Source: Candidatus Tenderia sp.
GTDB taxonomy: Bacteria; Pseudomonadota; Gammaproteobacteria; Tenderiales; Tenderiaceae
NCBI GenBank assembly: GCA_031416075.1
Contig: JANOSY010000074.1
Span: 1 to 49,028 of the forward strand
Direction: 5' to 3'
Length of the DNA stretch: 49,028 bases
Each line of letters opens with the position of its first letter. The stretch's first letter is position 1. The translations under genes and the position numbers were made by a program. The notes below the pieces were generated by a model. The model was not told the DNA's origin. It ran no database searches and worked only from the letters and a program-made list of their open reading frames with translations. Positions 1-49,028 of this stretch are shown here, in pieces.

Positions 1-133
<133 letters not shown>

Positions 134-135
<2 letters not shown>

Positions 136-151
136 CAACTCTACGTTAGGC
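134..151 (+). other. 3' half of an attC site (L' remnant, spacer, R' GTTAGGC) split by the IS110 insertion
   Basis: CTCAACTCTACGTTAGGC aligns with the 3' end of the intact attC (CTCAACTTTACGTTAGGT, 943-960) at 16/18 positions. Confidence 0.85.
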
Positions 152-954
152 AGTATGGCCAAGGAATGTATCCATGAATCCTTATGGAATAATTTACAAA
201 ATAACCAACAGGGTAAATGGCAAGGTTTATGTGGGCCAAACAATACAGCCGTTAAAGTATCGGAAAAAGGATCACTTGAACTGCATCGAAAAATTGTCTC
301 GCCTCGTTCTTTATAAGGCGTTTAAAAAATACGGCAAAGATAATTTTTTATGGGAAGAAATAGATCATGCTGACACGAAAGAAGAGCTGGATACAAAAGA
401 GAAGCATTACATAGAGTTTTTCAATGCAATGGATAGAAGACATGGCTACAACATGACGTTTGGAGGTGAAGGAGGAAGACATCCTGACGAAGTAAGAAGG
501 AGAATTAGTGCCTCGAATAAAGGCCGGATTAAATCTGAAATTGAACGCAAAAGATTGTCAGCTTCTTTGAAGGGGAAGTACACAAAAGAAAAATCATCGT
601 GGTGGGGAAGGAAACATACCGAGGAAGAAAAACGAAAAATAGGCCAAGCTCAGTTAGGCGAAAAAAATCATAATTTCGGGAAAAAAGCTTCCGAGGAAAC
701 TATAAAAAAGATGAGTGAAGCAAGAAAGGGTGAAAAACATTGGAACCACAAAAGAATCATAAACCTTAGTACTGGGGAAGTATTTATATCCGCAGTTGAT
801 GCTAGCCAAAGAACAGGTATTGATAATTCATTAATAGGTAAGTGCTGTAAGGGTCTGCGAAAAACTGCTGGCGGGTTTCAATGGGCTTACAAACTAGCCT
901 AACCCGGCGTTCGAGCGGGACTGCCGAAAAGCGCGGCAGCCCCTCAACTTTACG
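146..954 (+). mobile_element. Complete integron gene cassette carrying the GIY-YIG endonuclease ORF
   Basis: Begins at G^TTAGGC (145-151), has a single ORF whose stop lies in the inverse core GCCTAAC (897-903, exact complement of GTTAGGC), and ends in attC. Confidence 0.88.
174..902 (+). CDS. GIY-YIG homing-endonuclease-like protein with NUMOD3-type repeats and a C-terminal NUMOD1-type HTH
   Basis: N-terminal GIIYKITN...VYVGQT, conserved R/E/N pattern (YRKKDH, KEKHYI, GYNMT); four repeats such as HTEEEKRKIG, ASEETIKKMSEARKG; C-terminal F.S..DA...TGI....I..CC.G..KTAGGF.W; AAGGA RBS at 161-165; AT-rich. Confidence 0.88.
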   Translation: MNPYGIIYKITNRVNGKVYVGQTIQPLKYRKKDHLNCIEKLSRLVLYKAFKKYGKDNFLWEEIDHADTKEELDTKEKHYIEFFNAMDRRHGYNMTFGGEGGRHPDEVRRRISASNKGRIKSEIERKRLSASLKGKYTKEKSSWWGRKHTEEEKRKIGQAQLGEKNHNFGKKASEETIKKMSEARKGEKHWNHKRIINLSTGEVFISAVDASQRTGIDNSLIGKCCKGLRKTAGGFQWAYKLA

Positions 955-960
955 TTAGGT
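897..960 (+). other. attC recombination site (64 bp)
   Basis: R'' GCCTAAC, 5-nt spacer, L'' GTTCGAGC with an extra base, inner stem GGG(A)CTGCCG/CGGCAGCCC, L' CCTCAAC, 5-nt spacer, R' GTTAGGT. Confidence 0.93.
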
Positions 961-968
961 TTCACATC

Positions 969-1139
969 ATGCATATGAGCGATGCTTGGCTTGGTTTCTT
1001 CGGAGGGCTCTTGGCCGCTTTAATCGGCGGCTTAATTGCCAGTGTGTTGCAGCGTCAAAACGAAACAAGGCAGCGTAAGGAAGTAATAATAGGGGACGGA
1101 CCCAATGCTGTTCACTTAGCGAATCCCCGTTCGTCCTGA
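969..1139 (+). pseudogene. Truncated second cassette ORF (N-terminal membrane helix), no attC
   Basis: ATG just after the R' core; MHMSDAWLGFFGGLLAALIGGLIASVLQRQNETRQRKE then runs into the TAATAGGGGAC motif and the MITE and stops inside the MITE. Confidence 0.65.
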
Positions 1140-1213
1140 GCTTGTCGAAGGACTCTGGATGGGTGGCTGGTGGTTCGACAAGCTCACCACGAACGGCTAA
1201 GTGAACAGCATTG
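1103..1213. mobile_element. 111-bp MITE with IS4-like terminal inverted repeats
   Basis: Perfect 18-bp TIR CAATGCTGTTCACTTAGC (1103-1120) / GCTAAGTGAACAGCATTG (1196-1213); 10-bp direct repeat GGGACGGACC at 1093-1102 and 1214-1223; TIR resembles the IS4 end TAATGCCGATCAGTTAAG as I recall it. Confidence 0.85.
1127..1196. repeat. Inverted pair of 26-bp REP-like units inside the MITE
   Basis: CCGTTCGTCCTGAGCTTGTCGAAGGA (1127-1152) and the reverse complement of 1171-1196, CCGTTCGTGGTGAGCTTGTCGAACCA; 22/26 identical. Confidence 0.8.
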
Positions 1214-1275
1214 GGGACGGACCACGGTTTAATAACTCCTACTACTCTCTGCTATGAATTTGGGTAATAGGGGAC

Positions 1276-1368
1276 AGCTCGTAGGGTGCAATAACCAACG
1301 GGCATTGCGCCGCATGTGCCGCCCCATCCGATGCAATGCGGCTACCGCCTTATTGCACAAGAGCTATC
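1276..1368. repeat. GTAG-type REP dyad 1 (right arm lacks CCTAC)
   Basis: GTAGGGTGCAATAACCAACGGGCATTGCGCCG ... CGATGCAATGCGGCTACCGCCTTATTGCAC; near-identical to the next unit. Confidence 0.8.
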
Positions 1369-1386
1369 TGCACCCGCTCGTCGTTT

Positions 1387-1481
1387 AGCTCGTAGGGCGC
1401 AATAACCAACGGGCATTGCGCCGCATGTCCACCATCCGGTGCAATGCGGCTACCGCCTTATTGCACCCTACAAGAGCTATC
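1387..1481. repeat. GTAG-type REP dyad 2 (complete)
   Basis: GTAGGGCGCAATAACCAACGGGCATTGCGCCG (from 1392) ... CGGTGCAATGCGGCTACCGCCTTATTGCACCCTAC (to 1471), flanked by AGCTC/GAGCT. Confidence 0.85.
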
Positions 1482-1512
1482 CACACACACTGCCCAACAT
1501 CCACAGCGGATG

Positions 1513-1532
1513 GGGGCAGGCGTACCTGCCCC
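1513..1532. terminator. GC-rich hairpin just downstream of pilT
   Basis: GGGGCAGG-CGTA-CCTGCCCC; no clear U-tract on the pilT strand. Confidence 0.35.
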
Positions 1533-1546
1533 GCTGATTTGAATGG

Positions 1547-2584
1547 TTACAGGAAGGAGTCTTTATTGGATGCCTTGGTCTGGGCGTCCTGTTTGGTGAT
1601 CACACCCTGACGCACCAGCTCGGTCAGGCACTGATCGAGCGTCTGCATCCCCAGTCCTTGGCCGGTTTGGATGGCGGAGTACATCTGCGGCACTTTGTTT
1701 TCACGGATCAGGTTGCGGATCGCCGGGGTACCGACCATGATTTCGTGCGCGGCGACACGGCCGCCGCCAACACGCTTCAGTAGTGTTTGTGAGATAACCG
1801 AACGCAACGACTCCGAGAGCATCGAACGCACCATATCTTTTTCCGCGGCGGGAAAGACGTCGATGATGCGGTCTATGGTCTTGGCGGCGGAGCTGGTGTG
1901 CAGCGTGCCAAACACCAGATGGCCGGTCTCGGCGGCGGTCAGCGCCAGCCGGATGGTCTCGGGGTCACGCATTTCACCGACCAGGATGATGTCCGGATCT
2001 TCACGCAGCGCCGAGCGCAACGACTCGCTAAAGCCGAGTGTGTCGCGATGCACCTCACGCTGGTTGATGAGACATTTTTTACTCTGATGCACAAATTCGA
2101 TTGGATCTTCGATGGTGAGGATATGACCAAACTCACTGTTGTTTTTGTAATCGACCATCGCCGCCAGGGTGGTGGATTTACCGGAACCGGTCGGTCCTGT
2201 CACCAATACCAGGCCACGCGGATTGTTGGCGATATCCTTAAAGACCGCCGGGCACTTCAGCTCTTCCAGGGAGAGGATGTTGGAGGGGATGGTACGAAAG
2301 ACACCGCCGACACCACGGTTATGGTTGAAGACGTTGACACGAAAACGGGCCAGCCCCGGAATCTCAAACGAGAAGTCGGTCTCATAAAACTCTTCAAAAT
2401 CCTTGCGCTGACGGTCGTTCATGATGTCGTAGAGCATGCCGTGTACGGCCTTGTTTTCCATCGGCGGCACGTTGATACGACGAATATCCCCATCCACACG
2501 AATCATTGGTGGCAGGCCGGCGGACAGATGTAGATCCGATGCAGCATTTTTGACACTAAAAGCCAGCAGTTCGGCTATATCCAT
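1547..2584 (-). CDS. pilT: Type IV pilus retraction ATPase PilT
   Basis: MDIAELLAFSVKN.ASDLHLSAG start, Walker A GPTGSGKST, AIRNLIRE motif; divergent from yggS. Confidence 0.97.
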   Translation of the reverse strand: MDIAELLAFSVKNAASDLHLSAGLPPMIRVDGDIRRINVPPMENKAVHGMLYDIMNDRQRKDFEEFYETDFSFEIPGLARFRVNVFNHNRGVGGVFRTIPSNILSLEELKCPAVFKDIANNPRGLVLVTGPTGSGKSTTLAAMVDYKNNSEFGHILTIEDPIEFVHQSKKCLINQREVHRDTLGFSESLRSALREDPDIILVGEMRDPETIRLALTAAETGHLVFGTLHTSSAAKTIDRIIDVFPAAEKDMVRSMLSESLRSVISQTLLKRVGGGRVAAHEIMVGTPAIRNLIRENKVPQMYSAIQTGQGLGMQTLDQCLTELVRQGVITKQDAQTKASNKDSFL

Positions 2585-2736
2585 GGTGTTCCCCTGGTTA
2601 ATTTAATCCTAAAATGGTGCGACCTGCCCCGGCAGATGGGACGGCACCCCTACTAATCCCTAGCGATAACGGCAAAAAGATCTACTTCTTAATCTGGCTG
2701 TTACAATAGCCCGCTCAGCGCAACGGGGCAATTGTA

Positions 2737-3429
2737 ATGCACAATATCACTGCACGATTGGAAAACGTTAAACAGCGCATCCATCATGCCGAAAGCCGCT
2801 TTGGCCGCCCCGCCAACAGTGTTCGCCTGCTGGCGGTGAGCAAAACCTGGCCAGCAGCGGCGCTTTTGGAGGCCGCTGCCGCCGGGCAACATAGCTTTGG
2901 CGAAAACTATCTGCAAGAGGCATTAGCAAAGATGGCCACCCTTGAGCATGAGCCGTTGGAGTGGCACTACATTGGGGCGATTCAGTCCAACAAGTGCCGC
3001 GATATCGCCACGCGCTTTGACTGGGTGCAGAGCGTTGACCGGCCCAAGATCGCCCAACGTCTGAGTGAACAGCGCCCGGTTGGGTTGCCACCACTCAACA
3101 TCTGCCTGCAGGTTAATATCAGTGGTGAGGCCAGTAAGTCAGGCATTGCCGCCAGCGATGCCCTTGCTGTGGCCCAGGAGATTGCCACCCTGCCACGTCT
3201 AAAATTGCGCGGTTTGATGGCCATTCCGCAGGCTACTGCCGATTTTGAGCAGCAGCGTGCAACTTTCCGTCAGGTATCTGACCTGCAGACGACGTTAATC
3301 GCCAAGGGTATAGCACTTGATACACTCTCCATGGGTATGTCTGACGATCTGGAGGCTGCAATTGCCGAGGGGGCAACGCTGGTGCGTATCGGCAGCGCCA
3401 TCTTTGGCCCGCGCCACAACACCCGTTGA
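2737..3429 (+). CDS. yggS: Pyridoxal-phosphate homeostasis protein YggS
   Basis: LLAVSKT, FGENYLQE, WHYIG.IQSNK, LSMGMS.D motifs. Confidence 0.96.
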   Translation: MHNITARLENVKQRIHHAESRFGRPANSVRLLAVSKTWPAAALLEAAAAGQHSFGENYLQEALAKMATLEHEPLEWHYIGAIQSNKCRDIATRFDWVQSVDRPKIAQRLSEQRPVGLPPLNICLQVNISGEASKSGIAASDALAVAQEIATLPRLKLRGLMAIPQATADFEQQRATFRQVSDLQTTLIAKGIALDTLSMGMSDDLEAAIAEGATLVRIGSAIFGPRHNTR

Positions 3430-3502
3430 AGGGGTGCGCTGGACTTTTGCTTGCCGCTCCCTTCATCATGGTCACTGAAACTTTTATTATAGGATTTAAA
3501 CA

Positions 3503-4330
3503 ATGAGCACTCCTAACATCAGCTTTATCGGTGCCGGCAATATGGCACGCAGTCTGATCAGCGGCCTGATTGCCGATGGCCGCGACCCGGCCACGATCTG
3601 GATCTCTGATCGTAACGATGATCAACGCCTGCTGCTGGAGCAGCAGTTTCACCTGCACGCCACTGCCTCTAACATTGAGGCGGCCGAAAATAGCGACATT
3701 GTCATTCTGGCGGTCAAGCCACAGGTGATGCAGACGGTCTGCCGGGAGCTGCGTGACACTGTTCAACAGAAGAGGCCTCTGGTGGTCTCCATCGCCGCGG
3801 GGATCCGTGAGCTGGACATCAACCGCTGGCTGGGGGGCGATGTAGCCATCGTTCGTGCCATGCCCAATACCCCTTCACTCATCAAGACCGGCGCTACCGC
3901 CCTTTTTGCCAACAGCCGGGTATCCAGCGCACAACGCAACAACGCCGAAACCATCCTCCGGGCCGTTGGTTTGGCGCTGTGGATAGAGGACGAGGCGCTA
4001 ATGCGGGCAGTCACCGCCCTCTCCGGCAGTGGTCCGGCATACTTTTTTCTCTTTATCGAGGCGATGGAGGAGGCAGCCCGCGATCTCGGCCTGGCCGATG
4101 AAACAGCCCGGCTGCTGGCGTTACAGACCGCCTTTGGGGCCACCAAGATGGCGCTGGAAAGTCCTGAAAACTGTGCCACCCTGCGTCGTCGGGTGACTTC
4201 CCCCGGTGGTACAACAGAGCAGGCCATCCTGACCTTTGAAAATAATGGCTTACGGGCGCTGGTCGCCAAGGCGCTTAGCGCCGCTGCCAACCGCTCTGAT
4301 GAGCTGGCACAGGAACTGGGGGCGCAATAG
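3503..4330 (+). CDS. proC: Pyrroline-5-carboxylate reductase
   Basis: FIGAGNMA, RAMPNTP, TALSGSGPAY, VTSPGGTT. Confidence 0.97.
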   Translation: MSTPNISFIGAGNMARSLISGLIADGRDPATIWISDRNDDQRLLLEQQFHLHATASNIEAAENSDIVILAVKPQVMQTVCRELRDTVQQKRPLVVSIAAGIRELDINRWLGGDVAIVRAMPNTPSLIKTGATALFANSRVSSAQRNNAETILRAVGLALWIEDEALMRAVTALSGSGPAYFFLFIEAMEEAARDLGLADETARLLALQTAFGATKMALESPENCATLRRRVTSPGGTTEQAILTFENNGLRALVAKALSAAANRSDELAQELGAQ

Positions 4331-4334
4331 TACG

Positions 4335-4907
4335 ATGAGCCCCTACCTCTCCTCTGCTGCGGCCTTTGTGATCGAAACGGTGTTTGGCATCTATATGATT
4401 CTGGTTCTGGTACGGCTGCTATTGCAGCTGGTGCGCGCCAATTTTTACAACCCGGTCTGCCAATTCATCGTCAAGGCCACCAATCCTCCGCTCAAACCGC
4501 TACGCCGCATCATTCCTGGATTCATGGGCATCGACATGGCTGCGGTCGTGTTGCTGCTGGCGCTACAGATGTTAAAACTCTTTCTGCTGGCCTTAAGTGC
4601 GGGGATGTCTCTATCATTTGCCGGTTTGGCGGTGATGTCACTGGGTGAGCTGATTGCAATGCTCCTGAACTTCTACATGATCTCGATCCTGATTCAGATT
4701 GTGCTGAGCTGGGTCAGCCAGGGAGCTAACAATCCACTCATATCGCTGCTTTACACCTTGAATGAACCGGTTATGCGACCTGCCCGCCGTATACTGCCGA
4801 CTATGTCAGGCATAGACTTCTCACCAATACTTATCTTTCTGGCCATCGGCCTGATTAAAATCCTGGTCGTTAGCCCCATCATTAATTTTGGTGGCAGTCT
4901 GGCGTAA
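4335..4907 (+). CDS. yggT: YggT family membrane protein
   Basis: ANFYNP..QFIVKATNP and GIDFSP motifs; follows proC; start moved to ATG 4335 to avoid overlap. Confidence 0.92.
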   Translation: MSPYLSSAAAFVIETVFGIYMILVLVRLLLQLVRANFYNPVCQFIVKATNPPLKPLRRIIPGFMGIDMAAVVLLLALQMLKLFLLALSAGMSLSFAGLAVMSLGELIAMLLNFYMISILIQIVLSWVSQGANNPLISLLYTLNEPVMRPARRILPTMSGIDFSPILIFLAIGLIKILVVSPIINFGGSLA

Positions 4908-4919
4908 CGTCGACGTAAA

Positions 4920-4957
4920 CAGTGATAAGTGGCACTTGATAGTGCCACTTATCACTG
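4920..4957. repeat. Perfect 17-bp inverted repeat with 4-nt loop
   Basis: CAGTGATAAGTGGCACT-TGAT-AGTGCCACTTATCACTG; no U-tract. Confidence 0.8.
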
Positions 4958-5123
4958 CGAAGGCTGGCAAACATCGCCGTTTGTCGCGCCGCCACTACCA
5001 TACAAACCCGCCCTTTAGATTCTGCTAAAGACCCTCGTTACTGCGTCCGATAAGGGAGTGACGCTCAGGTATTACGGGCCGCACGGCTGACCACCGCTGC
5101 CAATTTATTACAGCCAGATAACC

Positions 5124-7112
5124 ATGGAAAGAGCAGGAGCTATGGAGGAAGATATTTTCAAACAGCAGATGAGGGCCTTTGATCGCTGGAAGGCGGAACT
5201 CATCCAGGTGATTCAGGACTATCACCACTGGCTGGAGAGCCAACAATTAGGCAGTCCCGAGATCGATGTACGGCTGTTTGATGTGATCGAATCGCTCAAA
5301 TCAGATCACCTTACCATCGCCTTTGTGGCTGAGTTTTCTCGCGGCAAAACAGAGTTAATCAACTCTATCTTCTTCTCTGACTACAAACGTCGCCTATTAC
5401 CCTCCGAGGCAGGCCGTACCACCATGTGTCCCACCGAGCTCTTCTATGATCACGAAGAGGAGTCCGCTTACATCCGTATGCTGCCGATTGAGACACGCCT
5501 CAGCGACAAAAGTATCTCTGAGTTGAAAAAGGAGAAAGAGCAGTGGCAAACCATCTCCCTTGATGTTAACTCACCAGACCAGATGGTGGAGGCGCTAAAA
5601 GAGGTGATCAAAACCAAAATGGTGCCACTGCAGCTCGCCGCCGATCTCGGGTTATACGATATCAACGAAGCCCCCAGACGGCGTAAAAGCGATGCTCCCC
5701 CCCCCACTGAAATTGAAGTTCCGCTGTGGCGTCACGCCATGATCAGCTTCCCCCACCCCCTGTTACAGCAGGGCCTGGCGATACTTGATACACCCGGACT
5801 CAATGCCCTGGGTACGGAACCCGAATTGACACTCAATATGTTGCCCAACGCCCACGCTGTGCTCTTTGTGCTGGCCGCCGATACTGGCGTCACACGCAGT
5901 GACCTGGATGTCTGGGAGTACCACATCAGAGAGTTCCGTGGCAGCGAAAAAGGTCTGGTGGTTGCACTCAACAAAATAGATACCCTCTGGGACGAGATGA
6001 AGACCCCGGAAGAGATCGAAAATAGCATCAGCACACAACAGCGCGAAGTGGCCAACGCCCTCGGCATCAACATTGGCAACGTCTTTCCGGTGTCGGCCCA
6101 AAAAGCGCTGCTGGCCAAAACCAAAGAGAACGACCAGCTACTCGCAAGCAGTCGCCTGTTGGCGCTGGAAAACTATCTTGCACAAGAGATCATTCCCGCC
6201 AAGCAGGGCATCATTCGCAACAACATTGCCAATGAGGTCGGGGCATTGATCAAAACTAACCGCGACAGCATTGCTGCCCGGTTAAAACAGATCGCCGACC
6301 AACACCAGGATCTGGTCTCAATCAGTGGCAAAAATACCACCCTGATCCAACACCTAATGCGAAAAGCGCGTGAAAAACAGGCCGCCTACAATACCAACAT
6401 GGAGTATTTCCAGTCGAGCCGCCGCACCCTCAACCAGCAAGCCAAACTGCTGCTGGATGAGCTAAGCCTGAAAAAGTTTGACCACCTGACCAATACAGCA
6501 CGTAAGCAAATGTCAGACAGCTGGACCACTGGCGGTCTTAAAACCGGAATGAAAACAATCTTTGATGGCATCCGCGACACCTTGCAGGTGGCCACACGCC
6601 ATGCAGATGAGACACACCAGCAGATTGTCAGCATCTATCAGAAGTTTGAAAAAGAGAACGAGCTTGCCGCACTCCACCCCAAGCCCTTCTCCACCGACAA
6701 ATATGAGGCCGAAATGACCGCCCTCCATGCCCAGGCAGAGGAGTACCGCAGTAGCCCTGTCACCACCATGACCGAGCAGAATTTTGTCATCAAAAAATTC
6801 TTCATTTCCCTGGTGAGCCACGCCCGTGATGTCTTCTTCCAGGTCAACCAGGAGGCCGAAACGTGGTTCAAAGATGTTATGGTGCCACTAGCCAAACATG
6901 TCACCAGCCACAAACAGATGCTTGAACAACACATGGAGACACTCTATAAAATTAATGAGTCCAAGGAGAATCTGGCCTCAAAAACCTCAGAGCTGAGAGG
7001 GCAACATAAGGCGCTGGAGCTGCAGCTGGTGACACTCGACAAGATGTATCAACAGATACACAATGCCGACCACCACTCACCACTGCCCGCCAGACAAACC
7101 GCCAGTGGATAA
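5124..7112 (+). CDS. Bacterial dynamin-like GTPase
   Basis: G1-like AEFSRGKT, G2 RTTMCP, G3 DTPG, G4 NKID, long helical C-terminus; start could be 5142 (AGGAG upstream). Confidence 0.85.
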   Translation: MERAGAMEEDIFKQQMRAFDRWKAELIQVIQDYHHWLESQQLGSPEIDVRLFDVIESLKSDHLTIAFVAEFSRGKTELINSIFFSDYKRRLLPSEAGRTTMCPTELFYDHEEESAYIRMLPIETRLSDKSISELKKEKEQWQTISLDVNSPDQMVEALKEVIKTKMVPLQLAADLGLYDINEAPRRRKSDAPPPTEIEVPLWRHAMISFPHPLLQQGLAILDTPGLNALGTEPELTLNMLPNAHAVLFVLAADTGVTRSDLDVWEYHIREFRGSEKGLVVALNKIDTLWDEMKTPEEIENSISTQQREVANALGINIGNVFPVSAQKALLAKTKENDQLLASSRLLALENYLAQEIIPAKQGIIRNNIANEVGALIKTNRDSIAARLKQIADQHQDLVSISGKNTTLIQHLMRKAREKQAAYNTNMEYFQSSRRTLNQQAKLLLDELSLKKFDHLTNTARKQMSDSWTTGGLKTGMKTIFDGIRDTLQVATRHADETHQQIVSIYQKFEKENELAALHPKPFSTDKYEAEMTALHAQAEEYRSSPVTTMTEQNFVIKKFFISLVSHARDVFFQVNQEAETWFKDVMVPLAKHVTSHKQMLEQHMETLYKINESKENLASKTSELRGQHKALELQLVTLDKMYQQIHNADHHSPLPARQTASG

Positions 7113-7220
7113 GCAACAGCTGCCTTTGTAAGCCCCTGACAAATCCCTGATACATTAGCCATCCCTGATGGCTACGCGTAGAATGTCAGGCTAACTAAAA
7201 TTTGTGACGGAACGCCTTTT

Positions 7221-7865
7221 ATGAAGCCTTATCAACGTGAATTTATTGACTTTGTCATTGCCACCAACGTCCTTCGCTTTGGTGAATTCACCCTTAAATC
7301 GGGCCGCATCAGCCCCTATTTTTTCAACAGCGGACTCTTTAACAGCGGCGCGTCCATTGCCCGACTGGGGCGCTACTATGCAGCTGCCATCGAGAGCTCA
7401 GACATCGGCTACGACATGATCTTCGGTCCTGCCTATAAAGGGATTCCACTGGCAACCAGCACTGCCATTGCACTGGCAGATCACCATGGACGTGATCTAC
7501 CCTACGCCTTCAATCGCAAAGAGGCCAAAGATCACGGTGAAGGTGGCACCATCGTTGGTGCTCCACTGGCTGGCCGGGTATTAATTATCGATGATGTCAT
7601 CTCCGCCGGGACCTCTGTGCGTGAATCCATTCAGATGATTGAAGCGGCGGGGGCAACTACCGCCGGCGTCGCCATCGCCCTTGATCGCCAGGAACGTGGC
7701 CAAGGGAGAACCTCCGCCATTCAGGAGGTCGAACAGCAGTTTGGGCTTCAGGTCAGCAGCATCGTCACACTTGACGACTTGATCAACTACCTGCAAGACC
7801 GTCCAGGGCAGCTGGACGACCACACGCGCATTAACCACTATCGCGAACAGTACGGAATAAAATAA
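7221..7865 (+). CDS. pyrE: Orotate phosphoribosyltransferase
   Basis: [31 protein letters not shown] motif [11 protein letters not shown]. Confidence 0.97.
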
Positions 7866-8506
7866 TGGTGTATCCGCACGGCACAGCAGTCAAAATATCC
7901 CGGTTATTGCAAAGATCAATCTCACTTGCCTTACTGATGGCCATCACCCCCACCGGTTTTGCTGCCGATCTCTTTCGCTGGGTCGATAAAAAGGGCAACG
8001 TGCACTACACCGACCGCGTCCCACCCGAGTATGTGCAGAATGGTTACCGTGTCATCAACCAACAGGGGATGACCATCACCACCATCGGCGCACAAAAAGA
8101 TGATCCCGCAGACAAAATGATGGATGCCGAAGCAAAGGCACAACTCGCGCGCGATAAACGGCTACTCACCATCTACTCCAACGCCGACGAGATCAGCGCC
8201 GCACTCAAACGCAAACTCACCGAGATAAAAAATGGCATCAACTTACGCCATGAGAGTCTCACACTGCTGGAGCGCCAGTTCCGCGAACAGGCTCGCGAGG
8301 CCAGTGACTATGAAAAACAGAACACCCCTATCCCAGGGACTCTTGTAGCCAACATCAATACCACCAAAAAGAAGATCACCGCCTACGAAGAGGGGATCAA
8401 ACAGCAACAGCAACTTCTGCTCGACACCCAAAAACAGTTTGGTGATGACCTGGAGCGTTATAAACAGATCTCACAAGCCATGGAAAGAAACCTGGCACCT
8501 AACTAA
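7865..8506 (+). CDS. DUF4124-type exported protein with coiled-coil C-terminus
   Basis: Signal-peptide-like segment then LFRWVDKKGNVHYTDRVPP. Confidence 0.8.
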   Translation: MVYPHGTAVKISRLLQRSISLALLMAITPTGFAADLFRWVDKKGNVHYTDRVPPEYVQNGYRVINQQGMTITTIGAQKDDPADKMMDAEAKAQLARDKRLLTIYSNADEISAALKRKLTEIKNGINLRHESLTLLERQFREQAREASDYEKQNTPIPGTLVANINTTKKKITAYEEGIKQQQQLLLDTQKQFGDDLERYKQISQAMERNLAPN

Positions 8507-8596
8507 AATTAGCGCTGCCAACCATAAGGCCAGTGGTTAACTCCATCCACACCGCAAGCTGTCAAAGGGGATGCAGGGCACTTCATGTACTGACTC

Positions 8597-8633
8597 CTCC
8601 ATTGGTGGCTCGATAGTCGAGCCACCAATGGAG
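8597..8633. terminator. Perfect 17-bp hairpin between convergent genes
   Basis: CTCCATTGGTGGCTCGA-TAG-TCGAGCCACCAATGGAG followed by AGTTTATT on +. Confidence 0.55.
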
Positions 8634-8683
8634 AGTTTATTCGGAGATTTTTTGACTTTGTTATTGATGCTTTAAAACTCTTA

Positions 8684-12183
<3,500 letters not shown>

Positions 12184-12205
12184 CGCCTGCCTCTGCCCAA
12201 ATAGG

Positions 12206-12661
12206 CTAGTGTCTACCTGTATGACCAAAACCACCTTCACCACGATCACTGGCGGTGAACTCATCAACCACCTCAAGCTCAACCTGCACTACCGGCACCA
12301 CCACCATCTGTGCAATACGTTCGCCCACATTAATCGTGAAACTCTGCTGACCACGATTCCAGCACGAAACAAACAGCTGCCCCTGATAGTCAGAATCAAT
12401 CAACCCCACCAGATTGCCCAGCACAATCCCATGTTTATGGCCCAGCCCGGATCTTGGCAATAATACTGCTGCCAAACCAGGATCAGCGACATAAATAGCC
12501 ATTCCTGTAGGAATTAATGTGGTTTCGCCGGGATTCAGCACCAGCGGCCCATCCACACAGGCCCGTAAATCCATACCCGCTGAACCCTCGGTGGCATAAC
12601 TCGGCAACGCAATTTCATTGCCAATACGGGGATCCAACACCTTAACCTGAATTTTTTTCAT
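12206..12661 (-). CDS. dut: dUTP pyrophosphatase
   Basis: [30 protein letters not shown]. Confidence 0.97.
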
Positions 12662-13856
12662 GGTATCTCTCAGCGATTATCTTGATCAGCTCGCGGGCAA
12701 CCACAGCTTTAGTTGCCCGTTTAATTTCATACTGTCCATCGGCCCAGAACAGCGTCAGGCAGTTAACATCAGACTCAAACCCAACACCTTGACCCACCAG
12801 ATTAGCGGCAATCATATCCAACCCCTTACGCGCCAACTTATCACGGGCATAGCCCTCAAGATCTTCAGTCTCGGCGGCAAAACCCACACAGAAAGGGGCG
12901 TTTGAACCACCCGCCGCCATCGCCAAAATATCCTCAGTGCGCTCCAGCGCCAGACTCAGCTCAGGGGCACTCTTTTTCATCTTCTGGGGTACCACCACAC
13001 TCGGGCGATAGTCGGCCACCGCCGCCACCGCAATAAAAATATCGCACTGAGATATCCTCGCCTGCACCGCCGCCGCCATCTCAGCAGCACTCTCCACCGC
13101 CACCAGCGCCACCCCTGATGGCCGTGGCAGCGCCGTAGGGCCAGATACCAGCGTCACTATCGCGCCTGCCCGCAACGCCGCCTCAGCCACCGCATACCCC
13201 ATCTTGCCGGAGCTGCGGTTGCTGATATAACGGACAGGATCAATCGGTTCACGAGTGGGTCCCGCCGTCACCAGCAGCGACACCCCAGACAGCGCCCCCT
13301 GCTGCCAGTAACGCAACAACTCCGCCACCAGCTCATCCGGCTCCAACATCCGCCCCGCCCCCACCTCACCACAAGCCTGCTCACCCGCAGCAGGCCCGAG
13401 CAACCTCACTGAACGCTGGCGCAACAGCTCGCTATTGGTCTGGGTCGCAGGGTGCACCCACATCACACGGTTCATCGCCGGGGCCAAAAACAGCGGTGCC
13501 TCACTGGCAAGACACAGAGTTGTCAACAGATCATCCGCAAGACCATGGGCAAGACGGGCCATCAAATTTGCACTCGCTGGAGCAACCAGAATCGCATCCG
13601 CCCAGCGCGCCAGCTCAATATGCCCCATCGCCGCCTCAACACGGCTATCCAACAACTCACTATGCACCGGATGCCCTGAGAGCGCTTGCATGGTCAGCGG
13701 CGTGATAAACGCCTGGGCACCCACCGTCATCACCACCCGCACTTCAGCGCCCGCCTGACGTAGACGGCGGACCAGCTCAGCAGATTTATAGGCAGCAATA
13801 CCGCCACTGACCCCCACCAACACACGACGCCCGGATAATGTCAGACCTGAAAACAA
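12642..13856 (-). CDS. coaBC: Bifunctional phosphopantothenoylcysteine decarboxylase/ligase
   Basis: [42 protein letters not shown]. Confidence 0.97.
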
Positions 13857-13966
13857 TCAACTCTCCCAATAGCGCTGTCCATCAAGGGGCGCTACCATAC
13901 CATTCTATAAGAACAAATCGAAACCACCATAATACTTAAATACTTAATTATCCGCGAGAAAAAAGC

Positions 13967-14641
13967 ATGGCAATCACCGACTGGCCCGCCGACGAACGTC
14001 CCCGTGAAAAACTACTGCAAAAAGGGGCTGCGGCCCTCTCTGACGCCGAACTTCTAGCAATTTTTCTGCGAACGGGCATCATCGGCAAAACCGCCGTTGA
14101 CCTCGCCCGCGACCTGCTTGAAGAGCACGGCAGCCTGCGCGCCCTACTTGATGCAAGCCAACAACAGTTCTGCAGCAGCAAAGGCTTGGGCAGCGCTAAA
14201 TTTGCACAACTCCAGGCCGTGCTCGAAATGGGACGCCGCCATAGTGGCGAACGCTTAAAACGCGGCGCGCCGCTGACCAACCCCGCCGAGACCCGCCACT
14301 ATCTCAGCCTGCGTCTGCGTGACCATCAACACGAAGTATTCGCCTGCCTCTTTCTCGACAACCGCAACCGCGTCATCCGCTTCGAAGAGCTGTTTTTTGG
14401 CACCCTTGACAGCGCCAGCGTCTACCCACGCGAGGTTGTCAAACGGGCACTGCACCACAACGCCGCCGCCGTCATATTCGCCCATAACCACCCCTCAGGC
14501 TTCGCCGAGCCGAGCCAGGCCGACCACCAGATCACCCAACAGCTCAAGTCAGCCCTGTCACTCATCGGCGTACGTGTGCTTGACCACATCATCATCGGCG
14601 ATGGCGAACAGGTATCACTGGCCGAACGGGGGGCACTATGA
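13967..14641 (+). CDS. radC: RadC/YicR JAB-domain protein
   Basis: RPREKL....[11 protein letters not shown]; HNHPSG...PS.AD; LDH. Confidence 0.96.
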
Positions 14642-14707
14642 GTCCCTTTGGTAATCAACCACTTGGACTCACCCTAGGACAAATACCAACAAAACCCAAA
14701 CTAATAC

Positions 14708-14736
14708 TTGAAACCCGGTAGCTAAATCTATAGAAT
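14708..14736 (+). promoter_or_regulatory. Sigma70 promoter of rpmB-rpmG
   Basis: TTGAAA-N17-TAGAAT. Confidence 0.7.
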
Positions 14737-14791
14737 TTCGCCTCTCTGCCATTTAGGCTATGGCAAAAAAGAATTATTTGGAGCAAAACTC

Positions 14792-15034
14792 ATGTCAAGA
14801 GTATGTCAGGTGACGGGCAAAGGCCCTATGGTCGGAAACTCAGTTTCCCACGCCAACAACAGAACCAAGCGCCGCTTTCTGCCAAATCTGCATTCCCATC
14901 GTTTCTGGGTTGAAGGCGAAAAGCGCTTTATTTCACTGCGCGTCTCTTCAAAGGGGATGCGCATCATCGACAAACGCGGCATTGACGTCGTGCTGTCTGA
15001 ACTCCGCGCCCGCGGCGAAAAGATCAGGGGTTAA
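14792..15034 (+). CDS. rpmB: 50S ribosomal protein L28
   Basis: [28 protein letters not shown]. Confidence 0.98.
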
Positions 15035-15036
15035 TC

Positions 15037-15204
15037 ATGGCCAAAAGTGCACGTGAAAAGATTAAATTGGTGTCCACTGCCGGTACCGGCCATTTCTACA
15101 CCACTGACAAAAACAAACGCACCATGCCTGAGAAGATGGAGATGAGTAAGTTTGATCCCGTCGTTCGCAAGCACGTTCCTTACAAGGAAGCCAAGATCAA
15201 GTAA
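15037..15204 (+). CDS. rpmG: 50S ribosomal protein L33 (55 aa, not in ORF track)
   Basis: Translated by hand: [55 protein letters not shown]. Confidence 0.97.
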
Positions 15205-15223
15205 GCACTGCTTACATTGATCC

Positions 15224-15256
15224 AATAAAAAACCCGCTACGGCGGGTTTTTTTATT
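15224..15256. terminator. Bidirectional intrinsic terminator
   Basis: AATAAAAAACCCGC-TACG-GCGGGTTTTTTTATT between convergent rpmG and the lipoprotein gene. Confidence 0.92.
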
Positions 15257-15301
15257 ATTTCATCCTACTAATAACCATCAAATGCAACACACCTTAACAC
15301 G

Positions 15302-15742
15302 CTACTCTTCCAAATAGGCTCGAACCAACCTCCACTGCTTATCCTTCAACTCGAACACCAATTGATCAACCCGGAAAGATTCCTTGGTCATGAAGTGATC
15401 TTGTATGATTGCTGTCGTCTCATGGACAATCTCCTTTGTTGTGCGCGTAACGACAACATCACCTTCAAAAAAGATAACTGGCTGCTCCAGTATTTTATTA
15501 AACACCACCTCAAATTGTTCCTTACCGTATTGCACTGAGGGCTGACTGTCATCAACACCCGAAACTTCCAATGGAAACTGCGTCATCTCGTTCAGCTTCT
15601 GATTGTTCTGCGCCAATACTGCCTCTCTAAACTCAGACCAAAATTGCTGTGATGTAAGCTCACGCTTTTGTACTGAGCAACCAACAGACAAGAGCATGCT
15701 GAGGCAAACAACAACAAAGCCCACGATTAATGCTTTTATCAT
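15302..15742 (-). CDS. Putative lipoprotein, candidate immunity protein
   Basis: Hydrophobic signal ending LLSVGC (lipobox-like); overlaps upstream gene stop; AT-rich. Confidence 0.7.
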   Translation of the reverse strand: MIKALIVGFVVVCLSMLLSVGCSVQKRELTSQQFWSEFREAVLAQNNQKLNEMTQFPLEVSGVDDSQPSVQYGKEQFEVVFNKILEQPVIFFEGDVVVTRTTKEIVHETTAIIQDHFMTKESFRVDQLVFELKDKQWRLVRAYLEE

Positions 15743-16449
15743 GGATTAGGCCACCTATACCCCTTTAATGCCCAGGAGGTTTTAGAATAGCGTGAGATTT
15801 TTACTTGATCCCCCTGATTTCCTCCCAAGACATGAAAATGAGTTATAGCTTCCTGAATCAAGAAACCCACATGATTACCTGAAACAGTTAAATTCGAATT
15901 GATCGCTTTTTTATTGTATATGACAACTATCGCTCCGCTCTTAGCACTTGAGCTTTCACCCCACTTAAGCCAGCTAATAGCAGAGGCAGAATCTGTCCCC
16001 TTAATACCCGCCTGCTTTAAACACCAATTCACAAAGGATGAGCACCATGCCGTTTCGTCGTTACTAGCCTTGAGCGTGGTCGTCGCATGGTACGCAACAA
16101 TGCGGGGATTGTGCAGAATGCCTTTTATCTCTTTTTGATTGACCTCATCCCTGGCGTATCTCATCCATGGAATTGAAGCAGTCACGATAACTGGATTGCT
16201 CGGAGTGGGTACCAGCCTCACTTCATCTTTGAGCATAGCCCAAGTCTTAGGTCCCACAATACCGTCTATTCCCAGGTTGTGAATCGCCTGAAACCTCTTC
16301 ACAAACCTATCTGTATTCTTCCCAAATACACCATCTTCTTTAATTTTAGGAATTAACTGTAGTTTTTTATTCAATAGCATCTGGAGCTGCGCTACTTCAA
16401 CGCCCCTATCACCGACACGTAAAATTCTCACCATTTTGCCACCCCGCAT
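15739..16449 (-). CDS. Peptidoglycan-binding domain plus TIGR02594-like (NlpC/P60/CHAP-type) amidase
   Basis: PG_binding_1 repeats DGVFG..T and DGIVGPKTW; catalytic AWCSSFVNWC, GNHVGF, LGGNQ; no signal peptide; start may be 16434. Confidence 0.82.
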   Translation of the reverse strand: MRGGKMVRILRVGDRGVEVAQLQMLLNKKLQLIPKIKEDGVFGKNTDRFVKRFQAIHNLGIDGIVGPKTWAMLKDEVRLVPTPSNPVIVTASIPWMRYARDEVNQKEIKGILHNPRIVAYHATTTLKASNDETAWCSSFVNWCLKQAGIKGTDSASAISWLKWGESSSAKSGAIVVIYNKKAINSNLTVSGNHVGFLIQEAITHFHVLGGNQGDQVKISRYSKTSWALKGYRWPNP

Positions 16450-16492
16450 AAAATGCTAAAAATCACACTCCGTTCACGCTAAGCAACAACAA

Positions 16493-17710
16493 TCAGCTAC
16501 GGTACTCCGCATTAATCTTGACGTAGTCATAGGAAAAATCAGTTGTCCAGATCTGCGCCTCAGCACCACCACGGGCCAGCTCTACACAAATAGTGATCTC
16601 AGCCTCTTTCATCACCCTCTGCCCTGCCTCTTCGGTGTAGACAGGATCGCGGCCACCGCCACGTACGATACAGACCTCGCCCAGGTAGATGTCAATCTTC
16701 TCCACATCCAACCCCTCAACACCCGCACGGCCGACGGCGGCGAGGATGCGACCCCAGTTGGGGTCGGAGGCGAAGAAGGCGGTCTTGACCAGCGGTGAGT
16801 GGGCGATGGTATAGGCAACCTGGCGGCACTCGGCCTCGTTGATGCCGCCACGCACGTCGACGGTGATGTATTTGGTAGCACCTTCACCATCACGAATGAT
16901 CGCTTGTGCCAGCACCTGACACACCTCAATCACCGCCGCCGCAAATTCGGTATAGCCAACATCACTTGCAGAGTTAAAGCTGACACCTGCCTTGTTGGTG
17001 GCGACCAGCACACAGGCGTCGTTGGTGGAGGTATCACCATCGACGGTGATGCAGTTGAAAGAGAGGTTGGCTGCCTGTGTCATCAGCTGCAGCAGCAGCG
17101 CTTGATCAACACCAGCATCGGTGGCGACATAGCCAAGCATGGTGGCCATGTTGGGGCAGATCATGCCCGATCCTTTAGAGATGCCGTTGATGGTGATGGT
17201 TTTGCCTTGCACCACAATCTGGCGTGTTGCCCCTTTTGGCACGGTGTCGGTAGTCATGATGCTGCGGGCAGCATCGGCCCAGCCATCAGCGGTCAGCGAC
17301 TCTTTTGCCTGCGGCAGCACTGCTTCGATCTTGGCGACGGGTAACAGCTCGCCAATCACACCAGTGGAGAAAGGCAGCACCTCTTCGGCCTTGCAGCCCA
17401 TAACGGCAGCAACGGCAGCACAGCTCGCCTCAGCGGCGCGCATACCTGGCTCGCCGGTTCCCGCATTAGCGTTACCGCTGTTGATCAGCAGATAACGTGG
17501 TGCGGTTGCAGCGCCGTGACGTTTGGCGACAATAACAGGGGCTGCACAGAAGGCGTTGAGTGTATAAACAGCTGCAACACTCGATCCTGCAGCGATCTCC
17601 ATCACTGCCACATCCTTGCGACCCTGGCGTTTAATCCCCGCCGCCGCACCGCCCCAACGTATGCCCGCCACTGCGGACATTAAAGGTAACTCTACGCTTC
17701 CAACTGCCAT
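16493..17710 (-). CDS. argJ: Bifunctional ornithine acetyltransferase/N-acetylglutamate synthase
   Basis: NSGNANAGTG, KGSGMICPNMATML, DGDTSTND, DGEGATK, DPNWGRI. Confidence 0.97.
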   Translation of the reverse strand: MAVGSVELPLMSAVAGIRWGGAAAGIKRQGRKDVAVMEIAAGSSVAAVYTLNAFCAAPVIVAKRHGAATAPRYLLINSGNANAGTGEPGMRAAEASCAAVAAVMGCKAEEVLPFSTGVIGELLPVAKIEAVLPQAKESLTADGWADAARSIMTTDTVPKGATRQIVVQGKTITINGISKGSGMICPNMATMLGYVATDAGVDQALLLQLMTQAANLSFNCITVDGDTSTNDACVLVATNKAGVSFNSASDVGYTEFAAAVIEVCQVLAQAIIRDGEGATKYITVDVRGGINEAECRQVAYTIAHSPLVKTAFFASDPNWGRILAAVGRAGVEGLDVEKIDIYLGEVCIVRGGGRDPVYTEEAGQRVMKEAEITICVELARGGAEAQIWTTDFSYDYVKINAEYRS

Positions 17711-17712
17711 GA

Positions 17713-20406
17713 TTAACTCAACTTACCGTGACACTGTTTATATTTTTTGCCTGAACCACATGGGCAAGGATCATTACGCCCCACCTTGGTGCCATCACGC
17801 ACAAATGGTGCATGCTGCTCACCTTCTGATGTCTCACTTTCAGTCGCCGAAGCATCCGGATGTCGATACTGCATCTCACCCTGGGCGCGGCGCTGTTCTT
17901 CTATCGCCTCAACATCCGCCTCCCCTTGCACCTGCACCCTTGAGATAATGCCAATCACTTCATGTTTGATGCGATCAAGCAGCGCGGAGAACATCTCAAA
18001 TGCCTCACGTTTATACTCCTGCTTGGGGTTTTTCTGCGCATAACCCCGCAGATGAATGCCCTGACGCAGATGATCCATCGCTGAGAGATGGTCCTTCCAT
18101 TGCGTATCCAGGACCTGCAACATGACGGCCTTCTCAAAATGGCGCAACACCGAAGCACCGGCCATCGACTCTTTGGCCGCGTAGCTGGCATCGAGCTCAG
18201 CCGGAATGCGCTGGCGCAAGCTCTCTTCATGCAGGCTGTCATCACTATCAAGCCACTGCTGCACCGGCAGCTTGTCGCCAAACTCACGCAGCAGTGCTTC
18301 CTCAAGCCCCGCCACGTCCCACTGCTCTTCAAGGCTGTTAGGCGGAATGAAAGTACCCACCACACCACTCACTACATCAGCCCGGATGTTCGCAATGGTG
18401 TCAGAGATGTCATCCCGTGCCATCAGCTCATTGCGCTGTTCGTAGATTACCTTGCGTTGATCATTGGCGACATCGTCATATTCAAGCAGCTGTTTGCGAA
18501 TATCAAAATTGTGCCCTTCAACCTTGCGCTGGGCATTTTCAATCGCCTTGCTGACCCAGGGGTGCTCAATCGCCTCACCCTCTTCCATGCCCAACTTTTG
18601 CATCAATCCGGCAACACGGTCTGAGGCAAAAATACGCATCAGACTATCCTCAAGCGAGAGGTAAAAACGGGTTGAACCAGGATCACCTTGACGCCCTGAA
18701 CGGCCACGCAACTGGTTATCAACACGACGGGACTCGTGTCGCTCAGTCCCGATAATGTGCAACCCGCCTTCGCTCAACACCTGATCATGGCGCTGCTGCC
18801 ACTCACTGCGAACCCGCTGCACGGCCACCTCATCGGCGGGGTCCACACTCTCCAGCATCGCGTCAAGACTACCACCCAACACAATATCGGTACCACGCCC
18901 CGCCATGTTGGTGGCAATAGTCACGCTCTTGGAACGGCCCGCCTGCGCAACGATATCCGCCTCACGCTCATGCTGCTTGGCATTCAGCACTTCATGTTTG
19001 ATGCCTGATTTTTTCAGCAACGCTGAAAGAGTCTCTGAGACTTCGATAGAGGTTGTGCCCACCAGCACCGGCTGACCACGCTCATTACACCCCTTGATAT
19101 CTTCAAGGATGGCGTTAAATTTATCCTGTTGATTAAGATAGACAAGGTCGCCCATATCCTTACGAACGGTTGGTTTGTTGGTTGGAATAACCATTACCTC
19201 CAGCCCGTAGATCTCTTGAAATTCATAGGCCTCGGTATCCGCAGTACCAGTCATGCCAGACAACTTATTGTAGAGACGGAAATAGTTCTGAAAGGTAATA
19301 GAAGCCAGTGTCTGATTTTCGTTCTGAATCTCAACCCCTTCCTTGGCTTCGATAGCCTGGTGCAGGCCATCAGACCAGCGCCGCCCTGGCATGGTGCGAC
19401 CGGTAAATTCATCCACAATCACAATGGTGCCATTCTGAACGATGTAATCAATATCATTATGAAACAGGGCATGAGCCCTCAAGGCGGCGTTAACATGATG
19501 CATAAGACTGATGTTTGCGGCGTCGTAGAGGCTATCCCCCTCCTGTAACAACCCCATCTCAACCAGCATATCTTCAACGTTCTGGTGGCCACTCTCACTC
19601 AAAAACACCTGTTTGGACTTTTCGTCAACGTTGTAATCCCCAGGACCATCCTCATCTTCCTGCCGTATCAGGCGCGGAATCAGGATATTCATCCGGGCAT
19701 AAACATCAGAGTTATTGTCTGTCGGCCCGGAGATAATCAGCGGCGTACGGGCCTCATCGATCAGAATCGAGTCAACCTCATCGATAATCGCAAAATTGAG
19801 TTCGCGCTGCGCTTTATCATCAAGCCGAAACGCCATGTTGTCGCGCAGATAATCAAAACCAAACTCATTGTTGGTCCCGTAGGTGATATCGCAAGCATAC
19901 GCGGCACGTTTCGCCGACGTGTCCTGGCCAGACAGCACCACGCCCACCGTCAAGCCCAAGTATTCATGCAGGCGCGCCATCCACGTCGCATCACGTTGCG
20001 CCAGATAGTCATTCACCGTAACAACGTGCACACCTTTACCGGAGAGTGCGTTCAGATACGCTGCCAACGTCGCCACCAGTGTTTTTCCCTCACCAGTGCG
20101 CATTTCAGCAATCTTTCCGTCATGCATGACCATGGCGCCGATCATCTGCACATCATAATGGCGCATCCCCAGAACCCGCTTACCGGCCTCACGCACCACC
20201 GCAAACGCCTCCGGCAGCAAGCTATCAAGCGTCGTACCAGCAGCAATCCTCTGCTGAAACTCCGCGGTCTTGGCCTTAAGCTGCTCATCGGTCAGCGCCG
20301 CCATGGACTCTTCCAGAGCATTGATCTGCGCGACAACTTTTCGCATCCGTTTTAGCTGCCGATCATTGCGACTGCCAAATACTTTACTGAATATATTGGT
20401 AACCAT
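17713..20406 (-). CDS. secA: Preprotein translocase ATPase SecA
   Basis: [24 protein letters not shown]-terminal [19 protein letters not shown]. Confidence 0.99.
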
Positions 20407-20524
20407 GAGGCCCTAGACTTTATTGGAATAATCACGTGCTTTGCACATACGAGGCAGTGATCATAAAACAAACGAGAGAATTAGAAAACTAAAGATGGAT
20501 TGGCTGATCAGCCAATCCAGTTAC

Positions 20525-21454
20525 TCAGGGGGCAGCAGCACGCACATATTTAATCGGATTGACAACACGACCATCACGGTGAACCTCAAGATGGAGGTGT
20601 GGACCCGTGGAGCGACCACTCGTACCCATCAACGCCAATACCTGCCCCTTTTTAACGGTATCGCCAATCTGTACCAGGTTTTTCTGATTATGACCGTAAC
20701 GGGTCACATAACCGTTGCCGTGGCTAACCTCCACCAGATTACCGTAACCTGGGTGGTCACCTGACTGGGTAACAACCCCACTGGCAATAGCCAGAATGTT
20801 AGAACCCAGCTTGCCCGCAATATCAATACCGTCATGATGGGCACGGCGACCGGTAAAGGGGTCAGAACGGGCACCAAAGTACGATGAAAGCCAACCCTTT
20901 TCCACCGGAAAACCGTCAGGATGGACCTGACTCTGGAGATTACGGGTCATCAACAGCGACTCAAGCACACCCAGTTTCTGCTCACGGTCATCCAGATCGC
21001 GGCTCAAATTATCAAACGAGGCCAGAAGATCACCCGCCACACTATCAGCAATCAACAGCGATGAGTCGTTGGGGCCGCCCAATGCTGGGGCGCTCTCGAA
21101 GTTAAACTCACCTTTGTCGAGGCTGGCCATGTCAGTTAACCGCTCCCCCAGGGCATCCAGCCTGACCACCCGCGACTGTAACTCAGCCACCCGCTTGGTC
21201 AGTGCATTGATATTTTCCTGTGCTCCCTGACGGGCCACCTCAAGCTCTTCGCGCTGAGCACCAAGCTCCACCTTCAAATCGGACGTCAGTGTCTTTTTCT
21301 GTGCATCGACATCCGATACGCCTATATTGTAACCAACCACCAGCGCTGTGCCAGGCACCACCAGCCCAACCGCCAGTAACGTCCATGCCACAACACGGCT
21401 GCTGATACGGCGCACCGTTCCTTTTGAATCATTTGGTAGTAAAATTAAACTCAT
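20525..21454 (-). CDS. M23 family metallopeptidase with N-terminal TM and coiled coil
   Basis: HDGID, YGH, STGPHLH motifs; typical position upstream of secA; start set at MSLILL. Confidence 0.9.
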   Translation of the reverse strand: MSLILLPNDSKGTVRRISSRVVAWTLLAVGLVVPGTALVVGYNIGVSDVDAQKKTLTSDLKVELGAQREELEVARQGAQENINALTKRVAELQSRVVRLDALGERLTDMASLDKGEFNFESAPALGGPNDSSLLIADSVAGDLLASFDNLSRDLDDREQKLGVLESLLMTRNLQSQVHPDGFPVEKGWLSSYFGARSDPFTGRRAHHDGIDIAGKLGSNILAIASGVVTQSGDHPGYGNLVEVSHGNGYVTRYGHNQKNLVQIGDTVKKGQVLALMGTSGRSTGPHLHLEVHRDGRVVNPIKYVRAAAP

Positions 21455-21521
21455 GGGTACCAGTCTACAATTAAATCCATCCAAAAACACCTTAGTACCT
21501 TTTAGCTAAAGGAAGCAGGCA

Positions 21522-21959
21522 TTGAAAGCCCCAAAATCCCTAAAACAGATACTTGGCTCAAAAAATCCCGGAATGCAGGAGCTATTACAACAAACTCAAA
21601 AGCTTAGACAGCTGAATGCTCAACTTGCATACCTGCTGCCCCTGCCATTATCACTGCATTGCACTGCTGCCGGCATATCCAACCAGACATTAACGCTGCT
21701 GGTGGAGTCCGCGGCCTGGGCCACCCGGCTCCGCCTTCAGACCCCCAGCATCTTAAAAGGTTTACACCATTTTCAAATTCAGGCGATCACGGTCAAGATT
21801 CAACCCCCACAGACAGCCCCTGAAGCGGCCACACGGGCACGCCCAAAGATGTCGGAAGGCACATCTAACCTACTGAATAATCTGGCAGACGTGACCAACG
21901 ATCCAAAATTGAAGCTGGCACTGTTGCGCCTTGCAAAAAACAGCTCAAAGCAGGATTGA
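21522..21959 (+). CDS. dciA: DUF721/DciA family helicase-loading protein
   Basis: L.V.SAAWATRLR motif; position between lpxC and the M23 gene on the opposite strand. Confidence 0.8.
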   Translation: MKAPKSLKQILGSKNPGMQELLQQTQKLRQLNAQLAYLLPLPLSLHCTAAGISNQTLTLLVESAAWATRLRLQTPSILKGLHHFQIQAITVKIQPPQTAPEAATRARPKMSEGTSNLLNNLADVTNDPKLKLALLRLAKNSSKQD

Positions 21960-22006
21960 AAGTGATTTAGTTACACAGCGTACCAAAAAACCATCAAACA
22001 GACTGA

Positions 22007-22918
22007 CTAACCAACGGCCATCGGCTGCATAAATGATATCGGTGCCAGCTCATCTTTCTCAAACGTCACCAGCTCCCATGCGGCCTCATCCTCCACCAAC
22101 GCACGCAACAGCTGGTTGTTCAAGGAGTGTCCGGACTTATGACCACTAAAGGCACCGATGAGGCTGCGGCCCAATAGGTACAGGTCGCCAATGGCATCCA
22201 GCACCTTATGTTTTACAAACTCATCTTCATAACGCAGACCATCATCATTAAGTACACGATAATCGTCCACCACAACCGCATTTTCCATGCTGCCACCTAA
22301 TGCCAGATTTTTTGCCCGCAGGGCTTCTATGTCTTTCATAAAGCCAAACGTCCGGGCGCGGCTTATCTCTTTAACAAAGGAGGTGGTTGAAAAATCGATC
22401 GTTGCCTCTTTGGCACGGTCTTTAAAGGCGGGGTGATCAAAATCGATGGAAAATGAGACTTTAAAACCTTCAAACGGGTCAAAACGAGCCCATTTGTCGC
22501 CATCGTTCACAACAATTGCCTGCTTGATACGTATAAACTGCTTCGGGGCATCCTGCTCATGAATCCCTGCTGACTGCAACAGAAAGACAAAGGGGCCGGC
22601 ACTGCCGTCCATAATGGGCACTTCAGCTGCGCTCAGTTCTATATAAGCGTTATCAATGCCAAGGCCGGCCATCGCCGACAAGAGGTGTTCAACTGTGGAG
22701 ATACGTACGTCGCCTTTCATCAAGGTTGTGGAGAGACGGGTATCACCGACATTTTCTGCGCGGGCCTGAATTTCTACAACAGGGTCCAGATCGACACGTC
22801 GAAAAATAATACCGGCATCAATGGCGGCTGGACGCAGGGTCAGATAGATCTTTTCCCCGGTGTGCAAACCAACGCCTGTCGCCCGGATGACATTTTTCAG
22901 CGTACGTTGTTTAATCAT
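22007..22918 (-). CDS. lpxC: UDP-3-O-acyl-N-acetylglucosamine deacetylase
   Basis: [31 protein letters not shown]. Confidence 0.98.
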
Positions 22919-22999
22919 TTTAGCGACCCGTTCCAGTTACCACAGTCTGTCCGAAAGAAAACGGCCGGAGACACTCACGCCTCCGGCAATAACTGACAT

Positions 23000-23008
23000 A
23001 GGATAACA
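23000..23008 (-). promoter_or_regulatory. Possible extended -10 promoter for lpxC
   Basis: Minus strand TGTTATCCT (TGn-TATCCT) about 80 nt upstream of the start. Confidence 0.4.
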
Positions 23009-23079
23009 TGTTTAGCAGTGATCCGCGCAGGTGCCTTCCTCGGGCAAAGGGGCACCAGCGCGCTGAAAACAGCCGCGGA

Positions 23080-24249
23080 TCAGTCGGCCTGGCGACGCAG
23101 GAACGCGGGAATGTCCAGGTAATCAAGGCTGGTATCTTCCGCTGTCGCCACCTTGGTTGCGGCTACCGATTGGGCGCGCATGACCGCTGGGCGCTCGTAA
23201 TCTTCGTAACGTGGCTCACCGGTACTAACCTTACGCTCCTCACGAACGCTCTGGTAGACAAGCTTGACCGGTTTTTCAGCCTCAACAGCCTTACCCTGTC
23301 CAAGACCTGTTGCCACAACAGTAACACGCAGCTCATCAACCATGTTTTCGTCAATGGTGGTCCCTACAACCACGGTGGCATCTTCAGAGGCAAACTCCTT
23401 GACGATGTTACCCACCTCCTCAAACTCTCCGATTGAGAGGTCAAAGCCGGCGGTCACATTGACCAATATCCCTCTGGCCCCAGCCAGATCGATATCTTCC
23501 AGCAGCGGGCTGGCGATGGCACTCTCCGCCGCTATGCGGGCACGATCCTCGCCAGAGGCCTTGCCAGATCCCATCATCGCCATGCCCATTTCAGACATCA
23601 CGGTACGTACGTCTGCAAAATCGACGTTAATCAGCCCAGGACGGGTGATCAGTTCAGCAATCCCTTGCACTGCCCCTAACAGCACGTCGTTAGCGGAGGC
23701 AAACGCCCGCAACAGCGTGACATCCTTGCCCAGTACGTAGAGCAGCTTCTCGTTAGGGATGGTGATCAGTGAGTCCACATACTGCGCCAGCTCTTTAATG
23801 CCCGCGTCAGCCACGGCGTTACGTTTTTTACCTTCAAACGGGAAGGGGCGTGTCACCACGGCCACGGTCAGAATCCCCATCTCTTTGGCGATCTGGGCAA
23901 CGATTGGCGCAGCCCCGGTACCGGTACCACCGCCCATGCCGGCGGTGATGAACAGCATGTCACTGCCTTCGATCAGATCCATGATGCGCTCACGATCTTC
24001 CAGTGCCGATTTACGTCCGATTTCAGGATTGGCACCTGCGCCCAACCCTTTTGTTACACCCGCACCCAACTGCAGCACGGTCTTGGCGGTTGATTTTTTC
24101 AGCGCCTGTGCGTCGGTATTTGCAGCAATAAAATCGACCCCCTCAATCTCGGCGGCCACCATGTGCTCAACCGCATTACCACCGCCGCCACCAACACCAA
24201 TCACTTTGATTACTGCGTTTTGTGAGTAAGTATCCATTAGTTCAAACAT
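23080..24249 (-). CDS. ftsZ: Cell division protein FtsZ
   Basis: GVGGGGGNAV, GGGTGTG, C-terminal LDIPAFLRRQAD. Confidence 0.99.
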   Translation of the reverse strand: MFELMDTYSQNAVIKVIGVGGGGGNAVEHMVAAEIEGVDFIAANTDAQALKKSTAKTVLQLGAGVTKGLGAGANPEIGRKSALEDRERIMDLIEGSDMLFITAGMGGGTGTGAAPIVAQIAKEMGILTVAVVTRPFPFEGKKRNAVADAGIKELAQYVDSLITIPNEKLLYVLGKDVTLLRAFASANDVLLGAVQGIAELITRPGLINVDFADVRTVMSEMGMAMMGSGKASGEDRARIAAESAIASPLLEDIDLAGARGILVNVTAGFDLSIGEFEEVGNIVKEFASEDATVVVGTTIDENMVDELRVTVVATGLGQGKAVEAEKPVKLVYQSVREERKVSTGEPRYEDYERPAVMRAQSVAATKVATAEDTSLDYLDIPAFLRRQAD

Positions 24250-24302
24250 AATTCAATTCTCCTATGCCAACGTGCCCAAAAGTTTTCCAACAGTCCAACT
24301 AT

Positions 24303-25538
24303 CTAAAAATTACCCTTAAACCAAACCTTCATTCGCTCCCATACACCCTTACTGCCCGACCCCGTCACCAGCTCTCCACCGCGGTCAAAGCGATGTTGGC
24401 TGCCAAACAGCAGCAACCCAACACCCGTCGCATAAATAGGGTTCCGCACCACGTCTGCCAAGCCAACCACATGCTGGGGAACACCTAACCGCACCGGCAT
24501 ATGAAATATCTCTTCTGCCAGTTCGATAACACCTTCCATCTTGGAGCTACCGCCGGTCAGTACTACCCCAGCTGCAATCAGGTCTTCAAAGCCACTGCGC
24601 CGCAGCTCGGCCTGAATCAGGGTCAACAGCTCGTCATACCGTGGTTCCACCACTTCTGCCAAGGTCTGTCGCGCCAACCGCCGGGAGGGGCGATCACCCA
24701 CCCCAGGTACCTCGATGGTCTCTTCCGGGCTGGCCAGCTGTGTCAGGGCGCAGGCGTATTTGATCTTGATCTCTTCTGCAAACTGGGTCGGCGTCCGCAA
24801 TGCCACTGCAATGTCATTGGTTACCTGATCACCGGCAATCGGGATCACAGCGGTGTGGCGAATCGCCCCTTCAGTGAAGATGGCAATGTCGGTGGTGCCG
24901 CCACCAATATCCACCAGACAGACTCCCAGCTCCTTTTCATCATCGGAGAGCACCGCATAACTGGAGGCCAGCTGCTCCAGAATGATGTCATCCACCTCCA
25001 GACCACAGCGACGCACACACTTGATGATGTTCTGTGCGGCACTCACAGCGCCAGTCACCATGTGTACCTTGGCCTCAAGGCGGACGCCTGACATACCAAT
25101 CGGCTCACGAATCCCCTCTTGTTTGTCGATGATGAACTCCTGCGGCAGGATATGGAGGATCTTCTGATCCGCAGGAATCGCCACCGCCCGTGCCGCATCA
25201 ATCACCCGATCCACATCACTGGCGGTCACTTCGCTCTCGCGTATGGCAACAATACCGTGTGAATTGAGGCTGCGAATATGGCTGCCCGCTATCCCGGCAT
25301 AGACCGAGTGAATCTGGCAACCTGCCATCAGCTCCGCCTCTTCCACAGCGCGTTGGATGGACTGAACGGTGGACTCGATATTCACCACCACACCTTTTTT
25401 CAAACCACGAGAAGGGTGCGAGCCGATACCGATAATTTCCAGCGCCCCGTCGGACGATACCTCGGCAACAATAGCGATCACCTTGGAGGTACCAATATCC
25501 AATCCAACTATCAGATTCTTATCAATCTTTTTTGACAT
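24303..25538 (-). CDS. ftsA: Cell division protein FtsA
   Basis: GLDIGTSK, DIGGGTT, C-terminal amphipathic helix. Confidence 0.98.
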   Translation of the reverse strand: MSKKIDKNLIVGLDIGTSKVIAIVAEVSSDGALEIIGIGSHPSRGLKKGVVVNIESTVQSIQRAVEEAELMAGCQIHSVYAGIAGSHIRSLNSHGIVAIRESEVTASDVDRVIDAARAVAIPADQKILHILPQEFIIDKQEGIREPIGMSGVRLEAKVHMVTGAVSAAQNIIKCVRRCGLEVDDIILEQLASSYAVLSDDEKELGVCLVDIGGGTTDIAIFTEGAIRHTAVIPIAGDQVTNDIAVALRTPTQFAEEIKIKYACALTQLASPEETIEVPGVGDRPSRRLARQTLAEVVEPRYDELLTLIQAELRRSGFEDLIAAGVVLTGGSSKMEGVIELAEEIFHMPVRLGVPQHVVGLADVVRNPIYATGVGLLLFGSQHRFDRGGELVTGSGSKGVWERMKVWFKGNF

Positions 25539-25571
25539 CCGAACCCATACTCCAAAAAATTAAAACCGCGC

Positions 25572-26360
25572 TTACGCTTGTGGCTTTTGCCACTGAATTG
25601 CAAAACCGTTGGGATAACGCATATCTACCTGCTGCAACGCCGCTGGCTCCCCCTCTATCTGTGGGTAGAACTGTACAAAGCGCTCCAGCCGCTGCTGCAC
25701 TACTTCACGTCCCAGCAACACCACCTCACCGCTGTTTAGCTCCAACGTCCAGGCACGACGTGGCGACAAGACCAGACGTTTCATCTCCAGCTGCGCTGGC
25801 TGCAATATTTCTCTAAATACCTTAAACACTTCAGCTACCTGAACCACAGTGCTGTCAGGCCCCTGCAGCTCTACCAATCCTGCAGGGATAGTGGCCACCG
25901 CCGGTGTAAAAAGCTCACCTTGTTCACTCACCAGCGAATGGTTGTGCCAACGTGCCAGTGCCGTCTGTTCCCGCACCTCCACGTGTAAGGCATCTGGCCA
26001 AACCCGTTGTACCGATACACTGCTGACCCACGGTAACGACTCAACCGCGTCAGTCACCGCATCCACATTCACATTGAAAAACCCACCTTTAGCTACGGGT
26101 TTCATCACCTGATAGAGTTCATCACGGGTGACGTGCACAAACGGTGCTTCAACTTGCAGCTGCTTCATGGGCAGAGTGGTCGGCTTCATCAGTGTCAACC
26201 AGCCCGCCGCCACACCGGCCAATACCGCCAAGGCCAGAAGATTCATGCCCAGCCGTTGCCAATTCATCTGCAGCAGAGCAGACCCCGACCAGCGCGACCC
26301 GCTCTGCGGGACGTTGCGCTGATTGCTCTTTTTCTTCTTCTGCTGCCAAGGCAACTGCAT
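25572..26360 (-). CDS. ftsQ: Cell division protein FtsQ
   Basis: Single TM, POTRA LPWV..VSV.RVWPD, DMRYPNGFA. Confidence 0.94.
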   Translation of the reverse strand: MQLPWQQKKKKSNQRNVPQSGSRWSGSALLQMNWQRLGMNLLALAVLAGVAAGWLTLMKPTTLPMKQLQVEAPFVHVTRDELYQVMKPVAKGGFFNVNVDAVTDAVESLPWVSSVSVQRVWPDALHVEVREQTALARWHNHSLVSEQGELFTPAVATIPAGLVELQGPDSTVVQVAEVFKVFREILQPAQLEMKRLVLSPRRAWTLELNSGEVVLLGREVVQQRLERFVQFYPQIEGEPAALQQVDMRYPNGFAIQWQKPQA

Positions 26361-27310
26361 CAGTGGCGTGCCTCGAAGCTGGTTTCCAATACCTGCCAGA
26401 CCAACGCTTCAAAGCTGACCCCAGCAGCCTTGGCCGCCATTGGTACCAGACTATGATCCGTCATACCGGGCACGGTATTGACCTCAAGCAACCAGAAATT
26501 ACCGGCCTGATCCTCCATCACATCCACCCGTCCCCAACCGCTGGTGCCTGCCAACTTAAAGGCGTCCACTGCCAATTTCTGTAGACGTGCCTCGGCGGCA
26601 GGCTCTAACCCACAGGGACAGTGGTAGTGAGTATCGTTGGATTTATACTTGGCTTCGTAATCATAAAAATCGTGCGGCGTCTCCAGACGGATCGCGGGCA
26701 GCGCCACACCATTAAGTATCGCAACGGTGTATTCACGCCCAGTCACCCAGCGCTCCACCAGCACCACATCATCACAACCGGCGGCCTGTTGCACCGCATA
26801 TGCAAGCTGTGCAGCATCGGTCACCTTGCTCATGCCAATACTGGAACCTTCATGGGCTGGCTTGACCATCAACGGCAGTCCAAGTTCCCGCACCACCGCA
26901 TTAAAATCACTGTTTTCAGCCACGTGTAAAAACTTTGGCGTTGGCAATCCGGCGCCATGCCACAACTGTTTGCAACGCAACTTATCCATGCCGAGCGCAG
27001 AGCCAAGCACACCACTACCGGTATAGGGCATGCCAATGGTTTGCAACGCGCCCTGCAACTGACCATCTTCACCACCACGGCCATGCAGGACGATAAAGAC
27101 ACGGTCAAAACCGCCTTGCTGCAATTGGTGCAAACTTTCGCCACCAACAAAATCGATACCGTGGGCATCTACGCCTTGTGACTGCAATGCGGCCAGCACC
27201 GCCGCACCACTGCGGAGTGATACCTCACGCTCCGCTGCCGTGCCACCCATCAGCACCGCAACCTTGCCAAACTCTTTTGCACTTGTGACCTTTGTCGTCT
27301 GGCCAGCCAT
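26360..27310 (-). CDS. ddlB: D-alanine--D-alanine ligase
   Basis: [35 protein letters not shown]. Confidence 0.97.
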
Positions 27311-27312
27311 GA

Positions 27313-28212
27313 TTAACGCTTCTCTCCCACAATATGCACTTCAGGTATCAAGCTGACACCATGCTGCTGCGCTACGGTTGTTATTACCAGTGCGATCAGC
27401 GCCTCAATCTCCGCCGCCGTGGCGTTGCCACTGTTGATGATGAAGTTGGCATGTTTTTCAGAGACACAGGCACCACCGATACACCGCCCCTTCAAACCAG
27501 ACGCCTCGATCAAGCGGCCAGAAAAATCACCTGGCGGATTACGAAATACCGAACCACAACTGGGCTGGCCAATCGGCTGGCTGGCGTTACGCCGATCCAG
27601 CAGCTCTTTAATACGTGCCGTCGCCGCCATCGCATCGCCTGATTTCAATTTCAGATGTGCGGCCACAAACCACTCGTTGGCAGGACCAGATACATGGCGA
27701 TAGCTCACTTCATATTCATTGGGCTGGCGCAGATGGCGGCGACCCTGACGATCGATGCTCTCCACCGCAACCACATGGGACCAGGTCTCATCGCCAAAGG
27801 CACCGGCATTCATCGCCAGTGCGCCACCCATGGTGCCGGGGATGCCCGCCAGAAACTCCGCGCCCACCAGCCCCTGACGTGCAGCAAAACGTGCCGCCTT
27901 GGCGCAGGAGACACCGGCCTCGATACGCACCACGCCAGCGTCAATCAATGACATCTCATTCAACAGCCCCGCCGTCATAATCACCGTGCCGCACACACCA
28001 CCATCACGCACCAGCAGATTGCTGCCCAGACCGACCCACAAGAGCGGCTCAGACGCATCAACTGCCGTCTCCAGAAACTGCGCCAGATCATCAAGGTCGG
28101 CCGGTTCGTAATAACGCTCGGCCGCTCCACCAACACGCCAGCTGGTATGGCGCGCCATTGGCTCATTCAACTTCAACCGGCCGCGCAGTGTGGACTGTTG
28201 CGCCGTCATCAT
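27313..28212 (-). CDS. murB: UDP-N-acetylenolpyruvoylglucosamine reductase
   Basis: [34 protein letters not shown]. Confidence 0.97.
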
Positions 28213-29621
28213 TGCTCACCTGCCTGCAACTGCTGTGGCAGCTCAGCAGCGGCGACGCCAATACTGCCCGCACCCAGCGTTAGCACGATGTCGCCATCCT
28301 GGATCACACCCTTCAGCGCCTCACTCAGACCGGCTGGGGAATCGATAAAGACGGGATCAACCTGACCACGGGCACGAATCGCACGTGCCAGACTGCGGCC
28401 ATCGGATCCTGCAATCACCGCTTCACCGGCACCGTAAACTTCCAGCAACACCAGTGCATCCACCGTCGACAGCACCATGGCAAAATCATCAAACAGATCG
28501 CGGGTGCGACTATAACGGTGCGGCTGAAAGGCCACGACCAGACGACGTTCGGGCCAGCCAGCTCTGATCGCTGCCACCACGGCGGCTATTTCACGCGGGT
28601 GGTGGCCGTAATCATCAACCAACATCACTTTGCCTTTGGCCGTGTCAATCTCACCATTCATCTGGAAGCGTCGACCAATGCCTTCAAAACCCGACAAGGC
28701 GCGAGCGATAGCGGCATCATCCACACCCAACTCATGGGCGATAGCGATGGCGGCTAGGGAATTCAGGACGTTGTGACGACCGCCCATATTAAGCAGCACA
28801 TCGATGTCCACATGTCCGGCACGACAGACTGTGAAGCGGGTGGTATTAGCACTCTGGCTGACATTGATGGCGCGCAGATCGGCATCCTCACCAAAACCGT
28901 AGGTGACCATCGGCCGTGTGCACTCCGCCATCACTTCACGTACACCTGAATCTTCGAGACACATCACCGCCAGACCATAAAAAGGCAGGTGGTGCAAAAA
29001 TTCAATAAAGGTCTGACGCAGTTTGTTGTAGTCACCACCATAGGTCGCCATGTGGTCTACATCGACATTGGTGACCACCGCAATCATCGGCTGTAGATAG
29101 AGAAACGAGGCGTCGCTCTCGTCGGCCTCGGCCACCAGATATTTGCCGCTGCCGAGACGGGCGTTGGTGCCAGCGCTATTGAGCTTGCCGCCGATGACAA
29201 AGGTAGGATCCAACCCGCCTTCGGCAAGGATGCTGGCTACCAGACTGGTAGTTGTGGTCTTGCCATGGGTACCGGCAATGGCGATGCCGTAACGGAAACG
29301 CATCAGCTCGGCCAACATCTCGGCCCGGGGCACAATCGGAATCCGCCGTTCATGCGCCAGCGCCACTTCAGGATTGCTATGGTCCACTGCGGATGAGATC
29401 ACCAGCGCATCACACCCTTCGATATTGGCAGCGTCATGCCCCTTGAACACGCTAATACCCAGGCCTACCAACCGTTTGGTCATGGCGTTCTGACCCAGAT
29501 CAGAACCACTCACCACATAACCCAGGTTGTGCAGCACCTCAGCAATACCGCCCATACCGGCACCACCGATACCCACAAAGTGCAGACGTTTGATGCGACG
29601 CATCGAACCGGCATTAGCCAT
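28209..29621 (-). CDS. murC: UDP-N-acetylmuramate--L-alanine ligase
   Basis: [33 protein letters not shown]; start set at MANAGSMRR. Confidence 0.97.
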
Positions 29622-30717
29622 AAGCGGCCTCCTCACAGATATCTGCCACCTGCCGCGCCGCATCCACCATCGCCTTGGCGCGCGCCTTGTTGGCCATGGC
29701 GCGCAGCTCGGTACGCCCCGTCTGGCAATCACGACTAAAACGCAGCACTGTTTCGCTAAGACGCTGGGCGTCCAGTTCAAATTGCGGCAGCAACAGTGCC
29801 GCGCCACTATCTACCAGATAGTGGGCGTTGGCGGTCTGGTGATCGTCCACCGCATACGGGAACGGCACCAGCAGCGAGGCGACACCAGCAGCGGCCAGTT
29901 CAGAGACGGTTAACGCCCCGGCACGGCAGAGCACCAGATCGGCCCAGCCATAGGCCTCGGCCATGTCGTCAATAAACGCATCCACCCGACCACTCACCTG
30001 ACTGTTCTTGTAATGTAAGCGGGCATCATCAAGGTTGCGACCACCTGTCTGGTGCCACACCTCGGGACGTTCTGATTCAGCCAGCTGACTATTGAGCAGG
30101 GCCAGCGCCGCTGGCACCGTCTCATTCAACGCCTTGGCACCCAGACTGCCGCCCACCACCAACAGGCGCAACGGCCCTTCGCGGCCAGCCATGCGCTCAT
30201 CCGGCATGGGTAGCGCAGCGATGCTGGCACGCACCGGGTTACCGATGGCCAGTGCATTACGATTGTTGGCAAAGGTACCGGGAAAGGCCTCAATCACCCG
30301 CCCGGCAACCCGCGCCAGCAATTTATTGGTCAACCCGGCTACCGCGTTCTGCTCATGAATCACCAGCGGTTTATGCAGCAACCAGGTCATCAGACCACCC
30401 GGGCCAGCTACAAAACCACCCATCCCCAGTACTGCCATGGGACGCCGACGCATAATCACCTCCAACGACTGGAACAGCGCCTTGCTCAACCGCAACGGCG
30501 CCAACAACCAACCCAACAGACCTTTACCGCGCAATCCGGAAATAGAGATCCACTCGATCTCAATGCCCGCCTTGGGCACCAGCTCCGCCTCCAGGCCGTG
30601 GCGAGTGCCGAGCCAGAAGACCTCAATGCCACGGGCACGCAACTCATCGGCCACTGCCAACGCCGGGAAGACATGTCCCCCGGTGCCACCCGCCATAATC
30701 ATCACCACTGCCGTCAT
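29614..30717 (-). CDS. murG: Lipid II GlcNAc transferase MurG
   Basis: [28 protein letters not shown]. Confidence 0.97.
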
Positions 30718-31958
30718 GTGCGCACCCGCAGTTTTAACTCATCGCGACGCGGTGCCGGCTTATGGTCATGTTTGGCCGGTTGACGGCTACTCAGCCGCAC
30801 CTCATGGTCGATACGCAACAGCAGCGCTGCGGCCATGCAGGTGACAATAATACTGCTGCCACCATAACTCATCAGTGGCAAGGTCAACCCCTTGGTGGGC
30901 AGCACCCCCATGTTGACGCCGATGTTGATAAACGCCTGCAACCCCAACCACAATCCCAAGCCATAGGCTACATAACCACTAAAATGGGCGCCCAGCTTTT
31001 CAGCGCGGCTGCCAATCACAAAGGCGCGCACCACCAGCGTGACAAACAGGCCGATCACTACCACCGACCCCAGCAGACCAAACTCCTCCGCCATCACCGA
31101 GAAAAGAAAGTCGGTATGGGCCTCGGGCAGATAGAAGAGCTTCTGCACGCCACTGCCCAGCCCCACACCCCAGATCTCACCACGGCCAATGGCTATCAGC
31201 GCTTGTGTGAGCTGAAAACCACTGGCCCACGGGTCGGCCCAGGGATCAAGAAAGGTGGTCAAACGCTGCATACGGTAAGGAGAGGTGATGGCCAGTGCCG
31301 CCATCGCCGAGGCCACTGCCGCAATCAACACCCCAAACTGCCAGAGCCTGACACCGCCAATAAACAGCATGCCCATGGCGGTCATTAGCATCACCGAGGT
31401 GGCACCAAAGTCAGGTTCCAGCAGCAATAGCACCGCCACCACAGCCAAGACACCCATGGGTTTTAGAAATCCTCTTACAGTATTGCGTATCTCATCACCG
31501 CGACGTACCAGATAACCGGCCATATAGACCACCACAAACAGCTTAATCAATTCAGAGACCTGGAGATTAAAGATGCCAAGGTTGAGCCAGCGCGCCGCGC
31601 CATTGACCTTGCGCCCCACCCCCGGGATCAGCACCATCACCAGCAGCACCATGCCGCAGATCAGCAGCATTGGCCCCAGCCGTTCCCAGACGACCAGCGG
31701 GATACGCAGCACAATCAGCGCCGCCACCAATCCAATCACCATAAACGCGGCCTGACGGATGGTGTAGTACCAAGGCTGGTTAAAGGTCCGCTCAGAGATA
31801 TGCAGTGACGCCGAACTGACCATCACCAACCCGATGGCCAGCAGCAGGATTAACGCCGATACCAGCCAGAGATCCATCATCTTATTATTGGGCTGCAGCA
31901 GCAGTTTGCGCCCGCCCAACAGGGGTAACTTCGCCATCAGCGCCGCTGCAACGCTCAT
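30714..31958 (-). CDS. ftsW: SEDS peptidoglycan polymerase FtsW
   Basis: NGAARW, EPDFG, LPEAHTDF, LPLMSYGGSS. Confidence 0.97.
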   Translation of the reverse strand: MSVAAALMAKLPLLGGRKLLLQPNNKMMDLWLVSALILLLAIGLVMVSSASLHISERTFNQPWYYTIRQAAFMVIGLVAALIVLRIPLVVWERLGPMLLICGMVLLVMVLIPGVGRKVNGAARWLNLGIFNLQVSELIKLFVVVYMAGYLVRRGDEIRNTVRGFLKPMGVLAVVAVLLLLEPDFGATSVMLMTAMGMLFIGGVRLWQFGVLIAAVASAMAALAITSPYRMQRLTTFLDPWADPWASGFQLTQALIAIGRGEIWGVGLGSGVQKLFYLPEAHTDFLFSVMAEEFGLLGSVVVIGLFVTLVVRAFVIGSRAEKLGAHFSGYVAYGLGLWLGLQAFINIGVNMGVLPTKGLTLPLMSYGGSSIIVTCMAAALLLRIDHEVRLSSRQPAKHDHKPAPRRDELKLRVRT

Positions 31959-33325
31959 TGCAACGCCCTCACAACCGTCTCAACAAACTGCTCACCACGA
32001 TCTTCGTAGCCACTAAACATATCGAAGCTGGCGCAGGCGGGGGCTAACAACACCGCATCACCGGGCTGGGCCAGCGCTCGCGCCTGGCTCACTGCATCCC
32101 CGAGGTTGGCAGCAAATACCGTTCTCACCACATCACCCAACGCTGTTTTGATCAGCGAGGCATCGCGGCCGATCAAAATAACCGCCCGACCTTTAGCCGC
32201 CATCGCGGGCCGCAGGGGCGAAAAATCCTGTCCCTTGCCTTCCCCCCCGGCAATCAACACAACCTTATTAGGCATACCTGTAATGGCCGCTACAGCAGCC
32301 CCCACATTGGTGGCTTTGGAGTCGTTGAACCAGGCCACGCCGCCCTCTTCCGCCACCCACTGACAGCGGTGGGCCAAGCCGGGAAACTGGCGTAACGTTT
32401 CACACATGGCCGCCATGGGCAGGCCTACCGCATCGCCCAGCGCCAAGGCTGCCAGTGCGTTGGCCACATTGTGCATACCGGCTACTTTCAGCTCACTGAC
32501 AGGCATCAACAGCTCATCACCACGGGCCAGCCAACGTTTGCCCTGTACCTCACGCACACCAAAATCGAAACGGGTGGCCGGGGTCCCCAGGCCAAAACGG
32601 AGGCAGCGGCTATCGGGCTGACACCAGTGGTTCACCATGGGGTCATCCACATTGATCAACCAGACCTCAGCGCCCATAAAGATCCGGCGCTTGGCGTTGA
32701 TATAGGCCTGCATATCACGGTACCGATCAAGATGGTCCTGACTGATGTTTAAGACCGTTGCTGCGGCCACCTTAAGGGACGAGGTTGTCTCCAGCTGAAA
32801 GCTGGATAGCTCCAGCACATAGAGGTCAGGTTCATGCTCACCCAGCAGCTCCAGCGCCGGGGTGCCAAGGTTGCCACCGGCCCGTACATTCAGTCCGGCA
32901 GTGCGCGCCATCTCGTAGACCAGCGTAGTGACGGTACTCTTGCCGTTGGAACCGGTAATCGCCACCACTGGCGCTTTCGCCTGCTGGGCAAACAGCTCAA
33001 TATCACCGATGGCAGCCACGCCGTTGGCCACTGCCTCGGCAATGGCATGTTGCTCCAGCGCCACACCTGGGCTCACCACCAACAGTGCTGCCTGACTCAA
33101 CATCGCGCCATCAAACTTGCCGAGATAGACCGGCACTTCGGGAAACTCCTGTTGCAAGATCTCCAATCCCGGCGGTTCGGCGCGACTATCCACCACCACC
33201 ACATCAACGCCCTGCTGACGCAGATAACGGGCGCAGGCGAGCCCGGTCTTGCCAAGACCGACAACAACGGTTTTACCCTGCGCCGCTGCTACCCTGTTAT
33301 CCATTGCTGCTGGTGTCATCGTCAT
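31955..33325 (-). CDS. murD: UDP-MurNAc-L-Ala--D-glutamate ligase
   Basis: GSNGKSTVT, ELSSFQLE, NDSKATN, PACASFD. Confidence 0.97.
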   Translation of the reverse strand: MTMTPAAMDNRVAAAQGKTVVVGLGKTGLACARYLRQQGVDVVVVDSRAEPPGLEILQQEFPEVPVYLGKFDGAMLSQAALLVVSPGVALEQHAIAEAVANGVAAIGDIELFAQQAKAPVVAITGSNGKSTVTTLVYEMARTAGLNVRAGGNLGTPALELLGEHEPDLYVLELSSFQLETTSSLKVAAATVLNISQDHLDRYRDMQAYINAKRRIFMGAEVWLINVDDPMVNHWCQPDSRCLRFGLGTPATRFDFGVREVQGKRWLARGDELLMPVSELKVAGMHNVANALAALALGDAVGLPMAAMCETLRQFPGLAHRCQWVAEEGGVAWFNDSKATNVGAAVAAITGMPNKVVLIAGGEGKGQDFSPLRPAMAAKGRAVILIGRDASLIKTALGDVVRTVFAANLGDAVSQARALAQPGDAVLLAPACASFDMFSGYEDRGEQFVETVVRALQ

Positions 33326-33332
33326 CTCCGCC

Positions 33333-34415
33333 CTAACGCAGCTTCAGTGAAGCGAGGCCGATCAACACCAGAATAACGGTGATGATCCAGAAACGGACAA
33401 TGACCCGTGGCTCGGGCCAACCCTTGAGTTCAAAATGGTGATGGATCGGTGCCATGCGGAAGATGCGTTTACCGGTGAGCTTGAAGGAGATCACCTGCAA
33501 CATCACCGAGACCGTCTCCATCACAAACACACCGCCCATGATCAGCAGCACCAGCTCCTGGCGCACCACCACGGCGACGATGCCGAGCGCCGCACCCAGT
33601 GCCAGCGCACCGACATCCCCCATAAAGACCTGGGCCGGATAGGTGTTGAACCAGAGGAAGCCAAGACCGGCGCCAACAATAGTGGCGCAAAATATCGCCA
33701 CCTCACCCACCCCTTCTATATAAGGTATGCCGAGATAGGCGGCAAACTGGACATGACCGGTGACGTAGGCAAAGATGCCCAGCGCCCCAGCCACCATCAC
33801 CGTCGGCATAATCGCCAGACCATCCAGACCATCGGTGAGGTTGACGGCGTTGCTGGTGCCCACCACCACAAAGTAGGTGAGCACGATGTACATCGCACCA
33901 AGGCTGATCGCGGTGTGTTTGATAAAGGGGATCAGCAGCTCAGTCTCGGCTGGAATAGTCGCCGTGGTGTAGAGATAGACCGCCGCCGCCAGCCCAAACA
34001 GCGATTGCCAGAAGTACTTGGCCTTGGCAGAGATGCCACGTGAATCCCTGAGCACCATCTTTTTATAATCATCATAAAAACCGATACCACCAAACAGCAG
34101 CGTCACCAGCAGCACCACCCAGACATAACGGTTATGCAGATCACCCCACAACAGGGTGCTGATAGCGATGGAGACCAGGATCAACGCGCCGCCCATGGTG
34201 GGGGTACCGGCCTTGCTGAAATGGCTCTGCGGCCCCAACTCACGAATCTGCTGGCCAACCTTATAAAAGCTGAGCTTGCGGATCATCGCCGGACCCACCA
34301 GAAAACAGAGCAGCAGCGCCGTCAGCACCGCGATGATGGCGCGGAAGGTGATGTAGTTCACCACACGGAAGCCAGTGTGGTATTGCGACAGGTAGTCGGC
34401 GAGCCAGATCAGCAT
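33333..34415 (-). CDS. mraY: Phospho-N-acetylmuramoyl-pentapeptide transferase
   Basis: [33 protein letters not shown]. Confidence 0.98.
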
Positions 34416-35845
34416 GGATGCCCCCCTTGCAGCTGCACCGCCTCAACCACTCGCTCCATAGCCGCGCTGCGTGACCCCTTCACCAGCACGGCGACATGAC
34501 GATACTCATCCTGCATCAACAGGGCACTCAGCTCGGCAATCAGTTCACCCTGGGTCTCAAACCACAACGCTGCCGGGCCAAAACCCCGCACCGCTTCACG
34601 GCAGAGTGGCCCCGTCGCCAGCAGCCGTGTTACCCCTAGCTGCTGCGCCCGTGCGCCCACCTGATGGTGCAATGAAGAGGCCTGCTCACCCAGCTCGCCC
34701 ATATCTCCCATCACTAACAGGGTTTGACCAGGAGACTGTACTAAAACATCCACCGCCGCATTCATCGACTGTGGGTTAGCGTTATAACTGTCATCAATCA
34801 GCAGCTGTCCAGCCAGCGCCACCTTCGGCTGCAGACGCCCCTTCACCGGGCGCATGGCGTTCAAACCACTCTGTACTGCGGTTAGCGTTGCACCCGCTGC
34901 CAACGCGGCCGCCGCGGCTGCCAGGGCATTCATTACATTGTGGCGTCCCGCCAGGGACATGGAGATCTCAACACTGCCACCGCTGGTCTGAATCACAAAA
35001 TGGCTTCTGAAACAGCCTTGTTCCAGCGTCCACTGGACTCCACCATCGCCCAGCGCAACATCAGACCCCGGTGCCATGCCAAAGGTGAGGGTAGGACGCT
35101 CACCCACCAGCTCGCGCCAGTAGTCCGCATAGGTATCGTCGGTATTTATGACTGCGGTGCCAGACTCCTTCAACCCCATCCAGATCTCACCCTTGGCGCG
35201 GGCCACATGTTCGACCGTGCCACCAAAACCCTCAATATGGGCGGAACCGGCATTGGTGATCAGCGCCACATCAGGCTGCACCAAGGCACTCAGGTATTCG
35301 ATTTCACCGGGATGGCTGGCACCCATCTCAATCACAGCGCAACCATGTTGTTGAGGATTCAACCGCAACAACATCAGCGGTACGCCGATATCATTGTTCA
35401 AGTTGCCATCCGTGGCCAGCACCGTTCCCGGGTGTGTTCCAGACTGCTCCATATTTGCAGTAAGGATTGAAGCCAGCATCTCTTTAACTGTAGTTTTTCC
35501 ATTGCTACCTGTCACCCCCACCACGGTGGGCGTGAACCGGCGACGCCAATAGGCCCCCAGGCGACCCAGGGCCAGCCGGGTATCGGTGACCACCACCTGA
35601 GGCAGCGCATCATCGAGCGGATGGTCAACAATCGCCGCCACTGCACCACTGGCACGGGCCTGGGCTACAAATTGATGACCATCAAAGTTGGGGCCACGCA
35701 GCGCCACAAACAGATCGCCGGTTTTAATCTTGCGGGTATCGGTCGAGACAGCCGAAAACACCGCCTCCATATCCCCCACACCCTGTGCTGCATCACTGGT
35801 CGCCAGTGCGGCGACCAACTGCTGCAGATTCATCATTGTTGTCAT
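34409..35845 (-). CDS. murF: UDP-MurNAc-tripeptide--D-Ala-D-Ala ligase
   Basis: [29 protein letters not shown]. Confidence 0.97.
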
Positions 35846-37317
35846 GCGGCTGCCCTCAATACTGCCTCAACCTGCGCCCGATCACTGAAGGGGCGTCTGT
35901 TATCCCCCTCCAGCTGATACTCCTCGTGTCCTTTACCTGCAATCAGCACCACATCAGAACCACCTGCCTGTTTGATGGCATGACGGATGGCTGCATCACG
36001 GGCACGTATTACCACTGCATTTTGTGGCAATGCCATGCCCGCCAGGATTTCACTGATAATCTGTTGCCCATCTTCATAGCGGGGATTGTCGTCGGTCACC
36101 ACCAGATGGTCGGCTAACCGTTCAGCAATCGCCCCCATCAATGGCCGTTTCCCCTGGTCACGGTCACCGCCGCAGCCAAACAGGCACCAGAGCTGGCCGT
36201 CACAATGTTCACGCAGTGTGAGCAGCACCTGCTCCAGGGCGTCCGGGGTGTGGGCATAATCAACCACCACCAGCGGCTGCCCGACGGCACCAAAACGCTC
36301 CATCCGCCCAGGCACTGTCTGCAACGTTTCGAGCCGTTTCAGCGCCGTTTCAAAAGACATGCCTGTGACCAGCAGCGTTGCCAACACCGCCAGCAGATTG
36401 CTGGCGTTAAAACGACCCAGCAGCGGGCTGGTGAATTGACCGATGCCCCAGGGGCTATCCACCGCCAGCTGCAAACCGTCGCGGCCAATGCTCAATAACC
36501 GGCCACGTACAGTGGGAACCTCGAAGTGGGTCTGCCCCAAGGTGTAGACCACCCCCGCCACTGCGGCAGGCAGCTGCGCCAACAGCTGCTGGCCAAACCG
36601 GTCATCACCGTTGATCACCCCATGACGCAGACCGGGCATGGCAAAGAGCCGCGCCTTGGCACGGCCATAACTCTCCATATCACCGTGGTAGTCGAGGTGG
36701 TCACGGCTCAGATTGGTGAATACCGCGACGTCAAAATGAATACCACTGACACGCCCCTGGTCGAGGCCGTGGGAAGAGACCTCCATCACCACCTGGCCGA
36801 TCCCCCTGTCCACAAATCCACGCAACATGGCATGTAGACTCAGTGCATCGGGCGTGGTGTGGGTTGCCACATCAAGCTGACCCACCGGGCCGTTGCCCAG
36901 CGTGCCCACCACGGCGCTCGCTTTGGGCTGGCCATCCAGGGCTTGGGCGATGAAGTGGCTGCATGACGTTTTGCCGTTAGTACCGGTCACCCCCACCATC
37001 AACAGTGCGGCTGAGGGGTGGCCATAAAAACGCTCCGCCACCGCACCCGCCTTATGGGCCAGATCGACCACAGCAATAACCGGCACACCGCCGCCATCCA
37101 CCGCCCCGACACTTTTATCAAACAGTACCGCCACCGCACCCGCCGCCACGGCGGCAGCCACAAAGGTGTGGCCCTGGGCGCGGCTGCCCGGCAAGGCCAT
37201 AAACAGGTCGCCACGATTGACACAACGACTATCAAGACTCAATCCACTCACCTGCAGATCCGGCACGGAACCATCCACCAACCCCTGCAACAGAGTGCTC
37301 AGCGGCGCGACCATCAC
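35842..37317 (-). CDS. murE: UDP-MurNAc-dipeptide--meso-DAP ligase
   Basis: GTNGKTS, EVSSH, DYAHTPD, DNPR, GKGHE. Confidence 0.97.
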   Translation of the reverse strand: MMVAPLSTLLQGLVDGSVPDLQVSGLSLDSRCVNRGDLFMALPGSRAQGHTFVAAAVAAGAVAVLFDKSVGAVDGGGVPVIAVVDLAHKAGAVAERFYGHPSAALLMVGVTGTNGKTSCSHFIAQALDGQPKASAVVGTLGNGPVGQLDVATHTTPDALSLHAMLRGFVDRGIGQVVMEVSSHGLDQGRVSGIHFDVAVFTNLSRDHLDYHGDMESYGRAKARLFAMPGLRHGVINGDDRFGQQLLAQLPAAVAGVVYTLGQTHFEVPTVRGRLLSIGRDGLQLAVDSPWGIGQFTSPLLGRFNASNLLAVLATLLVTGMSFETALKRLETLQTVPGRMERFGAVGQPLVVVDYAHTPDALEQVLLTLREHCDGQLWCLFGCGGDRDQGKRPLMGAIAERLADHLVVTDDNPRYEDGQQIISEILAGMALPQNAVVIRARDAAIRHAIKQAGGSDVVLIAGKGHEEYQLEGDNRRPFSDRAQVEAVLRAAA

Positions 37318-39071
37318 TGCGCCCCTCCGGCAGAAGTCCGCACCAGACGACCTGCGCCAGCCACCCCGTCCGGCAGCGCCGCCTGATGCACCTTCATGCT
37401 CTGCAGATCATCGGGGGCGACGTTCAGCAGCCGTAACGCACCGCTCATCACCCTGGCAAATACTGGCGCTGCAACACTGCCACCGTGGTACTCATTGCCC
37501 GTCGGTTCATGCACCACCACCACCATCGCCAGACGCGGTTTGGTAACCGGCGCAACACCGGCAAACAGCGCGCTGAAACGGTCATCGGCATAACCACCAC
37601 TAATACTACGGTGAATGGTGCCGGTCTTGCCTGCCACGTGGTATCCATTCACCCGTGCACGTTTACCCGTTCCGGCATCGGCCACGACACTCTCCAGCAT
37701 CGTGCGCACTTCACGCGCCACTGCGGCCGGCATCACCTGCTGCCCTACCGGGGCCTCATCCACTTTGACAAACGAAACGGGGCGTAACACCCCATCCGCC
37801 GCCAACACACCATACGCCCGCGCCAGCTGCAACGCCGTCACTGACATGCCATATCCATAGGAGTGGCTGGCCTGCTGAATCTGCTTCCAGCGCCAGTAAT
37901 CACCAATCACACCACTCGCCTCACCGGGAAAACGGCTACCACTGGCCTCCCCAAAACCGACATTGCTGAAGGTTTTCCAGAGCTGCTCCGGGGTAATCTC
38001 AAAGGCAATTTTGGAGGCACCGATATTGCTCGACTTCTGCAAAACGGTAGAGATATCAATAGTGCCGTAGTTCACGGCATCACGAATTGTATTGCGCCCC
38101 ACCCGCATATAGCCGGGGGCGGTATCAATAACGGTGTTTGGCGTAATTTTACCCGCCTCCAGCGCCGCCGCCACGGTGAACGACTTAATAGTGGAACCCG
38201 GCTCAAACAGATCGGTCACGGCACGATTGCGGTTATGGCTGGTATCGTAGCTGGCACGGTTATTGGGGTTAAAACTGGGTTGATTGACCATAGCCAGCAC
38301 CTCACCAGTCTGGACATCCAGAATCACCGCTGAGGCCGACTTGGCACGATGGGTCTGTACCGCCGCCTTCAGTTCGCGGTAGGCCAGATACTGGATACGA
38401 CGATCGATACTCAATACTAAGTCCTGGCCTGGCTGCGGCTCAGAGATACTCTCCACCGTCTCAACCACATTGCCCAGACTGTCACGCAGCACCCGTTTGG
38501 CACCCCGCGTGCCACGCAGCTGTTCATCAAAGGCCAGCTCAATACCCTCCTGTCCCTCGTCATCCACGCTGGTAAAACCAACCACATGGCCCGCCACTTC
38601 GGCCATCGGGTAGTAACGGCGATACTCACGCTGTAACGAGACACCCGCCAGGCCAAGACGCGCAACCCGCTCCGCCAACTCAGGTGCAACACGACGTTTT
38701 ACATAGACAAATTCACGGTCAGAACGCAGACCAATCTTCTGGCTCAACTCCTCCGGCTTCATCTCCAGCGACTTGGCCAGGAGCGCCACATCACTACTGC
38801 CTGCACTGGCCAGAAAGAGCTTGGGATTGACCCACACCGAATCCACCGGCGTACTGATGGCCAGTGGTTCATTATTACGGTCAGTGATTACGCCGCGGTT
38901 TGCCGCCAGCTCCACTACCCGCAGATGACGCGCATCGCCTTGATTTTGCAAAAAATCCTGATTCACCCACTGCAGATAGACAGAACGCCATACTAAGCCC
39001 ACCGCACCACAGACCAGCAGCCCCAGGATAAACCAGCGCCGCCAGGCCTCCGACCGCACGGGAGTACTCAT
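37314..39071 (-). CDS. ftsI: Penicillin-binding protein 3 FtsI
   Basis: EPGSTIK (SxxK), SSN, KTGT. Confidence 0.97.
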   Translation of the reverse strand: MSTPVRSEAWRRWFILGLLVCGAVGLVWRSVYLQWVNQDFLQNQGDARHLRVVELAANRGVITDRNNEPLAISTPVDSVWVNPKLFLASAGSSDVALLAKSLEMKPEELSQKIGLRSDREFVYVKRRVAPELAERVARLGLAGVSLQREYRRYYPMAEVAGHVVGFTSVDDEGQEGIELAFDEQLRGTRGAKRVLRDSLGNVVETVESISEPQPGQDLVLSIDRRIQYLAYRELKAAVQTHRAKSASAVILDVQTGEVLAMVNQPSFNPNNRASYDTSHNRNRAVTDLFEPGSTIKSFTVAAALEAGKITPNTVIDTAPGYMRVGRNTIRDAVNYGTIDISTVLQKSSNIGASKIAFEITPEQLWKTFSNVGFGEASGSRFPGEASGVIGDYWRWKQIQQASHSYGYGMSVTALQLARAYGVLAADGVLRPVSFVKVDEAPVGQQVMPAAVAREVRTMLESVVADAGTGKRARVNGYHVAGKTGTIHRSISGGYADDRFSALFAGVAPVTKPRLAMVVVVHEPTGNEYHGGSVAAPVFARVMSGALRLLNVAPDDLQSMKVHQAALPDGVAGAGRLVRTSAGGAQ

Positions 39072-39382
39072 GGCCGCACCACCACAATCTGGTTTGTTTC
39101 AGGCACCAGCATACCCAGATGGCTCCGGGCAATCCCTTCGATACGGCCATTATCTGTCCAGGTGCTCTGCTCCAACTGCAATTGCCCCCACTCGATATCC
39201 ATGGCATCACGCGCCTTGTTCAGCGCCTGTAGCTCAACAAATAGGGTGCGACTCTGATATTTGGTGTAGACCACCGCCAGCGCCGACACCATTACCGCAC
39301 ACCCCAATAGCAGCAGCATCGTCACACTGCTGCCGTACCAAACCTGCTGACTCTTTTTAACCGCTGCCGGATATGCGCTCAC
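39068..39382 (-). CDS. ftsL: Cell division protein FtsL
   Basis: TM plus leucine zipper [11 protein letters not shown], between rsmH and ftsI. Confidence 0.93.
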
Positions 39383-40320
39383 ATCTTCTCCGCAATACGC
39401 AACACAGCACTGCGCGCCCGTGGATTTTCATCCACCTCACCCGGCGTCGGCTTGACTGCTTTACCCACCACACGCAAGGTAGGCTGCAACTGATCCACCG
39501 TCACTGGCAGACCCACAGGAAAATCATCACCCCGCGCTTCATCACGCATGAAACGTTTAACAATCCGGTCTTCCAGTGAATGGAAGCTGATCACCGCCAG
39601 CCGGCCACCCACTGCCAACACCTCCACCACCTGATCCATGCAGTCGCGAATATCGTCCAGCTCACGGTTGATAAAGATACGGATCGCCTGAAAGCTGCGG
39701 GTTGCCGGGTTTTTGTCCGGCTCCCAACGTGGAATCGCCTCAGTCACCAGCTTCGCCAGCTGACGCGTCGTTTCAATAGGGCTCTCCTGGCGGGTGGTGA
39801 CGATGGCACGGGCGATACGTTTAGCAAACCGCTCTTCGCCCAACTCCTTCAAAACACGCGAAATTTCACCCTCGCCTGCCTGCGCCAGCCACTGCGCCGC
39901 CGACAGGCCACGACTGATATCCATCCGCATATCAAGGGGGCCATCACGCATAAAACTAAAACCACGGCTGGCATCATCCAGCTGCGGCGATGAGACGCCT
40001 AAATCCAGCAACAGCCCATCAACCTGGCCCCGCACACCGGCCACATCAACGGCCGCACCGAGCTCGGCAAAGCTGCCATGAAAAATGGAGAAGCGCGGTT
40101 CATCAGCAAACCGTTCACGGGCAGCCGCTATGGCCTCAGGATCTTTGTCGATGGCCAGCAACCGCCCCTGCGGCCCCAGGCGCTGCAAAATGGCCGCCGC
40201 ATGGCCGCCACGACCAAACGTAGCATCCACATACATCCCATCAGGCTTGAGATCGAGCGCCACCAGGGCCTCCTCCAGCAGTACCGGGTGATGAACAAAT
40301 TCACCATCCATGCTATTCAA
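39379..40320 (-). CDS. rsmH: 16S rRNA m4C1402 methyltransferase
   Basis: [33 protein letters not shown]; start may be ATG 40311. Confidence 0.97.
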
Positions 40321-40772
40321 AATGACAATGTTTCCAATTCTGTCGGCAGCGCATCTGTACTTGCGGCCTCTTCAGCCAGCCATGTCTCACGGTTCTCGTT
40401 CCAGGTGGTCTCATCCCACAGCTCAAACTTGGCGCCCTGCCCCACCAGCACCACATGTTTGTCCAGCCCAGCATATTCACGCAGCAGTTGCGGCAGCAAA
40501 ATACGCCCCTGATTATCGATCTCACACTCCGCGGCATGTCCCAAAAAGAGACGCTGCAGGCGGCGGGTGCGGGGATTGAGTGTGGGCAGCTGCATCAACT
40601 TGCGCTCAAACTGATCCCAGTCCGGCTCAGGGAAGAGCAGCAGACAGCGGTCAAGATCAACGGTCAGCACCAGACGGCTAGCACAACATTCCTGGAGGCG
40701 ATCGCGATACTTGGCCGGCATTGCCATGCGGCCTTTTGCATCTACGTTGATCGCACTTACACCCCGAAACAT
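40317..40772 (-). CDS. mraZ: Transcriptional regulator MraZ
   Basis: MFRG...D.KGR..P and D.QGRILLP motifs. Confidence 0.97.
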
Positions 40773-40798
40773 CTAATCCATCCACCCCTTAACGTATT

Positions 40799-40868
40799 CC
40801 ACGAACCACTATCGACCACTTTTCCCCACATCTTTACCACTATAGGAATTATCACCCCCTGATGTCAA
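40799..40868 (-). promoter_or_regulatory. dcw promoter with MraZ-box repeats
   Basis: Minus strand TTGACA-N18-TATAGT, then GTGG repeats (plus-strand CCAC at 40837, 40826, 40816, 40806, 40799) with mostly 10-11 bp spacing. Confidence 0.85.
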
Positions 40869-41104
40869 GTGAAATCGAGCTTCTGAAATGGAATTCTTTC
40901 TTTTACTACAGTAACTTAGCGAATTTACGACGAGGTGGGGAGAGGTTGAAAAATTTACCCTTTTTAATACAGAAGTGAAATCATGCAGTTGTCCACTCGA
41001 CCTCATATTTCACTTTAACTTGGAGGGATATTTTCAGGGATTGCAGAAGAAGAAGGCCCTCGTCACCCCAGCAACGGATCACGAAGGCCATCAAAATTTA
41101 AAAA

Positions 41105-41463
41105 GGAGTCGGCCGATAAGCCGGGTTCTGTCAAGAGCAACCATTCATCTGGGGTGTATGTCACCATACACCTCAAGCAGCCTACCCGGGAACAGCGCGG
41201 GCAGCGCCATTGTTCCCCTATTTGGCCTTGCTCCGGGTGGGGTTTACCTAGCCGTCGAATGTTGCCACCGACGCGGTGCGCTCTTACCGCACCATTTCAA
41301 CCTTACCGGCCTCCCGAAAGAGACGTAGGCGGTTTATTTTCTGTTGCACTTTCCGTAGACTCGCGCCTCCCAGGCGTTACCTGGCACCCTGCCCTATGGA
41401 GCCCGGACTTTCCTCCATGCACCAGACCTAAATCTGGCACACCGCGGTTGCTTAGCCAACTCC
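41105..41463 (-). ncRNA. rnpB: RNase P RNA (type A)
   Basis: Minus strand GAGGAAAGTCCGGGCTCC near the 5' end and ACAGAACCCGGCTTAT near the 3' end; P1 pairing GGAGTTGGC/GCCGACTCC; TATACT -10 with GC-rich discriminator at 41464-41476. Confidence 0.97.
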
Positions 41464-41569
41464 GGCGCGGAGTATACCCCACAAACGGCCTGGCACCAGT
41501 CTATATTTTAGGCCGTCCAGACAAAGCGCCCCAACCTTCCGGCCTCTCGCAGCGACTCACATCCACACA

Positions 41570-42643
41570 CTATTTAACCGGCAATCTTGGCAAGGTCACC
41601 TCCACCGGATCACCTGTGAGTGCCCTCATAAACGCCACCAGCGCCTTTTTATCCTCCTTGGAGAGGTTTAACGGCTTCATATCCTCGCTTGGCCTACCGC
41701 CGTTTTTAAAGCCACCGGCATCATAGTGCTCAACCACCTCTTCCAGGGTCGGATACGCACCGTTATGCATATAGGGCGCGGTCAGGGCTATATCACGCAG
41801 AGTGGGGGTTTTAAATGCCCCCTTCAACGCCTCTTTTGCCTCAATTGCATAACGCCCCGGATTATCAACCTCCTTCAGGCCGATATTATGAAATTTATCA
41901 TCCGCAAAGTTGTGGCCCGTATGGCAGGCGGTACAGTTGCCCTTCCCCTTAAAGACAACAAAGCCCCACAGCGCCTCCCTGCTCATGGCACTTTTACCCG
42001 CCAGCCAGCGATCAAAATCGGACTCACTGGCGATTACGGTGCGCTCAAAGGCAGCAATTGCCTTGGCAATTGTCCCCGCCACAACGCCCTCGCCGGGATA
42101 GGCCGCCGCAAACAGCTCCACGTACCCCGGAATCGCCTTCAGCTTAACAATCAGCTCATCCAGCGGTTGATTCATCTCACCTGCCGCCACAATCGGCCCC
42201 AACGCCTGCTCCTCCAGCGTACTGGCACGGCCATCCCAGAACTGGGCACGTTGATACGCCGTATTTAATATAGTGGGCGTGGCACGCCCCAAGGCCTGCA
42301 TGCCGTGCCCCACTGCCGTTTTCTGACCGTCGGACCACCCCAACGCCGGGTTGTGGCACGTCGCACAGCTGATGAAGTTAGACCCTGACAGACGTGGATC
42401 AAAAAACAGCTGTTTACCAAGCGCAATACGCGCCGGTGTACTGAGGTTGTTTTTACCCTGCGGCACCTCCGCCGGTCGGGCAAACAGATCAAGATCCTCA
42501 CGGTTCGGCGTCAGATAGTCCTCCATCTTGGGTTTTACCGCCTCCGCCAAGGCCGTGGCGTTAACCAACACAGCCGAGAACCCTACCAGCGTCACCGCAA
42601 CCAGCCGTGCAAACCCCATATAACGTACATTATTATTTTTCAT
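41570..42643 (-). CDS. Di-heme cytochrome c peroxidase/MauG family protein
   Basis: Signal peptide, LFFDPRLS, CATCH, QFWDGRA, CTACH, FKTPTLR, PYMHNG. Confidence 0.92.
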   Translation of the reverse strand: MKNNNVRYMGFARLVAVTLVGFSAVLVNATALAEAVKPKMEDYLTPNREDLDLFARPAEVPQGKNNLSTPARIALGKQLFFDPRLSGSNFISCATCHNPALGWSDGQKTAVGHGMQALGRATPTILNTAYQRAQFWDGRASTLEEQALGPIVAAGEMNQPLDELIVKLKAIPGYVELFAAAYPGEGVVAGTIAKAIAAFERTVIASESDFDRWLAGKSAMSREALWGFVVFKGKGNCTACHTGHNFADDKFHNIGLKEVDNPGRYAIEAKEALKGAFKTPTLRDIALTAPYMHNGAYPTLEEVVEHYDAGGFKNGGRPSEDMKPLNLSKEDKKALVAFMRALTGDPVEVTLPRLPVK

Positions 42644-42764
42644 ATACCCTCCCTGACACCCTTATAAAAATATTGGTTATTAATACCCTCCCCAAGGCCC
42701 CACCACACCCGGCACAATAAATTAACCACACCCCTCACTCTTAATCAACAGCCTTGTCCGCTGC

Positions 42765-43607
42765 CTACCCCGCCACCCCTAAGGCAAATTGATACAGCGC
42801 ATTTTTCTTTGCGCCAGTGATTTTGGCCGCCAGGGCGGCGGCCTGTTTGACCGGCAGCTCTTCCAGCAGTATTCGTAATACCCGCTCGGTGTCGGCATCG
42901 ACCACCCTGGTTTCAACCGCTGCTGCACCGTGTACCATCACCACAAACTCACCTTTGCACTGGTTAGGATCTGCGGCGACCCAGGCGACAAGGTTTTCCA
43001 AGGTGTCACCGTGTACGGTTTCAAACCGTTTGGTGATTTCCCGTGCAATAACGACATAACGATCCGCACCAAAAACGCCCGCCATATCGGCCAGGGACTC
43101 TTCGATGCGATGGGTCGATTCATAGAAAATCAGGGTGCCACTCTCAGCGACCAGGGCCTGCAGCCGCTGCCGCCGGGCAGAGGATTTGGCGGGTAGAAAC
43201 CCTTCAAAGCTGAATCGGTCTGACGGCAGCCCCGAGGCCGAGAGCGCCGCAATCAGTGCACTAGCACCAGGCACCGGCACCACGGCCACACCGGCCTCAC
43301 GGGCGGTGCGGACCAGATGGTAGCCGGGGTCACTGATGAGCGGGGTACCGGCATCACTGATCAGCGCTATTGATTCACCCGCCACGATCCGCGCCACCAG
43401 CCCGGCGGCAATCTCGCGTTCGTTATGGTCATGGCAGGCGATGCAGGGGGTGGTGATGCCAAAGTGCTGTAACAGCGGACCGCTATGGCGGGTATCTTCA
43501 GCCGCGATCAGCGCCACCTGCTGCAGCACCGCAACCGCACGAGCCGTCATGTCGCCCAGATTGCCGATGGGAGTGGCTACTATATATAGTGTTCCGTACT
43601 GCACCAT
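42765..43607 (-). CDS. rsmI: 16S rRNA Cm1402 methyltransferase
   Basis: [32 protein letters not shown]; start set at MVQYG. Confidence 0.96.
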
Positions 43608-43712
43608 GCTGCTATCCTGTGGGTTTCGAGTCGGGGAGCGGGCTATTATGCCAAATGCTATACTGCCGCGTTCCGGCATTTACGCCGCCAACGTTCACTG
43701 TATTATAACTTC

Positions 43713-45571
43713 ATGATAACAAGACCAATGACCCGCACCCCTGCCAGCCGCCAGCTACTGGCACTTTTACTGATCCTGTTTGCCGGTTGCGGCAATATGC
43801 CGGAAAAGGATATCAGCCAGCTCAGTAGCAACGACCTCTATACCCAGGCAAAAACCCTGGAGGGGCGTGGCAATCTGCTAGGGGCAGCACAAACTTACCA
43901 ACAGCTGGCACTGCGTAATCAGAGCCCGGCACGCGAAGGACATCTGCTGGAGGCGGCCAATCTGCTGAGTCGCAGCGACAATGGCGACCGCGCCAAAACA
44001 GTCATCGCCACCCTCGACAGCAAACAGTTGACCACCGACCAAAACCTACGTCTGCGGCTCATTCAGGCCCGTATTGCCATGAGCGAAAGGCAGCCCAGAA
44101 TAGCCTTGGAGCAGCTGCAGCTCACGACCAATATTACCCCGCCTGCCGACCTTCAGCAGGAGTGGTATACGCTGATGGGCGATGCCAATACATTGACCGG
44201 CAACCCCCTTGAGGCAGCCCGTGCCTGGGTCGCGTTGAGCAAGTTTTTACACGATGAGGCCGCCATCCGTAAAAGCCAGCTGCAAATCTGGACCGCGCTC
44301 AACCAGTATCAGGAGAATATATTACGTAATCTGCGTAAACAGCCCCCGCCCGACATCTTCAGCGGCTGGATTGAACTGGCTGTGCTCTCCAAAACAGCCG
44401 CCAGCCAGCCCAAGCAGCTCAACCAGCGACTCACCGAGTGGCGCAGCCGTTACCCCCGCCACCCCGCCAGCGAAACCCTGATCACGGGTGTGCAGAGTGC
44501 CAGCAAAGCGGCCATCGCCAAACTGCCTGACAACATCGCCCTGCTGCTACCACTCAGTGGCAGCTTCAGCAATCAGGCCGTGGCTGTGCGGGACGGTTTT
44601 CTGGCCGCCCACTACGCCCGACGCAGCGGTGATTACAGCCCCACTATTCGTGTTTACGATACCACCGATGATATTAATACCGGCATGGCGAGCTATCGTC
44701 AGGCGCTGACGGACGGTGCGGATTTCATCGTTGGGCCACTGCACAAACCCCTGTTAGAACAGATCAACAGCAGCGGCCAGCCTGCCGTGCCCACCCTGGC
44801 GCTCAACTATCTCAACGACGATAAAGTGGCGGTCAAAAACCTCTACCAGTATGGCCTGCTGCCGGAAGATGAAGCGAGCCAGGTGGCCGAACGTGCCCGT
44901 CAGGATGGCCATATCAACGCCCTGGCCATGATCCCCACCGGTGAATGGGGTGACCGTATCGCCGCCATCTTTGGGCAAAAATGGTGGCAGCTGGGCGGCG
45001 GACAGCTCAAGGTGCAGCGTTATGATGCCAGCCAATACGACTTTTCCACCCCCATTAAAAATATGCTTGCGGTCAGCAACGGTCGTGCTAACGATGCAAA
45101 AAAACCCGACTTTGTCTTTGTTGCCGCCTTTCCCAACCAGGCCCGCCAGATCCGTGCCCAGCTGAAGTTCTTCTACGCCGGCGACCTGCCCATCTACAGC
45201 ACCTCCCACACCTTTGGCGGGGAGATCAATACCAGCCAGGACCGCGATCTGGATGGCATTCTCTTTTGTGATATGCCCTGGACACTCACCAATGGCGAGG
45301 GGCACTCCCCCAGCTGGGCAGATTTCACCAGCCTCTGGCACGGCAGCGCCGCCCCCTTCAAGCGACTCTACGCCATGGGCATTGACGCCTACAGCCTGAC
45401 GGAGCAGTTCAACACCCTTGGCAACACCCCTCAAACCGGGCTGAGCGGCGAAAGTGGCAACCTCTACCGGGACGCCTCCAACCGCATCCATCGTCAGCTA
45501 CAGTGGGCCCGTTTTCGCAATGGCAAACCGGTCATGCTGGACGAGAACACCAACGCCACAGGAGGCGTACA

Positions 45572-45575
<4 letters not shown>
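43713..45575 (+). CDS. lpoA: Penicillin-binding protein activator LpoA (LppC family lipoprotein)
   Basis: Lipobox FAGC, TPR-like helices, IALLLPLSG, IVGPL.K, RLYAMGIDAY; divergent from rsmI. Confidence 0.9.
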
Positions 45576-46580
<1,005 letters not shown>

Positions 46581-46587
46581 ACAAACC

Positions 46588-47145
46588 ATGACCCTCTACC
46601 GCACACTGACCATTGCCACCACCCTGTTCGCCCTCGCCACCCTCTCTGGCTGCGCCATGATGGGCCACACCTCCAGCAACGAAAAGCGGACCGCCGGCAC
46701 CGTGGTCGAAGACAGCACCATCGAGCGCAAGGCCCAAGAGGCGATCTACACCAATGAACGGCTCAAAAAACAGGTCCATATCAACGTTGACAGCTATAAC
46801 GGCGCTGTCCTGCTCACGGGCGAAGCCCCCAGCAGTGAAATCAATGACGAGGTGGTCAAACTGATACAGCAGATCCCCAAAATACGTCAGATTCACAACG
46901 AGGTCTCCATCTCCCCCCCGGCCAGCCTGGCCGACCGCAGCCGCGACTCCTGGATCACCACCAAGGTCAAAACACTGCACTTCGGTAACAAAGAGGTCAA
47001 CGGACTCAGCATCAAAGTGATCACCGTACACGGTATCGTCTATCTGATGGGCATCGTCAGTCAGGCCGAAGGCGAAGCGGCCACCAGCCTTGCCCGTCAG
47101 GTTGAAGGGGTCAGCCAGGTTGTCAAAATGTTTGAGTACCAATAA
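46588..47145 (+). CDS. dolP: Dual BON-domain lipoprotein (DolP/YraP-like)
   Basis: Lipobox LSGC, RTAG...ED, VLLTGE, DSWITTKVK, VYLMG. Confidence 0.85.
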   Translation: MTLYRTLTIATTLFALATLSGCAMMGHTSSNEKRTAGTVVEDSTIERKAQEAIYTNERLKKQVHINVDSYNGAVLLTGEAPSSEINDEVVKLIQQIPKIRQIHNEVSISPPASLADRSRDSWITTKVKTLHFGNKEVNGLSIKVITVHGIVYLMGIVSQAEGEAATSLARQVEGVSQVVKMFEYQ

Positions 47146-47147
47146 CC

Positions 47148-48536
47148 GTGGCGCTGGCGGCTGACACTATTGCCCGTCTGGCCACGCTAGTTGAACCAGA
47201 TCAGCTGCTCACCGCCGCCAGCGACTGTTGGCCCTACGGCTACGACAACAGCCGCCGCCACGCCCAGCCCGAGGCGGTGGTACTGCCCACCACCCATCAA
47301 CAGGTCGTTGGCATCGTCCAGCTCTGTCACGCACTGACCATCCCACTCACCCCCCGTGGCCGTGGTACCGGCACTACCGGTGCCACCGTGCCCATCCACG
47401 GCGGTGTGGTGCTATCGCTGGAGCGGCTCAACCGCATTATCAAAATCGACCCCGCCAACCGTGTCATGGTGGTGGAACCCGGCGTCACCAACCAGCAGGT
47501 CCAGGATGCCGCCGCCCAGCACGGCTTCTTCTGGGGGCCAGACCCCACCAGCGCCGCCTTTTGCAGCGTCGGTGGCAACCTTGCCTACAACTCCGCCGGC
47601 CCACGCGCCGTCAAATACGGCACCACCCGCGACAACGTGCTCGGCCTGCGCGCCGTCACCGGTGATGGCCGCGAGATTCGCACCGGCGTCTACACCACCA
47701 AAGGCGTGGTTGGTTACGACCTGACCCGACTGTTGATCGGCTCCGAAGGCACACTCGCCGTCATCACCGAAGCAACCCTCAAACTGACACCATTGCCCGA
47801 GGCCAAACGCACCCTGCAGGCGGTCTATCGCGACATCAACAGCGCCGCCGCCGCCGTCTCCAGCATCATGGCGCAACCTGTCACCCCCTGCGCCCTGGAG
47901 TACATCGACGGCCAAGCCATCGAGATGATCCGCAGCTACTCAAAGGCAGATCTGCCACAAGGGGCTGGCGCGATGCTGATGATCGAGGTGGATGGCCCCA
48001 GCGCCGGGCTTGATGACGCAGTAACGCGGGTTGCCGAGGCCGCGCGCAACGATGGCCTGCTCGGCATCACCCTGGCCAATACCAAAGAGGAGGTGGCGCG
48101 GCTCTGGGAGACACGCAAGGCACTCTCCCCAGCCCTGCGTAACGTCGCCCCCAAAAAGATCAACGAAGATGTGGTGGTGCCCGTCTCCGAACTGCCCGCC
48201 CTTATTAATGGCCTCGAACAGCTGGCACAGCAGTACAACCTCACCATCGTCAACTTCGGCCACGCCGGCAACGGCAACATCCACGTTAACCTGCTGGTCA
48301 ATCCGGATGATCACGAACAGATGCAGCGTGCCGAACAGTGCCTGGGGGATCTCTTCAGATTGGTACTAAAACTCAACGGCACACTCTCAGGCGAACATGG
48401 CGTAGGGTTGGAGAAGCGCGACTTTATCAGCTGGGAGATCGACCCAGTGACACTCGACCTGATGCACAGAATCAGACAGCAGTTTGACCCAAAAGGGATT
48501 CTTAATGCAGAGAAGGGTTTGCCGCCGGCGAAGTGA
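47148..48536 (+). CDS. FAD-linked oxidase, GlcD/D-2-hydroxyacid dehydrogenase family
   Basis: RGRGTGTTG, PDPTS, GSEGTL, GHAGNGNIH, GEHGVG, FDPKGILN. Confidence 0.92.
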   Translation: MALAADTIARLATLVEPDQLLTAASDCWPYGYDNSRRHAQPEAVVLPTTHQQVVGIVQLCHALTIPLTPRGRGTGTTGATVPIHGGVVLSLERLNRIIKIDPANRVMVVEPGVTNQQVQDAAAQHGFFWGPDPTSAAFCSVGGNLAYNSAGPRAVKYGTTRDNVLGLRAVTGDGREIRTGVYTTKGVVGYDLTRLLIGSEGTLAVITEATLKLTPLPEAKRTLQAVYRDINSAAAAVSSIMAQPVTPCALEYIDGQAIEMIRSYSKADLPQGAGAMLMIEVDGPSAGLDDAVTRVAEAARNDGLLGITLANTKEEVARLWETRKALSPALRNVAPKKINEDVVVPVSELPALINGLEQLAQQYNLTIVNFGHAGNGNIHVNLLVNPDDHEQMQRAEQCLGDLFRLVLKLNGTLSGEHGVGLEKRDFISWEIDPVTLDLMHRIRQQFDPKGILNAEKGLPPAK

Positions 48537-48792
48537 TCAATACAGCGAGGCACACTGAATAGCGCGCATACGGTCCACATCACAGGCACGTGGTGGTCAG
48601 CAAGCAACTACATTCCCAGGCACCAAAATAGATGATGGACGCAGTAGCAGTGGCAGAGAACACCCTTACCGGAATGAACCTATTTTTGTAATTTTCCACT
48701 GAGACAGGTATAAACATTTGATGAATGACAACCCCGCATTGGGATAATCTGCCCCACCCCACAAGGGACTCATTAAAAGGTCAGTAACAATA

Positions 48793-48909
48793 GTGGAACG
48801 TGTAAAGGAAACCCTCGCATTAGCGCCATTCATCGGTCTTGCTATTGCATGCTCGTATCTCCAAGGTTATTGGGGAGCTTTTGAGATACTAGTGTACTGT
48901 AACAAATAG
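48793..48909 (+). pseudogene. 5' fragment of a membrane-protein gene interrupted by the IS630-like element
   Basis: VERVKETLALAPFIGLAIACSYLQGYWGAFEIL then runs into the IS end and stops. Confidence 0.45.
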
Positions 48910-49028
48910 TGTGATCATATATAATAGCGCTACTCCTTCCTTATTTTCTGGTGCGCTGACTATGCCTGTCCCCGTTGCTATCTCACTCACAGAAGAAGAA
49001 CGCCAAGAATTTCATCGCTGTTGTCGTA
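48892..49028 (+). mobile_element. Left end of an IS630-family-like element
   Basis: TA (48890-48891) followed by GTGTACTGTAACAAATAG, then an ORF 70 nt inside with an IS630-like N-terminus; boundary inferred, other end outside window. Confidence 0.6.
48962..49028 (+). CDS. IS630-like transposase N-terminus (runs off window)
   Basis: MPVPVAISLTEEERQEFHRCCR resembles the I.LTEEER.EL HTH start of IS630 transposases. Confidence 0.6.
   Translation, partial: MPVPVAISLTEEERQEFHRCCR

Follow-up and report, generated by a model that had tools for sequence, protein, structure and literature searches.

An I-TevI-like nuclease gene packaged as an integron cassette in a decaying chromosomal integron of Candidatus Tenderia

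The stretch of DNA analyzed here (the window) spans positions 1 to 49,028 of contig C74, which belongs to a Candidatus Tenderia assembly of 3.49 Mb in 95 contigs. Its left end holds the terminus of an insertion sequence (IS), the remnant of an attC site, and a gene cassette closed by a complete attC (Table 1). The sole long reading frame of this region encodes a protein of 242 aa with the domain architecture of a homing endonuclease; 22 nt separate the upstream core from its start codon, and the cassette has no space for a second gene. No further attC was found past position 960; the nuclease cassette closes the series of attC-bounded units, and the chromosomal genes pilT and yggS lie beyond it. 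Between position 960 and these genes are a 56-aa ORF, two REP-like units, and an inverted-repeat element of 156 bp that recurs on four or more other contigs. No sigma-70-like promoter was predicted on the plus strand of positions 1–1600.

Table 1. Coordinates of features at the left end of the window
Feature	Position	Strand	Remarks
IS110/IS1111-family IS, 3′ end (transposase C-terminus and non-coding end)	1..134	+	Match to contig C70
Upstream attC, 3′ remnant (L′–R′) TCAACTCTACGTTAGGC	135..151	+	Severed from its 5′ part by the IS; R′ GTTAGGC 145–151
Gene cassette	146..954	+	809 bp, from upstream-core TT to downstream-core G; ends set by the G|TT crossover rule
Shine–Dalgarno-like AAGGA	161..165	+	8 nt 5′ of the ATG at 174
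ORF, 242 aa	174..902	+	GIY-YIG ~1–95, four NUMOD3-like repeats ~105–190, C-terminal HTH ~195–240
attC of the nuclease cassette	897..960	+	R″ GCCTAAC 897–903, R′ GTTAGGT 954–960

In integron recombination, the crossover at the G|TT of the core defines the cassette boundaries, and by this rule position 146, the first T after the crossover in the upstream core, is the first base of the cassette. The 5′ end thereby restores GTTAGGC, which complements the inverse core GCCTAAC at seven of seven positions, as compared with six of seven for the core GTTAGGT found in the array; because a single base discriminates between the two cores, this complementarity is weak support by itself, and suggestive only. 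The stop codon of the ORF (TAA, 900–902) lies within the inverse core. The earlier note had described an intact cassette with its own ribosome-binding site, a stop codon embedded in the attC, and perfectly complementary ends; these observations all hold, the last with the reservation just given, and a model built independently of the window also finds the attC.

The attC fits the inverse core RYYYAAC and the core GTTRRRY. Its bottom strand is predicted to fold, with a minimum free energy of −15.6 kcal/mol, into an imperfect hairpin with R and L stems, internal loops between them, and three single-base bulges (T, G, G); canonical attCs carry extrahelical single-base bulges of this kind. Compared with shuffled sequences the fold reaches a z-score of only −2.17, with 6 of 200 shuffles folding equally well. 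Sequence comparison provides the stronger support for the site. A covariance model (R2) trained on four sites, three from elsewhere in this genome and one from a same-genus relative, with the site in the window left out, matched positions 897–961 with 67.2 bits (E = 9.4e-20), its sole significant match in the 49-kb window. An attC on contig C58 shares 87% identity with the window site. We conclude that positions 146–954 constitute a genuine, structurally complete single-gene integron cassette.

The attC immediately upstream has been split by an IS. The window begins within this element, as the contig breaks in the IS repeat; bases 1–149 match contig C70 at 99.3%, and C70 carries a full copy of the IS, 1253 bp in length, encoding a 344-aa protein with Pfam matches to DEDD_Tnp_IS110 (PF01548, 92.9 bits) and Transposase_20 (PF02371, 98.4 bits). 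Two right-hand junctions of the IS were recovered: one leads into a cassette on C70, and the other is that of the window, where bases 1–134 are followed by the attC remnant. Both read ...GGTATC|TCAACTYTACGTTAG. The 15–16 bases of the remnant also terminate the intact attCs of C74 and C58 (CCCC|TCAACTTTACGTTAGG). Contig C26 begins with the complementary piece of an attC split in this way, ...GCGCGCCCC, followed by the IS left end (junction ...GCGCGCCCC|TTGTATC). These junction sequences place the insertion between the CCCC and TCAAC of the attC consensus, without duplicated bases. On the basis of the transposase domains and the junctions, the upstream element is of the IS1111-attC type; according to one report, IS1111 members target one end of attC sites (PMC11187229), and the upstream IS behaves alike.

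No integron integrase scoring above the TIGR02249 cut-off was found in the whole genome (best match 86.7 bits, cut-off 265), which is 99.98% complete as judged by marker genes. A second covariance model (R1), whose four training sites include that of the window, returned 13 attC matches (E < 1e-3) distributed over 11 of the genome's contigs; its four training sites are among these matches. On C26, a 41-aa N-terminal intI remnant, 60–74% identical to the N-termini of intact IntI proteins in relatives, abuts an ABC-ATPase gene; after the remnant come an attI-like site ending in ...CTACTTTACGTTATGC, a two-ORF cassette, and an attC in which the IS left end stands in place of the final part. The link of C74 to the integron platform on C26 is putative, as it runs through the IS repeat in which the contig breaks. 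With intI reduced to a 41-aa remnant and the upstream attC split by an IS, the nuclease cassette appears stranded in a decaying chromosomal integron; since the genome holds no IntI above the cut-off and the upstream attC is split, the cassette as it stands is probably not excisable.

IntI above the cut-off occurs in 19 of 40 relatives, including two of the four same-genus genomes, and two further same-genus genomes contain IntI fragments with stop codons. In one same-genus genome (G003), an attC of the window type (75.2 bits) has an intact intI next to it in divergent orientation. The lineage is thus one with sedentary chromosomal integrons, of which the present member has lost its integrase. 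A two-frame tyrosine recombinase on contig C82 was considered as the missing IntI and rejected, as it is XerC/D-like (84.5 and 57.3 bits) and has no IntI-specific segment. On the same contig, beside this recombinase and an IS91-like gene, a group II intron (RF02001, 113 bits) begins immediately after an attC-type site. On C58, an attC is closely preceded by genes for a methyltransferase and a Bpu10I-like restriction enzyme.

The cassette protein matches the Pfam GIY-YIG domain at residues 5–85 (28.5 bits, cut-off 22.6) and NUMOD3 in three stretches (71.7 bits), and the TIGR01453 “group I intron endonuclease” model over residues 6–227 (109.3 bits, cut-off 56.05); it also matches the PHROG 314 homing endonuclease family (1e-45). 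The C-terminal HTH is below threshold in Pfam (PF22083, I-HmuI NUMOD-like; 17.7 versus 27). Sequence matches in the PDB are confined to the two halves of I-TevI, with 1i3j aligning to residues 160–222. An AlphaFold model built on a 25-row family alignment has pLDDT values of ~90 at residues 1–90 and 190–240, and of 50–68 in the repeat linker. Its best Foldseek match in the PDB is the I-TevI catalytic domain (target TM 0.79, rmsd 2.3 Å, 94 columns), followed by I-HmuI (1u3e, E = 6e-3) and the DNA-binding domain of I-TevI (1i3j, E = 7e-3).

Residues Y8, Y19, R30, H34, E76, and N93 show no variation among the 25 family members of alignment A1 (25 of the 27 close clusters described below; P0022 and P0026 were excluded as incomplete). 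They align to the GIY and YIG elements of I-TevI, the Arg mutated in 1ln0, the Glu mutated in 1mk0, and the Asn. The linker of I-TevI has a four-Cys zinc finger; the cassette protein has only three cysteines (C37, C224, and C225), which rules out such a finger. No group I intron or other RNA associated with homing endonuclease genes (HEGs) was found at E ≤ 0.1 in positions 1–2399 of C74, and the gene is flanked by the attC remnant and the attC, with chromosomal neighbors. Judged from its sequence, the product is an intact I-TevI-like GIY-YIG endonuclease with predicted nuclease activity. The intact GIY-YIG motif and the I-TevI/Seg-type architecture put forward in the earlier note are thus upheld by the Pfam and TIGR01453 scores, the conserved catalytic residues, and the I-TevI fold match; misalignment of those residues, named there as evidence to the contrary, is not what we find, as they align with I-TevI. 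Its four NUMOD3-like repeats need qualification, in that Pfam recovers three stretches and the fourth (IKKMSEARKG, 177–186) is recognized by eye only. The proposed NUMOD1-like HTH is below threshold in Pfam and finds support in the 1i3j alignment and the Foldseek search.

A search of 5.8 billion clusters identified 27 clusters (52 member sequences) 52–100% identical to the window protein; the next match is 41% identical. In a FastTree phylogeny of the 70 best of 120 rows (P0071–P0120 left out), all 27 close clusters group on a single branch (SH-like support 100). Nearly all of these sequences are metagenomic, and in all but 4 of the 27 clusters the longest contig is shorter than 5 kb. Source labels are scattered, including Nitrospira, a Nealsonbacteria (CPR) MAG, and “uncultured archaeon.” A scan of species-representative genomes returned one close match (L008, 64% identity), and none of the genomes of 40 relatives contains the nuclease. 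The close clade was not found in viral contigs in two scans (best match 42% identity), in phage records (37.6%), or in plasmid records (33%). Among public sequencing runs, 20 runs of 14 studies contain part of the stretch, and in 2 of these, one of which may be the source run, half or more of the sampled words occur; there are no RNA runs among those listed, and the contigs from these runs are short, none spanning a cassette boundary. One run of another study (X3) contains both identical and ~10%-diverged pieces of the nuclease ORF.

Homologous proteins provide evidence on the mobility of this clade. In one 90% cluster, five gene calls have ...SVRLLSMEAAS in common, preceded by four unrelated peptides (P0013, P0125, P0130, and P0123/P0124); in a second cluster, the upstream peptides diverge just before VRRNGEKIM. 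At the other end, P0004 and P0005 read past the usual C-terminus into a common GGPNNS[LF]KADGP. By back-translation, it fits that V-R represents the GTT AGG core and that the C-terminal peptide is a translated attC. A fixed break-point a few codons 5′ of the start is expected from the same cassette lying behind different cassettes, and near-identical homologs with unrelated upstream flanks diverging at a fixed point disfavor homing as the mode of spread. These protein data suggest that the clade moves as a cassette by IntI/attC recombination. The sole homolog compared at the DNA level, that of L008, adjoins housekeeping genes, and its upstream inverted repeat GTCTAAC...GTTATGC folds no better than shuffles (z-scores −0.55 and −1.09). 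Among the matches listed in a metagenome scan for DNA contexts, all were relatives with identities of 50% or below. Model R2 returned no matches in 79 metagenome loci or in 80 genome loci, including L008, from distant relatives; as R2 is a narrow model, these zeros are compatible with attCs of other types. The earlier note had proposed scoring homologs by attC versus phage or intron context: a phage, viral, or plasmid context did not emerge for the close clade in the collections searched, and an attC context appears as read-through at the protein level only.

Base composition bears on the origin of the cassette. The nuclease ORF has a GC content of 38.3%, compared with 55.3% for the window and 48–52% for other cassette ORFs of the genome. 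Its attC has a GC content of 63% and is of a type common to the present genome and a same-genus relative; other members of the clade seem to have a different attC-like sequence at their ends. This pattern fits two histories: a foreign gene acquired a lineage-typical attC locally, or attC sites were exchanged. The earlier suggestion that the locus bears on how cassettes originate thereby acquires a concrete form, namely, a 38%-GC ORF with a lineage-typical attC of 63% GC.

Taken jointly, the observations may be explained by a complete cassette encoding an I-TevI-type nuclease, stranded in its integron and kept to cut incoming DNA, an explanation to which we assign an even chance. On the model of I-TevI, the protein would be anchored at a specific site in double-stranded DNA by its HTH and NUMOD3 repeats, and the N-terminal GIY-YIG domain, on its flexible linker, would cut a short distance from the bound site. 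The target would be a conserved site in incoming DNA (phages or other mobile elements) that is absent from the host, so that the nuclease would act as a single-gene weapon of defense or competition; this would be the most likely reason for its retention. As reported in one preprint, chromosomal integrons carry single-gene nuclease cassettes that confer protection from phage (bioRxiv 10.1101/2024.07.02.601686), and partial accounts of two further studies indicate that HEG-derived proteins have been reused in conflicts between phages and their satellites (PMC8096241; PMC8263062). Such precedents for anti-phage nuclease cassettes and for the reuse of HEGs, together with an intact gene of un-ameliorated composition, lead us to favor a role in defense. 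Against this role, the cassette is distal, lies behind an IS, and has no predicted promoter. Searches of PADLOC-DB 2.0 assigned the protein to no named defense family, the only matches being to five generic “HEase” models (best 1.8e-18), and PD-T4-3, a GIY-YIG defense nuclease, had no sequence match and a non-significant fold match (E = 0.48).

A close rival, given the lack of a named defense family, the lack of a predicted promoter, and relatives that are typical selfish genes, is that the gene is a selfish passenger: a homing-endonuclease lineage that switched vehicles and is carried by IntI/attC and by inheritance of the array, with no benefit to the host. We regard this as possible, if doubtful; defense and selfish use of IntI/attC, the two readings offered in the earlier note, are both kept here as candidates. 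The relatives of the protein are overwhelmingly selfish phage elements, with matches in 801 phage records, the best of them annotated as homing endonucleases; the clade is scattered over unrelated source labels and rare in genomes; and the cassette sits at the distal end of the array with no predicted promoter. Members only 51–85% identical to the window protein retain its catalytic and DNA-binding residues, which points to activity under selection and weighs weakly against a passenger, as it would equally fit a selfish nuclease. Classical homing requires conserved flanks, and the flanks of this gene differ between copies. Versions in which the passenger has a drive of its own, for instance by cutting arrays or genomes without the cassette in an addiction-like manner, or in which its breaks induce SOS and so IntI, are pure speculation.

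It is improbable that the gene is a neutral relic, silent cargo in a dying integron, or that it has been re-purposed as a sequence-specific repressor. The integrase is lost, and the integron is riddled with inserted elements, namely an IS, an IS91-like element, and a group II intron, as a relic would have it; I-TevI, moreover, acts as a repressor at its own operator. PLE CapR sets a precedent for a HEG-derived regulator, as far as the available portion of its description goes (PMC8096241), but domestication of the CapR type entailed loss of the nuclease motif, which is complete in the cassette protein. The ORF is likewise intact, with no frameshift and the full catalytic set conserved. Less probable still is that the unit is no cassette at all, and that a free-standing HEG was inserted by double-strand-break repair into a region rich in attC, with ends that resemble cassette boundaries by coincidence. 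Free-standing GIY-YIG genes do insert between phage genes, and the argument from complementarity hangs on a single discriminating base. Yet the unit runs exactly from core to core, with 22 nt 5′ of the ATG and the stop codon within R″; its attC is complete and of the lineage type; homologs read through attC-like sequence at both ends; and neither a group I intron nor a HEG-associated RNA was found in positions 1–2399.

Homing endonucleases are textbook selfish genes of introns, inteins, and phage genomes, and integron cassettes are usually regarded as adaptive cargo. A homing-type clade that is apparently attC-packaged and, by its residues, catalytically intact bridges these two worlds. We tentatively propose, as a reading that is possible rather than probable, that an I-TevI-type clade left introns and phages and now circulates as cassettes, either as a sequence-specific single-gene weapon against phages or rival mobile elements or as a self-promoter acting through SOS and IntI. 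If true, the host-lineage attC on a 38%-GC gene would make this a traceable case of cassette making, and the joining of an AT-rich foreign ORF to a GC-rich lineage-typical attC offers a concrete test case for cassette genesis. Members of the clade are also compact candidates for new single-gene defense nucleases or programmable-site nucleases. Should the gene prove an ordinary silent passenger, it would add modestly to the known range of cassette cargo.

Our literature search covered the main texts of openly available papers and found no description of a cassette family of I-TevI-type endonucleases. No publication treating integrons together with NUMOD was found among these texts, and the words “GIY” and “homing” are both absent from the main texts of the papers on integron cargo and defense that were compared. 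As far as these searches reach, the combination of a homing-type nuclease and a cassette is undescribed; each half is already known. The nearest case is orf6 in a class 4-like integron of Aeromonas sp. 3925, a cassette whose product has a GIY-YIG nuclease domain (PMC10609294). The available part of that report gives only the GIY-YIG domain, with no NUMOD or HTH module and no kinship to homing endonucleases, and the comparison is by description only.

Among characterized enzymes, I-TevI, the endonuclease of the phage T4 td intron (1ln0, 1mk0, 1i3j), has the same N-terminal GIY-YIG domain and catalytic residues as the cassette nuclease, and in common with it a long flexible linker followed by a DNA-binding module of the minor-groove/HTH kind at the C-terminus. 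The catalytic domains, however, are only 28–29% identical; the linker of the cassette nuclease is filled by four NUMOD3-like repeats instead of including a four-Cys zinc finger; and the gene is not intron-borne, its vehicle being an attC cassette. Free-standing GIY-YIG endonucleases of phages (Seg-like; Bacillus phage Izhevsk and Staphylococcus phage PH15) have the same full-length architecture and are the best annotated full-length matches, with 36–38% identity over 97–98% of the query. Such enzymes spread by break repair between co-infecting phages. They reside in phage genomes, whereas the cassette clade forms a separate branch and was not found in phages.

Among integron-borne systems, the Sirona and Nemetona (HNH-related), Epona (Mrr_cat), and BRiC cassettes are, as far as their available descriptions extend, likewise small single-gene nuclease cassettes. 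Sirona, Nemetona, and Epona are described there from sedentary chromosomal integrons, with phage defense shown, and BRiC from mobile integrons; the GIY-YIG cassette has a different nuclease fold. Insertion sequences of the IS1111-attC group (ISKpn4, ISPst6) and group IIC-attC introns are likewise mobile elements that exploit attC, and one element of the IS1111-attC type and one group II intron occupy attC sites of the present genome. Those elements insert into attC sites; the nuclease gene, in contrast, is packaged by an attC as ordinary cargo.

The integron platform of the Candidatus Tenderia genome is represented by a remnant on contig C26, where an integron integrase gene survives as an N-terminal fragment of 41 aa adjoining an ABC-ATPase gene. 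After this fragment, on the other strand, follow an attI-like site, a two-ORF cassette, and an attC site split by an insertion sequence; neither cassette ORF (200 and 76 aa) has a Pfam match. The joint presence of these elements indicates that the platform has been deleted from this genome, as opposed to having been absent.

The 1253-bp IS110/IS1111-family element lies within attC sites at a CCCC/TCAAC boundary, and these insertions lack a target duplication. Two different right-hand junctions were assembled, on C70 and in the window, as compared with only one left-hand junction, on C26.

On C58, the region directly upstream of an attC site (728-659) encodes a Bpu10I-like restriction endonuclease (302 bits) together with a DNA methyltransferase; the attC is followed by an anthrone-oxygenase-like cassette and a second attC (198-136). 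The restriction-modification pair appears to lie within, or to border, a cassette array. The homologue of the window's GIY-YIG endonuclease on L008 occupies the end of a contig from a candidate-phyla-radiation MAG, straight after housekeeping genes (IscS, NifU, MnmA, and YhfC-like); upstream of the homologue lies an inverted repeat whose ends read GTCTAAC...GTTATGC. The homologue could represent a solitary cassette located outside an integron, or else an artefact of binning or assembly.

In the window, the last attC core is followed after 9 nt by the start of a 56-aa ORF whose N-terminal segment is hydrophobic; the 3' part of the ORF enters a 156-bp element that has long inverted repeats at its termini. 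No attC lies 3' of this ORF, which may be the remnant of an additional cassette. Copies of the 156-bp element occur on C76, C89, C42, and C73 (82-97% identity), and its read depth in four metagenome runs exceeds that of adjoining DNA by factors in the hundreds to thousands; the element is probably a MITE-like repeat with a wide distribution. The two tandem REP-like units, which are 88% alike and occur as partial copies also on C87 and C26, likewise show very high depth in the groundwater runs.

Coordinates of the integron-associated and repeat features
Feature	Contig	Position	Strand	Locus
IS110/IS1111-family element, partial	window	1-134		
56-aa ORF	window	969-1139		
Inverted-repeat element, 156 bp	window	1085-1240		
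REP-like units, two in tandem, ~100 bp each	window	1270-1480		
Integron platform remnant	C26	1-1324		L007/L249
IS110/IS1111-family element, left junction	C26	136		
Restriction endonuclease, methyltransferase, cassette, attC sites	C58	136-2956	minus	L246
IS110/IS1111-family element, full copy	C70	about 10460-11712	minus	
attC-type site and group II intron	C82	about 2221-3067		L002
Endonuclease homologue, 64% identical		5840-6726		L008

A group II intron (matching RF02001 at 113 bits, as well as RF01998 and RF00029) lies directly 3' of an attC-type site on C82, with an IS91-like gene and a tyrosine recombinase broken across two frames as neighbours. This arrangement resembles a group IIC-attC-type insertion.
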